A stretch of 64,000 bases of DNA, from NCBI GenBank assembly GCA_003345545.1, contig PRDH01000026.1:86944-150943 (forward strand), in the 5' to 3' direction. Positions 1 through 64,000 of this stretch are shown here, piece by piece. How positions within the stretch are numbered: the first letter of the stretch is position 1; every line of letters starts with the position of its first letter. Source of the DNA: Candidatus Thorarchaeota archaeon. Lineage in GTDB: Archaea; Asgardarchaeota; Thorarchaeia; Thorarchaeales; Thorarchaeaceae. The position numbers and the translations under genes were made by a program. Below the pieces are notes generated by a model that ran no database searches, was not told the origin of the DNA, and was given only the letters and a program-made list of their open reading frames with translations.

Positions 1-482
1 GTCATTGGTTTGTTCATACGTTTTGCAAGATTCTGAGCGCTTCTGTTGAAACTATTGATGATACATCTTGAGTTGATACCTTCAACAAGGTCCACGTGCT
101 TGGCTATCAAATGCTCAGGAAGTCCCCGTCTTACGGCAGCGTTTTTTCGTAGTATGTCGGTGGGGTGCGGAAGAATGACGAGGCCGTTCATGTCGTGAAT
201 GTCTTCTGAAATCTCAGCAAAAGTTCTATTTTCAATATGCCCTGAGATGAATAGACCGATCACTTCGCCAAAGTCTTTAGACTTGTATTCACATCCGGGA
301 AGGATGAATCTTCCATCTCGGTGAATGACTCTCAGATTCGCAGCTCGAACGTGTTCGGTCGGTGCTACTCCTCTCAGACCTTTCTTCTTCATCGTTTTCA
401 AGAGCGAGTGTGGAGTCTGAAGACCATCCTTTGAATGAAATGTGTGCATATGGAAATCGAAAGCCGACAGCCGCTCGCTCAT
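1..482 (-). CDS. PHP-domain metal-dependent phosphoesterase (3' end outside window)
   Basis: Not in the ORF track; translated manually from ATG 482: MSERLSAFDFHMHTFHSKDG...GVAPTEH...PGCE...LPHP...VEGINSR. HxH, TxH, GxE, HP and E..NSR are PHP motifs. Starts 9 nt after the ubiA-like stop. Confidence 0.85.
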   Translation of the reverse strand, partial: MSERLSAFDFHMHTFHSKDGLQTPHSLLKTMKKKGLRGVAPTEHVRAANLRVIHRDGRFILPGCEYKSKDFGEVIGLFISGHIENRTFAEISEDIHDMNGLVILPHPTDILRKNAAVRRGLPEHLIAKHVDLVEGINSRCIINSFNRSAQNLAKRMNKPM

Positions 483-491
483 CTTTGACAC

Positions 492-1484
492 CTAGGGGGT
501 GAAGGGAAATGGAAAGAGTGGTGGAAATAGATTCTCAAGGAAATCTAGGACAACTTTGAATACTGCTTCTAGGCCATCCATCACAATCCCCCAGAAGAAT
601 AGCGTCCAGACCAACGTCACCAAGAGTAAGACACCACCAATCAGGATTCCTTTGTCCTTGACAGCCAGATGAGGCTTTCTTCCGATAGGACTACCTATGT
701 GTATTAGATAGACGTATCGCAGTATGATTCCTGCCATTATGGGAACTGTGAACATTATGTACTGCTGCTCTATCGCTGCTCTGGAGATATCGTAGCAATA
801 CAGTGTGTAGAATATGACAAACCATGTTGCTGACATGGAAATCGCGTGGTCCAGGATTGTATGTGTGTACATCTTAAAGACGGATTTGTGAGCAGCCGCA
901 TTCGCACCCAAGTACTGCAGCTCATTTTTTCTCTTGCCAAATCCCAGAATCAATGCAAAGAAGAATACACCAATGACCAGCCACGAGGTAGCATCGATGC
1001 GTATCAGAACTGCTCCTGAAACCGCTCTAATGACAAAGCCAACTGCGATAGTGACTACGTCAATGACTGCTCGTTTCCTAAGATAACTATTGTACAGCTG
1101 GGATGTCACTATGTAGAGGATCACGGTGAGGAAGAACTTCCAATAGAGAATGAAGGATAGGAATAGTCCAGAAACAAGGAGAATAATGGCAAAGTAGAAA
1201 GCGCTTTCCTTTGTCACAGCCCCTGAGGGCAGAGGCCTGTTTCTTTTCTCAGGATGAACAGAGTCGGCCTCGAAATCACGGATATCATTGATGATGTATG
1301 TGGCGCTTGTTACTGCACACAAAGCTGCGAATCCGAAAAACAGCGGTATGTATTGTATCCAGTAGGCAGGCTGAAAGACTTCCTCGAGTTGCTTGACTGG
1401 ATAGAAAAGGATGGGTAAGAAGACAAGCAAGTTCTTGTACCATTGGGCAGGTCTCATGAGTCGAATGTAGCCACTAAGAACCAT
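492..1484 (-). CDS. UbiA-family prenyltransferase (decaprenyl-phosphate phosphoribosyltransferase-like)
   Basis: RPAQWYKNLLVF, YIINDIRDFEADSVHPEKRNRPLPSG and GFGKRKNEL motifs; multiple TM helices. Confidence 0.85.
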   Translation of the reverse strand: MVLSGYIRLMRPAQWYKNLLVFLPILFYPVKQLEEVFQPAYWIQYIPLFFGFAALCAVTSATYIINDIRDFEADSVHPEKRNRPLPSGAVTKESAFYFAIILLVSGLFLSFILYWKFFLTVILYIVTSQLYNSYLRKRAVIDVVTIAVGFVIRAVSGAVLIRIDATSWLVIGVFFFALILGFGKRKNELQYLGANAAAHKSVFKMYTHTILDHAISMSATWFVIFYTLYCYDISRAAIEQQYIMFTVPIMAGIILRYVYLIHIGSPIGRKPHLAVKDKGILIGGVLLLVTLVWTLFFWGIVMDGLEAVFKVVLDFLENLFPPLFPFPFTP

Positions 1485-1499
1485 TACCTAATCCTCCAA

Positions 1500-2579
1500 T
1501 TATTCAGAGTATGAACTCCATAATGCGCCCCATTCAGTCTCTTCAAGGAACCACTTCACCCATCTCCTTCCTTTGAGAGGAAGCCAGATACCATCATGGT
1601 AGAAACCGGATAGCTGCGTCGGAAGCCACATAAGTGGAGACCTGAACAAGAATGTTTCCATTCCGGGAAACTTCAGGAAACCGCGATTCCAGGCAATCAC
1701 TGGACTCTTCTTGGGACAGAGGTGAAAGTTGGGGAGGTCTTCCCATGATTCATAGTCACCGACTATCTCGATTTTCTCAGGATCAGACTCTCCGAGCCCT
1801 ACCTCTTTCGCAAGCTGAAGCTTCCGCACGAGTGTTTGGTCAATCCCCATGAGACGCGTCTGAACAGTGTCTGCGGCCACCATATCGCTCGTGGCAATCA
1901 AAACGTTTCCAATCTTCGGGATCATTGTACGGGGGCCGGCTCCATCACCCATGACAGTACCGTCAGTAAGGACAAATTCAGAGTGTGAGATGGTCCGTTG
2001 CAGAAGAAGCAAGTCAACTAATACCTCATGTATCTTCAAATGTGCTAGGTGCCTATTCTTCGTGAGGTAGAGACCGAAGCTGTCCTTCATTGCTCCTGTC
2101 ATCTGTGTGTGTCCATGAGTCTTGATTGTGGGGAGATGGATGATGTTTGTTCCGAAAATCTCCTTGGGTGCAATAATCTCGCCGAATATCTTTTCGAGCA
2201 CTAGCGTCTTCTTGGGGAGCTTCACATCGACATAGTGCGCCTTGATGAGGGGAAGGAACTTGATACGATGCTTCTTGATGACTGGATACCAGTTGTTATT
2301 CCTCGTGCCTGTATAGATATTGGTTACAACGGTCTCGTTTTCGACTGCTTGAATTGTTCTTCGATCGAAACCATCACTGATGAGCTTCCTAAGCATTCCA
2401 TCGAAAATGTAGGGATTCGTGCTGCATGCTGGATAGAGTTTGCTCCATGAGAGATTCAGTTTGATTGTTGTTGCAACATCTTTCGATACGAATTTGCTGT
2501 AATCAGCATCATTCATTGCTCTAGCTATATCCTCATTGATTGTCTTTGGGGATGTGTTGACCACGGCTACCTTCGGCAT
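1500..2579 (-). CDS. DUF362-family (Fe-S associated) protein
   Basis: IKLNL, STNP, LPTIKTHGHTQMTGAMKD, DGAGP and SDMVAAD motifs. Confidence 0.8.
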   Translation of the reverse strand: MPKVAVVNTSPKTINEDIARAMNDADYSKFVSKDVATTIKLNLSWSKLYPACSTNPYIFDGMLRKLISDGFDRRTIQAVENETVVTNIYTGTRNNNWYPVIKKHRIKFLPLIKAHYVDVKLPKKTLVLEKIFGEIIAPKEIFGTNIIHLPTIKTHGHTQMTGAMKDSFGLYLTKNRHLAHLKIHEVLVDLLLLQRTISHSEFVLTDGTVMGDGAGPRTMIPKIGNVLIATSDMVAADTVQTRLMGIDQTLVRKLQLAKEVGLGESDPEKIEIVGDYESWEDLPNFHLCPKKSPVIAWNRGFLKFPGMETFLFRSPLMWLPTQLSGFYHDGIWLPLKGRRWVKWFLEETEWGALWSSYSE

Positions 2580-2679
2580 CGTTCCTTCAACTCAGCATGA
2601 GCATCGCTCTGCGCATCAAAATGCCCTCTTCACTCTCATCTTAATAAGTTGCCTCAATGGTTATTCTTGTACCAATGCA

Positions 2680-3135
2680 TTATTGGGGCGTTTCAGCGGA
2701 TTCACTTGCCCAGAGAGATTCGATTCCAGAATATACCTCTCGTACCTGTGGATTCTTCAAATACCAGAGCAGTATGATGTTGAGAGCGAGTATGAGCGGA
2801 CTCAGGGTGAGTACATGGACGATTACAGATGCGATGCCGACAGCCATAGCCACTCTCCATGCCCAAGGCTCCAGTCGCCAGAAACCCCAGCCTGCAATAA
2901 GTGATAAGACTGCGAGAGCGCCGATGATTACTCCGTGGGCAACGTACATAATCAGAAGACCAAGTGGACCCGGATAGAGATCCATCGAGAGATGCACGGC
3001 TGTCAGTATGATTCCAAAAACCCCTGACATGATTTCAAGAACAAAAATGATGATTAGCTTGGTCTCCGTTTGATTTGCGGCTTCGGAAAATGCGTCCAGA
3101 TTATCAAAGGAATCCTGTGAATCTGCCAAGACCAA
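2680..3135 (-). CDS. 4-TM membrane protein (archaeal DUF7144/DUF2127-like)
   Basis: Hydrophobic helices, GFWRLEPWAW and YLKNPQVRE; similar pattern to 32569..33003. Confidence 0.6.
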   Translation of the reverse strand: MVLADSQDSFDNLDAFSEAANQTETKLIIIFVLEIMSGVFGIILTAVHLSMDLYPGPLGLLIMYVAHGVIIGALAVLSLIAGWGFWRLEPWAWRVAMAVGIASVIVHVLTLSPLILALNIILLWYLKNPQVREVYSGIESLWASESAETPQ

Positions 3136-3186
3136 TCCCTCATCTGAACTATTGAGTCTGCAATCTATTATGTTCTTCGATAGGCG

Positions 3187-4032
3187 TTATCGGAGAGAGA
3201 GCGTTTCGAGTCTGTTATCGTGCCCAAGTCGGATGGCCTTAGGCTGCACCTGCCCGCCATATGATGCACTGAAGACACTGACAAGCCTATCTTGGAAGAA
3301 TGTGACATACCCCTCAGGGAAGACTTCATGCGCACGAAACATGAGGTGTGCATCAATGTTCTTCATGAAAGTATCAAAGGCCTCCTGTCCATAATACCTT
3401 GCCCGGTCGCCTCTAATATTGGCTTTGAATCTGAATGGGCCCTCTTGTGGATCATTCCACACTAGTTGAAATACAATATCATCGGGGAAATTGGGGTCTC
3501 TTCTGTTGCATGACTGAATGTCTTCGATTGAGGTCACTCCCTCAGGAATCCCACCATGACATGCGAATATCGCATTCTTGTGATAGGCTGCAATAGGAAG
3601 AACTACAAAGACTCTCGCGTAGGAGTTGAATATGTCCAGCGGATATGAGCTCGTCACAGCATTGTAGAAACCATAGCGAGCAACAATCTCTTCAGATTCA
3701 TGATTTCCCCTGAGCATCATCACTCTTCCTGGATGGGCGAGTGCCAGTGCCATGACCAAGCTAAAAGTCTCTATCTGTTCTGGTCCACGATCTACATAGT
3801 CACCCAGAAAGACGAAGTGGTGATTATCATACTTCTGAATCAAGCGTTGTACGGACAATGCGCTTGCAAGTTCACCGTGAAGGTCTCCGATGAAAACCAC
3901 ATTCTCAGAGGGGATGTTTACAACGTTTGGCTTCTCTCTAAGAAGATCCTGAGTCAATCCTGTAAGATGCCGTATCTCATCTTCTTCGAGATCTGTTCTG
4001 CCGTCAAGAATAGACTGAACAAGCCTGTCCAT
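3187..4032 (-). CDS. PPP-family Ser/Thr protein phosphatase (PP1/PP2A-like)
   Basis: GDLHG, GDYVDRG, RGNHE, CHGG, WNDP, RAHE and VFSA motifs; ATG 4032 preceded by AGGTG. Confidence 0.92.
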   Translation of the reverse strand: MDRLVQSILDGRTDLEEDEIRHLTGLTQDLLREKPNVVNIPSENVVFIGDLHGELASALSVQRLIQKYDNHHFVFLGDYVDRGPEQIETFSLVMALALAHPGRVMMLRGNHESEEIVARYGFYNAVTSSYPLDIFNSYARVFVVLPIAAYHKNAIFACHGGIPEGVTSIEDIQSCNRRDPNFPDDIVFQLVWNDPQEGPFRFKANIRGDRARYYGQEAFDTFMKNIDAHLMFRAHEVFPEGYVTFFQDRLVSVFSASYGGQVQPKAIRLGHDNRLETLSLR

Positions 4033-4043
4033 TGTATACACAC

Positions 4044-4547
4044 CTATTGCCAATCAAGAACGTCGAAGACCAGCTGAACTGCCTCTTTGGGCGTCTTGGC
4101 TGAGTACACCTTATCAGTTCTCCGTCCGTCTAGCTGTGTCCCAGCAAGTTTCGCAGCCCAACCTCCGGAACTGGTCACTGAAACAATGGGCCGGTCCGAG
4201 AACCAAGCGATAGCAATTTCGCTTAGGGTTCCAGCTGAGCCATCCATCGCAATGACTGCATCTCCTGCTTTTGCTACAAGAAAATTCCTGGCGTAGCCAA
4301 GACCAGTAGGGATTACGATATCGACAAACTCATTGGCGTGTTCTTTCGAGTCAGTGGGAAGGATGCCAATCGTCAAACCATTGTTCCTCTTTGCACCTCT
4401 GCAAGCAGCTTCCATGACCCCTCCCAAGCCCCCGCAAATCAAAGCCACATTTCTCTTCGCTATCTCTTCGCCAACTTGCTCCGCGAGCATCAGTACCTTC
4501 TGGTCCGAGTCAGAGCCACCAATGACTGAGATAGTCCTGAAGTGCAT
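4044..4547 (-). CDS. LOG-family protein (TIGR00725, Rossmann nucleotide-binding)
   Basis: ICGGLGGVMEAA, GILP, ARN and GSAGTLSEI motifs; start placed at ATG 4547. Confidence 0.88.
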   Translation of the reverse strand: MHFRTISVIGGSDSDQKVLMLAEQVGEEIAKRNVALICGGLGGVMEAACRGAKRNNGLTIGILPTDSKEHANEFVDIVIPTGLGYARNFLVAKAGDAVIAMDGSAGTLSEIAIAWFSDRPIVSVTSSGGWAAKLAGTQLDGRRTDKVYSAKTPKEAVQLVFDVLDWQ

Positions 4548-4766
4548 TACGAATTCTCCTGTTGGTTCTTCCTTGACTTCTCTACGGAGAGTGGCCTTCT
4601 TTTGAGCGTATTGTATGTCCAGCTTGACAGTCTTCGATCGTTTACTCGACCCTCTGCTGACTGCAGCAGTGACTTTGGCAACCATCATGAGAGGGACCGA
4701 AAAACAGTAAGTAGTAGCCACAGAACAAGATTCATCTTCTGTATCTCAATGCGAACACTGGTTGAA

Positions 4767-5144
4767 ATGGTAAGACTATTCAGAACTGCAGATGCAGAAG
4801 AGCTGGCAAGAGCAGGATATAGTGCAAGATATCTCGCTAACGTGAAGTTTCGTAAGAGCATCAAGGATGGCGGATTCATTTGGGTGACTATACCTGCAGG
4901 CACCGTCACAGCACCTCACGCCCATGCGAAGCTCGAGGAGGCTTTTGTGGCATTGACTACCCTAAACATCCACATAGATGACAGAGAGCTGCAGCTCGAG
5001 CGAGGTGACGTAGTACTCGTTGAACCAGGAGAAAAGCACTCCTTCTCTGCATCGAAGAATTCTGAAAGCAGCGTCCTAGCGATCAAGTTTCCGAACCTGA
5101 AGAATGATAAGATCGAATTCCATTCATCGGAGTCAGCTCAGTAG
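4767..5144 (+). CDS. Cupin-domain protein
   Basis: PAGTVTAPHAHAKLEE and GDVVLVEPGEKHSF cupin motifs; start placed at ATG 4767. Confidence 0.82.
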   Translation: MVRLFRTADAEELARAGYSARYLANVKFRKSIKDGGFIWVTIPAGTVTAPHAHAKLEEAFVALTTLNIHIDDRELQLERGDVVLVEPGEKHSFSASKNSESSVLAIKFPNLKNDKIEFHSSESAQ

Positions 5145-5578
5145 TCCTCAAAGTCGTAGTCATCCTCATCTTCATCCTCCTCCTCATCATCGAAGAGGAT
5201 GTCAACGGGACTTCTGTACTGCGTCATCAAGCTCGCCCTTGGAATAGCCCTTCTAACGACACTATCAAAATCCTTCCATTCATTGTACCGCCTTCTCCTA
5301 CCAATCACACCTGCTATTGTAACAACAGCAAAGGAAATGATGCCAGTCAGAAAGAGCTCTGGGCGAGTCTGGAACATTCCTGAGCCTGCGCTCAAAGCAA
5401 TCACCAAGATTCCACCAAGGATTAGGGGATTCAGATAGCAGTCACACGTGAGATTGAGCTGTGGAGGACCGATTCTAAAATCATCTGGATCTGCTCCTGG
5501 TGCAAGATTCAGGTAGTAATTGAATACGCTCAGGAACGATACTGCAACCACTATCAAGACCAGTGCCAGTATTTCCAA
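5138..5578 (-). CDS. Hypothetical 3-TM membrane protein with very acidic C-terminal tail
   Basis: Three hydrophobic segments; ends FDDEEEDEDEDDYDFEDY; 19 nt downstream of the PIN gene. Confidence 0.7.
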   Translation of the reverse strand: MEILALVLIVVAVSFLSVFNYYLNLAPGADPDDFRIGPPQLNLTCDCYLNPLILGGILVIALSAGSGMFQTRPELFLTGIISFAVVTIAGVIGRRRRYNEWKDFDSVVRRAIPRASLMTQYRSPVDILFDDEEEDEDEDDYDFEDY

Positions 5579-5597
5579 ATCGCTTCCCTTCTCTTAT

Positions 5598-7415
5598 TCA
5601 TGCCTCAGTTTCGGGGACTGCCACCTTGATGCAGGAGAAACCATATTCACCTTCGTACGATATTTCTGCTTGTTCACTTGGTTCAATCATCAATACTATA
5701 GAGTAGCTCTTGACCACATCAGGTTTTGCATTCGAGACATCGAATTTGCCTCTTGTGAGAGCTACCTTATGTCCTGTCTTCAAAGATCGGAGCTCAGGAT
5801 GGTGTTTGGTCATAATGGCCACTCTAGCCTGCAATCTCTCGTTTCGCACTACCAGGGCTTCCTCTCCATTAATTCTTTCTACAGTTAGGACATCCATCCA
5901 GCCCTTCAGTTCATCGCGAATGGACTTGAATGCCACCGGCCCTCCCGTCGCCAAATTGTCAATAGGCGGGAACTCGCCCTGAACTTCGTTGAGAATGGGA
6001 GTGACCATATTCGTATTCCATCCCTTCTTTACAAAGGCCTTCAGCGCGTGCTCTGATATTTTCTCTAGCGCGGGCTTGAATCGGTCGTGAGATGAAGATG
6101 ATACCTTGTAGAGCATCCGGAATGAATTGACTGCGCCCTCCTCCCTGTTGTATGCTACACCAATCTTGTAGGCAGCAACTGCTAGCTGCCACGCATTATC
6201 ATGGTCTTCAAAGAGAAGACTGTATTTCGCTATGTCGTTGAGCATTGCCATTGTTACATCAGGAAATTGCAGCTTTGTCTTTGTGAGGCTGAAACCGCCC
6301 ATGATCTCTGACCGTAGGACTTGCATTGTTATGTAGAAACCCTCTGTGGTTTCCATCATGCTATCAAGAGACAGTCTGTTTATCATCGAATCGTAGAGGC
6401 TGTAGAAGTAGTCAATTTCATCATAATCCTCCCGAATGAGGGATAGGAGGATTCTCACGAAGAAAACTGATGCCTTGAGTTCGTTGTTCTGTACTTCTGC
6501 GAACATGAGTAGACGAAAGGCTTCCTCGCTGACAGCTAGTGCGTCCTCTATTCCTTCACGTGTACCTCTGTACATGTGACAGATTATCTCGAGATAATAA
6601 AGAAAGAGCGTGAGGTCAGCAGCATGACGAACAAGCTTGCCATGAGTTTCTGATTCCTCAGTCAGCGTTGAAACGATTAGTAAACGTTCGATTTCGTTTT
6701 GAACTGCTTCTATCTCAAGCGCCAGAGGATCATACTTACCCTCGCGGAAATCGTCAAACATGTTCGGAATGCCTGCTTTGATATCTTCAAGGAAGTCTAG
6801 CACGAACAATGGCTGGCCTTTCGCCAATTGCTTGTCCAGCCCCTCTGCGGGTCTCTTTACAGCCCTGAGCACACGAAGAGCATGATCCTCAATAACACGA
6901 ATTCTTGTCACAGGATCGTATGACTCCTGCCTTGAAATGCTATACCTGACTTCCTCAGAGTAGATTCTGTCGCGAATTGGCGAGAGAGCTTTCTTCATCT
7001 CATCGTCATCTGCAAGCTCCATTAGCTCGAGGACGAACGCAGAACCAACAATCCCCTCTACTTCTACCTTGAGATCTTGAATAGTATTAAGCAGCTTCAT
7101 GTCGCTTGTTACAATCCTAGATTTCTTCGAGCGCATCGCAGCAAGGATCAGAGATATGTCATTGGGTTGGGGAAGCGAGCTTTCGGGACGCTTTATGCTC
7201 TCTGTTAAAGCCTTGATGTCTTTGGATAGTGTTTCATCGATTTGGATTATCGTTTCCACTTCTCGTCTCAAGTACCAACGCAGCTCCTGGAATACCTGCC
7301 TCGTAATCCACAACTCGATGCCGACTTTGTCTGCTGCTTTCTTGATTATTGCCACATCTTTGGGTCGGTCCGCGAAGCCACTGATAAAGAAGTTCGCATC
7401 AAGGTACACTCGCAT
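5598..7415 (-). CDS. PIN-domain protein with long helical region and beta-rich (OB-like) C-terminus
   Basis: VYLDAN (D6), VFQEL (E44), PNDISL (D86) and IVTSD (D105) form the PIN catalytic acidic set; 605-aa ORF. Confidence 0.75.
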   Translation of the reverse strand: MRVYLDANFFISGFADRPKDVAIIKKAADKVGIELWITRQVFQELRWYLRREVETIIQIDETLSKDIKALTESIKRPESSLPQPNDISLILAAMRSKKSRIVTSDMKLLNTIQDLKVEVEGIVGSAFVLELMELADDDEMKKALSPIRDRIYSEEVRYSISRQESYDPVTRIRVIEDHALRVLRAVKRPAEGLDKQLAKGQPLFVLDFLEDIKAGIPNMFDDFREGKYDPLALEIEAVQNEIERLLIVSTLTEESETHGKLVRHAADLTLFLYYLEIICHMYRGTREGIEDALAVSEEAFRLLMFAEVQNNELKASVFFVRILLSLIREDYDEIDYFYSLYDSMINRLSLDSMMETTEGFYITMQVLRSEIMGGFSLTKTKLQFPDVTMAMLNDIAKYSLLFEDHDNAWQLAVAAYKIGVAYNREEGAVNSFRMLYKVSSSSHDRFKPALEKISEHALKAFVKKGWNTNMVTPILNEVQGEFPPIDNLATGGPVAFKSIRDELKGWMDVLTVERINGEEALVVRNERLQARVAIMTKHHPELRSLKTGHKVALTRGKFDVSNAKPDVVKSYSIVLMIEPSEQAEISYEGEYGFSCIKVAVPETEA

Positions 7416-7854
7416 TCATTCATATCTCCATCTACTAGTACTGCATGACCAAGGTCTTGGAACCACAGTCTCGTTGCTCAAGCTTCTGTTTCACAGAACA
7501 GGTTCTCATAAAGGTCTTATGTTAAGCTCTTCGGCAAAACGGATGATATCAGCTAATGGAAAAAGGTTCCGATTTGCACCATTCATGGTTGTCAACTTGA
7601 GCTATGGTGATGCCTCCTTAGTGCAGGTCATCCTGTCTGCGGCAAGCGCAGTGCTCACATGTACTTCAAACGATACAAGTCTAATCTTCCTGTTCATCCC
7701 AACATCGTTCTTAAGTAATATCACATCATATGATATCATATCCCTGCAGGCAACTGCGTCGATCGACGACTACGTGGCTGCTTGAGCTATCCTACGGAAC
7801 CAACGCAAACCGTAAGGGTTAACTGCAATTGCTCCCAAATCATAATCGAACCAA

Positions 7855-8007
7855 GGGCATAGCAAATTCGGTGTGAGCCGTCGTCACTACGGCGTGCGGT
7901 GGCGACTTGCAACGACCTCAGAATAGGCCTGTTGGAATGCGGCGTACAAAATCATTAGGTGGTGGCGCGGCAATACGACGCGTTGCTTGCATGACGCTAT
8001 GCCCACC
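7855..8007 (+). ncRNA. Candidate structured RNA in a 740-bp intergenic gap
   Basis: Perfect 9-bp terminal stem GGGCATAGC/GCTATGCCC with nested stems. G-U pairs favour the + strand. Followed by a pyrimidine tract. Confidence 0.4.
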
Positions 8008-8159
8008 TTCTTATTCTGTCCTTGATTTTCGTTATTACGACAGCGCCCTAAACCAAGGACCGTTGTTGAGTTTCTTCTTGGCTGAAGCATAGATCCATTG
8101 CAGGAATCAGACTCTCGCATAATGCGCTAACAAGCGAGCTAATTAAGAGAGAATTGAAG

Positions 8160-8735
8160 ATGAGCACGATCATGATGGCTCAATACCGAAGAAATTCCTA
8201 TGCCCTTACATTTCTTGTGCTGGCTGTTCTGTTCTCGAGTCTTGTCCTATCTGTCAGCACGACGGGAGTAGTGTCAGTTGCCCAGACACAGGGACAGGGC
8301 GCTACACGCCTAGCGGATGTGAGTCCTTCTATCTACAACTGGGGCATTACCGGAAGACCAAACATGAGTGAGCCATTCACAGTATGGGCAAACGTCACTG
8401 ACGATGATCTCGACCTGGCCAATGTGAGCGTCTATGTTAACGGGCCGAATACAACCATCCATGAGCTAATGTCGTACAATGGGTCTCTTTATGTTGAGGA
8501 CCTCGATGCTTTGCTAGATGCTGGTACATATGACATCTACGTTACTGCCACAGATCTAGCAAACAATACGCGCGTGAGTCGCCATGAATACATCGAACTT
8601 CAAATGGAAACGACGACTGTGGTTGACCCTAATATCACAATGCCATATGTCGTCGCATCAAGTCTATGTATTGGATTGGTTGCTTGCATCGTCGCATACT
8701 TGTATCGACAACGCCAGTTAGCTGGTTCAACATGA
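8160..8735 (+). CDS. Membrane-anchored extracellular Ig-like protein
   Basis: N-terminal signal/TM, FTVWANVTD...YDIYVTATDLANN beta-sandwich, many N-x-S/T sequons, C-terminal TM plus basic tail. Confidence 0.7.
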   Translation: MSTIMMAQYRRNSYALTFLVLAVLFSSLVLSVSTTGVVSVAQTQGQGATRLADVSPSIYNWGITGRPNMSEPFTVWANVTDDDLDLANVSVYVNGPNTTIHELMSYNGSLYVEDLDALLDAGTYDIYVTATDLANNTRVSRHEYIELQMETTTVVDPNITMPYVVASSLCIGLVACIVAYLYRQRQLAGST

Positions 8736-8836
8736 AACAACCGGAATTGTGGCGAGAAGCGAAGAAATATCATAAATGATACATCCATCCGGTTTATAAG
8801 ACTTCATCAGTTGGGACACAAGAGGTCGCTGTTGTC

Positions 8837-11623
8837 ATGTTCAAGTACGCCTTCAAGCGAGTAGTCCGCAGCTATCGCCTCTTCGTTGCCCTCACAATTG
8901 GCGTTCTGTTGGCTACAACTTTCTTTGCGTCCACGAATGTTGCGGCTGACATCATATCAAAGGATGCCCTCAGTGCGACCATCGAGAACATCTTGTATGA
9001 CTTTGATGTAGATTCAGAGAACTCGAATTGGACAATTGCGGACGTAAATGGACTGGAGAATGAGCTAGATGCAGTAGACGGTGTTGTAGGCAGCGCCCAT
9101 TCAACCAAGTTCTACTTTGACTACAATGGCACTGGCACGAACATGACAGTTGCAGCCATAGAAATGTCTTCAGACCTTGCTTCAGGCATACAGGTACTTC
9201 AAGGAAGTTTCTCACTGGGGCCGAACGAAACTTATGTTGTGAGGGGCTCCAAGAATGAGTCACTCTTTTCTCTGGGGCAAGTACTGGAGGTTCAGATTCG
9301 CGTTTCCAGATTGTTTATGCCCCCACAGACAATAGCCAGAAACCTCACAGTCGTCGGATACATCGACTTGCCTCAGAGAAACAGAGAGGCAATAATTCCG
9401 TCATTCGGCGCAGGAATCATGGCGATACTCGAAGGTCTGGGCGGCGGTGCACGCGCATTCACCTTCGACACCTCCTACAATCTTGTGTTAGCTGATTGGG
9501 ACATGGTCATGGATTCTATCTTGCGAGAGGCTGAGACCATTACTGGTCACACTCACCTCGGAATTAGTACCTCAATTCACCTCCAGATAGATAGAGCAAA
9601 TTACCTCAATCCCTATGATATCACGAATTCGCTCCAGAGAATCCAGAACTTAGCAGATGTGATCAGCGAGCACACTAGTGCCTATGGTGCAGGCGTGTCC
9701 TCGAACCTTCAGGGCCGTCTTGTCGTCTATCAGTTCACCCAGCTCATAATGAGTGCGCAGTTTCTTGCATTGTCTCTACCCATCTTTCTTCTGGCCTACT
9801 TCACAGGCACAATGGTTAGCGACGTAGGATACAATTTCAGAAGACGCGAGATAGGCCTCCTACTTACGAAGGGCTACGAACGAGGAACTATTAGGCGGAT
9901 GTTCCTAGTCGAAGGAGCTCTCATCGGAGCAATTGCAGGAGCAGTTTCTGTCTTTCTAGGCACCGCGTCGGCATACATTATCCTAGGCGTTGAGAACCTG
10001 AACATGTTCCAAGCGATTCTTGACAATCTAGTGTCAGTAATCCTTTCTGTCATTCTAGGCATGTTTCTTGGTCTTCTCTCGGTGTGGCGTCCTTCTGGAC
10101 GGGCATCGAAACTCGAAATTCTGGACGCTCTCAAGCAGTACATCTTTGTTGAAGAAACCTCAGAGTACAAGAAACTGCTGCCTACTATCTGTTTGATCTT
10201 GGGAACCTACAAGCTAATTGTCTGGACCCTAGGGATTGACATGAGCGGGCTACTTGGTAGCATAAGCTTCGGGAACCTTTTCGTTTCAATCGCCATCGTC
10301 GCCTGGCTTGCGGTTGATGGTGTGCTTAATAGTATAGGCCCGCTCCTCTTTCTCTACGGCGCGACAAAGGTATTCATTCGAGGCTCGCAGAAGTTCCAGG
10401 AGGCCGTTATGAGCGCAGGCCGTAGGTTCTTTGGTGCTTTCGGGAAGCTAGCTACAAGCAATATCAAACGTCACCCGGCTCGTAATGCAACACTTGTATT
10501 CATAGCTGCTCTAATTGTTTCGTATGGCATCTTTGCTACTGGGAGTCTGTACTCTCAGTACGATTTTACTGAAAGAACCGCTAGATACGATGTCGGTGCA
10601 GATGTGAGGCTCCAGCTCAACGCTGGTACGAATATGACTGAAATGCTCGGAGCTGTTTTGGAGTACGAATCAGTTCAGAATGTGACTCCAGAATACACCC
10701 TGAACCTCCGAGCTGGAACGAGCACAATAGATGCCCGAGGAATTCGACCGGAAGAATGGAGGGACATTGCCTTTTGGGAACCAGGGTGGTTCATTGGCGA
10801 CGTCGAACAAATGTTCGAGGACCTCACAGATGACAGCATAATCCTCTCGCTGGATGTAGCGCAGCGACTTGATCTCTCTGTTGGTGACACAATCAATGTT
10901 GCAGGTCCATTTTCGTCTGGGACACATGCGCTCACAATTGTGGGGCTTGTTGGCTATCTCTCACCAATTGAGCAAATTGCGGGAGGGTTTCAGTTCTCCA
11001 TTGGTGGTGACTACACATCCTTTGTGTCTGAGGGCTTTCTCAACTCCAGTTTGCTAATCTATACATCGACTGCCAATGTGCTCATCGACACTGTGAACAA
11101 CACGAATGGTACCCAACTGCAGGAACAGCTGGCAGCTGAGCTCAGCGGGGTCTATGCAAGTTACTCGGTCACAACTGAGCTAACAGATTATCAGACTAGC
11201 GTTATCAGGAGCGGCACAACAAAGATACAGTGGCTGGCAATTTCATTCGCTGTCATTCTCGCAATGGTTGGTACTGCATTGGTGGTGATTCTTACTCTAC
11301 AGGAGAAGGATGCTGAGATAGCTCTCCTCTCAGTGCGCGGCTTCAGCAAATGGCAATTGTTCAAGACTCTCTTGGCTGAGGTAATGGTGACTGTCTTCTT
11401 TGCACTTCTGCTTGGCATAGCCGTGGGATATATCGAGAACCTTGGACAAATCGCCTCGCTCAATGAGAGCACAACGGGCCTGATCCGGTACAGAATGGCA
11501 TTAGGAGGGACAGCGGGCTACACGATTCTGCTACTTCTCTCTGTGGTGCTGTTAGCCGCTATTATTCCTGTTTGGTGGTCTTCAAGGAGGCCGGAATCGA
11601 AAATTGATCTACTAAGGGTATAG
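8837..11623 (+). CDS. FtsX/MacB-family (type VII) ABC permease, duplicated architecture
   Basis: Two FtsX units (RRREIGLLLTKG; KDAEIALLSVRG) and two large extracellular domains. Confidence 0.88.
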   Translation: MFKYAFKRVVRSYRLFVALTIGVLLATTFFASTNVAADIISKDALSATIENILYDFDVDSENSNWTIADVNGLENELDAVDGVVGSAHSTKFYFDYNGTGTNMTVAAIEMSSDLASGIQVLQGSFSLGPNETYVVRGSKNESLFSLGQVLEVQIRVSRLFMPPQTIARNLTVVGYIDLPQRNREAIIPSFGAGIMAILEGLGGGARAFTFDTSYNLVLADWDMVMDSILREAETITGHTHLGISTSIHLQIDRANYLNPYDITNSLQRIQNLADVISEHTSAYGAGVSSNLQGRLVVYQFTQLIMSAQFLALSLPIFLLAYFTGTMVSDVGYNFRRREIGLLLTKGYERGTIRRMFLVEGALIGAIAGAVSVFLGTASAYIILGVENLNMFQAILDNLVSVILSVILGMFLGLLSVWRPSGRASKLEILDALKQYIFVEETSEYKKLLPTICLILGTYKLIVWTLGIDMSGLLGSISFGNLFVSIAIVAWLAVDGVLNSIGPLLFLYGATKVFIRGSQKFQEAVMSAGRRFFGAFGKLATSNIKRHPARNATLVFIAALIVSYGIFATGSLYSQYDFTERTARYDVGADVRLQLNAGTNMTEMLGAVLEYESVQNVTPEYTLNLRAGTSTIDARGIRPEEWRDIAFWEPGWFIGDVEQMFEDLTDDSIILSLDVAQRLDLSVGDTINVAGPFSSGTHALTIVGLVGYLSPIEQIAGGFQFSIGGDYTSFVSEGFLNSSLLIYTSTANVLIDTVNNTNGTQLQEQLAAELSGVYASYSVTTELTDYQTSVIRSGTTKIQWLAISFAVILAMVGTALVVILTLQEKDAEIALLSVRGFSKWQLFKTLLAEVMVTVFFALLLGIAVGYIENLGQIASLNESTTGLIRYRMALGGTAGYTILLLLSVVLLAAIIPVWWSSRRPESKIDLLRV

Positions 11624-11632
11624 GTGCGAAAG

Positions 11633-12526
11633 ATGATGAACAATACAGCATACATTCAGACCGATGACTTGGTGAAGGTGTTTCGCCTCGGAAATGTTGA
11701 GGTGCAGGCCTTGCGAGGCTTGTCGATGCAGGTCAATAAGGGGGAGATGGTGGCCATTGTTGGAGCATCGGGCTCTGGAAAGACCACGCTGCTCAATATC
11801 CTGGGTGGCATTACGAGAGCTACTGCTGGAAGGACCGTGGTAGCGGGATATGATGTCACAAACGCCAATCCTACCCAGCTAGTTGCCCTTCGCCGGGAAA
11901 TCGTCGGCCATATCTTCCAAGAACTGAACCTTCTTAGTACCCTCACCGCGTACGAGAATGTCGAGCTTCCGATGCTTGCCGCTAAGAAGGATGGAAGTAC
12001 CAGAAAGAGGCGAGTTGAGGAACTCCTCTCAGTAGTTAGCCTCGAGGATAGAAAAGACCACAAGCCCGATGAGCTCTCTGGGGGCGAGCGTCAACGAGTG
12101 GCCATCGCCGCTGCAATTGCAAATGACCCAATGGTATTACTCTGTGACGAACCCACCGGGGACCTCGACACGGAAACTGGTGGCGTCATTGTCCAGTACT
12201 TGCACAAAGTGAACAAGGAATATGGTAAGACAATCATCATGGTGACACACGATCCCTCTATTGCTAGGCAGTGCGATAGAATCTACAGGATTCGTGATGG
12301 CCAGATAATCTCAGTCCAGTCTCCTACTGCAGACCAGGAAATGGGTGCAGCATCCAGAGTCGACGTCGTTAGAGAACGCCTAAAGGAGATCAAAGATGAG
12401 ATTACTAGACTTGACGAAGCCGCAAGAAAAGGTACTCTCGACCTTGGCGTGTTCGCAGGGCAAAGGACGAGACTAGTCGACAGGCAGAAGATATTCGAAG
12501 AGGAACTCCACCGACTAGGTCTATAG
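11633..12526 (+). CDS. LolD/MacB-type ABC ATPase with C-terminal helical extension
   Basis: GASGSGKT, LSGGERQRVA, LLCDEPTGDLD and VTHD; AGGTG RBS before ATG 11633. Confidence 0.92.
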   Translation: MMNNTAYIQTDDLVKVFRLGNVEVQALRGLSMQVNKGEMVAIVGASGSGKTTLLNILGGITRATAGRTVVAGYDVTNANPTQLVALRREIVGHIFQELNLLSTLTAYENVELPMLAAKKDGSTRKRRVEELLSVVSLEDRKDHKPDELSGGERQRVAIAAAIANDPMVLLCDEPTGDLDTETGGVIVQYLHKVNKEYGKTIIMVTHDPSIARQCDRIYRIRDGQIISVQSPTADQEMGAASRVDVVRERLKEIKDEITRLDEAARKGTLDLGVFAGQRTRLVDRQKIFEEELHRLGL

Positions 12527-12575
12527 TGCGATACGTTTTTGATGCACCTGCTCTCCCTAGTTTCAAGTGATCTTG

Positions 12576-13445
12576 ATGGCATTACCCATAATGATGGTGC
12601 ATGGCGGTGCAACAAGATTCCAGACCAGATTCCATAAGGATATTCTGAACGCTGTTGAGAAAGCTGCTCGCACGGGGATGTGTGTTTTCACCAAAGGGGG
12701 TTCCTCACTGGACGCTGTAGAGGCCGCCGTATATGTTCTTGAAGAAACGAATCTATTCACTGCAGGTCGGGGCGCAAGCAAGAACCAAGACGGAGAGATC
12801 GAATTGGATGCTATGATCATGGACGGCAACCGTCTTGAGAGTGGCGCCGTAATGGCCGTTCAAGACATTATTCATCCCATCTCTCTTGCACGTTATGTGC
12901 TGGAGAGAACCTCGAACTATCAAATTGCAGGAAAGGGAGCAAATAGGCTCTACCAGAAGATGATAGCTGAAGGATATCGCGAGGAGGTGGATACCAAGAG
13001 AACATCCGTGCCCAGTATCGCAGCAGGATGTGACACAGTCGGAGCAGTTGCCGTCGATGCAGACGGTCGAATGGCTGCTGCAGCTTCTACGAGTGGCTGG
13101 CCGGGCAAGCTCGTGGGAAGAGTCGGTGACTCCCCGATCATCGGAGCAGGAGTCTATGCCAACGATGTGGCTGCAGCTTGCTGCACGGGAAAAGGCGAAC
13201 AGATACTGAGGATTACGATGGCGAGAATGGCGGTTTATCACGTTGAGGATGGCTTGACTGTCGAGGAAGCTGCCGAGAGGATAATGGGCGAATTGCGACA
13301 GAAGACAAGTGGAGAAGCAGGCATTATTCTGGCTGATTCCAGGGGGAATATGACTGTTCGATTCGACACTACCCATATGCCCACTGCAATACTGTGCTCC
13401 GATTCGAATGTCCCCTATGCATCAATGGTTCCCAAATGGCCTTGA
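12576..13445 (+). CDS. iaaA: Isoaspartyl peptidase / L-asparaginase (Ntn hydrolase)
   Basis: VHGGA, ELDAMIMDG, D-TVGAVA (nucleophile Thr) and GRVGDSPIIGAG. Confidence 0.88.
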   Translation: MALPIMMVHGGATRFQTRFHKDILNAVEKAARTGMCVFTKGGSSLDAVEAAVYVLEETNLFTAGRGASKNQDGEIELDAMIMDGNRLESGAVMAVQDIIHPISLARYVLERTSNYQIAGKGANRLYQKMIAEGYREEVDTKRTSVPSIAAGCDTVGAVAVDADGRMAAAASTSGWPGKLVGRVGDSPIIGAGVYANDVAAACCTGKGEQILRITMARMAVYHVEDGLTVEEAAERIMGELRQKTSGEAGIILADSRGNMTVRFDTTHMPTAILCSDSNVPYASMVPKWP

Positions 13446-13678
13446 CTAGTAACGAAGGACTATCATCTATGGAGAACAGAAACAGTCACCGTCGGAGATC
13501 CAGCTATGCCCTCTGAATTTGTCGTAAAGTAATGCGCTAGTCACCAAGACTCATAATCGTAGGCACTTCGACGAAGTCCAAAGACATATCGCCTGCGAGC
13601 AGAGTAGAGTATCCACGGTGGGAGATACTTCAGTCTAGAGACCGAGAGCCGCCGAGTCGTCGACAGATCGCTACTCGT

Positions 13679-14158
13679 TCACTTTCTCTTTTTGCTGTCA
13701 TCTATAATCTTAACGATTTCCTCCTCAATCGTCGGCGTCATTCTTTGGCGTGTCCTAATACGACCTATCTCTTCTCCTACCTTGTTGAAGATAAGAATCG
13801 TGGGACTGCTCGTGATTTTGAAAGTTTCCACTTCTGGCGGAGACGGAGGTACGGCCCACAGACTCTTTGAACCGTACGGCGGTTTTGTCATTCCGCCTAA
13901 CGCAGGAATCTTCTTTCCTGTCTCTTCCTCTATGAGTGCAAGTACTGGTAGTGCCTTTCTGGAATCTCCACACCAGTCAGCATAGAGGATGACACAGGTG
14001 TAATCTTCACATATTACTTTGAGCCGTTCCAAAGCCTTGGCGTTAAGTGAGTAATCCTCTTTCTGTCTGATGAAACCACCACGATACATTTGGGGAATCG
14101 TCTCAATGCATTCGGACGCGCCCTTGGTATCCTTCTGAATATCTTCTAGAGTTGGCAA
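13679..14158 (-). CDS. Thioredoxin-family protein (Thioredoxin_9-like, WCGDS)
   Basis: ADWCGDS and SSPTILIF..GEEIGR. Confidence 0.8.
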   Translation of the reverse strand: MPTLEDIQKDTKGASECIETIPQMYRGGFIRQKEDYSLNAKALERLKVICEDYTCVILYADWCGDSRKALPVLALIEEETGKKIPALGGMTKPPYGSKSLWAVPPSPPEVETFKITSSPTILIFNKVGEEIGRIRTRQRMTPTIEEEIVKIIDDSKKRK

Positions 14159-14187
14159 AATTCGCGACCTCAGTAGAAATCGATAAC

Positions 14188-14664
14188 CTATTCGGGGTCA
14201 CAGACAATGTCAGTGCCCTTTATTCCTTTCTTTGATTGTAGAGGGGATTGCTTGATCAGACGGATGAGTTTCGTGAGACCTACATGGTGGGATTTTTCTT
14301 CATCCTGCATGTGCTCGACTAGGAGCTGTGCAATTGGGTCGTTGATTTCCCCGAGAGCCTTACCAAGGAGCAAAACCATTTGGTTCTCGTCGTCCGCGAG
14401 TGACCTAAGCTCTCTGTCAAGCTTCACTCTGCCTGCATAACGTCCCACTTTGGCAGACCACTCATCACACGGAGTTGTGGTTAACACTTCTATCATTCCT
14501 TCTAGGAACTTGATGTGTTTCCACGTGTCTAGTCGAAGGTCCATGAATGCTAGTCTTACTGTTGTTTCATTCGCTGCTTCCTCAAGCTTGACAAGTTTCT
14601 CAAGTGTCTTCTTTTCGATGTCAATCTGCTCTCTGAATACATTGATTACTTCGGTACTGCTCAC
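14188..14664 (-). CDS. Ferritin-like / rubrerythrin-like four-helix protein
   Basis: QIDIE...DTWKH and DDE...EEKSHH duplicated E/DxxH pattern; start placed at GTG 14664. Confidence 0.7.
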   Translation of the reverse strand: MSSTEVINVFREQIDIEKKTLEKLVKLEEAANETTVRLAFMDLRLDTWKHIKFLEGMIEVLTTTPCDEWSAKVGRYAGRVKLDRELRSLADDENQMVLLLGKALGEINDPIAQLLVEHMQDEEKSHHVGLTKLIRLIKQSPLQSKKGIKGTDIVCDPE

Positions 14665-14773
14665 TTGTCTGTCCCCTTGGATATTAACTATTGTTATTAT
14701 TTGCACCGGTTTTCTGTATTTAAAACTATCTTTACCTGTTTATTCAATATTCCGGTTTGAGACATTCCTCTCA

Positions 14774-15778
14774 CTACCCCATATGTAATGCTCTGCGGTG
14801 ATCAGGATGATCAAACTGCTGTTCCTGCTCATGCTTGTTGCCTAGAAACTGATTCATCATTAATGCTGCATAATTCCCTGTTCCTACTGCCATAGCTATC
14901 TGCTGCGTTATGGGTCTCACATCGCCTGCCGACCAAATGCCTTCAACGTTTGTTTTCCCGCGATGGTCAGTGACTATGTTCCCTTTTTCATCTACTTCTA
15001 TCCCTATTTGTCGCGCGAGTTCTGATCTCGCGACACCGACATGGGCGACAAAGAACACGTTGGCTTTCAGTACTCGGCCGTCTGCGAGGCTCACTGACTG
15101 GACTATTCCGGGCCTCAGAAAGCTAATCGACTTGATAATACCTCTGGTCCAAGGAAAGGGTGAACTATCCAGCTTGGAGAGATCCTGGCTTTCAATTGGA
15201 ACATACGCATCTTCAGTCATTAGAATCTGAATCTTATCGGTAAAGCGCGTGAGCGAGTTACCTACATGGAGAGCGCTTCCTACTGTGCCTACATTTACGA
15301 TCAGAACCTCTTTTCCTTTGCACAATGGCGCCTCGCAGTCGGGACAATAGAATGCTCCGTTTCCGACATTTGCTGCTGGTAGCCATCCTCTCCACTGCCC
15401 ATTTACCTTTGGGTGCTTTCTGGCTGTTCCAGTAGCTATGAGAAGCAACTTCGCATGATACTCATTCTCATCCTTGGTCCGGTAGCTTGGAGATGTTCTG
15501 ATCTTGAAATTGGGGTATCGACCTGATATCTCCACGACATCTGCGGCGACAAATTCAGCTCCAGCAGCTCGGGCTTCTCCTTGCATGCTGCGCAGGAGAC
15601 TACGACCTTCGTGGTAGACCGAGCCCGTGAAGTTCAGGATGGAGTTCGTATGAAATGCCATTGGGCTGGTTCCTCGATCCAAAACCAGCACAGAACGTTC
15701 ATGGAAAGCAAGATGAAGTGCCGCTGAGCATCCGGCAGGGCCGCCACCAATGATGATTGCATCATAAATCTTAACCAT
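14774..15778 (-). CDS. Thioredoxin reductase-like flavoprotein with degenerate NADPH site
   Basis: IIGGGPAG, ATG, YCPDCE and SAGD...QQIAMAVGTG; GGGxSA is replaced by NVGTVGSA. Confidence 0.8.
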   Translation of the reverse strand: MVKIYDAIIIGGGPAGCSAALHLAFHERSVLVLDRGTSPMAFHTNSILNFTGSVYHEGRSLLRSMQGEARAAGAEFVAADVVEISGRYPNFKIRTSPSYRTKDENEYHAKLLLIATGTARKHPKVNGQWRGWLPAANVGNGAFYCPDCEAPLCKGKEVLIVNVGTVGSALHVGNSLTRFTDKIQILMTEDAYVPIESQDLSKLDSSPFPWTRGIIKSISFLRPGIVQSVSLADGRVLKANVFFVAHVGVARSELARQIGIEVDEKGNIVTDHRGKTNVEGIWSAGDVRPITQQIAMAVGTGNYAALMMNQFLGNKHEQEQQFDHPDHRRALHMG

Positions 15779-15850
15779 AGTGCATTTCACTCATCCTAGA
15801 AGTTTTGATTATGGCGTTATAAGCATGTGGTGTGAGGCAATTTGCCACTA

Positions 15851-16483
15851 TCACCCACCGAGACAATCCGCGCAGATACTACAGCCGAGGTCAAAAGCTC
15901 TTGAGTTGGCTTCGATGGTTTTAGGAGGGACAAGAGCAAGAACTGCCTTTTTTACTACCTCCTTAGGAATTGGAAAATCCGCGCATGCAACTGTAGCGCC
16001 GACCAGAACTGAGTTCTCAGTTCTTGGATTTCCTGCCTGCAATGCCAGATTGAGAGAATCGAGTACGACAACCTTACTTGTGACTTGCTTCAGCCGCTCT
16101 GTGATCTGTTCAACTGTCAGATACTTGGTCTTCTTTTCCTTATCCGATGCAAGCTTCTTGGTTTCGATGACGGTTGGCATTATCCGGTTGCTTGTAATGA
16201 TGATCCCATCCTTCTTCAGGTACTCGATGTACCGAAGTGTTTCGGTTGCTTCCATTGATAACATCATGTCTGCCTTCCCATATGGAATAAGCGGCGAGAG
16301 CGGGGCTCCAATTCGAAAGTGAACGTAGATTGAACCGTGTCTCTGCGAGAGTCCGTGTTGCTCACCAGTCATGATGTTGAAGCCGGAGTCAAGTCCAGCC
16401 TTACCAAGAATAGCTGATAAGAGCATCAGACCTTGCCCTCCTACTCCACAGAATAGGATGTTGTAGGTCTCTCCCTTCTTCAT
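15851..16483 (-). CDS. iorB: Indolepyruvate:ferredoxin oxidoreductase beta subunit
   Basis: CGVGGQG, EQHGLSQRHGS, SPLIPYGKAD and GNPRTEN; overlaps iorA (ATGA). Confidence 0.93.
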   Translation of the reverse strand: MKKGETYNILFCGVGGQGLMLLSAILGKAGLDSGFNIMTGEQHGLSQRHGSIYVHFRIGAPLSPLIPYGKADMMLSMEATETLRYIEYLKKDGIIITSNRIMPTVIETKKLASDKEKKTKYLTVEQITERLKQVTSKVVVLDSLNLALQAGNPRTENSVLVGATVACADFPIPKEVVKKAVLALVPPKTIEANSRAFDLGCSICADCLGG

Positions 16484-18384
16484 CGGCCTTTCACCTCCAC
16501 ATGCTTAGGCGCATTCACGGGACATGCTTGTCTACATTCAAGACATCCATCGCACAATTCCTGCTGAATTATCATCTTGTGGTCTTTCTCATCAATGGCA
16601 ATGGCCGGGCAATAGAAATCCCTTATGCAAGCGTAGATACTACGACAGATGTCTTTCATATTTTCACTAGGAACAATTATCTCGCCGGCCTCCCTTTTGA
16701 GGCGATCTCCGTAGAGTGCACAATCACGTCGGGAGATTATGACATTGAATCCATCGGCCTCCATTGCCTTCTTGATGGGGGCAATGCAATCACGCGTCTC
16801 GTATGGATCGATTATGGTGACAGAGTCTGCGCCAAGCGCATCGAACATCTTTTCCATGTTGATTTTACGAGCTTCATGTCCGCCTGCGTTATACGGCGAG
16901 TTTGGATTGTATTGCTGTCCTGTCATTGCAGTGACTGCGTTATCAAGAACAAAGAGTGTCACGTTCGCATTGTGATGGATGAGATTGACGACGCCAGGCA
17001 GAGCAGCATGGTATAGAGTGCTGTCTCCCACCATGGCAATCACTTTGTCTTCGAGCGCCATCTCCATACCCGCAGAAATCCCAAGAGAAGACCCCATCGC
17101 CAGCATTGAATCACTGAACTCATTCGGCGGAAGGAAGGCCATTGAATAGCAGCCGATATCGTTGTTAAACACAATCTTGTTTTGGATTCGTAATTGCTGC
17201 AGGGCTTGTCGGAAAGCCCATAGCGTGCCCCTATGCGGACAGCCGGGACAGAAGATTGGAGGTCTCTCTGGAAGCATGTCCTTGAGTTCTTCCGCTTTCT
17301 TCAGGATTGCATCATAATCCATACTAGGCTTCTTTCCGAGGACTTGAGCCAAGGCAGTTTCAACAATTGGCACATTGTATTCAAGCATCTCACTGAAGTG
17401 CCCACTCTTCTTGCCCAGAATCTTGAGGCTCGGATTATACGTGTGTGCTAGTGCCGCTATTCGTGTTTCAAGATAGGGCGCCAGCTCCTCCACGACTATG
17501 AGAGTCGATATAGTCTTCAGGAATTCTCCAAGTTTTTTCTCAGGAAACGGGAAGACAGTGCCAAGCTTGAACATCGGCAGCTTCACTCTAAGGTTTCGCA
17601 TTGCTTCTCTCGTGTGATCATAGGAAACACCTGCGGTGAGTATCCCCACGGTACCGCTACCCGGTACAACGAAGTTGAAATCGGACTCCTCGAAATCCGC
17701 CCTAATCGCATCGATCTTTTGCAGAAGCTTCGCTTTTAGGGCTCTGGCAACTTCTCCGACAGTGTAGTAGGGCCCTTTGATGTCTTGCCATCTGTTCTTC
17801 TTGAAGGGAGTTCTATCGAGCCTGCCGAGCTTCACCACCCCACGTTGATGATTGACACGCGTCGTAGTTCTGAGAATGACTAGCGTCTTGTGCTTCTCCG
17901 AGACCTCGAAAGCCCATTTCGTCATATCGAGCGCCTCTTGAGCTGTTGACGGTTCAAGCATAGGTACGTATGCAGCCTCTCCAAAGTACCGCCCATCCTG
18001 CTCAGATTGAGAGGAATGCGCGTGTGGGTCGTCCGCAATTAGACACACGCAGCCGGCATTGAGTCCGGTGTACCCGATACTGAACATCGAATCGCTCGCG
18101 ACATTCATTCCCACGCTCTTCATAGATGTGAATGACCTCAGTCCAGCCATCGAGGCTCCGGCGACGGTTTCAAGTGCAACTTTCTCGTTTGATGAGATAT
18201 GCATCTTATAATCGCCAAAGTGATCAATGACCTCACTAAATGTATCCAGAATCTCTGAAGTGGGTGAACCAGGGTAGAAAGCCACTACCTTCACATTGGC
18301 CTCTAAAGCTCCGCGTACGACGGCCTCGTTAGCAAGCAGAAGAGCATTTCCTGTGTCTGTGCGCTTAACGTCTTCAACTGTCAT
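16480..18384 (-). CDS. iorA: Indolepyruvate:ferredoxin oxidoreductase alpha subunit
   Basis: YPGSPTSEI, NEKVALE, SSQSEQD, RPPIFCPGCPHR, DIGCY, GDST and a C-terminal ferredoxin domain. Confidence 0.95.
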   Translation of the reverse strand: MTVEDVKRTDTGNALLLANEAVVRGALEANVKVVAFYPGSPTSEILDTFSEVIDHFGDYKMHISSNEKVALETVAGASMAGLRSFTSMKSVGMNVASDSMFSIGYTGLNAGCVCLIADDPHAHSSQSEQDGRYFGEAAYVPMLEPSTAQEALDMTKWAFEVSEKHKTLVILRTTTRVNHQRGVVKLGRLDRTPFKKNRWQDIKGPYYTVGEVARALKAKLLQKIDAIRADFEESDFNFVVPGSGTVGILTAGVSYDHTREAMRNLRVKLPMFKLGTVFPFPEKKLGEFLKTISTLIVVEELAPYLETRIAALAHTYNPSLKILGKKSGHFSEMLEYNVPIVETALAQVLGKKPSMDYDAILKKAEELKDMLPERPPIFCPGCPHRGTLWAFRQALQQLRIQNKIVFNNDIGCYSMAFLPPNEFSDSMLAMGSSLGISAGMEMALEDKVIAMVGDSTLYHAALPGVVNLIHHNANVTLFVLDNAVTAMTGQQYNPNSPYNAGGHEARKINMEKMFDALGADSVTIIDPYETRDCIAPIKKAMEADGFNVIISRRDCALYGDRLKREAGEIIVPSENMKDICRSIYACIRDFYCPAIAIDEKDHKMIIQQELCDGCLECRQACPVNAPKHVEVKGR

Positions 18385-18564
18385 CTCTAGACCTCAGTAT
18401 CTATTAACTCAAACCGCTCTATTGGAGTGCAAGCGCGAACATAAGCATTAGCAAATGGCTCTTCTGCGAGAGTAGTGATTCCATGAACAAGTGATCGACG
18501 CATCATGGAGGTGATGTGTGCGTTCTCAAGCCGCCCTCAGTAGGCGCGGCTAATCCGCGTGGTG

Positions 18565-19047
18565 CTATCCGCCCGGACTACCATGCCATGGATTGTCTTT
18601 CCAAATAGTATCCCAGATCATATCTTCGGTGAGCGTCTCTGGTTCTATGACTACTTTGTGAAGCTCCTTCAACAAAGCATGATGCCGTATCTCATCTTCT
18701 CGGATCATGCTAGCAATGGTCTTCACCTTCTCGTCTTTGCTTCTCTCAGTCAGCTCAGCATATGTTTCTACGGCCTGCTCCTCCATCTTGATGTGAGCCT
18801 CTATGCCCTTAGCAATCTTATTGCGTTCCCTCTCGCTGATGAAGGGCGCTGGACCCTCTACTGCCTTTCTCAGAGATTTCAAGAGGGCTGCATGCTTCTG
18901 CGAGTCTGTTGAAACGGCAAGCAGCAAATCCTTGACAAAGACGTTGCCAAGTTTCTCAACATTCTCTCTCACAATCTCTATTATCTTGTGTTCAAGGGCA
19001 ATCTGTCTATCAATGAACTTCAGAGTTTCTTCTTTGTCCAATATCAT
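18565..19047 (-). CDS. Ferritin-like / rubrerythrin-family protein
   Basis: QIALE..DSQKH and HIKME..DEIRHH; C-terminus WKDNPWHGSPGG. Confidence 0.75.
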   Translation of the reverse strand: MILDKEETLKFIDRQIALEHKIIEIVRENVEKLGNVFVKDLLLAVSTDSQKHAALLKSLRKAVEGPAPFISERERNKIAKGIEAHIKMEEQAVETYAELTERSKDEKVKTIASMIREDEIRHHALLKELHKVVIEPETLTEDMIWDTIWKDNPWHGSPGG

Positions 19048-19204
19048 CCACTCCCGATATGATAGGGAGTAGACCACTCTGTTACTTAAGACTATTCACT
19101 AATGGATTTCATTAGTTACTTCTGAATTGTTTCTTCACAATGTATATCAATGGTAATGGCAACTGGTTCTACACCTCATTTGGCATATTTAGGAGACATC
19201 ACAT

Positions 19205-19447
19205 ATGCCCAAGGCAGTAGTCTACACAGCACCTGAATGTCCACATTCCCGAAGACTGGTGGCTTTCCTTAAGCAGAACAAGATTGATTTCGAGGAGAGA
19301 TGCATTCTTGCGTCACCTGGAATCTTGGATGAGTTGAAGAGAGTCAGTGGTCAACTTGCCGTGCCCGTTACAGTAATCGGCGATGGTATCTTTCTTGGTT
19401 TTGACAGTCGTGTCGAAAGAAGAATTAAGCGACAAGTAGGAGTGTGA
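19205..19447 (+). CDS. Glutaredoxin/NrdH-like redoxin (CxxS)
   Basis: VYTAPECPHS, SGQLAVPV and GFD; GGAG RBS. Confidence 0.85.
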   Translation: MPKAVVYTAPECPHSRRLVAFLKQNKIDFEERCILASPGILDELKRVSGQLAVPVTVIGDGIFLGFDSRVERRIKRQVGV

Positions 19448-19451
19448 TCCG

Positions 19452-20381
19452 GTGTATGACCTAGTAATCATTGGTTCTGGTGTGACTGGATATGGCGCAG
19501 CAATGTATGCCGCTAGGCTTGATTTGAGCGTGGCAGTCATTGGTAATGTCGATGGTGGCACGATTACGCTCACTGACGATGTGGCGAACTTCCCGGGCTT
19601 CATCCAGCTCACCGGAAAGGAACTAGCAGAGAAGGTCAAAGCTCATGCGCTAGATTACCCAGTCTTCATCGAAACGGGTACTGTAACGGATGTCTTCAAG
19701 AGCAAGGAAAAGATCTTCTATGTCGTCACCGAGAACAAGTCGTTTCTGGCAAAGTCCCTCCTCTTTGCAACTGGAATGAAAGACCGGGAACTAGAAGTGC
19801 CAGGGCACAATGAGTTGAAAAACAAAGGAGTGAGTTACTGCGCTCTATGTGATGCACCCCTCTACAAGGACAAAGTTGTTGCTGTTGTTGGAGGCAGTGA
19901 TAGTGCAGTCAAGGATGCACTTCTGCTCGCCAAGTACTGCCCTACGGTCTACATCATCTATCGAAGTGAAAAGATACATCCTGAACCCATCAATGGTGCA
20001 CGAGTCATGAGAGAGCCCAGGATTGAGGTCATTACGAAAACTAACGTTGTCGAGATACTCGGCAGTAACAAAGTGACTGGCGTTAAACTTGATAATCCCC
20101 ATAACGGGTCGAACACTCTGAGTCTTGATGGAGTCTTTGTGGCAATCGGCGGTATTCCTTACTCAAGCCTTGCGGCTAAGCTGGGTGTCAAGCTCAATGC
20201 GAAAGGTGAGATTATGATTGACCGTTCAAGCAGGACTAATGTCGAAGGTGTGTTTGCCGCTGGTGATGTCGTCGACGGTGAATTCAAGCAGGCAATCACT
20301 GGTGTTGCTGAAGGCGTTAATGCAGCCTACCAGGCCTACAAGTACGTGAATGAGCATGAGTTCGTATTGGCCTGCAAATAG
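19452..20381 (+). CDS. trxB: Thioredoxin reductase
   Basis: IIGSGVTG, KGVSYCALCD, VVGGSDSA and FAAGD...KQAITGVAEG. Confidence 0.9.
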   Translation: MYDLVIIGSGVTGYGAAMYAARLDLSVAVIGNVDGGTITLTDDVANFPGFIQLTGKELAEKVKAHALDYPVFIETGTVTDVFKSKEKIFYVVTENKSFLAKSLLFATGMKDRELEVPGHNELKNKGVSYCALCDAPLYKDKVVAVVGGSDSAVKDALLLAKYCPTVYIIYRSEKIHPEPINGARVMREPRIEVITKTNVVEILGSNKVTGVKLDNPHNGSNTLSLDGVFVAIGGIPYSSLAAKLGVKLNAKGEIMIDRSSRTNVEGVFAAGDVVDGEFKQAITGVAEGVNAAYQAYKYVNEHEFVLACK

Positions 20382-20417
20382 CACACAGAAACTCATGATA
20401 CTGGCATCATCACTCTT

Positions 20418-20702
20418 TCAGGTCGCCTTCAATGCAATTCTCCACGGGTATAATTCTGCATGGAAAACTCCCGATTTGACTGCTGGATCATTCCTCATGA
20501 TTTCAAGAGCCTTGTCACGGGATGCCACTTCAATCATAACAAGACCAATCAAAACTTCTGAGAATCTCCCAGCCATAGTGAGGATTCCCTTCTTCAGAAG
20601 CTCCTTTAGATACTCAAAGTGCTCACTGACCCGTTCATCTGTTCCGGGACTTCCGTATTTGTCTGCAGGCCTAAGCACAACGACGAACGATTGAGTTTCC
20701 AT
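20418..20702 (-). CDS. YciI-family protein
   Basis: EHFEYLK, MAGRF and NDPAVKSG...YPW. Confidence 0.8.
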   Translation of the reverse strand: METQSFVVVLRPADKYGSPGTDERVSEHFEYLKELLKKGILTMAGRFSEVLIGLVMIEVASRDKALEIMRNDPAVKSGVFHAELYPWRIALKAT

Positions 20703-20738
20703 GTTAGAGCAAGTCACACCCCTCATCAATAAGTCCTT

Positions 20739-21401
20739 TTAATTGAGCTTATCTATTGCTTCGTAGAGTTTCTCAACGAACATCTCAGGTGGTGTCAGCC
20801 CTTCGACAATCACAGTGTCGTTGAGGACTGTTTTAGGCACTCCGAATACTTCGAATTTGGCTGCATCTTCCTGCATTTCGAGCGACTCATACATTTCAGA
20901 GTCGATGAGTGGATTGAGTATGGCTGCCTGGTGAGCGAGCCTAGTCATACCTGGACAGTACGGGCATTGAGGAGTAACAAAGACGCGAATGAGAATTGGT
21001 TCGTCTATTGCACGAATATCCTCGATTACGTCCGGTGGGAGTGGAACTGCTCCATTCGATACATCAATGATATCTCCGATTAGCGCTCCAAACTCGTGGC
21101 CAGCTGGAATCCCGTAGAATTTTATTTTGTACTTCTCCTTCCCGTGGAGTACTATGGCTGGATGTCGTTTGACTCCTAGTTTCTTGGCCAGATTGCTCTC
21201 AAGTGATCCCTGATGCTCCTCCACCCTAATCAAGTCAGATAGTTCAGCGACTAATCGAACTAAGTCGCGAGTATCATTGCAGTACAGGCATTTCTCGCCT
21301 TCAGTAAACAGATGAATAGTCACTTCATTAACAAGGTTCTCGAACATCTCTCTGACTTGCTCTCGAGTGGCTTCGTCCATTTCAACGACCATGTCAGTCA
21401 C
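20739..21401 (-). CDS. Protein disulfide oxidoreductase (PDO / AhpF-NTD-like, two thioredoxin folds)
   Basis: CLYC, GIPAGHEF, VTPQCPYCP and FGVP. Confidence 0.9.
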   Translation of the reverse strand: MTDMVVEMDEATREQVREMFENLVNEVTIHLFTEGEKCLYCNDTRDLVRLVAELSDLIRVEEHQGSLESNLAKKLGVKRHPAIVLHGKEKYKIKFYGIPAGHEFGALIGDIIDVSNGAVPLPPDVIEDIRAIDEPILIRVFVTPQCPYCPGMTRLAHQAAILNPLIDSEMYESLEMQEDAAKFEVFGVPKTVLNDTVIVEGLTPPEMFVEKLYEAIDKLN

Positions 21402-21535
21402 ATCCTAATCTGGAGTCTTGCAGGTTTTAATACATTCCCTTTGCCAGCCCATCTGTAGCATGAGCGTTCGCAGACTCGATCATGTTGCATGATGGAATCC
21501 ATCCTGAGCTCTCTGACTACAACATAACGAATGTT

Positions 21536-22609
21536 CTAGATCCACTTGATTCTACGATCATGAATCAACTCCTCAAGTGCTGCTGGTATCTCCTCGGAGT
21601 CCTCAAGATTAGCCTTTGCATGAATCACCGTATCCTTGGCAATGCTGACGTCTTCGAGCTGCTTGCATTTGAAGAGCGGAGTTATATTGATCTCTTTGAA
21701 GTTATTCTCCTGCGGGTGGTCACTGTAAAGATATAGCTCAGCTATCTCCTTGCATTTCGATAATGGTGTGAGGTCAATTGCGCTGAGCTGGTTGCCTGCA
21801 ATATCAAGCGCTGTGAGCTTCTTGGCCTTCGCAAGTGGTGACAAGTCAAGAAGGCTGATTTCATTCATCGCAAGATCCAGCCGGCGTAACTGAGTACAAG
21901 CAGCGAGTGAACCCAGATCAATGATTCTAATCCTGTTTCCGCCCAATCTAAGAATGCGGATATCGAGGCAATTCTCAAGGGGCTTCAGATCAACCGATTC
22001 CAATTCATTGTGGTGCAGATACAGGAATTTCATGTTAGTGCAACTTGCAAGCGGAGAGAGATTCAAGTGTGATAGCGAGTTATACATGAGATTCAGTTGC
22101 TGCAATCCTGTGCACCCCGCCAAGCCGGAAATATCAAGAACCCTAAACTGATTATTCTCAATTTCAAGACTTGCAAGTGCCTTGCATGACGCAAGAGGTG
22201 AGAGGTCCAAGTGTGTAAGTCGATTCCCCAAGAGACGCAGCCTTGTGAGGTACTTGCATTTAGATAACGGTCCTAGGTCAATCTCTGCCAGGTTGTTTGA
22301 ACCTAGATGGAGCTCCTTTAGATTCACGACATTGGCGAGATGTTTCAGTTCTATCGAGGTGAGGGAGTTCTTGAAGAGACTCAGATTCATAAGATTAGGT
22401 AATCTGGCGAGGGGACTGAGGTCTACGTCAGATATCGCGTTGTTTTCAAGTTGGAGATCCCGAAGATTATCTAGCCCTTTCAGAGACTCGAGGCGAATGG
22501 TGGCAATACCTCGACGAGAGAGATCAAGTGCTGAGATTGTGACATCATCCACCTCGTATCTACACTCTTTGTTCTCTTTGTCCACGTACTCAACAATAAC
22601 GTCTTCCAT
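21536..22609 (-). CDS. Leucine-rich repeat protein
   Basis: About 11-12 regular 24-aa repeats LxxLxLxxNxLxxIDLxPLxxCxx; no signal peptide; start placed at ATG 22609. Confidence 0.92.
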   Translation of the reverse strand: MEDVIVEYVDKENKECRYEVDDVTISALDLSRRGIATIRLESLKGLDNLRDLQLENNAISDVDLSPLARLPNLMNLSLFKNSLTSIELKHLANVVNLKELHLGSNNLAEIDLGPLSKCKYLTRLRLLGNRLTHLDLSPLASCKALASLEIENNQFRVLDISGLAGCTGLQQLNLMYNSLSHLNLSPLASCTNMKFLYLHHNELESVDLKPLENCLDIRILRLGGNRIRIIDLGSLAACTQLRRLDLAMNEISLLDLSPLAKAKKLTALDIAGNQLSAIDLTPLSKCKEIAELYLYSDHPQENNFKEINITPLFKCKQLEDVSIAKDTVIHAKANLEDSEEIPAALEELIHDRRIKWI

Positions 22610-22754
22610 ATTCTCTTCTCCGTCAGTCAGAGTCTGATTTGCAGAACATTCGAACAATTCATGTATTCAATGTTGCTGAAACAACACCTTGATCCATTCA
22701 ATGCTGGGTAAAGGCTTAATGGCCATGCTGATGATGAAGGCACAGCGACCTGAG

Positions 22755-23288
22755 ATGAATTCAGACCTTCACGCACAGATGAGGACCAGCGATTATTATA
22801 TATTGTCAGTAACGGGACTGCTCTTTCTCTTCCAGCTCCTGCTCCTTTTCTTCTTTTTCAATGCGGGGCTCAATGTCATACTTCTGGGAGTAGGCTGGAT
22901 TCTCCTCATCCCTACTTTTCTTCTGCTTACACTCTCGGCGAACATTCTGCGTAGATACGGAAATGCAGTCGAAGGAAAATCCCGGTTCCATACCACATCC
23001 CTTGTGAATCGTGGCGCCTATGCAATCATTCGGCATCCGCTCTACTTGGGATGGATTATGATGTCTCTTGCCCTGGTGTTAGTATCCCAGTACTGGCTAA
23101 GCGCCTTCTTCTCGGGAATCATGATCCCATTAGTCCTGACAGAGATTCAGCGCGAGGACAAATTCAACGAGATCAAATTCGGACAGGAGTATTGCCAGTA
23201 TCAACAGGATATTCCTATGTTGAATGTATTCGCCGGTCTATGGAGATACTATGCGAGAAGAGAACGTCGTCAGCCCCTGCAGAGTTAG
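22755..23288 (+). CDS. Isoprenylcysteine carboxyl methyltransferase / PEMT-family membrane methyltransferase
   Basis: LVNRGAYAIIRHPLYLG and ED..NEIKFGQEYCQYQQ..P; start uncertain. Confidence 0.8.
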   Translation: MNSDLHAQMRTSDYYILSVTGLLFLFQLLLLFFFFNAGLNVILLGVGWILLIPTFLLLTLSANILRRYGNAVEGKSRFHTTSLVNRGAYAIIRHPLYLGWIMMSLALVLVSQYWLSAFFSGIMIPLVLTEIQREDKFNEIKFGQEYCQYQQDIPMLNVFAGLWRYYARRERRQPLQS

Positions 23289-23411
23289 GCTGTCCGTTTC
23301 TCATATTATCTGCAATGGTGCTGTCCAAAATCAAAAGAGTATTCGCCAGAAGAGTATGCTTTTTAACAGGTTTCCAATGAGCGGCGGCAATCTACGAAGG
23401 AGATTGGACTC

Positions 23412-23777
23412 TTGAATAAGAAGACGCTTGGCATCCTGCTTATGACATCGCCGTACACCTTTCAAAACAGCCACACTTTCTATGATCTGTGCAAGGCAAC
23501 GCTTGAGAGAGGTTATGGCGTGAAGGTCTTCCTTTTCGTAGATGGTGTCAATAATGCGAAACTGAAACAGGAGCCTGACCCCGATAGACCAATGAATGAC
23601 AAGCTCCTGGAGCTAGCCAGCTCAGGAGTGGAGTTTCAGGCTTGCGGCCTCTGTACCTCAGCTCGTGGTTTTGATCAGAGAGGTGGCGACTTCGTGCAGG
23701 GCGTGGAAGTAACAGGCCTCACTGAGTTCGCCGAACAGGTCGGTCAGGTGGACCGATTCATCACTTTCTCATTATAG
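23412..23777 (+). CDS. dsrE: DsrE/TusD-like sulfur relay protein
   Basis: TSPY, VFLFVDGV and ACGLCTSARG (acceptor Cys region). Confidence 0.85.
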   Translation: MNKKTLGILLMTSPYTFQNSHTFYDLCKATLERGYGVKVFLFVDGVNNAKLKQEPDPDRPMNDKLLELASSGVEFQACGLCTSARGFDQRGGDFVQGVEVTGLTEFAEQVGQVDRFITFSL

Positions 23778-23788
23778 GAGGGACTAAC

Positions 23789-24139
23789 ATGGATTTCGTA
23801 GAAAAGAGAGTGCTGGTTCTCATCACTAGTAAACCGTTCGGGAAGATTATTGCAGCGGAGGGCTGGCGAGCAGCAGTGGGTATGTTCGGCATGGACCATC
23901 AGTCACAGTTGCTCTTCATTGGTGATGGTGTGTACGGCCTCGTCAAGGATCAGGATATTCAACCAATTAGAATGTTCAAGTCGACATTCGAGAGCTTTGA
24001 CGGACACATCTATGCAAGCAAGAAGTCACTAGACGAACGGGACATCAATGCAAGTGAGGTCTTTGATGAAGTCGAGGTACTTGACGACGAAGGGGTTGCG
24101 AGGACATTTATTGAGAATGAAGTCATCATAACGTTCTGA
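23789..24139 (+). CDS. dsrF: DsrF/TusC-like sulfur relay protein
   Basis: SKPFG, LFIGDGVYGLVKDQ and SLDER; position in the operon. Confidence 0.82.
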   Translation: MDFVEKRVLVLITSKPFGKIIAAEGWRAAVGMFGMDHQSQLLFIGDGVYGLVKDQDIQPIRMFKSTFESFDGHIYASKKSLDERDINASEVFDEVEVLDDEGVARTFIENEVIITF

Positions 24140-24152
24140 GGAGGAAGCAAAT

Positions 24153-24452
24153 GTGAAGTACATGATTCTGCTCTCGAATGAATGCATGAGTATCAAAGAG
24201 GTAGTCACGGGTCTGAAAAGCAGGAATATTGAGGTCGAACTGCTGCTCCTTCAGGACGGAGTGTATCTTGTAGACAAGGGAAACCCTGAATCCAAGGAGC
24301 TTAAGGAGCTTGGATTGAAAGTCCATGCACTCAAACATCATGTGGTTGAACGAGGAATTGCTAGTCGCTTGGCAGTCGATGTTGACCTTGTCGATTATCC
24401 TTCGGTCGTCGACCTTCTCATGGAGAAATCCGATAAGGTAATCTCCTTGTGA
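24153..24452 (+). CDS. dsrH: DsrH/TusB-like sulfur relay protein
   Basis: LLLQDGVY, HVVERGI and VDYPSVVDL. Confidence 0.82.
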   Translation: MKYMILLSNECMSIKEVVTGLKSRNIEVELLLLQDGVYLVDKGNPESKELKELGLKVHALKHHVVERGIASRLAVDVDLVDYPSVVDLLMEKSDKVISL

Positions 24453-24493
24453 TGCGGGACTTGATGATCACATATTTGGTTCCTTGGCTGTTT

Positions 24494-24901
24494 CTAGGCT
24501 CTTTTCCCAAGGACAATGAGAACTTGACCCAATAGGTCGCCTGGAAGAACAGAAGCTTTGATTCGAGAACTGAACATTGACATATCGGCAGTCCTTTCCT
24601 CGGAATACTTTTTCATTTCAGTGCTACCGATACAGGCCAATTCACCCATGCCATTAGAGCCGTAGAATGACCGAAAGACTACGTGGTACGCTGGAACCTT
24701 GATAGGCTTGATAGAGACTATCTTCGTTTCACCACCTTGATACGCCACTTTTTCTGATGCGATGACTGGCACCAATCTTGTTTTTGACCAGTCGAGTGCA
24801 ACTCTGGCTTCCTCTAGTCCCTCAACTGAAGTTCTCATTCTATCCATTCCGAGACTTCCAAGGTCTTGCCCGCAGCTAATGATATAGATTTTTTCTGACA
24901 A
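24494..24901 (-). CDS. DUF22-domain archaeal protein
   Basis: IKPIKVP...GMGEL...EERTAD...GDLLGQV pattern. Confidence 0.6.
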   Translation of the reverse strand: MSEKIYIISCGQDLGSLGMDRMRTSVEGLEEARVALDWSKTRLVPVIASEKVAYQGGETKIVSIKPIKVPAYHVVFRSFYGSNGMGELACIGSTEMKKYSEERTADMSMFSSRIKASVLPGDLLGQVLIVLGKRA

Positions 24902-25402
24902 TTCGTGCCACCCTGTTTTCAGCCGGCAATGTTACTTGTCCTTGTTTCGCAACGAGACCTCTGCCGCTTAAGTAGTTAACCAAACTGCCACATTGAATGA
25001 TAGTTTGACCACTTTCGGATTGTATGATTAAGAAGATCATGAACATAATCAATTCATGCACGTCAGAAAATTCAAGGCGACTTGTCCATTCGGGCACAAA
25101 GTGCCACGAGGAGCGCTATCCGAGCATTGTCAATATTTATTATGCTTTGATACGTGAAATATCTCAAGGCGATTTGGCCTTATCATGAAACTAACGATAA
25201 CTCTATCCGAGCTAGACTGGATGAATGCAGTTGGTCACAATGAGCTTGACTCTGTGAGCGACTGTAGCTTGTTCTCAGCAATTTCCTCCGCACGTGTAGG
25301 TGGATTGCTTGCCTTTGCAGAGTCAGAAGGGACTACATCCTCAAAGACATCTGCAACTGGCAAGGCGTTGATCGCTTTTGTTTCACGTCCGGAGGTGATT
25401 TA

Positions 25403-25549
25403 GTGGGCAGACATAATCACTCAAGTAGACACGAACACGAAAGGAAGAGAGGGCGACGTCATGACTCGAACCATTCTAGAGATGACTCGAGTAGTAGTCG
25501 ACTGAAGATCCTAGGCGACCAGCAAGGGCTTGGCTGGGCTGGGGCATAA
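25403..25549 (+). CDS. Putative 48-aa His/Arg/Ser-rich microprotein
   Basis: Perfect GGAGGTGA RBS (25391-98) then GTG; MGRHNHSSRHEHERKRGRRHDSNHSRDDSSSSRLKILGDQQGLGWAGA; below the ORF-track cutoff. Confidence 0.5.
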   Translation: MGRHNHSSRHEHERKRGRRHDSNHSRDDSSSSRLKILGDQQGLGWAGA

Positions 25550-25645
25550 TATATAGTCCAATTGGGCTGATGGGAACCAGTCTTTTCCCGAACGCTCTGT
25601 ATCTTGGGACTAGGAAAGAGACTGTGTTTCTTCTTATGAAAGGAC

Positions 25646-25686
25646 GCATGGGCTGCGGACCAAGCAGCCTGTGCCTCTCTTTTTCT
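25646..25686 (+). terminator. Hairpin plus pyrimidine tract
   Basis: GCATGGGCTGC-ggaccaa-GCAGCCTGTGC followed by CTCTCTTTTTCT. Confidence 0.6.
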
Positions 25687-25833
25687 CATCTCTTTTTATA
25701 ACCTTCACTGGGGCGTTTCGCTGATAATCAAGTTGCAAGGTTAATAACCGCTCATGACAATCTCTACACATAAGTGTGCACGAACTACTCCACGTGAGAG
25801 GGTTGAGAGATTGCCGAACTGGGAGCTGGAAAC

Positions 25834-26499
25834 TTGATGCTTCAGTCGATTTGGGACCAATTAGATGAGATATTTGGGCCGATTCTTCATCCGATATTTG
25901 ATCCGGTTTTCGCAGCGTTGCAGGACGCTTCTCTGAGATCAATGCTTCTTTCAGCAATCATTTGGTCATTCCTCGTTATTGGAGGGTTAGTCTTCTTAGT
26001 CTACGAGGGCCGTGTCTTTGTAGGTTTTGTCACCGGTTCTAAGATTGCGCCTCTTCCACCTGCAGTATCTTCAAAGAGCACTAGCAAAACAAGGACGCAG
26101 TCAGAGTCAGCAAGACTCCGTAAGACGAGCGCTGAGAAATCTAAGCAGGAGGGGCAGGAGCGTGAGAGCAAGGTTCAGGCGAGCGGTGTGAGAGTCAGTG
26201 CAAAGATGAAGAAAAGCAGAGAGGCCGTCTTGCTGACTGTCACGGTGCATAATGGAAGTGACTCGAAGATTGACATGGTTGTGGTAGACATCGATCTTCC
26301 CGCCGGAGTAGACGCCGCTATTGGATCCTTCAGAATGCAGCGCCTTGGGTCTATTCTCGCAGGACAATCCGAATCCAAGGAATTTCTCCTAAACGTTCGA
26401 GGGGGCGACCTGAGTCAGATCGGGGGTTATGTGGAGTTTCTTGGGGCATCATATGAAGTGTCAAAAATCCCCCTTCCAGCAATTGAGGTGGGAACCTAA
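25834..26499 (+). CDS. Single-TM protein with charged linker and C-terminal Ig-like beta-sandwich
   Basis: TM at about aa 38-58, S/K/E-rich linker, then LTVTVHNGS...LGSILAGQSESKEF...IGGYVEF. Confidence 0.72.
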   Translation: MMLQSIWDQLDEIFGPILHPIFDPVFAALQDASLRSMLLSAIIWSFLVIGGLVFLVYEGRVFVGFVTGSKIAPLPPAVSSKSTSKTRTQSESARLRKTSAEKSKQEGQERESKVQASGVRVSAKMKKSREAVLLTVTVHNGSDSKIDMVVVDIDLPAGVDAAIGSFRMQRLGSILAGQSESKEFLLNVRGGDLSQIGGYVEFLGASYEVSKIPLPAIEVGT

Positions 26500-27014
26500 T
26501 GAGTAGCCAGAATGAGGACCGTGTCCCTGAGAACAACTTCATTCCAGCCATACTTGGTTTCATCAACTTCGGAATTCTGCTCGCAATAGCAATGCCGCTC
26601 ATGAGCTATAGCACAGGACTCTGGGACTTCACTTTTGTGGCTGCTGGAGTCTATTTTGAACTGAAGTTCATCCGGTGTCTCAGCAGAGCGCATGAGCAGC
26701 CTCTGACCCGAGTGAGTCCACGCAACCGTAACTCCATTCCGAAAGAGGGCATCTATGCAAGAATCAGGCATCCAGTCGCCGCGGGAGCCATCTATCTGAA
26801 TATTGCCTTGTTGTTCTTCTTCAGGTCATTGTACTTGATTCCAATCGTACCCGTCTTTGGAGCCATGTGGTATCTCTATGCTAAATACGATGAAGACATC
26901 ATGCTCGAACGATTCGGCGATGAGTACAGGGAGTACATGCGTGGTACGAGCATGTTTCGCGGGGCGGGTTTTGATCAGCAGCGCCTTGCGTCTTCAGGTT
27001 ACGACATGTACTAG
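26499..27014 (+). CDS. ICMT/PEMT-family membrane methyltransferase
   Basis: GIYARIRHP and DEDIMLERFGDEYREY; TAATG coupling to the upstream gene. Confidence 0.78.
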   Translation: MSSQNEDRVPENNFIPAILGFINFGILLAIAMPLMSYSTGLWDFTFVAAGVYFELKFIRCLSRAHEQPLTRVSPRNRNSIPKEGIYARIRHPVAAGAIYLNIALLFFFRSLYLIPIVPVFGAMWYLYAKYDEDIMLERFGDEYREYMRGTSMFRGAGFDQQRLASSGYDMY

Positions 27015-27070
27015 TGAGCAGGACTAGGCCTATTCTGTTCGGTCTCAGCGCATGCTTCGATTGATACTCA

Positions 27071-28585
27071 CTAGAACCCGAATAATTCCGAGTACTTACT
27101 TTCTAGGTATTTTAGATACGGTGCCGCTGTCATCTCCTTCCCGGACACATGCCTAATGAGCTCTGCTGGGTCGTACAGTGATGCATAGTGGTGCACATTC
27201 TTGGCTAGCCACTCGATTGCTGGTCTTAGATTTCCGTGCCCTATTTCAGAAAGCCATTTGGGTTCCTCTTTGCCTATCCTCTCAAGCAACATACCGTCGT
27301 AGACGTTCCCTAGCGCGTAACTCGGGAAGTACCCGTAATATCCATTTGCCCAGTGAATGTCCTGCAAGACTCCTCTTGTGTCATCAGGGACATTCACGCC
27401 CAGATACTCATCATAGCGTTCATTCCAGATCTGAGGTAGTTCTGAAACCGTAATCCTGTCTGAGAATAAGTCCCTCTCTATTTCGAAACGAATGATAATG
27501 TGAAGCGAGTATGTCACTTCGTCAGCTTCGATACGTATCAGTGAGGGTCTTACTGTGTTTACCGCCTTGGCAAAGTCGTTCAGAGATACACCAGAGTAGA
27601 TACCGCCTGCAAGCTCATTGAGTTTCGGATAGTAGAACTGAATGAACTCATGGGATCGCCCAATCATATTCTCTATGAACCTGGACTGTGACTCGTGGAT
27701 ACCGTAAGAGGCAGCCTCACCAATCATCTGATACATCCATTCCTTGTTCAGATTCTGCTCATAGAGCGCGTGTCCGCCCTCATGCAAGATTGCGTAGATC
27801 ATCGATGCGACGTTATCCTCATGGTACTTGACAGTGATTCTAACATCGTCATAGTATCCTATCGTAAAAGGATGCTCTACCTCATCTATTCGACCGCCTG
27901 CACTCTCAGAGACTGTGTCATAGCCAATCACCTTGGTGAGGTCTGTTGCTATCTTGCGTTGAGTTTCCGTTGGCACAACTTTGTTCAGGAATGAAGCGTC
28001 AACATCGCGAGATGCATCAGCGCACTTCTTCACCAGAGGGACAAGTCGCTTTCGAAGGGTCGCAAAGAGCTGATATGTCCTTGCGGATGTGATGCCTCTC
28101 TCGTACTCGTCAAGCATTGAGTCGTAGAGTATGGGTATTCCACGAACCTCGCCAATGATTTCGGAACGCTTTCTACTCAGGTCCACCATTTTCTGAAGTT
28201 CTGGCAGGAACATTCTCCAGTTATTCGATGCCTTTGCTTTCTTCCAGACCTCAACGCTAATGGCTCGTTGCTTTGCCAGCTGACCAACTAAACCTTCGGG
28301 TATCTTTGTAAGAGCATCGTAGTTTCTACGAAAGAGGTACACGTTTCGATTCTGCTCTTCGCTGAGAGAACTTGCATTGTCCTCGGCCATGTCGAGAAAC
28401 TTGCCTATTTTGGAATCAGTGGTCATTCTATGAATGACCTGACGGACCAGCCCAAGTTGTTCGCTGCGAAGCATGAGACCTCTCGGCGGCATGTATGTTT
28501 CAAGGTCCCATGATATCACTGAATAGACAGTGTCAAGCAGCTTCAATTCCTTACAGATTCCGGAGAGTTTCTCATAGGCTTCCAT
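27071..28585 (-). CDS. Thermostable carboxypeptidase (peptidase M32, Taq-like)
   Basis: WD..TYMP, HPF, DVRIT, HEGGHALYEQ, HESQS, IRIEADE, QDIHW and GYFPSYALG. Confidence 0.95.
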   Translation of the reverse strand: MEAYEKLSGICKELKLLDTVYSVISWDLETYMPPRGLMLRSEQLGLVRQVIHRMTTDSKIGKFLDMAEDNASSLSEEQNRNVYLFRRNYDALTKIPEGLVGQLAKQRAISVEVWKKAKASNNWRMFLPELQKMVDLSRKRSEIIGEVRGIPILYDSMLDEYERGITSARTYQLFATLRKRLVPLVKKCADASRDVDASFLNKVVPTETQRKIATDLTKVIGYDTVSESAGGRIDEVEHPFTIGYYDDVRITVKYHEDNVASMIYAILHEGGHALYEQNLNKEWMYQMIGEAASYGIHESQSRFIENMIGRSHEFIQFYYPKLNELAGGIYSGVSLNDFAKAVNTVRPSLIRIEADEVTYSLHIIIRFEIERDLFSDRITVSELPQIWNERYDEYLGVNVPDDTRGVLQDIHWANGYYGYFPSYALGNVYDGMLLERIGKEEPKWLSEIGHGNLRPAIEWLAKNVHHYASLYDPAELIRHVSGKEMTAAPYLKYLESKYSELFGF

Positions 28586-28629
28586 TTTGAACACCCTCGT
28601 ATAGTACAGATTTTTCATATCTACAGCAG

Positions 28630-29571
28630 TTATGTTTCTTCCGCATTCTGCGGCGCTGTTAATGCGTGCTGCTTCACAGGGTAGTTTATGAGTACGATGC
28701 CAATCACAATCAAGATTAGACCTGCACCGAATGTCCAGTATATAGCGTCCTCGGGCATGATGAAAGCAGAAAGCGTGACGCCAAATACAGGCACGAGGTT
28801 GATGAAGCCTCCAGCTCTGGTCACTCCTAGCTCTTTGATACTCATGAAATAGAAGAGGAAACCAACCACGGTAACGAAGACGCCCAAGTAAACAATATTC
28901 GCCCAGAAGATTGGCTCGAGTCTTGCTGGATGGACCCAGAACTGCTCATTGAATGCCCCTAGACCGAACAAAAGAGACCCAATAATAGCGCCCCCAGTGT
29001 TCACTTCAAGTGGAGTTAAGGTCTTCATTGCCTCTTTACCAATCGATGAATAGAAACCCCAAGTGAAAATGGCACCAAGGATGAACAGGTTACCTATGAG
29101 ATGCTGCATGTTGAACTCTATGAAGGCTTGGACACCTACAACGAACACTACTCCTATGAACGCCAGAACAAACCCTGAGTATTGCCACTTTCTGGCCAGT
29201 CGCTCATGATGGACTACATGCGCGACCATGCTGACTGCTGCAGGGTTGATGCCTGCAATGATCGAGCCCTGTGCCGCCGTCGTGAAATTCATCCCAGTCA
29301 GGAAGAAAACACCATAACCGAAGATGCCCGTAAGTCCAACAAGGAAGAGGACTCTGAGATTCTCTCTTCGGAAGATGCGTATAGGTTTAGGCCCTGCGAT
29401 AAGCAGTACGACCACGAAAAAGAGACTTGCGGTGAAGAATCTCAGAAAACCCACTGTCATGGTCATCCCAGGAGCTATATTGACTATGATTTTCGCTGAG
29501 ACCCAGCTACCTCCCCAGAAAGCCATGGTGATGGCAAGCATTGTATAGTATCTGTAGGGGCTGGCTGACAT
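28630..29571 (-). CDS. DMT/EamA-family transporter
   Basis: FWGGSWVSAK, LRF and FINLVPVFG; 10 TM helices; start placed at ATG 29571. Confidence 0.9.
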   Translation of the reverse strand: MSASPYRYYTMLAITMAFWGGSWVSAKIIVNIAPGMTMTVGFLRFFTASLFFVVVLLIAGPKPIRIFRRENLRVLFLVGLTGIFGYGVFFLTGMNFTTAAQGSIIAGINPAAVSMVAHVVHHERLARKWQYSGFVLAFIGVVFVVGVQAFIEFNMQHLIGNLFILGAIFTWGFYSSIGKEAMKTLTPLEVNTGGAIIGSLLFGLGAFNEQFWVHPARLEPIFWANIVYLGVFVTVVGFLFYFMSIKELGVTRAGGFINLVPVFGVTLSAFIMPEDAIYWTFGAGLILIVIGIVLINYPVKQHALTAPQNAEET

Positions 29572-29737
29572 TCGTGTTCTCCGCCTTTGCCTTCCACGTC
29601 CCTTTTGTCGGGGATATAAAGAGCTTCGAAGAGGTAACAGCCAGGCGACCAATATGCTGCCCCTCGTACGAGGTCGACCTTTCCAAAAACTCATATACGG
29701 TCGTGCAACAATCGTACACATCCGCTGGGGTGACGTC

Positions 29738-30184
29738 ATGCTTAGTGATGATGAGCTAGAAGAGATTCGACGCAGAAAAATGCAGCTTATGATTGAGCGT
29801 GCGCAGAAACCGAAAGTAGATGAGCCAATGGCCAACGGGCTCGTGAATCAACTGTATGACCACAATTTCTGGCAGACAATCTCCCAGACCAAGACGACCT
29901 TCGTTGAGTTTTTCGGAGAATGGTGCAGCCCGTGCAAGGTTCTAGCTCCCATTTTCGCTGAGCTAGCAAAAGACTACAAAGGTAAGGTCTATTTTGCCAG
30001 AGTCGATATTGACAGGAATCGCATGACAGTCACCCAATTTGGCGTGCAGTCAGTTCCAATGGTGATTGTCTTCAAGAATCAGAAGGTCGTTGGAGCGCTT
30101 CCGGGTCTACGAAGCTATGTTGAATATGAGATGGCGATTAACCAAGTACTGGGCACGGGACGGGACGAGAGTAGTTATGTGTAA
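29738..30184 (+). CDS. trxA: Thioredoxin
   Basis: EWCSPCK and FGVQSVP; archaeal N-terminal DELEEIRRRK helix; GGGGTGA RBS. Confidence 0.9.
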   Translation: MLSDDELEEIRRRKMQLMIERAQKPKVDEPMANGLVNQLYDHNFWQTISQTKTTFVEFFGEWCSPCKVLAPIFAELAKDYKGKVYFARVDIDRNRMTVTQFGVQSVPMVIVFKNQKVVGALPGLRSYVEYEMAINQVLGTGRDESSYV

Positions 30185-30516
30185 TAGAGGATATTGAGAT
30201 AGTGACCCAGAACAGGGTCACATATTGAACCTCAAGCTCTTGTACCGCGAGAGCCAGCTGCAAGCACTGAATGAGAGAAAGCTAAGTGGATTGTGATCTT
30301 CAATGCGAGATGATTCATGTGTCTCGTTCTGGGCCGGGGTTAGTGACCTAACCACGCAAGAAATGAAACACAATGATTGAATAAAAGGAGTCGCTTCGTA
30401 GCAACAAAGGCGGGCCAATTGAATCGCAACAACTACCATAGATGTTTCCTGAACATGCTTATTACTTGGAAAGTACAATGCACTCTCAATCTCTTCTTGT
30501 GGAGGTATCTGCAACC

Positions 30517-30702
30517 ATGGGAGTCTTACGGAAATTAGGCATAGCGCTAGCAGCCTATGTCGTACTCGGAACTATCTTCTCTTTACTTCTGCTGATAGGT
30601 CTGTACAGTGTCAGTACTCACTTCATCATCTACATACTCTACCTGTTCTTTCAACCAGTATTTTTCGTCATCAATGTGGTTTATTACACATTGATCTTCT
30701 GA
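30517..30702 (+). CDS. Small 2-TM membrane protein (61 aa)
   Basis: GGAGG RBS before ATG 30517; almost entirely hydrophobic. Confidence 0.55.
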   Translation: MGVLRKLGIALAAYVVLGTIFSLLLLIGLYSVSTHFIIYILYLFFQPVFFVINVVYYTLIF

Positions 30703-30873
30703 TTCAGCTAATCGTTCAGATCGGGGAAACTGGGAGGTTCAGATGGGTCCGGGCTGCACCCCATTGCGAAGCGAACTCTTGCGGTTACGATAGAAAAGCA
30801 ACTGGGACTACGGTCACAGGAATGGCGCAAATACGCAATAGAAGCGGTTGGTCTCTTTCCAGAATTGATGAAT

Positions 30874-31749
30874 CTATTCTCTTAAGCAGTCCAGTGTCGT
30901 CATGCTTCGCAACTTGCCCTGTATGAAGGCAACAGGCATTGCTTTTGCATTGGTGGCATACCCGATATTCCCTCCAGCATCAGCTACGATGACGCCAGCC
31001 TCGCTTCCTGTTTTCTTCTGAAACATCTCGATTCCTTTTCGCGCTGCACTCATTGGATCTGTACCCTCTTCGACATATAGTGTCACCATCCTGCATAGCA
31101 CGACCCGCATGATGTGTTCTCCATAACCGGTTGCTGTCGCGCCGCAAAGGCTGTTCGCGTATGCACCCGAACCCATTACGGGTGAGTCACCTATTCTTCC
31201 GGGTCTCTTCTTGCTTATGCCTCCAGTCGATGATGTCACTGCGATTCTTCCTTTAGAATCAACAACGATGCAGCCGATTGTATCAGCGCCCTCTGCAGCG
31301 CCTAGGGGCCCTATTGCCCCTCCTTCCTCCTCTCTTCTATAGCCCTGCGCAATCATCTCGTCATAGACTCTCTTAGCATTGGGTCCGGCAAAGAATTTGT
31401 GCTCCGTCTTCTCCATGATGTACCGTGCAAGCGATATTGGATTTTGGATGCCGGTTATGGCGGCGACCGATCCGAAATCAAGTCTACTGCCATCGATTAT
31501 CATCGCATCAAGTTCAATGATGCCGTCTTGATTCGGTCTTGCTCCTTTCCCGGCATTGAGCTCTCCACAGTTCTCCATGAACAATGTACATGCTTCTGCG
31601 GCATCCAATACAGAGCTACTCTTCTTAAGAACCCGAAAACCGACGCGGGCTGCTTCTGCAACATATTTGACTCCGATGGGAATTCTCTCGTCTTTCCAGT
31701 CTCCTGCGCCTCCATGAGCGACGATTAACGGTAGCAATGCTCGTAACAC
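30874..31749 (-). CDS. iaaA: Isoaspartyl peptidase / L-asparaginase, second paralog
   Basis: AHGGAG, ELDAMIIDG, D-TIG, STGG and GRIGDSP. Confidence 0.88.
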   Translation of the reverse strand: MLRALLPLIVAHGGAGDWKDERIPIGVKYVAEAARVGFRVLKKSSSVLDAAEACTLFMENCGELNAGKGARPNQDGIIELDAMIIDGSRLDFGSVAAITGIQNPISLARYIMEKTEHKFFAGPNAKRVYDEMIAQGYRREEEGGAIGPLGAAEGADTIGCIVVDSKGRIAVTSSTGGISKKRPGRIGDSPVMGSGAYANSLCGATATGYGEHIMRVVLCRMVTLYVEEGTDPMSAARKGIEMFQKKTGSEAGVIVADAGGNIGYATNAKAMPVAFIQGKLRSMTTLDCLRE

Positions 31750-31954
31750 CTGAATATACCTTGCTTTGACTCAGAGATAATAATATCCCTTGGACAGCAT
31801 CCAAAAAGAAAAGACATCCGGCCTTGGGATTGGAGTCGGAGAACCAACGCTCATTTTAGAGTTGTTGGCGTGTATCATGCTCTGTGTCAGAGGAAACCGC
31901 TTATCAATCGCGTCTTAAATGATGCCTTTGACATTCCTACATCTTCGGTTGAGA

Positions 31955-32446
31955 TCAAAATGCTATTCCTGGACCAGCATCGGGGTGACCCGGGCTCAGT
32001 GCGTTCAGGAATGAGTTGTATTCATGTTCACATTGAGGTAGTAAATTCCCCGAAGCAGTGACTGCTATATGAACTGGATACTCACCACTTGCTGTGAGGG
32101 CATACTCAACTTTGTTTGGCTTCAGGAAGAAATAGCCATAGCTTATTGGCATACACGTAAAGGCTCCTACTAGGATTACGATTACGGCGAATAAGACACC
32201 TGCTGGACCCATGTAGGCCGCAAACGTAATAGCCGCGACTATACCAAGGAGCATTGTAGCACAAAGCCCAACGCATCCGTAGACACAGTATTTGGTATCC
32301 TGCTTCGACTTAATGACCTTCACATGCCTGTCATCTATCTTTTCCAAGTAGTAGTCTAAGGCTTCGGCTGTTGTGAGCCAGGTATTGACCCTCCGCTTGA
32401 CCTCTTCGAGGCCTGCATTCGCTATATCAAATCGCGTCGTAGACAT
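31955..32446 (-). CDS. Hypothetical 2-TM membrane protein
   Basis: 163-aa ORF with central TM hairpin; GAGGGG RBS. Confidence 0.6.
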   Translation of the reverse strand: MSTTRFDIANAGLEEVKRRVNTWLTTAEALDYYLEKIDDRHVKVIKSKQDTKYCVYGCVGLCATMLLGIVAAITFAAYMGPAGVLFAVIVILVGAFTCMPISYGYFFLKPNKVEYALTASGEYPVHIAVTASGNLLPQCEHEYNSFLNALSPGHPDAGPGIAF

Positions 32447-32513
32447 TAGAAGTCCCCTCAGACAACGACGAATGTAGCAGGACTCTTCATCGTATTAGCA
32501 CTTTCGGTTCATC

Positions 32514-32548
32514 AAGAAAAAGAAAGAGAGGAGGGGCAAGGCCCCTCT
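32514..32548 (-). terminator. Hairpin plus U-rich tract terminator
   Basis: Minus strand GAGGGGC-ctt-GCCCCTC then CTCTCTTTCTTTTTCTT, 20 nt after the stop of 32569..33003. Confidence 0.7.
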
Positions 32549-32568
32549 AGCAAACTGTTTACTGGACT

Positions 32569-33003
32569 CTACCAGCCGCCTACGCCCTCGAAGGCCGCCT
32601 TGACTCCGCCGGAGTTGAGGTAGAAGATGATAATGAGGTCGATTACTATCGCTGGCAAAGCGGCTATTAGCAAGACCATGATGACGAGTGGGCCAAGCAA
32701 TACACCAAGCAGCCCACCAAGGTAAAATATCATGGCGAGGACCATGATGAGACTAATGATGTACCATATTAGCGAAACCTTTCGAGCCCATGGGATGAGC
32801 TTCCACATCGCCACAGCCAGAATCAAACCCAGAATACCTGCAATGGCACTCCATGCCATGTCAAAATAAGTGTACGAAGTGACTATACCATACAGGTTGA
32901 ATATTCCACCTAAGAACATGAGAATAGCCAAGATGGTAATTCCTAGAGGCCTAGACCTCGAGGACGCAGAAGATCCAGAAGTAGGTGTCGGTATTTCAGC
33001 CAT
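32569..33003 (-). CDS. 4-TM membrane protein (RPxGxTIL family, DUF7144/DUF2127-like)
   Basis: RPLGITILAIL...WKLIPWAR...YLNSGGVKAAF; GGAGGG RBS. Confidence 0.7.
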   Translation of the reverse strand: MAEIPTPTSGSSASSRSRPLGITILAILMFLGGIFNLYGIVTSYTYFDMAWSAIAGILGLILAVAMWKLIPWARKVSLIWYIISLIMVLAMIFYLGGLLGVLLGPLVIMVLLIAALPAIVIDLIIIFYLNSGGVKAAFEGVGGW

Positions 33004-33222
33004 TTATTTACCCTCCTTAAGCCAAAGGATGAAACAGAGTTATCGTAACGGTCTTATATAAATGCTGTCTGTGTACGCTAATTGGGCGCGAAATCAATGC
33101 TCTAAGTCCAATCTCCTATGAAGGGTCATTTTGTTCCCTCGAATTGAGGTAATGATTCATCAATCATATCTGATATTCTGACTGTCGATGGGTCGAATCT
33201 CAACCATGATAGACAATTCGTC

Positions 33223-33246
33223 ACCTTTATAGCGCTTATAAAAGGG
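33223..33246 (+). promoter_or_regulatory. TATA-box region of the tbp pair (near-palindromic double TATA)
   Basis: CCTTTATAGCGCTTATAAAAGG about 45-65 nt upstream of tbp1. Confidence 0.5.
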
Positions 33247-33288
33247 AGTTCTGTATCATCTGATTCACTATGAAAGGGAGAGATTCAT

Positions 33289-33897
33289 ATTACACGCCCA
33301 TTGCCCCATACGAGAATTGAGAACGTTGTCGCATCTGTTGTTGTGAACCAACCATTCGACCTGGACGAAATAGCAGCTACTATGCCCAACGTTGAGTTTG
33401 ATCCAGAACAATTCCCCGGCCTAGTCTACCGGCTCAAGAAACCAAAGACCGCTACGCTTGTCTTCAGAACAGGCAAGATGGTCTGTACTGGCGCTAAGAG
33501 CGAGAAAGATGCAAGACGGGCAGTGCACCGAATTGTTCAGAATCTTAAGGATGCTGGAATCGAGGTCACAGGCAAGCCGATTATCACTGTGCAAAACATA
33601 GTGGCAAGTGCGAGCCTAGGTGCTGAACTGAATCTCGAACTAGCAGCCATGAAGCTTGAGAATACCATGTACGAGCCTGAGCAGTTCCCAGGACTGATAT
33701 ACAGGATGAAGGATCCCAAGGTCGTCATACTTCTCTTCGGCTCAGGCAAGCTCGTCATTACAGGCGCGAAATTCGAGGACCAAATCGATGAGGCAGCTCT
33801 CAAGGCCAGAGATCGCCTCTTCGAGCTCGGAGTGATTAGGATTCCAGAGGGTGAAGATTGGGGTCAAGTCGAAGAAGCAGACGAAGACAATTGGTAG
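33289..33897 (+). CDS. tbp: TATA-box binding protein, paralog 1 (probable ATT start; alternative TTG 33301)
   Basis: Two TBP repeats: ENVVAS..PEQFPGLVYR..GKMVCTGAK and QNIVAS..YEPEQFPGLIYR..GKLVITGAK. Confidence 0.95.
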   Translation: MTRPLPHTRIENVVASVVVNQPFDLDEIAATMPNVEFDPEQFPGLVYRLKKPKTATLVFRTGKMVCTGAKSEKDARRAVHRIVQNLKDAGIEVTGKPIITVQNIVASASLGAELNLELAAMKLENTMYEPEQFPGLIYRMKDPKVVILLFGSGKLVITGAKFEDQIDEAALKARDRLFELGVIRIPEGEDWGQVEEADEDNW

Positions 33898-33914
33898 ACA
33901 TAGGAGACCGTACT

Positions 33915-34523
33915 ATGCCCCAACCAACACCGACGACTAGAATCGAAAACGTTGTTGCATCTGTTGTTTTCAATCAGTCATTCGACCTGGATGAAATAGC
34001 GGCGACGATGCCAAATGTGGAGTTCGACCCAGAACGATTCCCAGGGCTCGTATACAGATTGAAGTCTCCCAAGACTGCAACCTTAGTATTCAATACCGGC
34101 AAGATGGTATGCACGGGTGCCAAGTCCGAGAAGGAAGCAAGGAGAGCAGTTCATAAAATCGTGAAGCTTGTCAATGAAGCTGGAATCAACATGTCTCGGA
34201 AACCGATAATCACTGTCCAGAATATTGTTGCCAGTGCGAATCTCGGAGCAGAGTTGAACCTTGAGCTTGCAGCGATGAAGCTTGAAAACACTCTCTACGA
34301 ACCGGAGCAATTCCCAGGACTGATCTATAGAATGCGAGACCCGAAAGTTGTCATTCTCCTCTTCGGGTCTGGTAAGCTGGTAATCACAGGAGCAAAGTTT
34401 GAGCCCCAGATTCAAGAGGCCGCTGAGAAAGCTTTTGATCGGCTGTTGGAGTTGGGCGTTGTAAGAATTCCTGAAGGTGAACACTGGGGACAAGCAGAAT
34501 CTGATGAAGATGAGAATTGGTGA
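33915..34523 (+). CDS. tbp: TATA-box binding protein, paralog 2
   Basis: Same motifs as paralog 1; GGAG RBS 8 nt before ATG 33915. Confidence 0.95.
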   Translation: MPQPTPTTRIENVVASVVFNQSFDLDEIAATMPNVEFDPERFPGLVYRLKSPKTATLVFNTGKMVCTGAKSEKEARRAVHKIVKLVNEAGINMSRKPIITVQNIVASANLGAELNLELAAMKLENTLYEPEQFPGLIYRMRDPKVVILLFGSGKLVITGAKFEPQIQEAAEKAFDRLLELGVVRIPEGEHWGQAESDEDENW

Positions 34524-34830
34524 TGTACTCGATTTCTGAGTATGTCGAGGCCTTCTCCTCATGATTGATAATCTAGGTTTCTCTGATTCAGAAAGTGAGT
34601 ATGTAGGCTCTGGAGCCAATAGAATGGGTGATTTTGATATTGACCTCATCATCCTGCTTAGGACCAAATCACTCAAAATCGCATGGTTAGAAAGTTAACC
34701 CTCGATTCTCACGTTGGGATTTGAATTCTCTATACAGGCATTAGGATTGCAGGTTGTCACAAGCATCTTGGCATTAGTCAGGATTCCGTTGAAGTTAAGT
34801 ACTAGAGATTCGTGTGTGTCACAGTGGTTT

Positions 34831-36267
34831 ATGGTGAAGACCGGAAACGAATATCTGCAGAAAATCTCTCAGATGAAACCGAATGTTATTATTGGCGGGA
34901 AGAATGTCAAACGTAGTGACCCTCGACTTCAAGCAGTTGCTCACGTTATGGCACTGACATTAGATAAAGTTGAGGACCCGGAGTTCAAGGATCTTCTCAA
35001 TGTAGAATCTCCGAAATTTGGAACAATCAATCGATTCACAAATATCCATCGAAATGTTGATGACCTTCTAAAGAAGCAGGAATTGACGAGGAAGTTATGT
35101 CGCGAAACCGGGGGCTGCATTTTTCGGTGTATGGGCATTGATGCAATGAATGCACTGTCAATCATCACTCATCGAGCTGAGGCAATGACTGGGCAACCCT
35201 ATAATCAGAGATTCCTGAAGTATCTAGATTACTGGCAAGAGAACAATATTGTTGGTTGTTGCGCACAGACAGACCCCAAGGGAAACAGAAACCTGAGACC
35301 TCATGAACAAGCAGACCCTGATCTATACCTACGAGTCATTGAACATCGCGATGACGGTATTGTTGTTCGAGGGGCGAAGAATCACATAACAGCTGCCGCT
35401 GTGGCGGAGGAAATCATAGTTCTCCCTACACGAATGCTCACTCCTGAGGAGGACCAATATGCTGTTGCGTTTGCGGTTCCTGGCGATTGGGACGGTGTAA
35501 AGCTTGTTACTCGCGCATCCAGCCACAAACGCGAGAAGTTCGCGTGCCCAATGGGTGACCTTGGAGATGTGGAGAATTTCGTGATCTTTGACGATGTCTT
35601 TATTCCAAATGATCGTGTCTTTCTAAGTGGAAGCAAAGGAGAACATGCATTTGGAGGATATGCCGCACTGCTCTTCGCACTCTATCATCGACACAGCTAT
35701 ACCGGATGCAAACCAGCAAGTTCGGAGATCATCCTAGGCTTCAGTGCATTGGCAAGTGAGTATAATGGAGTCGAGGACAAGAAGCACGTGCAAGCAAAAC
35801 TTGCTGACTTGATTAGCGTATGTGAACTGGTCTACGCAGCCGGAATTGCTGCGGCGTATAAGGGATCAAAGGATGAATCAGGGACAATGATTCCAGATGC
35901 CGTCTTCTGCAATGTCGGAAGAAAGCACGCAGGGAAGAGCTACTATCACGAGCTTGAGATTCTCTCCGATCTAGCAGGAGGACTACCTGCAACGCTTCCT
36001 ACTGAAGAGGACTTCTATGATAAGAAGATTGGGCCGCTCCTTCAGAAATATATCAAACGAAAAGAAGACGTGTCGTCTGAAGATGTCTACAGGCTGTACC
36101 GAGCTCTCTCAGATATGCTATGTTCCTCGATTGGAGGCGTAACGGCAGTAGCTGGGCTTCATGGCGGAGGGAGCCCACAAATGGAGGATGTCGCCATTCT
36201 GAAAGGGTACGACGTAGAATTGAGGAAGAGAATCGCAAAGAAACTTGCAGGAATCCCTGACAGCTGA
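34831..36267 (+). CDS. abfD: 4-hydroxybutyryl-CoA dehydratase / vinylacetyl-CoA isomerase-like (HpaB/AbfD family)
   Basis: CIFRCMGIDA and HRHSYTGCK (Fe-S ligand pattern of AbfD), TDPKG, RGAK and LHGGGSP. Confidence 0.75.
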   Translation: MVKTGNEYLQKISQMKPNVIIGGKNVKRSDPRLQAVAHVMALTLDKVEDPEFKDLLNVESPKFGTINRFTNIHRNVDDLLKKQELTRKLCRETGGCIFRCMGIDAMNALSIITHRAEAMTGQPYNQRFLKYLDYWQENNIVGCCAQTDPKGNRNLRPHEQADPDLYLRVIEHRDDGIVVRGAKNHITAAAVAEEIIVLPTRMLTPEEDQYAVAFAVPGDWDGVKLVTRASSHKREKFACPMGDLGDVENFVIFDDVFIPNDRVFLSGSKGEHAFGGYAALLFALYHRHSYTGCKPASSEIILGFSALASEYNGVEDKKHVQAKLADLISVCELVYAAGIAAAYKGSKDESGTMIPDAVFCNVGRKHAGKSYYHELEILSDLAGGLPATLPTEEDFYDKKIGPLLQKYIKRKEDVSSEDVYRLYRALSDMLCSSIGGVTAVAGLHGGGSPQMEDVAILKGYDVELRKRIAKKLAGIPDS

Positions 36268-36336
36268 TTTCTCGAATTGTACGCTATCCTGTGATCCACG
36301 CTGACCGAGCAAATTTCATGAAGATGTGAAGCAGCC

Positions 36337-37158
36337 ATGAGTTCATCCAGAACAGGTACCAGAGGGATATTGGTATCTTTTGATGAGCCGTTTTTTACCA
36401 ATGTCTACATCATATTCGGAAATGAACATGTGTTTGTGCTTGACACATTTCTTGGCAATGACCCAATGAAGATTGTACGTCATTTGATAGAAGATGAGGG
36501 ATGTGCAAGTATGCCCTTAATCATCTTCAATTCACATGCTGACTATGACCACTACTGGGGCAATGGTGCCTTCAAGGATGCGTCAATTGTAGGACATGAA
36601 CATTGTCGTCAGAGAATCATTTCTGAGGGCGAGGCGTCTCTCGTGAAGTATGCAAACCATGTGAGAGGCAAGGTGGAGTTGCTACCACCCACACGTACAT
36701 TTCAAGAAGCCTTGAGGTATGAGGATGAAGAGGTGGCATTCTTCCATACTCCTGGGCATACTCTTGATTCATCATCCTGCTTTGATGACAAAGACAGAAT
36801 TCTCTTTGTAGGGGACAATGTTGAGAGTCCAATTCCTTACCTGAATCACGCTAATTTTGAGGAGTATATTCGAAGTCTGGAGTCATATCTCGAACTTGAT
36901 TGGAAACTCATCATTGCCGGTCATGATCCCCCCCTGAGAGAATCGCACCTCATCAAACGAAACATTGACTACCTACGCAAGTTCAAAGATTGGAGCATTG
37001 ACCTTGGTGCATTAAGTAGTTCTGAACTTCATCGCCATATTCATGACAATCTAAAAACAATCAGAGCTGAACTAATCAGAAGCAAGGATAGGCAAGCGGC
37101 AATGAAACATCTTGAAGAGGCTAGGGAATACACCACTCTCAAGACACTACGACCCTGA
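36337..37158 (+). CDS. Metallo-beta-lactamase-fold hydrolase
   Basis: DT, SHADYDHYWGN, TPGHT, FVGD and AGH. Confidence 0.85.
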   Translation: MSSSRTGTRGILVSFDEPFFTNVYIIFGNEHVFVLDTFLGNDPMKIVRHLIEDEGCASMPLIIFNSHADYDHYWGNGAFKDASIVGHEHCRQRIISEGEASLVKYANHVRGKVELLPPTRTFQEALRYEDEEVAFFHTPGHTLDSSSCFDDKDRILFVGDNVESPIPYLNHANFEEYIRSLESYLELDWKLIIAGHDPPLRESHLIKRNIDYLRKFKDWSIDLGALSSSELHRHIHDNLKTIRAELIRSKDRQAAMKHLEEAREYTTLKTLRP

Positions 37159-37185
37159 GGTGCTGAAGGCAAACTGTCAGTGGTT

Positions 37186-38865
37186 CTATTGTTTTGCCTT
37201 CATGGCTTCTTGCTCTTTCAGATCCCTTCGAAGCACTTTGCCCACCAGTGTTTCGGGAAGTTCCTTTCTAAACTCGACGGACTTGGGAACTTTGTAGGGT
37301 GAAACACTCTTTCGGCAAAACTCCCGAATTCCATTCTCAAGCTCAGGGCTTCCCTTGAATCCTTCTTTCAAGACTACATATGCTTTGACGAGCTCACTTC
37401 CCTTCATCTTTGGGTCTGGAATACCAATGACAGCCGCGTTCTCGATGGCTTCATGCTCAAAGAGCACATCTTCCACTTCCCGTGGATAGACCTTGAATCC
37501 ACTGACATCAATCATGTCCTTCTTTCTATCCATTATGAAGAAGTATCCATCCTCGTCCATTCTTCCTATGTCGCCGGTCAGGAGCCATCCATCTTTAATC
37601 TGGTCAGCTGTGGCCGCTGGTTTGTTCCAATAGCCCATCATGACCTGCGGACCCCTAATCATTATCTCTCCCTGCTCTCCTATGGGCATGATTTTTCTGT
37701 AGTCATCGGTATCCACGATTCTTACCTCTGTGTCTGGAAGTGGTACGCCAATTGATCCTATTTTCCGTACTCCTTTGATAGGATTGCTGTGAGTGACTGG
37801 AGAGCATTCAGTAAGCCCGTATCCTTCAATTACGACGCAGCCAGTTCTCTTCTCAAACTCATGCAAGACTTCGGGAGGCATAGCTGCAGCGCCAGTATTG
37901 CAGAATCGTATTGACCTCAGGTCCTTTGCATAGTCCTCGAGGTCATCGCGTTCTAGCAATTTCATGTACATCGTTGGCACGCCAGGAAACATCGATGGTT
38001 TGGTCTCTCGAACAATCTCGAACAGTGATTTCTGATCTCGAGCATCAGGATTCAAAGCAATCCGAGAAGCATTGTATACCCAAACGTTCATACACACTGT
38101 CATTCCGTAAATATGGAATAAAGGCAAGTTAGTAAGTCCGGTTTCCTTTCCTCGTTGCATTTGCGAAGAAACCAAGGTGTGCACAGCAATACAGTTTGAA
38201 AGCAAGTTACGATGTGTAAGCATGGCTCCTTTCGGGAGTCCTGAAGTCCCACCTGTATATTGAAGCACTGCGATCGTTTTCTTAGGATCGATTTTGAACT
38301 GAGGAGGACTAGGTTTTGTTTTGCCTATCAAGTTCAGAAACTGTATCGTTCCCGCAATTTCAGGGGGGTTTCTTGGAGCATTTGGAATAAAGTCCATGAC
38401 ACTAGTAATGATGATGTTCCTGAGTCGCGTGCGGTCCTTGATATTGTTGATTTTCTCAAGCTGAGCATCCCAAGCTATGATGGTTTCAGCCCCGGAATCA
38501 TTAAGCTGGAATGCCAGCTCAGGCTCGGTCAATAACACGCTGCATGCTGTTACAGTCCCGCCTGCTTTTAGAATCCCATAGAAACTGAATAGGTATTGCG
38601 GAAAGTTCGGAATCATGATTGCGACTGTATCACCTTGCTTCACACCCAGATTCCGAAGTGCAGTTGCAAGTCGGTCAGCTATATCCTTGAACTCCTTATA
38701 TGATATCTTTCTCTTCATGAACCAGATTGCAGTACAACCTCCGAAATCATTTGCAGAATTGTCCAGTATCTCATATAGATTCATTTCAGGATAGTCTATG
38801 TGTTCAGGTACACCTTGGTCATAGTGTTTCAACCATGGTTTAGCCGCATATGGGTCTTCGCTCAT
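37186..38865 (-). CDS. fadD: Long-chain fatty acid-CoA ligase (AMP-binding)
   Basis: YTGGTSGLPKG, LPLFHIYG, GYGLTE, TGDIG, DRKKD and GKVLRR. Confidence 0.9.
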   Translation of the reverse strand: MSEDPYAAKPWLKHYDQGVPEHIDYPEMNLYEILDNSANDFGGCTAIWFMKRKISYKEFKDIADRLATALRNLGVKQGDTVAIMIPNFPQYLFSFYGILKAGGTVTACSVLLTEPELAFQLNDSGAETIIAWDAQLEKINNIKDRTRLRNIIITSVMDFIPNAPRNPPEIAGTIQFLNLIGKTKPSPPQFKIDPKKTIAVLQYTGGTSGLPKGAMLTHRNLLSNCIAVHTLVSSQMQRGKETGLTNLPLFHIYGMTVCMNVWVYNASRIALNPDARDQKSLFEIVRETKPSMFPGVPTMYMKLLERDDLEDYAKDLRSIRFCNTGAAAMPPEVLHEFEKRTGCVVIEGYGLTECSPVTHSNPIKGVRKIGSIGVPLPDTEVRIVDTDDYRKIMPIGEQGEIMIRGPQVMMGYWNKPAATADQIKDGWLLTGDIGRMDEDGYFFIMDRKKDMIDVSGFKVYPREVEDVLFEHEAIENAAVIGIPDPKMKGSELVKAYVVLKEGFKGSPELENGIREFCRKSVSPYKVPKSVEFRKELPETLVGKVLRRDLKEQEAMKAKQ

Positions 38866-38880
38866 CTCAATCGGCTTGTC

Positions 38881-40224
38881 TTATTGCTCTCCACCTATTA
38901 AGTCAAGTGCTTCTTGAGCAGCCTCAGAAACATAATCATACTCGTCCTCGAGCAGATTCGTTAGAGCTGGGATAAGGCTAGCATTCGATATTCCCACCTT
39001 TCCAAGAGCCTCTGACGCACGCCATCTAACATCTGGTTTCTTATCGCCTAATGCGACCACAAGGGCAGGAACTGAAGCAGAAGCAGATGCACCTAGTTTT
39101 CCAAGACTTAGTGCAGCTTCACGCCGCACAATGCTCTCCTCGTCTGTCAGAGCATCCATCAATGCTTGGACAACCGAGTCATCTGGAACTCCGATTCTGC
39201 CTAATGCACTGGCGGCTTCTGCACGAACATCAGTCCCAACACCTTTCAAAATCGTGATTAGAGTCGGAATTGCATCTACAGCCTCCCTGCCAATGCCTCC
39301 AATCGTAGAGATTATTATTATCTTCATTTGTTTTCTGGCGGGTATATACGAGTTCACTAGTGAAGGAATCGCATCTCTTCCAATTGACCGGAGCGCGTCA
39401 GCTGCTTTTCCACGAACACTCTCAACTTTGTCTTCCAGGAGTGATGCTACTGAGCCAACTATCTTCTTGTCAGCTACTTTCATCTCGCCTAAAGCTTCTA
39501 TTGCCCCCTGTCGGACAACTGGATTCGGGTCGTTAAGAACTTCTAGAATCGATGGGATAGCTGGCTCGCGAATTTGAACAAGCGTGTTTATTGATCTATA
39601 TCGAACTCTCCAATCATCGTCTTCCAGAGTCTTGATTAGAGTTGGAATTGCCTCGCTTGAGCCTTTGCCAATTCTCTCTATAGCTTGAGCCGATGCGGTC
39701 CTTATGGTCCAACCTGGATCCCTCAGACTCTGTATCAATCTTGGGATCGCTTTGTGTGCACCATGTCCCATCTTTCCCAAGGTCTTTGCAGCTTCAGTTC
39801 GAACCTCTTCATCCTGATCATCAAGGGCTGCAATTAGTCTTGAAATAGCCTCATCTGAGGCAATTCCGATTCTGCCTAGGGAAACTGCTGCCTCTCTTCT
39901 AATTGACACTTCTTGGTCACTTAGTAGAAAAGATAATTTGGGGGTGGCGTCAACTGCGGCCTCCCCGATTCTTCCAAGCGATTTTGTGGCTTCTCGACAG
40001 ATACTCCAATCATTATCCTCTAGGCAGTCTATTAGTTCTGAAACACTGCTGGCAGCTCTTTCACCCAGTTCTCCTAGGGATAGTGCTGCATTGAATCGAA
40101 CTGAACGAATGTCGCTAGTGAGACACTTGACTATCTCACCTATGACGCTTGAATCCTTCTCCGCTCTTGCTACAACTAATTCAACTTTCGCATCACGCAG
40201 AAGGTCTTCCAAAGATGCTGACAT
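38881..40224 (-). CDS. HEAT/PBS-lyase repeat protein
   Basis: About 13 repeats of PxLIxxLxDxxxxVRxxAAxALGxIG. Confidence 0.9.
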   Translation of the reverse strand: MSASLEDLLRDAKVELVVARAEKDSSVIGEIVKCLTSDIRSVRFNAALSLGELGERAASSVSELIDCLEDNDWSICREATKSLGRIGEAAVDATPKLSFLLSDQEVSIRREAAVSLGRIGIASDEAISRLIAALDDQDEEVRTEAAKTLGKMGHGAHKAIPRLIQSLRDPGWTIRTASAQAIERIGKGSSEAIPTLIKTLEDDDWRVRYRSINTLVQIREPAIPSILEVLNDPNPVVRQGAIEALGEMKVADKKIVGSVASLLEDKVESVRGKAADALRSIGRDAIPSLVNSYIPARKQMKIIIISTIGGIGREAVDAIPTLITILKGVGTDVRAEAASALGRIGVPDDSVVQALMDALTDEESIVRREAALSLGKLGASASASVPALVVALGDKKPDVRWRASEALGKVGISNASLIPALTNLLEDEYDYVSEAAQEALDLIGGEQ

Positions 40225-40235
40225 TTCGACACTTC

Positions 40236-40949
40236 CTATATCCCAAGGTATACTCTCTTGATTCGAGGCTCCCTTTCGAGTTCTTCTCTTGTTCCACTCA
40301 ACTCTATCTTTCCATCTTCAAGGACATGAATGGTATCAGCAACTTCCATTGCCAATACTGCATCCTGCTCGACCAAGAGAGTGGTGGTTCCCTCTTGTTT
40401 TATCTGCCTTATGGCTTCAAAAATCCTGTCCTTGACCCTTGGCGCAAGTCCCAGTGAAGGTTCGTCCAGAAGCAAGAATCTTGGATTGGCCATTAGTGAC
40501 CTGGCGATGGCCAGCATTTGTTGTTCACCGCCACTCAGAGTACCAGCTCTCTGTTTGGTTCGTTCATGGAGTCTTGGAAAAATCTCAAACACGAAGTCCA
40601 AGAGCTTTGAATACTTCGCTTTGTCTTTCAAAGTGTATGCGCCTAGCTCAATATTCTCCATGACAGTCATGTCATAGAACAATCGTCTACGTTCTGGACA
40701 ATGAGCAATACCTCTTTGAGCAATCTCATGCGCCTTCAGTTCATCAATCCTTTCTCCTTCGAAGATGATTCTCCCGCGGTCTATCTCCTCCAGTCCCGAG
40801 ATAGCTCGAAGTAGAGTGGATTTTCCAGCACCATTTGGACCAATTACAGCATCTAGTGCATTAGCTTCCACTGTGAGGTTGATCTCTTCAAGAGCTTTTG
40901 CTTTTCCGTAGTAGAGATAGACTTTCTTCAGCTCAAGCAAACTCTTCAC
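40236..40949 (-). CDS. livF: LIV-type ABC ATPase
   Basis: GPNGAGKS, LSGGEQQMLA, LLDEPSLGLAP and VEQ. Confidence 0.92.
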   Translation of the reverse strand: MKSLLELKKVYLYYGKAKALEEINLTVEANALDAVIGPNGAGKSTLLRAISGLEEIDRGRIIFEGERIDELKAHEIAQRGIAHCPERRRLFYDMTVMENIELGAYTLKDKAKYSKLLDFVFEIFPRLHERTKQRAGTLSGGEQQMLAIARSLMANPRFLLLDEPSLGLAPRVKDRIFEAIRQIKQEGTTTLLVEQDAVLAMEVADTIHVLEDGKIELSGTREELEREPRIKRVYLGI

Positions 40950-41673
40950 CTCTGCCTAAGTATGCCTCAAGAACAATCCTGTTGTTTGCGACCTCCTTCG
41001 GCGGTCCTTCTGCAATCAACCTTCCTTGATGCATGGCAATGACTCTCGGTACTAGTGTCATTAACTCATGCAGAACATGTCCAGTCATGAATATAGTGAC
41101 ACCTTCGTCAGTCAGCTGCTCAATCAGCTTAGTTATACCTACTCTTTCTTCATGAGCAAGACCACTAAATGGTTCATCAAGAAGAAGAAACTCCGGATTT
41201 GTGCCAAGCGCCTTTCCTATTTCGAGTTTTCTCAAATCCCCATGTGGCAAGATCACTGGAGGAAGTCTGGCCTTATCTACTAGGCCCACTGACGCTAGGA
41301 TCGAGCTCGCAGCCGCATCTATTCCGATTTCTCCAAATGCCTCCTTTCCGCGAGGTGAGAGGCAAGCAACTGATATATTGTCAAGAAGGCTCAGATATCG
41401 AAACGAGCGAACTAATTGAAAGGTACGAGCCATCCCCAGATTGACAATCTGATAAGGCTTTTTTCCAGTTATGTCCACTCCGTTGAAACGGACGGAACCC
41501 GAGTTGGGTTTTTCAAAGCCTGATATCAATTGAAAAAGCGTGGTCTTGCCAGCTCCATTGGGTCCAATGAGGCCCAGAATCTCTCCACGGTGTACCTCGA
41601 AATTGACATCATTGACAGCAGTCAGTCCGCCGAATTTCTTCGTCAGATTCTTTACTTCCAGGATTAGACCCAT
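40933..41673 (-). CDS. livG: LIV-type ABC ATPase
   Basis: FGGLTAVNDV, GPNGAGKT, ARTFQ and LLDEPFSGL; start placed at ATG 41673. Confidence 0.92.
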   Translation of the reverse strand: MGLILEVKNLTKKFGGLTAVNDVNFEVHRGEILGLIGPNGAGKTTLFQLISGFEKPNSGSVRFNGVDITGKKPYQIVNLGMARTFQLVRSFRYLSLLDNISVACLSPRGKEAFGEIGIDAAASSILASVGLVDKARLPPVILPHGDLRKLEIGKALGTNPEFLLLDEPFSGLAHEERVGITKLIEQLTDEGVTIFMTGHVLHELMTLVPRVIAMHQGRLIAEGPPKEVANNRIVLEAYLGRGEEFA

Positions 41674-41674
41674 C

Positions 41675-42676
41675 TTACCTTCCTCGTATCTTGTCCCATA
41701 GATCCTGTACATGCCCTAGGACCGGATTCATAACACCCTCTTCAGCAAAACGGATAATAAGAATCAGAATTGTGGCGAATATCAGTAATGAAGCTGCTGC
41801 TAGCGGTCTCAGGAGCTCGCCCGTTAATCTAAACAGAAATGCTCCAACGATTGATCCATAGATTGTCGCAATCCCTCCAATAGAGGCCATTACAATTGCA
41901 TAGAAGGAGTAGAGCGGCTGAAAAAGAGCAGGATTTACCGCTGTCGTGTCCAAGACGAAAAGAGCGCCTGCTATTCCCGCGAATAGACCACTCACCATGA
42001 ATGCGATGAGTTTGTAGACGGTCGTATTGATCCCCGTAGCGTCTGCTCCTACTTCATCATCTCTAATTGCTTTGAGGATTGTACCAAGGTTCGAATCAAC
42101 AATGGCACGCATAATGATTAATGAAGCGACCATAAAAGCTGCTACGATATAGAAAACAACAAAGACATCTCCAATATTGGGCAACGCAGAGATGCCCTCT
42201 GTACCACCAAGCCAGTCCCCTGTCAAGAATAAGTTGTAGAGAATCAGCGCAAATGCCAGAGTTCCGAGGGCCAAATACGGTCCCTTCAGCCTCAGACACG
42301 GGATCCCTATCAGGAGACTGAATATCACTGCGCAACCGGCACCGATGAAAATCGCAACAAACCAATGAACCCCATAGAATTTTACTAATGCCGCTGTAAA
42401 GTACCCTGATATGCCAAAAAAGGCTGCATGCCCGAAGCTGGTTTGTCCTGCAAAACCTGCTAGAAGATCCCAGCTGGCAGCAAAGATTGCAAGTATCATT
42501 GCAGTGATAACGATTGTCACTAGATACTCCCTTCCAGTCAGTGGAAGACATAGTAATCCTCCTAAGCAGACCAGTGTGATGCCTCCTCGAAATGAGAACG
42601 CCCACTTTACAAAACGATTTACTAGGGCCTCGAAGCGATTTCCAGCCGACTCCCAATCGAACTGAAGTTTCACCAT
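41675..42676 (-). CDS. livM: LIV-type ABC permease
   Basis: GFAGQTSFGHAAFFG, RLKGPYLA and AIRDDE. Confidence 0.9.
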   Translation of the reverse strand: MVKLQFDWESAGNRFEALVNRFVKWAFSFRGGITLVCLGGLLCLPLTGREYLVTIVITAMILAIFAASWDLLAGFAGQTSFGHAAFFGISGYFTAALVKFYGVHWFVAIFIGAGCAVIFSLLIGIPCLRLKGPYLALGTLAFALILYNLFLTGDWLGGTEGISALPNIGDVFVVFYIVAAFMVASLIIMRAIVDSNLGTILKAIRDDEVGADATGINTTVYKLIAFMVSGLFAGIAGALFVLDTTAVNPALFQPLYSFYAIVMASIGGIATIYGSIVGAFLFRLTGELLRPLAAASLLIFATILILIIRFAEEGVMNPVLGHVQDLWDKIRGR

Positions 42677-42679
42677 TGG

Positions 42680-43564
42680 TTATTGCAGCCCCTTCTTTCC
42701 TAGCAGTCCTTGTGGTCTGAGTAATAGCATTACTAGTATCACAATAAGCGGCACTATCTCAGAGAAACTCGGGTTTATGAGATAGTCAGTCAGTGATGTG
42801 GCATATCCCATTACATATGCACCAAGAATGCTCCCTGGAATACTGCCCATACCTCCAAAGATTGTCACTGAAAACGCAAGTAAAAGATATCCCCAGCCGA
42901 TTCTTGGGGCGATATAGTTCCCTGGAGCGTACAAGACCGCAGCAAATCCAACAAGCAATGCGGATATCATCAAGCTAGTCATCATGACCCTATCAGTGTT
43001 AATTCCAACCAGTTTTGCCGCTTCAGAATCTTGAGAAACGGCTCGAATCGACTTCCCTATCTTCGACCTATTTATGAATAGGGTCACCAACGTAACGAGT
43101 ATCACAGACCCTAATACAAACACTAGTTGCTGCTGTAAAACTCGTACTCCAAGGATTGTGACGATATTTGGAACAGGCGGCACAATATAGTGACTCTTTG
43201 GATCTCCTGCGAAACTCACGAACTGCTCGAAAAAGAAAGCCAATGCGAACGTTACTATTACGACTCCGATGTGCGATTTCTGTAGTGGCTTCATGAGACC
43301 GAGGTACGTGACTGCTCCGATTGCTACTACGCAGCTCAGACTGATGACTGCTGCAATCCCGAAAAGGAGGGGATAGTAGGATAGTGCAGGAATTGCGGCC
43401 AAGAGGGGGATAGTCCAATAGAGTATGTAAGCTGTAATGAGGAAGAATGCTCCATGAGCTAGATTCAGCAGTCCTCCTACGCCATATACCAAAGAGAACC
43501 CTAAGGCTAGGAGAGCCAGGAGTGCTCCTCGTATCGTGCCAAATATCAGTATCTCTAGGAACAT
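42680..43564 (-). CDS. livH: LIV-type ABC permease
   Basis: ALGFSLVYG..NLAHG, IRAVSQD, GGMGS and RPQGLLG; start placed at ATG 43564. Confidence 0.9.
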   Translation of the reverse strand: MFLEILIFGTIRGALLALLALGFSLVYGVGGLLNLAHGAFFLITAYILYWTIPLLAAIPALSYYPLLFGIAAVISLSCVVAIGAVTYLGLMKPLQKSHIGVVIVTFALAFFFEQFVSFAGDPKSHYIVPPVPNIVTILGVRVLQQQLVFVLGSVILVTLVTLFINRSKIGKSIRAVSQDSEAAKLVGINTDRVMMTSLMISALLVGFAAVLYAPGNYIAPRIGWGYLLLAFSVTIFGGMGSIPGSILGAYVMGYATSLTDYLINPSFSEIVPLIVILVMLLLRPQGLLGKKGLQ

Positions 43565-43617
43565 AATGTTCACCTTTCGTTGCACAGGATGACCAGGAGT
43601 TGTTTCGAAACTGGATG

Positions 43618-43643
43618 GACCCCCCCATAAAAAGGGGGGAGTC
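43618..43643 (-). terminator. Intercistronic GC-rich hairpin after the binding-protein gene
   Basis: Minus strand C-run / T-rich loop / G-run hairpin closed by GAC...GTC, lying between livK and livH. Confidence 0.5.
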
Positions 43644-43673
43644 GTAGTCAATTAGTGTCTATATTCGTATGAC

Positions 43674-45098
43674 CTATGTGTTTATGCCCCACGGCGGAAG
43701 TACCAATGGTGCTGTCACGATTGAGTTCGGATAGACCAGACCTCCTGTTGACACACATTCCTTATTGCCACCTGCCTGCCATTGACAGAACAATGCCACG
43801 GAGAAGATTTTGCCGCCGATGTATCCCTCCCACAGGTCGTGAGTTCGAGTGAAGGCAATATTTCCACCCGCACCTATCCACGGAGTTGTGGTGTTCATAG
43901 CTTCTAGATGGGGAATAATCAATGTCGAGTTAAACGACTGTGCTCGGTCAATACCTTCTGCTAGTATGTACATGGAGTCATAGCTTCCTACTGCAGTATA
44001 TAGGGGATCTGACCCGTATTTCTCAATAAAGGCATCCCAGAATGGGATTGTCAATGCTGTCTTGTTGGTTCGGATCGTTGACTGCAATTGGACCTCATAC
44101 ATACAAGCGCCACCAGTCTCATTCCAGTAGCTGTCAAGTTGGCTCATCACGTCAATACCGGCCATCATAGTCTTTGGCTGAACTGCGGCATACTGGGTGC
44201 TCATGAGAATTCCACCTTGTGCAGAGATGATTGGAATAGTTATTTGTGCTCCCGCCGCCTCAATCTGCTGCCAATATGTCGTAAAGGCAGCGGCCTCAGA
44301 CGTGATTGGGTAAGCAACCTCCTTTACGATTGTCAAATTGTACAATGGTAGGTAGCCGTTGAGGAAAGCACTCATACCCACCGTCCAATCGAGGTCTTCA
44401 CGGATGATAGCGACTTTCGAAATAGTTCTGTTCAATACCACACCCATATACTGCCTCAGATATAGTATGTACCTCAGCAGCGATCTTGCTAATGAGGTAG
44501 AGTTGATTGGCATCGTACGGAAGAAGTACTTGTACCTCTCATAATTAGATGTAACGTTCGGTCCGGGCGGTGCTGGCCATGGGCCACCCGACACCTTCTG
44601 ACAGAACGTATCAGTAGAAGCACCTGTGCCAAAGAGGAGCATCTTCTCATCCATTATGATCTCTTCATATGCCAGTAACGATTCGGTTCTGAATCCGCCT
44701 ATAATGAATTGGGCGCCATCTTCGGTGATGATCTTTGTTGCAGCCGCAGTCCCTTTAGATATATCGAGACTAGTTTCAGATTCGAACGTGTCTTCTGCGA
44801 TAAGTCCGAAGTAGTACGTTTCACCACCGACGGTGACACCGCCAGCTTGGTTTATCTCATCGCACGCCAAATAAGCTCCCATCCATGCTCCTTCGCCTTG
44901 GATCTCAGTCATAGGATCTAGAATTCCTACGACGATAATCCGATTCTGAGGAGTCCCAGCAGGAGCGCCAGGTGTGACCAGCTGACCTATGACTATTGCA
45001 CCATAAGGAGCTGCAGGTAGCATTAGATACACGCCAACACCTACGCCTGCTATGATTATGACGATGAGAGCTATGGCTACGATTTGTTTAGTTTCCAT
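43674..45098 (-). CDS. livK: LIV-type ABC substrate-binding protein, N-terminal TM anchor
   Basis: GAYLACDEINQAGGV, IIGGFRTE, YFFR and YDSMYILAEGIDRAQS. Confidence 0.85.
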   Translation of the reverse strand: METKQIVAIALIVIIIAGVGVGVYLMLPAAPYGAIVIGQLVTPGAPAGTPQNRIIVVGILDPMTEIQGEGAWMGAYLACDEINQAGGVTVGGETYYFGLIAEDTFESETSLDISKGTAAATKIITEDGAQFIIGGFRTESLLAYEEIIMDEKMLLFGTGASTDTFCQKVSGGPWPAPPGPNVTSNYERYKYFFRTMPINSTSLARSLLRYILYLRQYMGVVLNRTISKVAIIREDLDWTVGMSAFLNGYLPLYNLTIVKEVAYPITSEAAAFTTYWQQIEAAGAQITIPIISAQGGILMSTQYAAVQPKTMMAGIDVMSQLDSYWNETGGACMYEVQLQSTIRTNKTALTIPFWDAFIEKYGSDPLYTAVGSYDSMYILAEGIDRAQSFNSTLIIPHLEAMNTTTPWIGAGGNIAFTRTHDLWEGYIGGKIFSVALFCQWQAGGNKECVSTGGLVYPNSIVTAPLVLPPWGINT

Positions 45099-45285
45099 AG
45101 AGTTCTCTCCTTCATCTCCTCTCCAATTGAGATGTAATCTTTTCAGTACTAACGGCTCTATTTAAGCGTTGGTTAATTTCTAGTGCCTAGATATCTGATT
45201 GATTTTCAGCATTATAGTATTAGACATCTCACGCGCGCTCAACCCCTTGGGTTTGCGTCCATCAATTCAGGATTAGACGGTTGAA

Positions 45286-45310
45286 GAGGCGTAATCACGA
45301 GATACGCCTC
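45286..45310. promoter_or_regulatory. Perfect 8-bp inverted repeat (operator candidate) between divergent livK and pepF
   Basis: GAGGCGTA-N9-TACGCCTC. Confidence 0.35.
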
Positions 45311-45417
45311 GTTCTGCACAAGTTCATTCTAGGAAGAATCATGGATTATCAGGTATCAATGCCTTCTACATAGTATACATAAGACACGAGAATTCGCATT
45401 CACATGGCACGACAATC

Positions 45418-47202
45418 ATGACCGAGTCAGAGAAAATGAATTGGGACCTCTCCCAGATGGTCGAATTCGATGATCCAGGTTACATTGAAGAGCGTCTTGG
45501 AGCTGCTGCTAAGGCAGCGGAGGAATTCCGTGAGAAGCATCATGGGAATATCGAGGATTATGACGCACAGCAAGTTCGCGAGCTCTATGACGCCATGAAT
45601 GAAATGGAACTTCAATTCGATGGGCCAATGACCTACGCTCGATTAATGTATACTGCTGACATGAAGAATGACACAGCAAAACGGCTCTATGACAGGTTCA
45701 GGAATGCCATGTCGCAAGTCATGCAGGCTCTGGCCTTTCTTGAAATCGAATTGGGGGCATTGCTGACAAACAATCCCGGCCTGATAGATGATTCACACCT
45801 AGAAGAATACAGGCACAGCCTCGAAAGGATTCGAAGGAACATTCCTCACATGCTAACAGAGGCAGAGGAACAAGTCGTCATCGCCAAGGACAAAAACGGA
45901 GTTCGGGCATGGTCAATGTTGCAGGGAGACTGGCTAGCTACTCGGCAATACAACGTAGAGATTGATGGAGAGATGAAGACTCTTCCTTACGGTGAGATAG
46001 TCGGGCTCTATGAACACCCAGACCGTGATTTGCGTAAGAGAGCACATCAAGTGGTCTATGAAGGTCTTGGCAAGGATGAGATAGTCTGGGCGTCAGCTTT
46101 ACGCTCGGTCTTTTCAGACCATCTCACCATGTGTGACTTGAGGAAATGGCCTTCTCCAATGACTCAGAGCTACATCGCTAATGATGTTGATGAAGCGGCC
46201 GTCACAGCTCTCATGAACACAATCGAGAGGAACGTGGATGTTTACAGACGTTACCTGAAGCTCAAGGCAAAAGCAATGGGCCTGAGGAAACTAGGAAACT
46301 GGGATATCGACGCGCCCCTGCCAAACGCTCCGAGTAAGAAATACAAGTGGGACGAGGCGCGAAGAATCGTTGTTGCTGCGTACAATGACTTTGATGAAGA
46401 AGTAGGCGGATGGATCAGTGAGATGTACGAGCGCCGTCACATCGACGGTCAAGTACGTGACGGAAAAAGATCAGGCGCATTCTGTTGGACTTGGCACGCG
46501 GGAAAGAGTGCATACATACTTCAGAGCTTCAATGGAGTAATGGGGGACCTCTACACACAGGCGCATGAACTTGGGCATGCAATGCATGCATATCTCGGAA
46601 CAAGAGCACAAAAACCATCGAACTACAAAATCGGCAGTTGCGTAGCAGAAACCGGATCTATCTTTGGGGAATTGCTGCTGACAGAGGAGCTCCTTGCTCA
46701 GGTGCACAAGAAAGAAGAGAAGCAGGCAATCCTTGCCGCAGTCTTGGACGGCTTCGGTGGTGCAGCATATCAGGTATCCACGAGAGTATGGTTTGAGAGT
46801 ATGTTGTATGATGCGATTGAAAAGGGCAAGTTCCTTGATGGAGAGAAGGTATCTGAGCTATGGGTGAATGCCCGTGACAAGATGTATGGGAACTCTGTCG
46901 AATGGCTACCTGAGATGAAATGGTGGTGGACCATGAAGCTGCACTTCTACATGGCTAACTACAGATACTACAACTACCCATATGTCTATGCTCAGCTCTT
47001 TGTCTATGCGATGTATAGACTGTACAAGGAGCAGGGGAATGGATTCGTTCCAAAGCTTAAGAAACTTCTGGCCGCTGGTTCTAGTAGATCGCCGCGAGCC
47101 CTCGCCGCAGATATTGGTTTCGACATCACCACTGAGGCGTTCTGGCAGAAGGGCATTGACCAATTCTCTGAGTTTGTCAAGAGGTTCGAGAAGACTCTCT
47201 AG
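45418..47202 (+). CDS. pepF: Oligoendopeptidase F (peptidase M3B)
   Basis: WDLS, GKRSGAFC, AHELGHAMH, AETGSIFGE and HFY..YYNYPY. Confidence 0.93.
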   Translation: MTESEKMNWDLSQMVEFDDPGYIEERLGAAAKAAEEFREKHHGNIEDYDAQQVRELYDAMNEMELQFDGPMTYARLMYTADMKNDTAKRLYDRFRNAMSQVMQALAFLEIELGALLTNNPGLIDDSHLEEYRHSLERIRRNIPHMLTEAEEQVVIAKDKNGVRAWSMLQGDWLATRQYNVEIDGEMKTLPYGEIVGLYEHPDRDLRKRAHQVVYEGLGKDEIVWASALRSVFSDHLTMCDLRKWPSPMTQSYIANDVDEAAVTALMNTIERNVDVYRRYLKLKAKAMGLRKLGNWDIDAPLPNAPSKKYKWDEARRIVVAAYNDFDEEVGGWISEMYERRHIDGQVRDGKRSGAFCWTWHAGKSAYILQSFNGVMGDLYTQAHELGHAMHAYLGTRAQKPSNYKIGSCVAETGSIFGELLLTEELLAQVHKKEEKQAILAAVLDGFGGAAYQVSTRVWFESMLYDAIEKGKFLDGEKVSELWVNARDKMYGNSVEWLPEMKWWWTMKLHFYMANYRYYNYPYVYAQLFVYAMYRLYKEQGNGFVPKLKKLLAAGSSRSPRALAADIGFDITTEAFWQKGIDQFSEFVKRFEKTL

Positions 47203-47257
47203 ACGAGTATTCGAAGGGCTATTCTGGGTACCCTGTTCCTGCGAGTACTCGAGAGTA

Positions 47258-48241
47258 TTATCTCGAGCCCTTCATGATGTCAGCAATGTTTCCGAAGAAG
47301 TGGTCTATGGTTCTGCTCTTTCCCTTGTATTCCTCAATCCTTGAAATGAGCAATTCATCCGCATTGTTCCCTCTGATTGCCTCGGATGCGACAAGAGAAT
47401 GGATCTCCCCATTCAGGTCAAGTATGTTCTTTGATGTTCGAAGGATCTGAGAGAGCATTCTCACGAGCAATCGAGAGTTCTGAACGCTGCGGATGTTGAT
47501 GACTTGACTGTAGAAGAGAAACTGTAGACGATTTAGTTGTTCCATCATACTGACGAACTTCATCAGGTGTGCTTCCCCATGACTTACAACGAGTCTTTCG
47601 TGAAGTTCTTTCCAATAGTACTCGTTCTCAAGCAGTTTTACGAGATACTCCTGGATGACATCAAAATATGGGGTATTCTCATCTATCTCGTCAAGCTGTA
47701 ATTCTGAAAACCTGATGGCAATCTTCAGGGAAAACTCATCCAAGTATCGTTTGATTGATGCTTGGTCTTGCGTAAGGACCAGTGCAAGAAGAATGCCGTA
47801 GATGCACGAAGCGCAGTCCACGGTAATCTCAGTTGGCCCAAGTGAATAGAGCTTGATTGCTGATTCAAGCATATTCGCGGCGATGTCAGTCTTATGAATT
47901 CTGATTTTGGCTCCCTGGGAGGAGCAGTAGGTACATCCACCATAGGTGTAGACAGAGGAGTAGCACGTGCGACCATCACTGATCTCAAATCCTTTGATGC
48001 TTTCGAGTGAGGCATCGCGGTTCAAGATATCCGGAGCGAATAGCGTATGCTCGACGTCATTGAGACTATCATTATTGAGGCATATCAGCTCGCCCTCAAA
48101 ATTCTTGAAACAAGGGCAGAAGCCGTATACGCGTATTTCCTTCTCCACTGTGGAAACCTTCAACGTCAAACGTATGAGTGGGAGTATTGGGAGAATATCA
48201 AGCTTCTTTCGACGGAGATAGGAGAGTATCTCTTCAGACAC
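47258..48241 (-). CDS. Hypothetical protein, Cys-rich N-terminal half and helical C-terminal half
   Basis: 327-aa ORF 10 nt downstream of the small GTPase; CPC, C, C, CTYC and CASC. Confidence 0.7.
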   Translation of the reverse strand: MSEEILSYLRRKKLDILPILPLIRLTLKVSTVEKEIRVYGFCPCFKNFEGELICLNNDSLNDVEHTLFAPDILNRDASLESIKGFEISDGRTCYSSVYTYGGCTYCSSQGAKIRIHKTDIAANMLESAIKLYSLGPTEITVDCASCIYGILLALVLTQDQASIKRYLDEFSLKIAIRFSELQLDEIDENTPYFDVIQEYLVKLLENEYYWKELHERLVVSHGEAHLMKFVSMMEQLNRLQFLFYSQVINIRSVQNSRLLVRMLSQILRTSKNILDLNGEIHSLVASEAIRGNNADELLISRIEEYKGKSRTIDHFFGNIADIMKGSR

Positions 48242-48251
48242 GCAGCATGTT

Positions 48252-48836
48252 TCAATGAGCAGCCTTCGCCTGCTTCGTTGAGTCTTCAGTTAGTAGTATT
48301 TTGGTGATTTCTGAGAATGCTTCCTGAATGTTCTCTCCCGTTTTCGCACTGGTTTCGTGAAACACTGCTGGAACCCCTAGTTTCTTGACGAATAGATCTC
48401 TGAATCGGAGGCCCTCGTCCGTTGAGACCTCGTTTTCATGCACCTCAGAACTTCGTAGGTCTACCTTGTTTCCCAGAATTGCAGTAGGAGGTATCTCATG
48501 GATATACCTGTAGACCTCGACCAACCATCTTGTCATGTTGTCGAATGTTTCGCGGTCCACCACGGAGTACACGAGAAGAAGCGCCCTGCAACCCTGATAG
48601 TAGTGCTTCCTGACTCGCTCGAAGCTGGTCTGACCCGAGAGATCCCAAATGACCAATCGCACTGCTTGTTGGCCCACAGACACATATTTCTGAGCAAAGT
48701 CGACGCCAATCGTGGCGATGTGGCTTGAGATGAATCCCTTCCCCAAGTAGTTGCGACGAATGCTTGTCTTGCCCACCGCTCCATCCCCAACTAGGACTAG
48801 CTTGTACATAGCCTCGTTGGTAGAATTCGAATTCAT
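48252..48836 (-). CDS. Rab-like small GTPase (Ras superfamily)
   Basis: G1 GDGAVGKT, G2 TIGVDF, G3 WDLSGQ, YYQG, G4 NKVD and G5 ETSAKTG. Confidence 0.93.
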   Translation of the reverse strand: MNSNSTNEAMYKLVLVGDGAVGKTSIRRNYLGKGFISSHIATIGVDFAQKYVSVGQQAVRLVIWDLSGQTSFERVRKHYYQGCRALLLVYSVVDRETFDNMTRWLVEVYRYIHEIPPTAILGNKVDLRSSEVHENEVSTDEGLRFRDLFVKKLGVPAVFHETSAKTGENIQEAFSEITKILLTEDSTKQAKAAH

Positions 48837-49054
48837 CGGGATGGTACTCCTGCGGCGCTACTCTAGATACTTGGCATTGGCCTGTTATATTGGTGTGCAA
48901 TCTATTATAACAGTTATCCTCGTGTAATTATTCAAACAGATAGGCTGCCAACGACTCTGAAGCCCATGTTACTCCCAATGCTTCGTCCTATCGTAAACTA
49001 TATGATTGGTCAGTTGTTTCTAGCCATTATTTGTTGCGACGGGACTGAACTACG

Positions 49055-49306
49055 ATGGGTACCAACTCCAAAAGCACTGGGCAATTGATACAAGTCAATC
49101 CAATCAATGGGACTCAGCAATTCTGGAATGGCGAACTCAATGGTAAATCGGTAACTATCCACTTCGGGAAGGTCGGTACTCCTGGTCATCGAGGCTCCCG
49201 GGAATTCCCTAGTGCTAATGCAGCAGAGCAGTTCCTCGCACTGAGAGTGCGACAAAAGCTCGAGGAAGGCTACAAACCTCTACCACTGAGAAACAATCGC
49301 CGCTAG
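49055..49306 (+). CDS. Stand-alone WGR-domain protein
   Basis: QFW...VTIHFGKVGTPG...F.SANAA......QKLEEGY WGR signature. Confidence 0.75.
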   Translation: MGTNSKSTGQLIQVNPINGTQQFWNGELNGKSVTIHFGKVGTPGHRGSREFPSANAAEQFLALRVRQKLEEGYKPLPLRNNRR

Positions 49307-49405
49307 TTCGTCGTTTTCCTTTTTCATGCGAGGGAAGCTCAATGCGAGATTTCGGGGATGCACTCTACGAAAACATCTTTTACCGACAAGCTAGCCCGAT
49401 AAGGC

Positions 49406-50602
49406 ATGGTCGAAATCAGAGAGGCTCGAGAAGAAGACAGAGAGTCAGTCGTGCGAGTTCTTTGGAGAGCATTTGAGGCAACAGAAAGTATTGAAGATAT
49501 ACAGAAACGTGACTGGTTAAAGAATTGGCATCAGCCCCAGAAGAGTGATTGGGCTTACGTCGCAGTCGACAATGACAAGGTCGTGTCTAACTTGTCATTC
49601 TTTGTCACTGATAACGACGTGATTCGAGGCAACCCGGTGACCTTCGGGGGAGTATGGGCTGTAGCCACAGAGCCTCACTACCGAAGACGTGGACTTGTTC
49701 GTAAGCTCTTCGACATATCCTTCCCGAAGATGCATGAAGAGGGAGCGGTACTCTCGATCCTTGATCCCTTCTATCAGCCTTTCTATGAGAAGTTCGGATA
49801 TGCGCTTGCGGAGAAACGCTCGAAGCACGTCTTTACGCGACAGCAGCTTAAGAGAGTAATAGGGCCATCAGATATTACTTCTCACGAAGCTACAGACCAA
49901 GAGGACGTTGACAAAGCAATAGAGATCGAGAAGACAATGGCGAGATTCGGCTCTCGTTTCTTCATACCTAGAAGACATTGGGAGGAAGTCATGAAACGTG
50001 GGAATCTCCACATTCTTGAAAGAGACTCTGAGCCAGTTGGAACGGTCGGGTTTACATTTCGAAAACCCGACAGCACGGGTCATGGTCTCGATCTGCAGAT
50101 TGGGCTGACTCGGTACAAGACTGATGATGTCTTCCTAGCTATTCTGGATCTCGTCTACAACTACGTTGCCAATGTCCAGACGATTACATGGTGGACAGAT
50201 GCGGAAGTGCCGCTGCGCCATTTCTTCCTTGAGAACAATGCAGAGACATTGAATATCGGTTCAATGATGATGAGAGTCATTGACATTGAGGGCTATTGCC
50301 AAAGCATTCGAATTCCGGATCAGGCTGTGGAAGGAGTGACAATTGAACTGAAGGACAACCAGTGTCCCTGGAATTCTGGAGTATACACCCTTTTGCCGGA
50401 GAAAGGAAGACTCGTCGCTGATCCTGTCGATAGGTCTCCGGACATTACGCTCAATGAGTTCCAGCTCTCAGAGGTGATATCAGGTTTCTCTCCAGCTACC
50501 ATGCTGAGAAACTTCGGAGAGATACAGTGTAGCAGTCAAACAGCATCGAAACTTGATGCGATTTTTCCTGCCGATGTATTCCTCTCATACCAGAGATTCT
50601 AA
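49406..50602 (+). CDS. Eis-like GNAT acetyltransferase with C-terminal SCP2-like domain
   Basis: GGVWAVATEPHYRRRG, FYEKFGY, MMRVID and D.QCPWNSG. Confidence 0.85.
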   Translation: MVEIREAREEDRESVVRVLWRAFEATESIEDIQKRDWLKNWHQPQKSDWAYVAVDNDKVVSNLSFFVTDNDVIRGNPVTFGGVWAVATEPHYRRRGLVRKLFDISFPKMHEEGAVLSILDPFYQPFYEKFGYALAEKRSKHVFTRQQLKRVIGPSDITSHEATDQEDVDKAIEIEKTMARFGSRFFIPRRHWEEVMKRGNLHILERDSEPVGTVGFTFRKPDSTGHGLDLQIGLTRYKTDDVFLAILDLVYNYVANVQTITWWTDAEVPLRHFFLENNAETLNIGSMMMRVIDIEGYCQSIRIPDQAVEGVTIELKDNQCPWNSGVYTLLPEKGRLVADPVDRSPDITLNEFQLSEVISGFSPATMLRNFGEIQCSSQTASKLDAIFPADVFLSYQRF

Positions 50603-50671
50603 CTTCAATTTGGAATAGCAAAATATCAAAAGGCTTCACAACATGACAGGAATGAAATCTGGAGGGCGTCT

Positions 50672-51544
50672 GTGTTGCGTAGCATAGAGATTGTAACCGA
50701 TCGGAATATGTACAGCCCAAGCGACTCGGTTGAAGGGGACATGGTGATAGCATGTGACAAGGTGTTTCAATATAATGCGATTCACCTTACCTTCATGGGG
50801 AGAGAGCACACACGAGTAGTCGTTCAGCATGGAAAGACCTCGACCGTGTATACAGATGAGAGAGTGTACTTCTCTGACAGGCTTGAACTAGAAGGTGCGG
50901 GAGTCATGACAGTCGAAGGTATGCGGTTTCATTTTCGTTTTCAGTTTCCAGAAGACATACCCTCGAGCTACGGCGGAGTCCATGGCTGGATTGAATACAC
51001 ACTCACAGGCATTATTGAGAGATCTCTGGCAAGAGATGTAAAGAAGCAGATTCCTGTCGAGGTCAAAAGGCAAGAAAAAAAGCCTCCATCCCAGCCTCAA
51101 CATGCCTCGATTGAAAAAGACGGAAGCCCCATTCTCGACGTTGAGATGGAGGATGATGTATGTGGCATCGGCAGTCTGATTAGACTAAGATTCCGCGTTG
51201 CGGAAGATGTCAAAATAAGGGGAGTACGAATTGAACTGCTGTCCGAAGAAGAAGCAAGTACGCAGCAGCATCGCTGGACTTTCATGTCCACTTCTGCAAA
51301 GGAGTATTTCGAGAATACAGGGATAGAGCGTGGTCTCTGGATTGATGTTCCATTAGTGACGAACGACAATATGCCCTCAGAGTTCAGTCGGGAGATTCTA
51401 TCGAACAAAGCCTTCATCAAAGTAACCCTAGATGTTCCTTGGGCGCGGGACAAATCAGTGAATATACCCATCAGATTGGGGCACTATCTCAGTGCACCAG
51501 AGAGCGACGACAGACGAGCATTTGACTTTGGCTGGAACTTCTAG
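50672..51544 (+). CDS. Arrestin-fold protein (alpha-arrestin / Vps26 / SpoOM-like)
   Basis: YSPSDSVEG, FMGREHT and FRFQFPEDIPSSYGGVHGWIEYTL; second sandwich with LDVPWARD. Confidence 0.8.
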   Translation: MLRSIEIVTDRNMYSPSDSVEGDMVIACDKVFQYNAIHLTFMGREHTRVVVQHGKTSTVYTDERVYFSDRLELEGAGVMTVEGMRFHFRFQFPEDIPSSYGGVHGWIEYTLTGIIERSLARDVKKQIPVEVKRQEKKPPSQPQHASIEKDGSPILDVEMEDDVCGIGSLIRLRFRVAEDVKIRGVRIELLSEEEASTQQHRWTFMSTSAKEYFENTGIERGLWIDVPLVTNDNMPSEFSREILSNKAFIKVTLDVPWARDKSVNIPIRLGHYLSAPESDDRRAFDFGWNF

Positions 51545-53046
51545 AGGATATCTTCATAGCAATTCTCATCGTAGTAGTTGCTTTCATACTCATCGTGATT
51601 AGTATAGTATACTTGAGCAAAGAAAGGATTCTTCTTCGCGATTTCATCGTAGTTCCAGGGTGGCGGAAGACACTCAGGACACCAATGACCCGCTTTCAAT
51701 ATTAGGACAGGAGTCGCGTCGAACTCATGACCATAGGCGCATCTCCACCTCAGTTTCCTGCGCATATCTTCAAAGACAGATGAGAGACATTCGCCTCCCC
51801 GAAATCGAGCCGCTCCTCGCATTTCTTCGATTGTCAGATCATCCTCGCTCTTACTTTCATCATATCCATGGTCAAGGATGTATGCCTTCGCATCCATATC
51901 CGGCATGTCCTCATACCAGCTCGGTATCTCCTCCCATATCTCCCGAGAACCCCAGAATGCTGAAATGCGCCCTTCATTATTGGCCTGTATCCAATGCATC
52001 GTACCGTCCTTTCCTTTGGTCATTCTGCCTGTGAATCTACTCTTGATGACACTTGATGGAACGAGTTTGGCAAGTCTGACGTACCGAGGAGCGGCGTCTA
52101 TGACCTGTTGATAGTGCTCTTCTAGACTATGACGCCAATGTCCTAGATATCTGTTGAGAACATCGCTATCTGAGAACCATGCACAGTGAAAATTGCGTGT
52201 ACAGAACCAATTACGGTCCATGATTTTGCGATAATCTCCGAGTCCAAGATTTCTCATCATACGGTCTATGTACTCAAAAAAGATGAACCGACATGAGGCG
52301 CCTCCTCCCATATTGTATATCCTGCCCCAGAACTCATCAGGGGTTTCAAGGCATTGTACGAGCCCAAAGCCAGCATCTTCGGCAGTAATCATCTCAATGT
52401 GCTGGTCAATAGGCTGATGGAACAGGATAGGATCCAGGAGGCTCATTGCATCAGGAATAGCAATGTAGGTCTGTCGTATCGCCACCCAGTGCTTTATACC
52501 AGATTCAATGACAGCGCGCTCTGCTCGTATCTTAGTAGTTGCATAGAAATCGTACACACTTGGTTTCAGTGGATCTCCTGTGCGCACCCAATAGATGGGT
52601 GCAAGTCTGTCACCATAGATGGCCACCGAAGAGATGTAGACGAGCTTGATTCGCTCGGCTCCGTCCTCCTGCGCTTTAATGGCCTGAATAATGTTTTCAG
52701 TGCCACCGACATTGACCTTCTCGGCAAGCTCGGGGTCGTGGTCCGCTGCGGGAGCGATGAATGCCGCTGGATGAAGAACATAGTCAACACCCTCGACAGC
52801 ATTGAGCACATCATTGTAGGATGTCAGGTCGCCCCATACTATCTTTATTCCACTATCTTCAACGACGCCGTTCTCACCTGGTGTCAGATTGTTCTCTGAA
52901 TGGTATTCTCTGAACATCTTCAAATTTGTCCTGGAAGGCCTGAGAATCAACACCATTTCGTATCTTGAGCGTCGTCTTAGAAGCTCCTTGAATGCCTCTC
53001 CCCCCATGGACCCTGATGCGCCAGTGAGAAGTACTCGTGGCTTCAT
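51541..53046 (-). CDS. NAD-dependent epimerase/dehydratase (extended SDR) with C-terminal Zn ribbon
   Basis: TGASGSMG, YATTK and WRCAYGHEF...GHWCPEC; start placed at ATG 53046. Confidence 0.85.
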   Translation of the reverse strand: MKPRVLLTGASGSMGGEAFKELLRRRSRYEMVLILRPSRTNLKMFREYHSENNLTPGENGVVEDSGIKIVWGDLTSYNDVLNAVEGVDYVLHPAAFIAPAADHDPELAEKVNVGGTENIIQAIKAQEDGAERIKLVYISSVAIYGDRLAPIYWVRTGDPLKPSVYDFYATTKIRAERAVIESGIKHWVAIRQTYIAIPDAMSLLDPILFHQPIDQHIEMITAEDAGFGLVQCLETPDEFWGRIYNMGGGASCRFIFFEYIDRMMRNLGLGDYRKIMDRNWFCTRNFHCAWFSDSDVLNRYLGHWRHSLEEHYQQVIDAAPRYVRLAKLVPSSVIKSRFTGRMTKGKDGTMHWIQANNEGRISAFWGSREIWEEIPSWYEDMPDMDAKAYILDHGYDESKSEDDLTIEEMRGAARFRGGECLSSVFEDMRRKLRWRCAYGHEFDATPVLILKAGHWCPECLPPPWNYDEIAKKNPFFAQVYYTNHDEYESNYYDENCYEDIL

Positions 53047-53222
53047 GGCAAATCGGACGACGTGACCAATTTGCATCTAATAATGATTCACTGCACATAC
53101 ATCTTATCCATCAAATTCCAGATATTCGAACCGAGTGGTCGGTTTTAACCAGCCTGCAGGTCGCCTAGGACTTTCTCACCAATTGGTAGGCTTTTTTAGG
53201 GTGCATGTTGTGTAAATAGCCT

Positions 53223-53240
53223 AGTCAATAGCTATTGACT
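53223..53240. promoter_or_regulatory. Perfect 18-bp palindrome upstream of the nucleoside ABC operon
   Basis: AGTCAATAG|CTATTGACT, about 50 nt before the bmp ATG. Confidence 0.55.
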
Positions 53241-53289
53241 TGAGATAGCTTGCGGGTTACAGTTAGCTAACCCGTAGGAGAGACTGAAT

Positions 53290-54354
53290 ATGAATAAGAA
53301 CGCAATTATCGCGATAGTTCTAATCGTGGTCATTGGCGTCGCTGGTGTTGGCGTATACCTCATGATTCAACCAGTACACAACCGGTATGAGATTGCAATT
53401 GTATTTGCGACGGGTGGACTGGGTGACAAGTCATTCAATGACGGAGTCAAACTGGGTGCCGACAAAGCACACACTGACTACAATATCAACTTCACGTTTT
53501 CAGAGCCTGGGGCAATATCTGATTACGAATCATTGATCAGAGGTTACGCGGCGCATGCCGGGTTAATCCAGCCCTATGCACTCATAATCAGTGTCGGCTT
53601 TGATCAGGCTGATGCTGTTATGGCAGTCGCCACGGACTATCCTGACCAGGAATTCGCAATCATAGACATGTTCATTGACCCAGTGAACTACACCAACGTG
53701 GCATCAGTGCTGTTCACTGAGAACGAGGGTTCAGCCCTTGTCGGTGCGATCGCTGGACTCATGACCACGACTGACAAGATCGGTTTCCTCGGTGGCATGG
53801 ATATCCCACTTATCCGCAAGTTCTACGCCGGTTATGTCTACGGAGCGAACATCACGAATCCGGGTATTAGCTATACTGCGCAGTATGTTGGTGACTGGGC
53901 AGACACTGCCACTGGCAAGACAATGACCCATGGTATGTACACTGCTGGCTATGACATTGTGTTTGCTGCAGCAGGTAGGTCAGGCCTTGGAGCTTTTGAA
54001 GCAGCCAAGGAAGACAACGCGACCTCCCCGCATCCAACGTGGGTCATCGGAGTCGACTCGCCTCAGATGTACTTGGGTTGCGCAAACACAACAAATCCAG
54101 TAGCACCAACGGTCGCTCTGACTTCAATGCTGAAGCGTGTTGATATCGCAGCGTATGACCTCATGAAAGATGCAGTCATTGGCACTTGGGTAAGTGGACT
54201 GAAATTCTACAACCTGGTCAATGGTGGGCATGACTACGAGGTCAATACAGCTCTGCGTACATTGCCACCATCTGTCATTAGTCAGGTAGAGATGATCAGA
54301 ACCGGAATTATCAACGGAACCTATGTGGTACCGTCTGATGTGTACTGGACATAG
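53290..54354 (+). CDS. BMP-family (PnrA/NupN) nucleoside ABC substrate-binding protein
   Basis: GGLGDKSFND, ENEGSALVG, KIGFLGGMD, VIGVD and SMLKRVD. Confidence 0.9.
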   Translation: MNKNAIIAIVLIVVIGVAGVGVYLMIQPVHNRYEIAIVFATGGLGDKSFNDGVKLGADKAHTDYNINFTFSEPGAISDYESLIRGYAAHAGLIQPYALIISVGFDQADAVMAVATDYPDQEFAIIDMFIDPVNYTNVASVLFTENEGSALVGAIAGLMTTTDKIGFLGGMDIPLIRKFYAGYVYGANITNPGISYTAQYVGDWADTATGKTMTHGMYTAGYDIVFAAAGRSGLGAFEAAKEDNATSPHPTWVIGVDSPQMYLGCANTTNPVAPTVALTSMLKRVDIAAYDLMKDAVIGTWVSGLKFYNLVNGGHDYEVNTALRTLPPSVISQVEMIRTGIINGTYVVPSDVYWT

Positions 54355-54367
54355 GATTTAGTGTATC

Positions 54368-54400
54368 AGAGGGGAATGTTCCCCTCTTCCTCTCTTTTTT
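54368..54400 (+). terminator. Hairpin plus T-tract after the bmp gene
   Basis: AGAGGGGAA-tg-TTCCCCTCT then TCCTCTCTTTTTT. Confidence 0.7.
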
Positions 54401-54510
54401 CCCTCTATGTCTTACAGATACCTCAATGTTAAATACCCGCGTATGTTTTTTGTCTACGACAGGAAGTGTGCTCTGAGACATCGCCATTTAGTCAGTTGGA
54501 GGTGTAGGCT

Positions 54511-56313
54511 ATCTACGCGGTAGAGCTCGAAAACATCAGCAAGACATTCCCCGGAGGCGTTCAGGCGAACAAGGACATCACGCTTAGAATCGAACAAGGT
54601 GAGGTCCATGGACTACTGGGAGAAAATGGGGCCGGGAAGTCCACCCTAATGAACATCTTGTATGGACTCCTTTCGCCCTCCGCGGGAACTGTCAAGATAA
54701 AGGGGGAGGAAGTCGTCCTCCGGTCACCAGAAGATGCGATAGATCGAGGAGTCGGAATGGTTCATCAGCATTTCAAGCTGATACAACCACTTACTGTTAC
54801 TGAGAACATCATGATGGGGTATGAATCACCTGGTAGAGGTCACAACAGGTATGCCGTTGCTGTGACCCTACTTGTCCTGGTTTTTTCTGTCTCTCTCTTC
54901 CTTCTCTTTCTCGGCTCTATTCCTGCACTAATAGCGTCAGTAGCTTTGGTTCTTGTTATCATCGCCGCGTACAAATCATATGAAATCATGAACTACATAG
55001 TGGAAAAGCTGTACCCTCACACCAGCAGAGGTGGAGTTAGAGGGTTTGTCGCCCGATTTCTGTATTCGATATCAATGACGTTTCGATATTTCATCATGAA
55101 TTTCGTTCCCCTGGGAATCCATGAAGCAGCCGAGAAAATAAAGAGAATCGCAGACGAAAATGGCCTCGCCATCGATCCGAACGCAAGAATACTGGATATT
55201 TCCGTAGGCCTTCAGCAGCGGGTCGAGATCATCAAGGCACTCTATCGGGAAGCAGAGATTCTCATACTTGATGAACCAACCTCAGTTCTCACTCCCCAAG
55301 AAGTGGACGAGCTCTTTGCCACATTGGAGAAATTCAAGGACAGTGGCAAAACAATCATTCTGATAACCCACAAACTCAGAGAGCCAATGGCGCTTTGTGA
55401 TAGAATCAGTGTGCTCCGAGACGGAGAGCTTGTCGGTACAGTGAATAGAGTCGATACATCTCCCGAGGAACTGGCTCAAATGATGGTCGGGAGACCTGTA
55501 GTGTTTCGTGTTCAAAAAGGACCTGCTACTCCTGGTGATGTCGTGCTGGACGTTCAAGATATTTCTGCGAAGGATGTTCGAGGATTACCAGCGGTAAAGG
55601 GTGTAACGTTCCAAGTAAGGGCAGGAGAGATATTTGGACTGGCTGGTGTCGAAGGAAATGGACAGACAGAGCTAGTTGAGGTTTTGACAGGTCTCCTCAA
55701 ATCAGATCATGGTAACATATACGTTAAGGGGAGGAATGTCACAGGAAAAGGCCCTAGGACGATGAGGGAGGCAGGCATTGGCCATATTCCAGAAGACCGT
55801 CACAAGAGAGGGCTAATCCTCCCATTCACAATTGAAGAGAACTTGGCTTTGGGGAACCACTATCGTCCTCCATACTCATCCAAGAAGGCGGGAATACCAG
55901 GTTTTCTGAATCTCAATACAATTCAGAAGAATGCAGAGAAGCTCGTTCATGACTTTTCCATCAAAGTAGGTCGGGTCACTGACACTGCAGACACTCTGTC
56001 TGGGGGGAACCAGCAGAAGGCAGTTGTCGCAAGGGAGCTGAGTTCAGAACCTATTGCTCTGGTAGCTGCTCAGCCGACAAGGGGGCTAGACGTCGGTGCG
56101 ACTGAATACATTCACAACGTGCTCATTTCTCTCAGGGATTCAGGTGTCGGTGTACTTTTGATTTCAGCAGAGCTTGACGAGATACGCAACCTTTCGGATA
56201 GGATTGGAGTCATATTCGGTGGTCGAATAGTGGCAATAAAAGATCCAGAAACAACTACGCCACAGGAGTTGGGATTACTAATGGCTGGACAGACAGGGGA
56301 GGTGCTTCAATGA
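54511..56313 (+). CDS. Nucleoside ABC ATPase (CUT2, two NBDs) with internal TM insertion; probable ATC start
   Basis: The frame continues upstream of the track's Met: IYAVELENISKTFPGGVQANKDITLRIEQGEVHGLLGENGAGKSTL (Walker A); also SVGLQQRVEI, LDEPT, LSGGNQQK and QPTRGLD. Confidence 0.9.
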   Translation: MYAVELENISKTFPGGVQANKDITLRIEQGEVHGLLGENGAGKSTLMNILYGLLSPSAGTVKIKGEEVVLRSPEDAIDRGVGMVHQHFKLIQPLTVTENIMMGYESPGRGHNRYAVAVTLLVLVFSVSLFLLFLGSIPALIASVALVLVIIAAYKSYEIMNYIVEKLYPHTSRGGVRGFVARFLYSISMTFRYFIMNFVPLGIHEAAEKIKRIADENGLAIDPNARILDISVGLQQRVEIIKALYREAEILILDEPTSVLTPQEVDELFATLEKFKDSGKTIILITHKLREPMALCDRISVLRDGELVGTVNRVDTSPEELAQMMVGRPVVFRVQKGPATPGDVVLDVQDISAKDVRGLPAVKGVTFQVRAGEIFGLAGVEGNGQTELVEVLTGLLKSDHGNIYVKGRNVTGKGPRTMREAGIGHIPEDRHKRGLILPFTIEENLALGNHYRPPYSSKKAGIPGFLNLNTIQKNAEKLVHDFSIKVGRVTDTADTLSGGNQQKAVVARELSSEPIALVAAQPTRGLDVGATEYIHNVLISLRDSGVGVLLISAELDEIRNLSDRIGVIFGGRIVAIKDPETTTPQELGLLMAGQTGEVLQ

Positions 56314-57785
56314 TTGAGGAGAGCACTCCTTCAATGGAGCAGACAGCATTACTCACATTCGTTGACCGTCTTATGATGAGATTGAAATCGAAGAGCCTTC
56401 ATCGCAATATCCTCCATACATTCGCATCTATTGTTCTTGCCTTGGGTACAGCTGCAATTATCATGCTTGCGACAGGATACGACCCACTCCAAGCATTCTC
56501 AGCTCTTTTCCTAGGAGCAATCCTGAATTTTGACCAGGTACTGTGGAGAGCAACTCCACTCCTCCTTGCAGGACTCTCAGTTGCTCTCGCCTTCAAGTGC
56601 GGGCTCTTCAATATAGGAGCTGAAGGCCAGTTGTATATGGGCTCTCTCGCCGCAACTGCGGTTGGATATATGATAGCCCTTCCTATCGTGGTCCACCAAT
56701 TGGCTTGTCTCGTGGTTGGTGTTGGAGTTGGTTTCCTCTATGCCTTGCTTCCAGGCGTACTCAGAGCATATAGGGGTGCCCATGAAGTCGTCACGACGAT
56801 GATGCTGAGCTATGCCGCTGTGTTCTTCACCCAATGGATGGTTTCACAGGGTCCAATGCACAATCCTGGCGATTGGAGAAGCATTTCTCCAATCATTTTC
56901 GATTCTGCTCAGATTCCCAAGATTCTCGGAAGTGCGTTCTTGAATTGGGGATTCATAATCGCCGTGCTATTCGTCGTGGTTGTTGATTTCTTCATCAATA
57001 AGACGGTCATGGGCTACGAAATGAGAGCTGTCGGGTCTAATGAAGACGCAGCAAGGACTGCAGGAATCGATGCCAAACGAAACATGGCAATCGCTCTAGG
57101 ATTGAGTGGGGCATTGGCAGGTCTTGCTGGTGCGGTCGAGGTCCAAGGCTACTATCATAGATTCTACGATCAGTGGTCAGGTGGTCTGGGATTCGATGGC
57201 ATTACAGTGGCAGTCCTCGGCAGAAACAACCCTTGGGGGGTTCTAGGGGGTGCTATATTCTTCGGCGCTCTCAAAGCAGGAGGCCTGTTCATGCAGACGA
57301 GTGCAGAGGTGCCAAGCGAGATGGTACAGGTTATTCAGGGCCTCGTTGTGTTGTTTGTTGCTGCCCCTCGCCTGATAGACTGGTTCTCGAATCATGGAGT
57401 CGCCTACGCAAGATGGATAAAGGATAGGCCACTATTCGGCTTTCTGAGTCTCATTGCTCTTTCATACGGGGTTTTTGGAGCCTTCATGGGAATACTAGTA
57501 GCAGGCCCATATGTATCATCGAACTTCTCCCTACTTCTTCTTGGTTTTGTGACCAGCATTGGAGGCCTTGTGGTAGCCATATTCCATTTCCAAAGAGATG
57601 AACGGCGAACACGAGCGACTTGGATGGTAGCTCTTCTGTGGGCTCTGATGCTCGTTTCGGGTTTATCCATGGCAGCAGCTTCTGTGGTTTCGGTTGCTCT
57701 CACACTGGCAGGAGTTGGGTTCGTCATTTCCATTCTTCTGATGAGATTGCAGCCGAAAAGTGATGAACTAAAGGAGGCAGCATGA
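56310..57785 (+). CDS. Nucleoside ABC permease 1 with about 4 extra C-terminal TM helices
   Basis: GLFNIGAEGQ, HEVVTTMML and GFDGITVAVLGRNNP; ATGA overlap with the ATPase gene. Confidence 0.88.
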   Translation: MIEESTPSMEQTALLTFVDRLMMRLKSKSLHRNILHTFASIVLALGTAAIIMLATGYDPLQAFSALFLGAILNFDQVLWRATPLLLAGLSVALAFKCGLFNIGAEGQLYMGSLAATAVGYMIALPIVVHQLACLVVGVGVGFLYALLPGVLRAYRGAHEVVTTMMLSYAAVFFTQWMVSQGPMHNPGDWRSISPIIFDSAQIPKILGSAFLNWGFIIAVLFVVVVDFFINKTVMGYEMRAVGSNEDAARTAGIDAKRNMAIALGLSGALAGLAGAVEVQGYYHRFYDQWSGGLGFDGITVAVLGRNNPWGVLGGAIFFGALKAGGLFMQTSAEVPSEMVQVIQGLVVLFVAAPRLIDWFSNHGVAYARWIKDRPLFGFLSLIALSYGVFGAFMGILVAGPYVSSNFSLLLLGFVTSIGGLVVAIFHFQRDERRTRATWMVALLWALMLVSGLSMAAASVVSVALTLAGVGFVISILLMRLQPKSDELKEAA

Positions 57786-58738
57786 TGCTTCAAGTCGATC
57801 CATTCTCACCTATCATGATTGCTCTGTTGATTGAGACAACTCTCCAGATGGCGACTCCACTGGTTCTGACTGCATTAGGCGGCATGTTCAGTGAGAGATC
57901 AGGTATTGTGAACATCGGTCTTGAGGGAATGATGCTCATTGGAGCATTTGGGGCGGTAGCGGCCACATTCTTCTCAAACAATCCATGGATCGGTATTGTT
58001 GTAGCTGTGATAGCAGGGGGGCTACTCGCTGCCATCCATGCTGTAATAACTGTGAAGCTCAAGGGAAATCACATTGTTAGTGGAACCGGAGTGATTCTTT
58101 TCGCGACAGGGTTCACGACCTTGATGCTGTACGTGATCTGGGGAGCTCGTGGCATATCAGAAGAAGTCACAAGAGTACCCCAAATCATAATTCCGGGAAT
58201 TGAAGGAATTCCAATCATAGGTGAGGTGTTTGGCTCTCTGTCCCCAATGATCTATATGATGTTCTTTGCGGTCTTAATCAGCTGGCTGATTCTGTACAAG
58301 ACGCCCTTTGGCCTGAGACTCAGAGCAGCTGGCGAAGACCCAAGCACGCTAGATGCTGCTGGCGTAAACGTGGAAACGATTCGATTCGTCGCAGTCATCA
58401 TAAGTGGTTGCCTTGCAGGACTCGGAGGAGCTTACCTCTCAATTGGATTTGGATCAAGGTTCGGGAAACTTATGACCTCAGGTCGAGGTTTCATAGCACT
58501 CGCCGCATTGATATTTGGTGGTTGGAGACCCATAGGATGCTTCTTGGCAGGCATGTTTTTCGGATTTCTTGATGCTCTTCAATCCTTCATATCTTTGGTA
58601 GTGCCAGAACTACTGCCTTACAACAATTTCATTCAGATGATACCGTACATACTCGTTGTGATTGCTCTCGCAGGAATCGGTCGGGCAAGACCACCAAAGG
58701 CAGTTGGTACTAATTACGAAAAGGAAAGGCCAGCATAG
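57782..58738 (+). CDS. Nucleoside ABC permease 2
   Basis: SERSGIVNIGLEGMM, GLRLRAAGE, GRGFIALAALIFG and MIPY. Confidence 0.9.
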   Translation: MMLQVDPFSPIMIALLIETTLQMATPLVLTALGGMFSERSGIVNIGLEGMMLIGAFGAVAATFFSNNPWIGIVVAVIAGGLLAAIHAVITVKLKGNHIVSGTGVILFATGFTTLMLYVIWGARGISEEVTRVPQIIIPGIEGIPIIGEVFGSLSPMIYMMFFAVLISWLILYKTPFGLRLRAAGEDPSTLDAAGVNVETIRFVAVIISGCLAGLGGAYLSIGFGSRFGKLMTSGRGFIALAALIFGGWRPIGCFLAGMFFGFLDALQSFISLVVPELLPYNNFIQMIPYILVVIALAGIGRARPPKAVGTNYEKERPA

Positions 58739-58786
58739 CGCACTACTATTCAGTCGCCCAGATGGAAAAGGAGAATAACATGTCAT

Positions 58787-59557
58787 TTGATGGCTGTTGG
58801 CAGGGGAAAACAGGTGAAGAGAGGGAATCGTAGATACCTCATCAGCTTCGAACTAATAGCACTTGTTGGTGTCTTTGTGTGCGCTCCCCTGGAGGCTTCT
58901 GCGGCTCTAGTTTGGAGCGAAACCTTTGATGAGCTTGATAGTGAAGTATGGACCACACTACTATCCTGCAAACTCGAGGATGGTGCCTTAAGAGGTTTTT
59001 ACGGAGATCACATTTCCGCAGTCAGGGCGTATCATCCTAGTAATATCAGTGTAGGCACTTGGAAATTCGACCTGACGGAGTTCGACGAATTCAATGGGGA
59101 GCTAGACGACTGCAAGGTCTACTTCATCAGTCCTGGGTTGCCAACTTCATCAGAGTACTATGCATTCAGCCTCACACATGCGGCAAGCGCAGAGGGCATG
59201 GCGTATTCATTCTCACTTGAGAAGTACACATATGATGCCCCACACGTCGCGCTTGATACATGCGTTGGTGAAACGAGACCAGAGATGTATGGAGTTCTCC
59301 ATCATTTTGCAATCACGAGAACAAGTGATGGACACATGTCGGTCTACATGAATTCAACGCTGATCCTGGATGCCATTGACACAGACCTTAATTCAACAGA
59401 GTACTTCGGATTTTATACCTGGGATGATTGGGCCTTCGATAATGTGGCGGTCTATGGAACCATCGAGATGGGTGGGGATTATACACCGATGCTCATTGGA
59501 GTTGCCTCAGTAGCTGCTGTTGCTATCATTGCACTTGTGTTCTGGCGCAGAAAGTAG
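58787..59557 (+). CDS. Surface protein with ConA/LamG-like beta-sandwich and C-terminal TM anchor
   Basis: Signal peptide, WSETFD, HHFAITRTSDG.MSVYMN, FDNVAV and C-terminal TM+WRRK. Confidence 0.65.
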   Translation: MMAVGRGKQVKRGNRRYLISFELIALVGVFVCAPLEASAALVWSETFDELDSEVWTTLLSCKLEDGALRGFYGDHISAVRAYHPSNISVGTWKFDLTEFDEFNGELDDCKVYFISPGLPTSSEYYAFSLTHAASAEGMAYSFSLEKYTYDAPHVALDTCVGETRPEMYGVLHHFAITRTSDGHMSVYMNSTLILDAIDTDLNSTEYFGFYTWDDWAFDNVAVYGTIEMGGDYTPMLIGVASVAAVAIIALVFWRRK

Positions 59558-59620
59558 GAGGAGAACAGGAGTCTACTGATAGAAAGCCTGATAATAGTGT
59601 GACCTGTTAATGAGAGAATC

Positions 59621-60067
59621 ATGAACGATGCTGCAGCGGCACGGGCGAGGAAACTCTTCTCAGGGAGTCACAATTGTGCGCAGTCTGTCATGAAGGCTGT
59701 CCTCACTGAGATGAATCTCGACTTCAAACAGATCGTACCTCTAGCCGCAGGGCTCGGAGGAGGTATGGCTCATGAAGGAAGTGTCTGCGGAGCAGTTTCA
59801 GGGGCGATTGCGGCCCTTGGAGTCGTCAACAGCAGGAAGATTCAGGACATCCAAGCCCATAAGAGCGCGACCTACAGCTCAGCAGAGGAATTCATTCGGC
59901 AGTTCAAGCAGGAACATGGTAGTATTCTCTGCAACTGTCTGACGGGAATTGACATCTCGGATGCCAAGGCTAGAAAAGCTGCAATTGCGGATGGCACGTT
60001 TGCTAGACTCTGTCCTTCCTATGTCGAGAGCGCAGTCAGAATAGCGCTTGATATTGTGGTAGACTGA
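59621..60067 (+). CDS. C-GCAxxG-C-C family putative redox protein
   Basis: NCAQSV, GLGGG, VCGAVSGA, GSILC and C..YV. Confidence 0.85.
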   Translation: MNDAAAARARKLFSGSHNCAQSVMKAVLTEMNLDFKQIVPLAAGLGGGMAHEGSVCGAVSGAIAALGVVNSRKIQDIQAHKSATYSSAEEFIRQFKQEHGSILCNCLTGIDISDAKARKAAIADGTFARLCPSYVESAVRIALDIVVD

Positions 60068-60251
60068 ATGTGTTTCCGACTGCCTGCCAGTAATTCAAGA
60101 GGCATGCCGTCTTCGGCGAGTGCTCGAAGAAAGCGCATCCGCATCTTTCGCAAGATGGTTGGCTTGTCAACCTGGTGGATAGTACATCTCAGATGCACAG
60201 AGGATGAAAAAGAACAATGGAGGAGATGGCTTTCTCCTCCTGATATGAGCT

Positions 60252-61658
60252 CTAGACAGAAGGTATGTCATCTTCTAGGAACACGTGAGCTTCGCCTTTT
60301 ACAGGTTGTCGGACCTTCAATAATAGCAGTATGGCCACGATAAAGAATAGCAGTACCGATAGCATCGAGGTCAGGTGTGCGCTTATGACATTGGCCGGGT
60401 TTTGCGTCGGGTTCGCTAGCAGGAGGATTGTACCATAGACAAATGGTCCCAGAATTGCCGCAAACTTGCCGCTAAGAGCGTAGAAGCCGAACATCTCGGA
60501 TTTCTTCTCTTCAGGAATGAACTGGCCATACATACTCCTAGCAGTGCTCTGGGATGATCCCATACCAACTCCAGCGATCATTCCGACTGTCCACCAGACG
60601 AGTGCTCCCCAAGCTACAAAGAAGTAGGCGACAAGCAGAGCAATCACCCAAATGAATAGAGATATGATCAGGGTTCTCTTGGTTCCGATTTTGTCCGCAA
60701 CATATCCGAAAGCAAATGCACCCGGAATGGCTGCGAATTGCGTGACTGCAAAGAAGACTAGAGTCATCGTAGTACTGAATTGGTAAACTGCAACCCCGAA
60801 AATTGCTGCATAGTAGATTACGGTCGTTATTGCATCACTAAAGAGGAAATAGGCCAAGAGGAAGAGAGGTAGTCCGCGATATTTGCGAATATTCTTGAGC
60901 GTGTTCCGGACTCTCCTATAACCCAAGACAGCCAGAGATTGCCCTTCTTCGCCTGGGAACTTCCTCGGCGGTCTGTTCTTCAATGCCCAGATACTTGGGA
61001 CTCCGAAAATCAAGAAGAAGATTGCACTAAAGAAGAATGCATAGGTGTATGGCCAATCCACTAGAATCGTGATGAGGGCGATGACAATTGTTGCCAAGGC
61101 TCCAACATATCCAGCTGCATATCCGTAGCCGCCTATTCGTCCAATATTCTCCTCCGTACTTATCTCCGGAAGCCAGGCGTCGTAGAATGGAAGCGCACCC
61201 TAGAAGCCAACATTCGCAATGATGAAAATAATCCAAGCCCAAACCCAAACGTCAAGACCCAGAATCGGCGGAAAACTGAAGGGAGACAACTCAGGTCTTG
61301 GAACAGGAATTTGCGATTGACGGATGCCAGGCAGAAATATCATGAATGCGGTGAATGCAATGCAGACTGATGAATAGAACATTACGAACTTCTTTTTGGT
61401 TCCGCCATAATCTGCAATTGCACCAAGAATCGGTGCTGTCAAAGCAACTATCAACATGGTGATACTACCAGCATAGCCCCACATAGCACCACCAAGTGTT
61501 TCGTTCCAGACTAGGTACCCAAAGTATATCGGAAACAGAGCAGTCACAATAAGAACAGTGAAACTTGTATTTGCAAAATCATAGAGATACCAAGCCATAC
61601 GTTCCTTTCGATCTGTCGGGACAACATCGATTGCTGTTTTTTCCGTCAAATTCTCCAT
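60252..61658 (-). pseudogene. UMF1/BtlA (ATG22-like) MFS transporter interrupted by one in-frame TAG (nonsense mutation or recoding)
   Basis: The two track ORFs share one frame (1407 nt, 469 codons). The only internal stop is TAG at codon 153 (61200-61202) in ANVGF*GALPFYDAWLPEI. AWYLYDFANTSF, QSTARS and GKFAAILGP are intact. Confidence 0.8.
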
Positions 61659-61819
61659 TGCTCCTTCAAGAGAAAGATAGCATGTGACTGAATTATCCTC
61701 TATATAATGGCTCGGTAAGTTGCTCTTCTGGCAGATGATAGTACTTCATGGGTAAAGGATAAGAGGTGCGATACGAAATCAGGCAATGAATCAAAAGCAG
61801 AAATCATATGTGAACGAGT

Positions 61820-62230
61820 ATGAACGAGAAGGAACTCCAAGATTTTTGTAGAGATTGGCTGGCAGCATGGACAGGGAATAACCCCGATGCGTTATTGGAA
61901 TTCTACCACAAGAACGCCATGTATTCAGACCCGGCTCATAGAAAAGGACTCAAAGGCCATGAAGAGATTCGAAGATACTTCGTCAAGCTTCTTGATTTCT
62001 ACCGGGAATGGAAATGGGAACCAATTGAGATCTTCCCAATCAAGACAGGTGCTATTGTCAAATGGAAAAACAGCATTCCGACAGGAACTGAAGTAATTCA
62101 CGAAACAGGTCTCGACATAGTGGAAATCGAAGAAAGGAAGATAGTCCGAAATGAGGTCTACTTCGATAGATCACGGCTCCTGGCAGCAGTTGAGAAGAGA
62201 CGCCGGGACCAGCGACTAATCGATCTCTAG
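61820..62230 (+). CDS. SnoaL/NTF2-like protein
   Basis: WLAAW, YSDP, GHEEIRRYF and GLDIVE...KIVRNEVYFD. Confidence 0.82.
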   Translation: MNEKELQDFCRDWLAAWTGNNPDALLEFYHKNAMYSDPAHRKGLKGHEEIRRYFVKLLDFYREWKWEPIEIFPIKTGAIVKWKNSIPTGTEVIHETGLDIVEIEERKIVRNEVYFDRSRLLAAVEKRRRDQRLIDL

Positions 62231-62964
62231 ATAGTGCTCTCTATCCAATTCCTTATCGCGGAATTGATTTTCAATGGTTGTTCGAGCATTACCATATGCC
62301 CAGCAGATTTGATGGTCCGAAGCTTCGAATTCTTGATTCTCCCGTGAAGATAGTTTGAAAACTTGAGAGGAGTCATCACATCATCATTCCCGACGATGAT
62401 GAGTGTAGGAATCATGATCTCTGAAACGCGATCCATGATGTCGAAGTGATCGCATAGTTCGAAATCCCTACGAATGATGTGTTTCGGGCATTTCCGCGCT
62501 TCCTGTTGTGACGATTCGATCAGTTCCTTTGTTGCGCTCTGATGAAACATGAAATCGCCCAAGGCCTCAATATAGCCTTCAAAATTAGTATCTAGTAATT
62601 CAAAGACCACTGGACTCACTTTCAGACGAGCTCCAGTCCCAACCAGTATGATTCCACTCAACTTCTCAGGGTGTCGGAGAGCATAGAGTTGTGTGAGAGC
62701 ACCGCCCATGGAATGTCCGCCCAGGATGGGAGTGTGAAACATTGATACTACTTGGTCAATGTCACCAAGATAAGAGTCTGCAACGGCACTGTTGTCTTTG
62801 TCTTGAGATCTTCCATGGCCATTGAGTTCAAGGGCGACGACATGACAATGCCTAGACAACCCTCCGAGCTGCAGAGTCCATGTTGCAGCAGAGGCCCCCG
62901 CGCCGTGAACCAGAATGACAGTGGGCTCTTTCTCTTTGCCAGCTTCTTCCCAGTATAGTGACAT
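62227..62964 (-). CDS. Alpha/beta hydrolase
   Basis: VHGAG, GHG.S, GHSMGG, G.DD.MTP and AGHM; start placed at ATG 62964. Confidence 0.9.
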   Translation of the reverse strand: MSLYWEEAGKEKEPTVILVHGAGASAATWTLQLGGLSRHCHVVALELNGHGRSQDKDNSAVADSYLGDIDQVVSMFHTPILGGHSMGGALTQLYALRHPEKLSGIILVGTGARLKVSPVVFELLDTNFEGYIEALGDFMFHQSATKELIESSQQEARKCPKHIIRRDFELCDHFDIMDRVSEIMIPTLIIVGNDDVMTPLKFSNYLHGRIKNSKLRTIKSAGHMVMLEQPLKINSAIRNWIESTI

Positions 62965-63105
62965 GGCAGTTCCTCGACATGCGAGAATAAAGCCTTTCTG
63001 AGAATCAGAGCATTCATATCCTAATACATAGCGATGTAATGAGGAAACCACGAAGTAACAACGAGTGGGTATCTTTAAAACGACACCAGTTGGCGATGGC
63101 AGTCC

Positions 63106-63552
63106 TTGATGAAGATTCACAATAGGAACGCATTCATACTCTGCCTTGTTGGCGGAGTCCTGCTCTTCGCGTCCGGGGCCAGTGGCGTAATCGGTCTTAT
63201 CGATGAACTTGCAGAGGCCCTTCGCGAGATTCTAGAGTTTTCCCTGGTTCTGACACTTGAGAATATTATGGCAGGGCTTGCGTCGATCACCATCATATCA
63301 GGAGTCGTTGTCATCGTAGGTGGAGTGATGCTAACGACCTCCGAGGTAAGAGCTGGTAGGATAATTGTCAACTTGGCAATTGCAGTGGGTATCATCGGTC
63401 TTCTGATGATACTTGTTCAGAGTGTTATGACCGGAACACTATCGATGGATATGACAATGCAGCTCCAGCAATCTTTTGGTTGGGTTGGGGCAATCCTTGC
63501 TTTTGTGGCCCGGATAATCGCTGAACAGAAGCCCTTGATGGATGCGAAATAG
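63106..63552 (+). CDS. Hypothetical 4-TM membrane protein
   Basis: Four hydrophobic helices. Confidence 0.65.
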   Translation: MMKIHNRNAFILCLVGGVLLFASGASGVIGLIDELAEALREILEFSLVLTLENIMAGLASITIISGVVVIVGGVMLTTSEVRAGRIIVNLAIAVGIIGLLMILVQSVMTGTLSMDMTMQLQQSFGWVGAILAFVARIIAEQKPLMDAK

Positions 63553-63564
63553 TAAGCTTCTGAA

Positions 63565-63984
63565 TTAGATGTCAAAGATTGACACTGAAGTCTCAAGACT
63601 CTTTGCAGCTTGCACACACTCCCGAAGAATCCCTTGCTTGTCTGCATCCATTGGTGCAAAAACAGAAACAAACCAGACTCCCTTTCCTGTACCACAAATG
63701 AGACTTACTGCTCCATCGGGATTGATTGCCACGAAACCTTGATTCGTCGTCAAAGCTGTGACAAAGGAAATTCCCTTCAACATGAACTGCTGAAACTGGC
63801 CATTCCAGGATTGGATGATCGTACCAATCTCACCACTGATGTTCATATTATCACTTGCATATGCCACCCGACCTTCGTAGGTGAAGACACTGAAGCCAAT
63901 TATCTCGGTGTAGTTTGCCATTGCTATGTCAATCGTACGCTTTACACGCATGACCATCGTAGAATCGGTACAAAATGTCAGCAA
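63565..63984 (-). CDS. Asgard profilin-like protein (start uncertain; frame open to the window edge)
   Basis: GFSVFTYEGRVAYASDNMNIS, FMLKGISF, FVAINPDG..SLIC and a C-terminal helix match the layout of Asgard profilins as I recall them. Confidence 0.7.
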   Translation of the reverse strand: MLTFCTDSTMVMRVKRTIDIAMANYTEIIGFSVFTYEGRVAYASDNMNISGEIGTIIQSWNGQFQQFMLKGISFVTALTTNQGFVAINPDGAVSLICGTGKGVWFVSVFAPMDADKQGILRECVQAAKSLETSVSIFDI

Positions 63985-64000
63985 TCGTTGAAATAGGTTT

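Follow-up and report, generated by a model that had tools for sequence, protein, structure and literature searches.

Described type VII ABC transporters include MacB, LolCDE, FtsEX, YbbAP, BceAB and HrtBA. In E. coli YbbAP and in BceAB, the permease is a fused double-FtsX protein and the ATPase, 225-248 aa long, has no tail. In other ABC systems, the MlaF 'handshake' tail, the C-terminal helices of EcfA/EcfA' and the regulatory domains of MalK/MetN contact the partner nucleotide-binding domain (NBD) or regulators. Our literature search on archaeal type VII ABC tails returned nothing relevant.

Short helical hairpins have been described in other contexts. Strong conservation of a Gly was described for the SHOCT domain (Eberhardt et al. 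2013, PMC3581485), and the same paper reports an assay in which a SHOCT domain failed to oligomerise (PMC3581485). The steadiness box (SB) of ESCRT-I and the hairpin of CdvA were linked by HHpred, and an ancestral hairpin in TACK plus Asgard archaea was proposed (PMC10936438). ESCRT-I has been reported for Asgard archaea and eukaryotes only, and Thorarchaeota/Thorarchaeia have been reported to be without UEV-Vps23.

In this study, we examined an ABC ATPase with a C-terminal tail encoded in a 64,000-nucleotide stretch of a Thorarchaeota genome, hereafter the window. The original prediction held that the tail is an SB-like hairpin which may couple the transporter to ESCRT-type membrane remodelling. 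Our preferred reading, to which we assign a probability of roughly 0.6, is that the tail is an accessory hairpin intrinsic to the transporter, with a turn of the SB/CdvA/SHOCT class, in one archaeal type VII ABC family.

The ATPase and its locus

The ORF at 11624-12526 on the forward strand encodes a 300-aa product in the ORF list of the window. The true start is probably the ATG at 11633, because M4 is the first residue both of close homologues and of the Atlas record. The Walker A/B, signature and H-loop motifs (GASGSGKT, LSGGERQ, DEPTG and THD) can be read in the sequence, and Pfam ABC_tran matched residues 30-178 (1.8e-34). The best NCBIfam models were MacB (5.6e-69), LolD (2e-65, spanning residues 11-229), DevA, FtsE and YbbA, all under their equivalog cut-offs. 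Furthermore, the AlphaFold2 model of the whole ATPase (mean pLDDT 86) superposed on the solved NBDs of MacB, MJ0796, LolD, FtsE, YbbA, BceA and HrtA with 37-47% identity; in Foldseek, the MacB NBD (5lj9) aligned over 226 columns at 46% identity with an E of 6e-28. Since these solved type VII NBDs align over about 226 columns only and leave the tail region uncovered in Foldseek, the tail is an add-on. By both its NBD and its FtsX permease, the system is a type VII ABC transporter of the MacB/LolD/FtsE type.

Table 1 Features of the transporter locus, with positions in the window
Feature	Positions	Strand	Evidence
Membrane-anchored protein of 193 aa, weak Ig-like domain; its gene opens the conserved three-gene unit	8154..8735	+	Pfam Big_13
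928-aa double-FtsX (type VII ABC) permease	8837..11623	+	Pfam FtsX 7.6e-19, two stretches
NBD of the ABC ATPase, aa 1-232	11624..12319	+	Pfam ABC_tran, NCBIfam, Foldseek
Flexible linker, aa 233-242	12320..12349	+	AlphaFold2 pLDDT <50, residues 235-243
Tail helix 1, aa 241-269	12344..12430	+	AlphaFold2
Turn G270-T-L-D273, SHOCT/SB-like 'G-x-I/L-D/T' cap	12431..12442	+	AlphaFold2 models
Tail helix 2, aa 274-297	12443..12514	+	AlphaFold2
C-terminal signature EEELHRLGL, aa 292-300	12497..12523	+	33-sequence tail alignment A2

The genes around the tailed ATPase encode the permease, the Ig-like protein, a PIN protein and an asparaginase. The stop codon of the permease abuts the start of the ATPase ORF. 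The neighbours had been correctly described beforehand as an FtsX-like permease of 928 aa and an Ig-like surface protein, the Ig-like match of the latter being weak (E=0.001 for Big_13, under the cut-off). The order Ig-like protein, permease, ATPase is kept in 7 Thorarchaeota loci, in which the Ig-like protein is syntenic upstream of the permease with 37-86% identity. In every locus examined, a double-FtsX permease of 915-980 aa lies directly upstream of the tailed ATPase. Such pairs were also found in the Asgard families f14, f2 and f4, with one tandem duplicate among them. The transporter family is archaeal and consists of a single double-FtsX permease of about 930-980 aa and an ATPase of about 300 aa.

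Distant paralogues, whose permeases are 24-26% identical, keep hairpin-tailed ATPases as well. Their tails show the same 'EFKKGHITADEF'-type turn and a different end, ...EEExKRYTLV. When the tail of one of them (P0184, of this 'KRYTLV' subfamily) was used for a homologue search, only the query itself was returned.

Structure and conservation of the tail

Positions 12353-12526 of the window correspond to aa 244-300 and the stop codon. A helical hairpin had been predicted at these residues, and the quoted string is present in the translation. The hairpin is real at this position, as judged from AlphaFold2 models of the full-length protein and of the tail only. When the tail was modelled alone from an alignment of 33 sequences, the mean pLDDT was 96.8, and the first helix (H3-27) reached about 97. 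The predicted tail of about 58 aa is an antiparallel two-helix hairpin, in which helices of about 25 and 24 residues are joined by a 4-residue turn. In the linker preceding it, P234 and T235 are conserved and the rest is variable.

Conservation was assessed with the 33-sequence alignment (A2), whose members are 29-91% identical to the window's tail, and with a non-redundant tail set. Helix 1 carries the a/d heptad V246, V249, L253, I256, I260, L263 and A267, and in the non-redundant set conservation reaches 96% at both R252 and L263. Only 67% of the members of this set have the turn Gly, and 89% have the I/L/V that comes after it. In helix 2, F/Y277 is conserved in 100%, L284 in 89% and R281 in 72% of the same set. 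Two core 'd' positions of this helix are occupied by conserved Arg/Lys, and no second hydrophobic face or stripe on the hairpin was evident from residue conservation in the non-redundant set. The conserved charged residues of the tail are R252, E255, E259, D264, R281 and K/R288, together with those of EEELHR.

The EEELHRLGL signature is the most conserved tail motif in the subfamily of the window. A2 shows no variation at E294, R297 and G299, and conservation of at least 90% at E292 and H296. The value of 100% for E294 and G299 in the non-redundant set is partly due to its construction, since the selection pattern required both residues, and the unbiased figure is that from A2. The signature has no counterpart in steadiness boxes.

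In the scans carried out, the hairpin had no covering Pfam model. An NCBIfam scan of the tail gave noise only, and an ESM Atlas search with the tail gave no usable match. The tail is an uncharacterised, family-specific hairpin.

Distribution of the tail and the permease

Identity of the tail ranges over 54-100% in 110 protein clusters, which are named Thorarchaeota with a few Odin- or Promethearchaeota. Ten loci with the tail that carried a GTDB species assignment were all from Thorarchaeota MAGs (10/10). Among 400 Asgard genomes, the tail was found in 65 of the 85 genomes of family f1 (Thorarchaeota-type), in 18 of the 19 of f14 and in 1 of the 135 of f22, and sporadically in f2, f4 and f6. 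The distribution of the permease mirrors that of the tail, with 39/43 in f1, 18/19 in f14 and 0/40 in f22.

Beyond the Asgard archaea, at least 20 clusters formed a further subfamily, whose members are Bathyarchaeota/Bathyarchaeia and 'Crenarchaeota archaeon 13_1_40CM' according to their source names, the only basis for the taxonomy of the Bathyarchaeia members. Bathyarchaeia are a TACK group. The best reading of this distribution is that tail and transporter were inherited together, in Bathyarchaeia as well as in Thorarchaeota and further Asgard families.

Resemblance to the steadiness box

The TSG101 peptide given for comparison in the original prediction is identical to PDB 6vme_B residues 31-63, and a hand count gave the same result as before, 14 identities in 33 ungapped positions. 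When the 70-aa tail was compared with all PDB sequences by phmmer, the top match was TSG101 in the same register, with an E of 0.23 and 15.6 bits, which is not significant. As a scale for these values, the human TSG101 peptide retrieves yeast Vps23 at only 18 bits. The 14 identities fall into two groups. Seven of them (D258, E265, A266, D273, L274, V276 and Q288) are at positions variable within the tail family; this half is specific to the genus. The conserved ones are the heptad hydrophobics I256, I260, L263 and L284, K/R268, G270 (67%) and the aromatic residue at 277.

With the A2 family profile as the query against the PDB, TSG101 was lost and yeast Vps23 appeared with an E of 0.76 at about rank 31. 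This search was led by designed coiled coils and by motifs of the ApcE phycobilisome linker ('LEsKvknGsIsmkEF'), and ribosomal proteins also outranked yeast Vps23. HMM searches failed in both directions. The Pfam model Vps23_core (PF09454) did not match the whole ATPase or the tail at E<=10, and it was absent from the 25 Pfam families that the 33 tails hit most frequently. A profile built from 20 Asgard SBs (A3) left the tail in its own genome unmatched and gave a match on contig C44 only. When the tail profile was searched against 1.84 billion representative proteins, 89 matches were obtained at E<=1e-3, nearly all of which were C-termini of ABC ATPases or fragments of these at contig ends; the remaining ones were SHOCT-like repeat proteins, phage tape-measure-like proteins and coiled coils, and there was no ESCRT-I protein among them.

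In profile-profile comparison with hhalign, the tail aligned with the 20 Asgard SBs at a probability of 82.6-84.0% (P about 8e-6). The alignment covered 31 columns, tail 14-44 against Vps23_core 23-53, which is again the register noted at first. However, the reversed SB still scored 24.0 versus 29.2 for the real one.

When the tail-only model was searched with Foldseek, hairpins of the ESCRT-I headpiece (Vps23-C, TSG101 and partner chains) filled ranks 1-8 and 10-12. They superposed over 52-58 columns at TM 0.86-0.91 and an rmsd of 0.7-1.4 A; the E values of 0.16-0.9 are not significant. In the sequence-independent VIA-align, the top three were yeast Vps23 with Z 9.3-9.6 over all 58 residues, where rows within Z 1 count as tied. 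In total, 72 chains reached Z>=8. Among them were the CdvA filament hairpin (9s9g, Z 8.8), coiled coils of serine integrases, EncB and designed hairpins. On these models, the SB is nominally the nearest solved structure, yet its nearness is indistinguishable from that of other hairpins.

These results bear on the possibility that the tail is a remote homologue of the SB and the CdvA hairpin through an ancestral archaeal module, without necessarily touching ESCRT. The nominal top rank in three independent searches leaves room for a real relationship to ESCRT-I. The hairpin length fits the SB and not the 28-aa SHOCT domain, and an ancestral hairpin of this kind has already been proposed, as described above. 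Against this stand the sub-significant or tied scores, the loss of TSG101 with the family profile and the score of the reversed SB. Taken together, these findings make remote homology a tenable but less likely reading. The part of the original prediction that called the tail an SB-like hairpin holds as a description and in its register, with scores that are sub-significant or tied.

Cross-reaction with SHOCT, GvpG and CdvA hairpins

A generic hairpin matched the tail as well as the SB did or better. In hhalign, the tail aligned with 30 Asgard SHOCT domains at 84.7% (P 6.6e-6), compared with at most 84.0% for the SB, and here the reversed control was clean, the score falling from 25.8 to 12.7. 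SB and SHOCT themselves aligned at 94.0% (P 1.5e-7). Among Pfam families, GvpG was hit by the largest number of tails, 11 of the 33, with a best value of 5e-4 under the gathering cut-off.

The tail might be a long SHOCT domain, a member of PF09851 or its clan. Its C-terminal site, its two amphipathic helices and a turn of Gly followed by an aromatic residue would agree with this, as would the fact that non-ABC proteins retrieved with the tail profile carry Pfam SHOCT (P0171, 5e-13; P0139, 8e-11). However, Pfam SHOCT did not match the tail at E<=10 or anything in its own genome at E<=10 among 30 candidates scored, and it was outside the 25 Pfam families most often matched by the 33 tails. Moreover, the tail has 58 aa versus 28 aa and long heptads, and its Gly is only 67% conserved. 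Membership in SHOCT is therefore unlikely.

A glycosyltransferase with SHOCT repeats, P0149, scored 38 bits on Pfam Vps23_core. These hairpin profiles therefore cross-react. Since SB-like matches by sequence, HH comparison or Foldseek can stem from the generic hairpin design of SHOCT, GvpG and CdvA, calls of 'SB domain' in Asgard proteomes need controls. The value of 94% between Asgard SB and SHOCT may also interest work on the origin of ESCRT-I.

A broader version of the homology reading places the tail in an ancient archaeal hairpin lineage that gave rise to SB and CdvA and is perhaps rooted in SHOCT-type hairpins. We regard this as doubtful; if it is true, this assembly module would for the first time be placed outside ESCRT, on a transporter, and this in TACK as well as Asgard archaea. 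The tail, SB, CdvA and SHOCT hairpins may have a deep common origin, which over a motif of about 30 columns is indistinguishable from convergence. The idea that such tails were a reservoir from which the SB evolved is neither shown nor excluded by the comparisons above.

Relation to ESCRT in the genome and in Asgard archaea

The original prediction also proposed that the tail may physically couple the ABC machine to ESCRT-type membrane remodelling, which would occur by its joining an SB headpiece-like bundle. In favour of this are only the resemblance itself and the presence in the same genome of ESCRT-III (Snf7) genes and one protein with an SB-like hairpin. However, these genes are on contigs C19 and C44, whereas the transporter is on C26, and no ESCRT gene was seen in the syntenic loci of tailed ATPases that were inspected. 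BLASTP gave no alignment between the tail and the SB-like hairpin of its own genome.

Two further candidates in this genome were rejected. The sole match to Vps23_core at E<=10 (E 0.13, on C38) is spurious and lies antisense to or overlapping with a ribosomal-protein/Rpo region. A weak match to Pfam VPS28 (E 0.1) is not Vps28; it coincides with the match to the SB profile at the C-terminus of a GIFT-domain protein.

In the 400 Asgard genomes, Vps23_core matched in 109 at E<=0.001, in frames of about 260, about 500 and about 670 aa. None of these matches was on an ABC tail where coordinates were compared, including in f14, the family in which tail and Vps23_core coexist. In f1, the tail is common (65/85) and Vps23_core was found in 1 of the 85 genomes; in f22, Vps23_core was found in 37 of the 135 genomes and the tail in one. 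Hence, from their distribution and the separate contigs, the tail and ESCRT-I neither co-vary nor are linked. Lineages that lack ESCRT-I, such as f1 and the subfamily of Bathyarchaeia, commonly carry the tail, and Thorarchaeia are reported to lack UEV-Vps23. These results leave physical coupling to ESCRT very improbable. Together with the absence of a significant SB profile match and the equal or better match to generic hairpins, they are largely the outcomes that the original prediction had named as refuting it.

Proposed role of the tail in the transporter

Our preferred reading, a hairpin intrinsic to the transporter, draws on the fold of the tail, its conservation, its strict association with the permease and the failure of all searches here to detect a link to ESCRT. 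The likeness to the SB would then reflect a simple common design, heptad helices joined by a turn of the form 'L-D/E-x-x-F-K/R-x-G-x-I-x-x-x-x-F/Y', which SHOCT, GvpG and CdvA-type hairpins would share with the tail.

By analogy with other ABC ATPases, a role for the tail inside the transporter can be suggested. The flexible linker would tether an autonomous hairpin to the NBD. Most likely, the hairpin would act as an arm by which the two copies of the ATPase are tethered or docked under the one fused permease, or by which their closure is regulated. The docking surface would consist of R252, E255, E259, D264, R281 and EEELHR, and its partner could be the second NBD, the hairpin of that NBD or the cytoplasmic face of the permease. 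A simple homodimer in the form of a four-helix bundle was also considered and is unlikely, because of the conserved Arg/Lys at the core 'd' positions of helix 2; a second hydrophobic stripe was not evident either. As the ATPases of YbbAP and BceAB are tail-less, the tail is no general requirement of the double-FtsX architecture.

If this reading is right, the tail elaborates a type VII ABC transporter in an ordinary, though so far uncharacterised, way, and the hairpin marks one archaeal permease/ATPase family. The tail would then provide a handle on the arrangement of two NBDs under a fused double-FtsX permease.

Comparison with known systems

The ESCRT-I SB (TSG101/Vps23; PDB 6vme, 2f66 and 2caz) and the tail are both antiparallel hairpins of about 58 aa with a 4-residue Gly turn, and the motif 'L-x-E-A/K-x-R/K-x-G-x-I/L-D-x-x-x-F/Y' is common to them. 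They differ in context, the tail being attached to an ABC NBD and the SB to a UEV/coiled-coil stalk or to Vps28. Unlike the SB, the tail has an invariant end of its own, EELHRxG, is found where ESCRT-I is lacking and shows no linkage to ESCRT genes.

SHOCT (PF09851) resembles the tail in being a C-terminal two-helix module with a Gly-x-I/L-T/D-x-x-E/D-F/Y turn. It differs in its length of 28 aa, whereas the tail has long heptad helices on both sides of the turn; the Pfam SHOCT model fails on the tail, in which the Gly is also less conserved. The CdvA-like (PF18822) and GvpG-like (PF05120) hairpins belong to the same cross-reacting class as the tail, but their contexts differ from that of the tail and all matches of the tail to them are under the gathering cut-offs.

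The extensions of MlaF, EcfA/EcfA' and MalK/MetN are compared with the tail as proposed functional analogues only, and we claim no relationship in sequence or fold. The closest known counterparts of the transporter as a whole are MacB, LolCDE, FtsEX, YbbAP, BceAB and HrtBA. Its NBD is 37-47% identical to those of solved members, its FtsX-type permease is encoded next to it, and the permease has the fused double-FtsX form of YbbP and BceB. Whereas the solved type VII NBDs are without a C-terminal hairpin, the NBD of this archaeal transporter family carries one.

Gene context, start codon and copies of the transporter

The transporter genes lie between two conserved neighbors, and synteny across the Thorarchaeota loci was observed both for the PIN-domain gene (77-97% identity) and for the Asparaginase_2 gene (71-88% identity). 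The listed GTG start of the ATPase (11624) immediately follows the permease stop codon (window 11621-11635). Because the homologues begin at the methionines of MMNN..., the ATG at 11633 is more likely to be the true start; the residue numbers of the ATPase may be 3 too high.

In the tandem duplication on G311:C39, the permeases were 924 and 927 aa and the tailed ATPases were both 302 aa. At G321:C73, the end of a membrane-protein-like ORF resembled the final NBD strand of the ATPase, and an in-frame stop was followed by a 73-aa ORF corresponding to the complete tail hairpin. The locus resembles a copy of the transporter genes that has undergone rearrangement or decay.

Features of the transporter loci and of hairpin-bearing proteins
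Feature	Location	Strand	Remarks
PIN-domain protein, 605 aa	window 5598-7415	-	upstream of transporter, divergent
Asparaginase_2 gene	window 12567-13445	+	downstream of transporter
Permease/tailed ATPase pair	L127:2017-9519 (G311:C39)	+	duplicated in tandem
Membrane-protein-like ORF	L056:3-1214 (G321:C73)	+	end '...ADRICRISDG'
453-aa protein	L129:331-1692 (own genome, G000:C44:139442-140803)	+	GIFT domain, coiled coil, SB-like hairpin
Very long open frame, reported 1668 aa	L054 (G007:C9:188500-195000)		two hairpin matches

Steadiness-box-like and SHOCT hairpins

In the 453-aa protein, Pfam identified an IFT52 GIFT domain (2.1e-15). The protein also has a long coiled coil and, at its C-terminus, an SB-like hairpin (E 0.001, Asgard SB profile); the N-terminal part of Pfam VPS28 also matched weakly. 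An ESCRT-III (Snf7) gene was found about 16 kb away on the same contig. This protein may be an SB-bearing protein specific to Thorarchaeota. Separately, the two matches in the very long frame were weak (E about 3e-4), to tail-like or SHOCT-like hairpins.

When Asgard SBs (L065-L094) were compared with Asgard SHOCT domains (L095-L124) using hhalign, the match reached 94.0% (P 1.5e-7), whereas the reversed control was low (score 11.1 versus 33.0 unreversed). Furthermore, P0149, a glycosyltransferase with SHOCT repeats, scored 38 bits on Pfam Vps23_core. The small part of the ESCRT literature examined does not mention this likeness. Judging from these profiles, SB and SHOCT could possibly share a deep link, or else cross-react systematically.

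Follow-up and report, generated by a model that had tools for sequence, protein, structure and literature searches.

A probable leader-ORF-gated, translationally coupled microprotein unit in the Asgard family Thorarchaeaceae

Introduction

Bacterial leader-peptide attenuators such as those of ermC and cat act through a short upstream frame, whose translation rearranges the mRNA structure covering the ribosome-binding site (RBS) of the downstream gene. An RNA-unfolding model of coupling has been reviewed for MS2 coat-lysis and rpmI-rplT (PMC12548453). Of 14 overlapping archaeal gene pairs tested, 13 were strictly coupled (PMC6728339); such coupling depends on an overlap or a very small gap and collapses at gaps of about 20 nt (PMC10666635). 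In the hok/mok type I toxin mRNAs, a small open reading frame (ORF) is translated by way of an overlapping or adjacent upstream ORF (uORF), its RBS is hidden by intramolecular structure and the 5' end folds back (PMC11228461).

The locus analyzed here lies in a stretch of 64,000 nucleotides from Candidatus Thorarchaeota archaeon (GCA_003345545.1, PRDH01000026.1:86944-150943), which is referred to as the window; its assembly, G000, comprises 2.69 Mb and is 92.9% complete. An original prediction, made from the sequence of the window, had proposed a self-contained transcription unit encoding a hidden microprotein, which might be controlled by a riboswitch or RNA thermometer or by translational coupling to a uORF, or might belong to a type I toxin-antitoxin-like locus. 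Comparison with related genomes supports a self-contained unit, a two-part mini-operon of this uncultured Asgard archaeon. It is probably a bicistronic unit of a single Asgard family, the Thorarchaeaceae, in which synthesis of the microprotein is gated by a leader ORF and translationally coupled to it.

As in the ermC and cat attenuators, translation of the upstream frame is proposed to remodel a structure hiding the RBS, but the leader described here has no conserved stalling peptide, is much longer and ends on the downstream start codon. With the coupled overlapping pairs of Haloferax volcanii and E. coli (PMC6728339, PMC10666635) the unit shares the co-directional orientation of both frames, their close junction (an overlap of 1 nt, TAGTG, in the window, GTGA in G062 and 0-4 nt apart elsewhere) and the position of the Shine-Dalgarno sequence (SD) inside the upstream frame. 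However, the upstream partner is a fast-evolving, leader-like frame of 48-72 codons without an SD of its own, and the coupling is predicted from sequence. RNA-unfolding coupling (PMC12548453) finds its parallel in a paralogous, short subfamily of the locus, where part of the upstream frame pairs with SD and start codon, which a translating ribosome would thus open; the differences are the archaeal host, a second helix between the 5' end and sequence preceding the SD, and a masking helix that is statistically unsupported in the window's own subfamily. The hok/mok mRNAs (PMC11228461) resemble the unit in their small ORF with a structurally hidden RBS, in the overlapping or adjacent uORF and in the fold-back of the 5' end. 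The microprotein, however, is hydrophilic and predicted to be disordered instead of being a membrane toxin, the locus is chromosomal and syntenic, and no antisense RNA or processing is evident.

Results

The microprotein gene proposed at positions 25403-25549 of the plus strand (GTG start, 48 aa) was found to be conserved together with its RBS. Profile searches in 400 genomes of the phylum recovered it from 17 genomes, all belonging to the window's family; apart from G000 it is carried by 16 of 85 family genomes, in six genera, and by none outside the family. The set analyzed consists of 18 loci from these 17 genomes of Thorarchaeaceae, as G011 contributes both subfamilies of its genus; a second match in G003 is a chimeric remnant and was left out. 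The long subfamily, which includes the window's locus, encodes 41-48 aa. Its paralogous short counterpart (nine loci, four genera) encodes 36-39 aa, except in G047, where the frame runs beyond the usual stop and reaches 52 aa. A third subfamily of 50 aa occurs in genus g23, and the locus of G048 (39 aa) fits none of the three cleanly. Longer or fused forms were searched for and none was found; a 116-aa ORF of G003 with the same end motif, considered as a fused form, is a chimera and uninformative. No other ORF in G000 combines the N-terminal motif of the microprotein with its GW[S/A/T]G-x end, and each motif has one unrelated extra match (C21 and C44). A 30-nt DNA pattern spanning SD, start codon and N-terminus had no match on viral contigs, and on JGI metagenome contigs it detected three loci, each a duplicate of loci in the set. 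Collections of 5.8 and 1.84 billion predicted proteins contained only four entries of the family; in two of these the start is mis-called and reads through the SD.

In G001, G017, G011 and G003, the frame as well as the positions of start and stop codons are all retained. The start codon switches between GTG and ATG, the latter being used in G017, G047 and G081, and the gene of G003 has an in-frame deletion of 21 nt. Pairwise dN/dS values of the microprotein genes range from 0.01 to 0.40 with dS near saturation; between G005 and G011b, 13 synonymous changes stand against one non-synonymous change. The SD GGAGGTGAT (25391-25399) is a perfect 9-nt complement of the 3' end of the genome's own 16S rRNA (...GGATCACCTCCT), read from another contig. 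The sequence GGAGGTGA has only 58 occurrences in the 2.69-Mb assembly, 18 of which lie just before a start codon, and the spacing from GGTGR to the start codon is always 4 nt. On these comparative grounds the 48-codon ORF is a real gene, because ORF, SD, start and stop are conserved, dN/dS is low, start codons are switched and the deletion preserves the frame.

The gap that harbors the gene is bounded by a DUF22 gene on the minus strand (24494-24901) and a gene for a 221-aa membrane protein on the plus strand (25834-26499). A DNA search of relatives showed that same-genus genomes match this gap in two blocks only, 25125-25203 and 25372-25553. The second is exactly the SD plus the microprotein ORF. 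The first comprises the putative promoter, the 5' untranslated region and the start of the leader ORF on the plus strand, with 75-84% identity in G001, G017, G011 and G003. It contains the TATA-like sequence TTTATTAT at 25136-25143, which had been predicted at about 25137 and is conserved in relatives: a TTTA[A/T]-type box is located upstream of an AGGCGA motif in 17 of the 18 loci, at a spacing of 30-33 nt as determined by regular expression. The AGGCGA is present in all 18 loci, 16-18 nt from the ATG of the leader ORF. In the window it is part of a 5' motif, CAAGGCGAT (25165-25181, plus strand), which includes a small hairpin (AAGGC/GCCTT) and from which, because of the archaeal TATA spacing, we infer the 5' end of the transcript. 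The combination of promoter and motif occurs once in the genome, and the idea of a shared regulon was rejected on this ground. Additional AAGGCGA copies at 25074, 25362 and 25513 were considered as repeated operator sites and rejected, as they are not conserved in other loci. The 10-nt direct repeat CTATCCGAGC noted at 25116 and 25203 is exact; even G001, the closest relative, does not conserve it, and the idea that it is an insertion scar was rejected.

Downstream of the stop codon, the second hairpin of the original prediction was located at 25578-25624 on the plus strand (CAGTCTTTTCC ... GGAAAGAGACTG, arms 25578-25588 and 25613-25624), where it is folded in the minimum-energy structure. It is common only to G001, so that comparative support is not possible. 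The terminator-like element was likewise present, as a hairpin with an 11-pair stem (25646-25674), followed by CTCTCTTTTT; hairpin and T-rich tract together span 25646-25698 (plus strand). A strong hairpin, often followed by T runs, succeeds the stop codon in most other loci too. Within each subfamily the loci are syntenic, and hence inherited and not mobile. Upstream DsrE/DsrH-like genes and the DUF22 gene are common to the long-subfamily loci. The loci of the short subfamily follow a gene that, as read from its translation and not from profiles, presumably has a short-chain-dehydrogenase-like C-terminus or an M24 peptidase-like end. No neighbor gene is common to loci across subfamilies, which fits a self-contained unit. 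A scan for tRNA and tmRNA genes found nothing. Both the proposed self-contained transcription unit and its hidden microprotein are supported.

The predicted 72-codon upstream ORF was confirmed at 25185-25403 (plus strand). Its TAG stop shares the G of the GTG start, giving TAGTG at 25401-25405. The frame is open up to the initiation region of the microprotein gene in 16 of 18 loci, compared with 2 of 36 for the other two frames, and its chance of being open after dinucleotide shuffling is 0.03-0.19 per locus (0.03 for the window's locus). Leader ORFs comprise 48-72 codons. Distances from the leader ATG to the microprotein start are 157, 193 and 217 nt in the long subfamily and thus differ by multiples of three. 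In 16 of 18 loci the leader stop lies at -7 to +11 relative to the microprotein start, in layouts that include TAGTG or TAATG, GTGA (G062), a TGA inside the SD and a TGA abutting the start. G061 and G063 have a long leader frame that ends 52 nt short, with a 12-codon ORF bridging the gap into the SD.

The leader peptide itself shows dN/dS values of 0.31-1.62 overall, among them 0.39 in comparison with G001. Values of 0.32-0.43 were obtained in the long subfamily; within the short subfamily of the genus, five of six pairs gave 0.67-0.88 and the sixth 0.38, and a pair from other genera gave 1.62. For the same genome pairs of the short subfamily, dS of the leader (0.24-0.65) is below that of the microprotein gene (0.76-1.41), which points to a constraint at the RNA level. 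As judged from these comparisons, the upstream ORF is maintained mostly as a frame, with a weakly constrained peptide.

Folding of the nine short-subfamily leaders with RNAalifold returned, unprompted, one long-range helix of 15 pairs that joins the leader from codon 23 onward to SD and start codon. The leader contributes a GCCCAC-pyrimidine tract to this helix; its partners are SD, spacer and GUGGGC, the latter made up of the start codon and codon 2. Pairing is found in 91% of cells, compared with 44-60% when the partner is slid, and five of 15 pairs change on both sides, a covariation score that was reached by 3 of 500 shuffles. G047 has AUG with GCCCAU where the other short loci have GUG with GCCCAC. 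The base preceding the start codon covaries as well (three times U-A, three times A-U), and the G before CCC is kept while the codon shifts from Ser (TCG) to Gln (CAG). In seven of nine short loci the duplex of leader with SD and start codon is better than that of shuffled leaders (p <= 0.04). A second helix connects the 5' motif (GCGAAUGUA) with UACAUUCG about 38 nt before the start; 90% of cells pair, compared with 17-46% for slid partners, and U-A pairs change to C-G. Both helices were derived from the same sequences that were used for counting their pairs. They cross each other and would thus form a pseudoknot or alternative folds. RNA pairing that masks SD and start codon is supported for the short subfamily.

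In the window's subfamily, only the fold-back of the 5' end exceeds chance. The duplex of the 5' motif (25165-25181) with CAAGGCGTTGATCGCTTTT at 25361-25379 on the plus strand, 24-42 nt before the start codon, reaches -17.4 kcal/mol compared with -11.1 +/- 2.4 kcal/mol for shuffled sequences (z = -2.66, p = 0.017). For the corresponding fold-back, z is -4.59 in G001, -1.98 in G003 and on average -1.3 over the 18 loci, and in most of these the partner lies 30-43 nt before the start. Pairing of the leader with SD and start codon is no stronger at the window's locus than for shuffled leaders (z = -0.19). As z is about 0 for this pairing in the window's subfamily, RNA masking is demonstrated for the paralogues only. 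A helix of CCUCCG, encoded within the uORF at 25285-25290 (plus strand), with the CGGAGG of the SD (25390-25395) is predicted by minimum-energy and two-sequence consensus folds; the CCTCCG is invariant in G001 and absent from G017, G011 and G003, and the helix scores no better than with shuffled leaders. The folding energy of the whole leader corresponds to z = -1.92, with 9 of 200 shuffles folding equally well. A local hairpin of the SD with codons 5-7 was also considered and rejected; it is plausible in G017, G011 and G003, and its outer stem is not retained in G000 or G001. The leader stems originally proposed are not conserved: TGACTCTG/CAGAGTCA has two uncompensated mismatches in G001, and AGCAAT/ATTGCT has one mismatch and one wobble there.

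The microproteins consist of two conserved terminal motifs, MGRHN-x-S and D-x3-4-GW[S/A/T]G-x, joined by a variable linker rich in Arg, Asn, Ser and His. All members share the N-terminus M-[G/S/A/N]-R-[H/Q]-[N/S]-x-S and the C-terminus [I/L]-x-[V/L]-[I/L]-x-D-x3-4-GW[S/A/T]G-x, with the stop codon following immediately in all but G047; M1, S7, D39, G44, W45 and G47 are invariant. The product is basic and hydrophilic, rich in Arg, His, Asn and Ser, and has no hydrophobic stretch. AlphaFold2 (alignment of 21 sequences) gave a mean pLDDT of 58.9 without secondary structure or a fold, which predicts disorder. No family passed in searches of Pfam, NCBIfam and PADLOC with either the microprotein or the leader frame. 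A profile search of the PDB gave a 15-residue chance match as best result (E = 1.3), and the best score in the ESM Atlas, 0.82, belonged to low-complexity look-alikes. By these sequence searches, the microprotein matches no known family in Pfam, NCBIfam, PADLOC, the PDB or the Atlas.

Removal of Met1 would be expected to expose a Gly-Arg-His N-terminus, that is, an ATCUN pattern. This pattern (NH2-Xaa-Xaa-His) forms a Cu(II)/Ni(II) site (PMC7701195), and the predicted N-terminus likens the microprotein to ATCUN peptides and His-rich Hpn-like proteins (PMC7701195, PMC8704837), a likeness that is one of sequence. Of 21 members, 18 have M-[G/A]-x-H, Ala-Arg-His and Gly-Thr-His variants among them, and the long subfamily has further HxH pairs. 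The three g23 members differ, however, in that Gln replaces His while the rest of the protein is retained. Metal binding therefore cannot define the family and is regarded as a lead.

Discussion

Both frames of the unit are maintained across the family and their arrangement is conserved. On this basis, a leader-gated mechanism is proposed as the probable mode of control, and among the options originally offered, coupling through the upstream ORF is the one backed by comparative data. The TATA promoter would fire about 18 nt before an AUG that has no SD. Ribosomes would then translate the leader ORF of 48-72 codons, whose frame appears to be kept open by selection while its peptide is weakly constrained, and would terminate on, or within a few nucleotides of, the start of a microprotein gene with the strongest possible SD. 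Because leader translation would end at the microprotein start, synthesis of the microprotein would be coupled to it, via termination-reinitiation, via unfolding of an inhibitory mRNA structure by the ribosome, or both. One contribution to the inhibitory structure may come, in all subfamilies, from the 5' end, which tends to pair back onto sequence located 25-45 nt ahead of the start; in the short subfamily, pairing of the mid-leader GCCCAC-pyrimidine tract with SD and start codon may contribute as well. Production of the microprotein thus probably requires translation of the leader frame. The strong SD might nevertheless permit initiation independent of the leader.

Alternatively, both frames could encode functional microproteins that assemble into a complex, with the overlap allowing stoichiometric co-translation instead of regulation. 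Short overlaps are over-represented in genes for subunits of heteromeric complexes (PMC10666635), and a frame kept open in 16 of 18 loci, a leader dN/dS below 1 in the long subfamily (0.32-0.43) and the weak motifs W..G.[S/Q]PT and [F/Y]TFD, which recur in short-subfamily leaders, speak for such a pair. However, leader peptides of different subfamilies can hardly be aligned and vary from 48 to 72 residues, their dN/dS is 0.67-0.88 in five of six short-subfamily pairs of the genus and up to 1.62 elsewhere, and no family in Pfam, NCBIfam or PADLOC matches them. Moreover, the leader codons that are conserved best fall within the RNA helices, where one nucleotide is kept despite the exchange of Ser for Gln. 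We therefore consider a two-protein complex unlikely, while giving it some weight. A leader RNA that senses a ligand or temperature and thereby controls access to the SD would agree with the pairing of SD and start predicted in most loci (P(paired) 0.5-1.0) and with the conserved 5' hairpin and long-range helices, as helices of 6-8 bp could melt with temperature. Such a sensor would be expected to have a conserved multi-helix core; instead, conservation is confined to two helices, which involve the 5' end and the SD/start region, and the folding energy of the leader has a z of only -1.92. The mid-leader is unalignable, varying within a genus in sequence and in length (157-217 nt from uORF start to microprotein start), and the stems proposed in it are not conserved. 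The Rfam scan suggested by the original prediction gave no match above the gathering threshold in the 64-kb window and only noise over 24800-25950 (E = 4.5-8.9). A pure RNA sensor also leaves the conserved open frame unexplained. A riboswitch or thermometer is accordingly judged decidedly improbable. A weak match to snR58 in the same region was considered as a C/D-box sRNA and dismissed (E = 6.4).

The architecture also recalls type I toxin mRNAs with a masked RBS and activation by an upstream ORF (PMC11228461), and the patchy distribution in 16 of 85 family genomes would suit a hok/mok-style system, in which fold-back of the mRNA and a coupled uORF would silence a toxic peptide until loss of an antisense RNA sets it free. 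Against this stand a hydrophilic, basic product that has no hydrophobic segment and is predicted to be disordered, and the stable, syntenic positions of the loci within subfamilies, which indicate inheritance rather than mobility. The alignments show no AT-rich box resembling a promoter that is conserved on the opposite strand; the TATA-like tract that follows the stop codon is not retained in G001, G017, G011 or G003. PADLOC reported no match and no viral contig carried the pattern, and a toxin-antitoxin-like locus thus appears very improbable. The Trp in the conserved C-terminus raises the question whether the microprotein is the precursor of a ribosomally synthesized and modified peptide (RiPP), the GW[S/A]G core of which would be modified by a neighboring radical SAM enzyme: in G001 the microprotein gene is followed, after about 250 nt, by a gene for a radical SAM protein of 259 aa (PF04055, E = 5e-7), homologues of which occur in G003 and G011. 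This gene is, however, convergent and adjoins only three of the 18 loci, being non-adjacent in G000, G017 and all short-subfamily and g23 loci, and tblastn found no radical SAM homologue anywhere in G000 (92.9% complete). The N-terminus is also as conserved as the C-terminus, unlike a disposable leader. A RiPP precursor is accordingly held to be extremely improbable.

Within the preferred reading of a leader-gated, coupled microprotein, the predicted disorder and basic composition suggest that the 36-50 aa protein most likely acts by docking on a partner. A more specific proposal, which we rate as distinctly unlikely in its entirety, is a regulatory microprotein specific to Thorarchaeaceae. 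It would use its ATCUN-type Gly-Arg-His end together with the His-rich segment to bind Ni(II)/Cu(II), or its basic linker to bind nucleic acid, and would dock on a partner through the GW[S/A]G-x tail; it would be synthesized from a pseudoknotted fold-back mRNA only once a ribosome translating the leader has opened this structure. If this were true, the unit would represent an archaeal, antisense-free counterpart of hok/mok-type control acting on a non-toxic effector.

In Asgard archaea, small proteins and leader ORFs that act in cis have hardly been charted, and gene callers miss them. The locus provides a clean, conserved case of a leader ORF that ends on the start codon of a microprotein gene. 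In its paralogues, covarying mRNA helices appear to mask the SD/start region and the 5' end, a design that is testable by compensatory mutations in archaeal reporters. The new family of proteins, which are predicted to be disordered and bear two sharply conserved terminal motifs, may serve as a handle for finding a Thorarchaeota-specific partner.

Gene neighborhood of the microprotein locus

Upstream of the microprotein gene, three DsrE, DsrE-DsrH and DsrH-like genes of the TusBCD/DsrEFH type lie in a row (window 23412-24452), followed by a divergent DUF22 gene (24494-24901). The synteny of this trio and the DUF22 gene is kept in the same-genus genomes G001, G011 and G017. Genes for ICMT/PEMT-like membrane methyltransferases are positioned at both flanks (22689-23285 and 26499-27011), and the start of the second overlaps the end of a 221-aa membrane-protein gene (25834-26499) within TAATG. 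A Pfam search of this membrane protein yielded no match.

In G001 a gene for a radical SAM protein of 259 aa (L010:469-1248) is convergent to the microprotein gene, and its homologues adjoin the locus in G003 and G011. The match of the G001 protein to models of class-B B12-dependent radical SAM methyltransferases (HpnJ, MJ0865 and PhpK) is confined to their core (about positions 220-390), and the N-terminal domain of these models is lacking. The gene is absent from the window and from its entire assembly; compared to the window, G001 harbors a 1.1-kb insertion between window positions 25687 and 25729, where the window has no radical SAM gene.

Sequence variants of the locus

Three additional copies of the (A/T)AGGCG motif occur near the promoter motif (25060-25087, 25361-25367 and 25511-25519); other species do not conserve them. 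One copy, ACGTCAGAAAATTCAAGGCGACTTGTCC, shares 75% identity with the promoter-proximal 28-mer and is located 92 nt upstream of it. The 5' end is predicted to fold back onto the copy at 25361.

Within genus g23, the long leader ORF of G063 (L021) and G061 (L022) stops 52 nt ahead of the microprotein start. A separate 12-codon ORF (MNWRIALSHIRR in G063) starts 6 nt past this stop and ends within the SD. The sister genome G062 retains a single leader frame with a GTGA overlap. The arrangement in G063 and G061 looks like one leader split into two by an indel.

The microprotein frame of the relative G047 (L026:1456-1611) continues for 14 codons beyond the usual end (GWSGV-ANSYKRSGQSWTFL), which makes it the sole family member without a stop immediately following GW-x-G-x. 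The C-terminal motif also recurs (RLTVIQNQQELGWSGI) at the end of a 101-aa ORF in G003 (L032:1270-1572), 3.4 kb upstream of the microprotein locus. Residues 1-76 of this ORF match large neighboring proteins in 12 same-genus genomes (approximately 770-900 aa, one 1,203 aa), the shared part being their signal-peptide N-terminus. The ORF has the appearance of a chimeric remnant from a local rearrangement.

Follow-up and report, generated by a model that had tools for sequence, protein, structure and literature searches.

A putative transmembrane hairpin nested within nucleotide-binding domain 1 of a Thorarchaeota ABC importer ATPase

Introduction

Can the motor of an ABC importer carry membrane helices of its own, within the very domain that binds ATP? 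In textbook ABC importers the division of labour is strict: permeases are embedded in the membrane, while ATPases are soluble and peripheral. A clade in which transmembrane helices interrupt the ATPase fold would break this rule. The question is raised by a single gene within a 64,000-nucleotide stretch of DNA from a Candidatus Thorarchaeota archaeon (hereafter the window). A first-pass annotation, made from the sequence letters, proposed that about 90 residues, including two strongly hydrophobic helices, are inserted in frame into one of the two nucleotide-binding domains (NBDs) of an importer ATPase, and that the outcome is a membrane-anchored motor of a kind that it did not recognise as described. 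Here we ask whether the insert is real, whether it is maintained by selection, and what it might do.

Results

The ATPase and its operon

The gene lies in an intact operon, the gene order of which is the same in relatives. Its components are as follows.

53290..54354, + strand: Bmp/PnrA-like substrate-binding protein with an N-terminal hydrophobic anchor (open reading frame; Pfam PF02608, E 2.4e-51)
54498..54504, + strand: Shine-Dalgarno-like GGAGGTG, 6 nt upstream of the probable ATC start of the ATPase gene
54511..56313, + strand: tandem-NBD ABC ATPase gene of CUT2/BMP type (open reading frame, Pfam, NCBIfam)
56310..57785, + strand: permease 1 (BPD_transp_2), with a C-terminal extension of about four helices (Pfam PF02653, E 4.9e-43, residues 75-350)
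57782..58738, + strand: permease 2 (BPD_transp_2; Pfam PF02653, E 1.8e-44)

The start of permease 1 overlaps the stop of the ATPase gene, and the start of permease 2 overlaps the stop of permease 1. The ATPase frame (54508-56313, + strand) is open over 601 codons (product P0001). Its first canonical start, ATG 54649, lies downstream of Walker A; the start codon is probably ATC 54511. The GGAGGTG motif stands at the same spacing before ATC or ATT in five orthologues (G001, G002, G005, G014 and G024). The insert-bearing ATPase is the only CUT2-type ATPase detected in the source genome (G000), and thus the uptake system, if it works here, works with the insert.

The protein matches PF00005 in two stretches (E 1.9e-46), and its best NCBIfam matches are all to CUT2-type models, with scores below every NCBIfam equivalog cut-off (B6, AraG, XylG, RbsA, MglA and others; the best is NF047930, 426.4 against 670). 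By its sequence it is a tandem-NBD ATPase of a BMP/PnrA-type, nucleoside-type ABC importer; we take this CUT2/BMP assignment to equal TC 3.A.1.2, and its canonical group to be the YufO/NupA/RbsA/MglA type. With canonical BMP/PnrA-type (CUT2) ATPases it shares a single chain holding two NBDs, an SVGxQQ-type NBD1 signature and the degenerate NBD2 Walker A of the BMP-type group; with canonical importers of this type it shares an operon in which a Bmp binding protein is encoded together with two BPD_transp_2 permeases. Outside the insert, identity to bacterial BMP-type ATPases is about 50% among the matches listed. A PDB sequence search, in which ABCA4 is the top match (E 2.7e-35), shows that no solved structure is of a CUT2-type ATPase, so the parent architecture itself is without a structural reference, and a Foldseek search of the PDB returned tandem-NBD ATPases only, with nothing informative on the hairpin.

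Position and composition of the insert

The motifs of the two NBDs, and the parts of the insert between them, are these.

54619..54645, + strand: NBD1 Walker A, GENGAGKST (residues 38-46; sequence, invariant alignment columns)
54790..54819, + strand: helix after the Q-loop, LTVTENIMMG (residues 95-104; sequence, AF2 helix 97-102)
54829..55107, + strand: whole insert (P0001 residues 108-200; orthologue alignment, profile breaks)
54847..54909, + strand: predicted transmembrane helix 1 (residues 114-134; AF2 helix 114-134, pLDDT about 77-94)
54916..54978, + strand: predicted transmembrane helix 2 (residues 137-157; within AF2 helix 137-173)
54979..55026, + strand: predicted polar continuation of helix 2 into the cytoplasm (residues 158-173; AF2 continuous helix 137-173, Hessa sum +19.7)
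55036..55098, + strand: amphipathic Arg-rich helix leading back into the NBD (residues 177-197; AF2 helix 177-197)
55201..55218, + strand: NBD1 signature, variant SVGLQQ type (residues 232-237; sequence)
55258..55275, + strand: NBD1 Walker B, ILILDE, with the catalytic Glu (residues 251-256; D255 and E256 invariant)
55645..55668, + strand: NBD2 degenerate Walker A, GVEGNGQT, with Lys replaced by Gln (residues 380-387; sequence)
55996..56013, + strand: NBD2 canonical signature, LSGGNQ (residues 497-502; sequence, invariant columns)

The NBD1 residues G38-T46 (Walker A), Q87 (Q-loop), S232-Q237 (signature), D255-E256 (Walker B, catalytic Glu) and H288 (H-loop) are all present, and across 86 homologues all are invariant except three of the signature: S232, G234 and Q237 are invariant, while V233, L235 and Q236 are nearly so (at least 90% conserved). 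L95, V97, E99, N100 and G104 in the helix after the Q-loop are likewise invariant in the homologue alignment; by motif, M103 aligns with the position of F508 of CFTR (sequence ENIIFG), a coupling-helix contact residue. The motifs of both NBDs had been called intact in the first-pass annotation, and they are indeed present, with the qualification that NBD2 has a GNGQT-type Walker A and lacks the catalytic Glu after Walker B: NBD1 alone holds a complete Walker A/Walker B set. The degenerate form is itself conserved, G383, N384, G385 and Q386 being invariant in the aligned Asgard homologues.

The insert interrupts NBD1 between the Q-loop helix and the remainder of the helical subdomain. Alignments to Pfam ABC_tran, NCBIfam CUT2-type models and PDB ABC domains all stop at about residues 106-111 and restart at about 205-210. 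The interval first proposed, 54832-55104, corresponds to residues 109-199 and falls inside the mapped insert in an open frame; the estimate of about 90 extra residues compares with 93 for the segment lying between invariant E106 and P201. Insert-less Thorarchaeota orthologues of the same genus have about 20 residues here – a net gain of about 73 – and the figure of about 10 that had been given for this site in CUT2 ATPases, while roughly right family-wide, is too low for the closest relatives. Canonical CUT2 ATPases are soluble and peripheral. Their Q-loop and signature motifs stand about 41 residues apart in bacterial relatives and 57 in insert-less Asgard proteins, whereas here the spacing is 130 and includes two membrane-type helices.

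In its sequence properties the insert answers in every respect to an N-in/C-in membrane hairpin of two helices with amphipathic helices behind it. Kyte-Doolittle means over 19 residues reach 2.92 for helix 1 and 2.65 for helix 2. Simple sums of Hessa-scale values give -4.05 and -0.87 kcal/mol respectively, the lowest sum elsewhere in the protein being +7.98. The AlphaFold2 (AF2) model, which is confident across the insert (ten-residue blocks over 111-200 average pLDDT 75-94), places helices at 114-134, 137-173 and 177-197, the last with a hydrophobic moment of 0.41 and a mean hydrophobicity of 0.27. The loop between helices 1 and 2 (about residues 135-136, in an LGSIPA stretch) is free of charge. 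Among 25 motif-complete ABC domains in this genome, this is the only one with hydrophobic peaks between Walker A and signature.

Distribution and variants

Of the 118 closest protein clusters, about 65 carry a hydrophobic insert at the NBD1 site. The species genomes found to have it number about 18, from at least seven genera, and all belong to one Asgard (Thorarchaeota) family; the insert is not unique to this gene. Part of the Thorarchaeota orthologues lack it, as do bacterial BMP-type ATPases among the matches listed; none of the 79 bacterial relatives listed in a contig scan, which served as an insert-less outgroup, has a match long enough to hold it. That closely related species of the same genus carry insert-less orthologues shows it to be dispensable for the transporter type as such.

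Judged from full-length matches, the insert defines a large clade of Thorarchaeota homologues that comprises two-helix and four-helix forms, together with extra inserts in NBD2. Q-loop-to-signature spacing across the family takes values of 41, 57, 60, 74-78, 112-132, 157 or 222 residues. One four-helix form (P0069) is a tandem duplication (z 10.8); the same origin for the 157-residue four-helix form is unsupported (z 1.8). The hydrophobic inserts in NBD2 are separate and include one lineage that has none in NBD1. In the long variants they do not occupy the equivalent Q-loop-to-signature site but follow the Walker A helix, within the beta subdomain. Nothing in the permeases was found to co-occur with the ATPase insert, and the four-helix C-terminal extension of permease 1, a candidate for such a link, occurs in insert-less operons as well.

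Distribution was taken from full-length matches because the insert diverges fast, which makes searches with the insert alone insensitive. A single-sequence search of 400 genomes of the phylum returned weak matches most of which look spurious, and a word-based search with the insert region recovered one near-identical cluster only. An insert-only profile run against 1.84 billion representatives matched nothing outside the family, its one match being a family member, and the ESM Atlas gave no usable match. Capture of the hairpin from another gene was accordingly set aside: no donor was detected in these collections or, at protein or DNA level, in the source genome itself.

Selection on the insert

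The insert has a dN/dS ratio of 0.23 and the remainder of the gene one of 0.05, with dS (0.8-0.9) unsaturated; the insert evolves three to four times faster than the remaining protein. Its length is identical in the four full-length genus orthologues aligned, for two of which insert dN against the gene of the window is 0.64 and 0.93. Median sequence identity between inserts is about 23%, and the sole invariant column of an insert-only alignment is the final Gly, yet hydrophobicity is retained. In every one of the homologue clusters with a two-helix insert (n = 58) both helices have a Kyte-Doolittle mean of at least 1.65 (averages 2.4-2.5). K or R occurs in the inter-helix loop of none of the 58; flanking K+R average 2.5 on the N side and 1.7 on the C side; and the positive-inside rule is followed throughout (58/58). 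An N-in/C-in hairpin is expected to have two hydrophobic segments of at least about 19 residues, a short loop free of charge and positive flanks on the cytoplasmic side; the clusters conform, with two peaks in all 58. By these codon-level and length data the insert is conserved and under purifying selection.

Discussion

The reading we favour, and consider likely, is that selection maintains the insert as a functional membrane module within NBD1 of an importer ATPase. The ATPase itself, as its hydrophobicity and charge pattern suggest, is probably an integral membrane protein. The two helices, each of about 21 residues, would cross the membrane as an N-in/C-in hairpin whose outer loop is very short. 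Helix 2 would run on into the cytoplasm, from where the Arg-rich amphipathic helix would return to the helical subdomain. In ABC transporters the helix after the Q-loop lines the groove that receives the permease coupling helix. Since the hairpin departs from the NBD four or five residues beyond this helix, its expected place in the membrane is next to the permease docked on NBD1, against which it may pack. The benefit, we infer, would be that the ATPase becomes a permanent integral subunit: the catalytically competent NBD would be tied to its own permeases and the NBD-permease interface stabilised. A secondary possibility is that the hairpin brings the translating operon mRNA to the membrane, given its early emergence, within the first cistron to follow the binding-protein gene.

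If membrane-inserted, the hairpin could have a main role that is regulatory or mechanical rather than one of anchoring. Carried on the helical subdomain that ATP rotates, it might sense or transmit the state of the membrane (lipid packing, membrane potential or a partner protein), or provide a third coupling element between NBD1 and permease. Such a role would suit its place directly after the helix lining the coupling-helix groove (the F508 position of CFTR), in the only NBD with a complete Walker A/Walker B set; the long helix 137-173 and the amphipathic helix would form a fairly rigid connection, and lineages have repeatedly added further membrane helices. Nonetheless we regard it as unlikely to be the principal function, since nothing in the helices hints at the sensing of ligands or ions (no polar or charged residue is conserved there), and low sequence conservation better suits a generic anchor than a specific sensor.

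The insert might also be no more than an enlarged surface loop, plastic and tolerated, that serves no function itself; its helices would then pack on the protein or against the permease's cytoplasmic face, or dip into the inner leaflet only, instead of spanning the membrane. The range of spacings in the family (41 to 222 residues), the insert-less close relatives, the elevated rate of evolution and the lack of a donor are all compatible with this. But a dN/dS of 0.23, and a length unchanged in the face of such amino acid divergence, speak against it; two long hydrophobic helices kept in 58 of 58 clusters, with K and R strictly barred from the loop between them, are expected of spanning helices and not of surface packing; and a pair of exposed helices so hydrophobic would be costly on a soluble domain. 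On balance we judge this account improbable.

That the insert is an artefact or a selfish element is effectively refuted, whether as a chimera of assembly, an intein, a mobile repeat in frame or an intervening sequence cut out ahead of translation: its slightly low G+C (0.43-0.44, the remainder of the gene having about 0.48-0.49) and T-richness are as expected of hydrophobic codons, whereas the same insert, its length conserved, is shared by dozens of independent assemblies across four sources (NCBI, JGI, ENA and Logan), is single-copy in the source genome (DNA and protein searches match its own locus only), has no Pfam match and is under codon-level purifying selection. Inteins are marked by an N-terminal Cys or Ser nucleophile, a TxxH block, a C-terminal His-Asn followed by Cys, Ser or Thr, and a length of about 130 residues or more. 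As first remarked, such features are lacking: by eye the insert, which starts PGRGHN and ends FIMNF-VPLG, has neither the initial nucleophile nor the terminal His-Asn, and its length of about 93 residues is below that of known mini-inteins.

How does a membrane module nested in NBD1 compare with known architectures? Membrane helices and an ATPase share a polypeptide in the ABCB, ABCG and MacB types too, but there the NBD is uninterrupted, and the membrane domain attached to one end of it provides the translocation pathway; here two helices are nested in the NBD and the permeases are encoded separately. Soluble ABC ATPases offer a parallel: the coiled coil of Rad50 and SMC proteins and the arm of EttA are inserted between Q-loop and signature. 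The insertion and UvrB-binding domains of UvrA occupy the same interval (PMC6486640). In all of these, as here, the helical ('signature') subdomain, or structurally diverse region, takes a large nested insertion and the ATPase motifs are kept; their inserts, however, are soluble domains that bind DNA, ribosomes or partners, and not a hydrophobic two-helix hairpin in a transporter ATPase. By motif, we take the insert to begin just past the position of CFTR F508. NBD1 of CFTR likewise has lineage-specific insertions near the interface of NBD and transmembrane domain, namely a regulatory insertion and a structurally diverse region (PMC6572788), but these are soluble and in part disordered, and the regulatory one sits at a different site.

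We found no published description of a membrane hairpin nested in the NBD of an importer ATPase, in keeping with the original impression that the architecture is undescribed; where the insert is common, it is so in uncharacterised metagenomic homologues only. Membrane insertion of the ATPase would imply co-translational targeting of a supposedly cytoplasmic motor to the membrane. The insert-bearing and insert-less proteins would also constitute a natural experiment on how tightly the helical subdomain of an NBD needs to be tied to the membrane domain. Since the carriers are Asgard archaea, the finding adds to the picture of an unusual membrane-protein repertoire in this group.

A broader conjecture, which we put forward tentatively and with more doubt than belief, is that nested NBD membrane hairpins represent a general, undescribed evolutionary route of ABC importers, whereby a 'soluble' motor gains helices of its own that become part of the permease bundle and link the helical subdomain's rotation to the membrane domain, or gate it by membrane state. 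On this view the Thorarchaeota family would have acquired such helices at two sites, duplicated them and paired them with extensions of the permease; the whole could form an accessory membrane domain with its own function.

There is also a consequence for annotation. Gene callers shorten the ATPase to an internal ATG (P0003, 554 aa) and domain tools return just 'ABC_tran'.

An insert in the nucleotide-binding domain of an importer ATPase

The tandem-NBD ABC ATPase P0001 is the second gene of a four-gene operon on the forward strand of the window.

Features of the operon
53290-58738, +: four-gene operon, comprising the three entries below
within the operon, +: Bmp/PnrA-like binding protein (PF02608)
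54508-56313, +: tandem-NBD ABC ATPase P0001, open frame of 601 codons
within the operon, +: two BPD_transp_2 permeases (PF02653), whose stop and start codons overlap

Its motifs, best family matches and operon identify P0001 as a BMP/CUT2-type tandem-NBD importer ATPase; in the NCBIfam profile comparison it fell below all equivalog cut-offs. It is the sole CUT2-type ATPase detected by a search of G000, the genome that holds the window. Every catalytic motif of NBD1 is intact; NBD2 has a degenerate Walker A (GNGQT, invariant in 86 of 86 aligned Asgard homologues) and lacks the catalytic Glu. NBD1, the domain that bears the insert, thus supplies the sole complete ATP site.

The insert comprises P0001 residues 108-200 (window 54829-55107). 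The first-pass annotation had reported extra residues in NBD1 at 54832-55104, an interval correctly placed (residues 109-199), and both the break in profile matches and the alignment of orthologues within the genus bear the observation out. Alignments to Pfam ABC_tran, to CUT2-type NCBIfam models and to ABC domains in the PDB all break at about residues 106-111 and resume at about 205-210, and the Pfam search matched no family in between. From an invariant Glu (E106) to a conserved Pro (P201) there are 93 residues in insert-bearing orthologues of the genus versus about 20 in insert-less ones. Besides G000, six genomes of the genus have the insert: it is complete in G001, G004 and G024, lies on cut contigs in G003 and G007, and is also found in G364. 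About a dozen hold the short form. The spacing between Q-loop and signature motifs is 130 residues in P0001, 57 in insert-less Asgard homologues and about 41 in measurable bacterial relatives; among the bacterial matches listed, all 79 span only 1431-1587 nt, too short for the insert.

That the insert is an artefact, an intein or a mobile element can effectively be excluded: it is single-copy in the 2.69-Mb G000 assembly by DNA and protein search, and its length is identical in four full-length orthologues of the genus. Hydrophobic peaks between Walker A and signature occur in one of the 25 motif-complete NBDs of G000, namely NBD1 of P0001. The sequence of the insert diverges quickly while its physical character is retained. 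Median identity to P0001 across homologue clusters is 23% for the insert and 67% for the adjacent ABC segment; dN of the insert reaches 0.6-0.9 in more distant pairs within the genus; and between G000 and G001, the one pair with unsaturated dS (0.82-0.88) and the sole source of these ratios, dN/dS is 0.23 for the insert versus 0.05 for the remaining gene.

A putative membrane hairpin

The Kyte-Doolittle mean reaches 2.92 and 2.65 in two 19-residue windows of the insert. Summed simply on the Hessa biological scale, the two helices score -4.05 and -0.87 kcal/mol, against a lowest value of +7.98 elsewhere in P0001. An AlphaFold2 model built on an 86-sequence alignment (mean pLDDT 85.9) folds the insert into helices 114-134, 137-173 and 177-197 (block pLDDT 75-94), the third being Arg-rich and amphipathic, with a hydrophobic moment of 0.41. 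These features extend to the family: all 58 two-helix homologue clusters show two hydrophobic peaks, each averaging 1.65 or more on the Kyte-Doolittle scale. The loop that separates them is very short (19-residue windows a median of 1 residue apart) and contains Lys or Arg in none of the 58, while the flanks average 2.5 Lys+Arg on the N-side and 1.7 on the C-side. The pattern is that of an N-in/C-in helical hairpin, and no other topology is compatible, because both ends re-enter the cytoplasmic NBD. Of the earlier proposal of a membrane-anchored ATPase, the hairpin-type pattern therefore stands, and membrane insertion itself we infer from that pattern.

The helix LTVTENIMMG ends four or five residues ahead of the insert. 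By motif (ENIIFG in CFTR), we take M103 of P0001 to occupy the position of CFTR F508, a residue in contact with the membrane domain's coupling helix. Given this match and general knowledge of ABC structure, the insert would leave the NBD beside its permease-facing side. The NBD1-TMD interface of CFTR and the adjacent 'structurally diverse region' have been described (PMC6572788).

We consider it probable that the hairpin spans the membrane beside the permease on which NBD1 docks. With such an anchor the ATPase would be permanently integral to the membrane, and its interface at the helical subdomain would gain stability. The main rival is a regulatory or mechanical role, which can coexist with anchoring. 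As a further rival, the hairpin may draw the operon's mRNA to the membrane during translation, given that it would emerge at residues 114-157 from a cistron ahead of two permease genes that are translationally coupled. Selection on the insert and its charge pattern make a functionless expansion of the loop unlikely.

Large insertions between Q-loop and signature are also present in Rad50/SMC and EttA, where they form soluble domains. UvrA likewise has a large insertion in this region, but it too is a soluble domain (PMC6486640). Full-text literature searches, which covered part of the journals, turned up no account of membrane helices nested within an ABC NBD, and in an Asgard transporter survey (PMC7997004) a search for related terms found no mention of the insert. 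PDB sequence comparison revealed no CUT2-type ATPase among solved structures, and Foldseek with the P0001 model returned only other tandem-NBD ATPases from the PDB.

Distribution and origin

Spacer classes in the best 118 scorable clusters at 90% identity
No insert: 49 clusters
Short non-hydrophobic expansion, spacing 74-78 residues: 5 clusters
Two-helix insert, spacing 112-132: 58 clusters
Four hydrophobic peaks, spacing 157: 6 clusters
222-residue spacer: one cluster (P0069)

The intermediate class (P0102, P0072, P0080, P0081, P0091), with 74-78 residues at the loop of the insert, is Gly/Leu/Arg- or Glu-rich rather than hydrophobic, possibly an amphipathic expansion.

Judging by the source names of its homologues, the window comes from a Thorarchaeota archaeon (Asgard). 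An ATPase orthologue is present in 77 of 400 species genomes from the phylum, in four families; about 18 of these genomes carry the insert, all from one family (f1; genera g1, g15, g16, g24, g25, g26 and g29). In a FastTree tree computed without the insert columns, one branch (support 86) separates all insert-less rows from the rest, and four-helix forms are nested within the two-helix part. With bacterial outgroups added two insert changes are needed, of which well-supported branches force only one; the tree is compatible with a single gain. The split extends across the whole operon (binding-protein identity to the window 80-87% for one type versus 44-60% for the other), and G003 holds both (G003:C166 and G003:C28; L004/L022), most genomes of the genus holding one. 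The two ATPase forms thus seem to reflect operon types of long standing, paralogous or exchanged, and not recent indels.

As to a donor, an insert-only profile run against 1.84 billion representatives matched one family member only, and an ESM Atlas search gave nothing usable. The spacer lengths form a graded series (41, 57, 74-78, 112-132, 157 and 222 residues), and in the P0069 spacer a hairpin is duplicated in tandem (z 10.8; 0 of 500 shuffles). Together these suggest that the insert arose where it stands, through lengthening of a plastic loop.

Longer family members (697, 768-769 and 862 aa) have two to four more hydrophobic helices, in NBD2, at a different site: past the Walker A helix and around the first beta-hairpin. 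P0076 and P0114 also have such NBD2 helices, yet lack the NBD1 insert; since they fall within the insert-less portion of the tree, these helices were gained independently. A relative with a 776-codon ATPase frame (G343) retains a normal operon of two binding-protein genes, ATPase and two permeases, so the ATPase helices do not substitute for a permease.

Further observations on the operons

At this G343 locus (L115, G343:C27, 2726-7125) the ATPase frame encodes two NBD1 and four NBD2 helices, the two Bmp binding-protein genes stand in tandem, and the permease-1 open frame has 710 codons; it is longer at the N-terminus by about 230 residues and shows 13 hydrophobic peaks.

In the window, and at L015-L021, permease 1 is extended at its C-terminus, past the PF02653 core, by about 110-130 residues that include about four hydrophobic helices (window 57370-57785). 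Specific co-occurrence with the ATPase insert was rejected, the extension being present in all Thorarchaeota orthologues examined, insert-less operons included; one of its loops is 6-8 residues longer in insert-less operons of the genus.

The ATPase frame has no ATG, GTG or TTG from an in-frame TAG (54505) to Walker A (window 54498-54650), and GGAGGTG sits 6 nt upstream of ATC 54511. An SD-like motif at equal spacing and an Ile codon abutting YAVELE recur in G001, G002, G005 and G014 (ATC) and in G024 (ATT), which points to a conserved AUC/AUU start; G004, G009, G011 and G013 have ATG at this position. Public gene calls use an internal ATG, yielding the truncated protein P0003 (554 aa).
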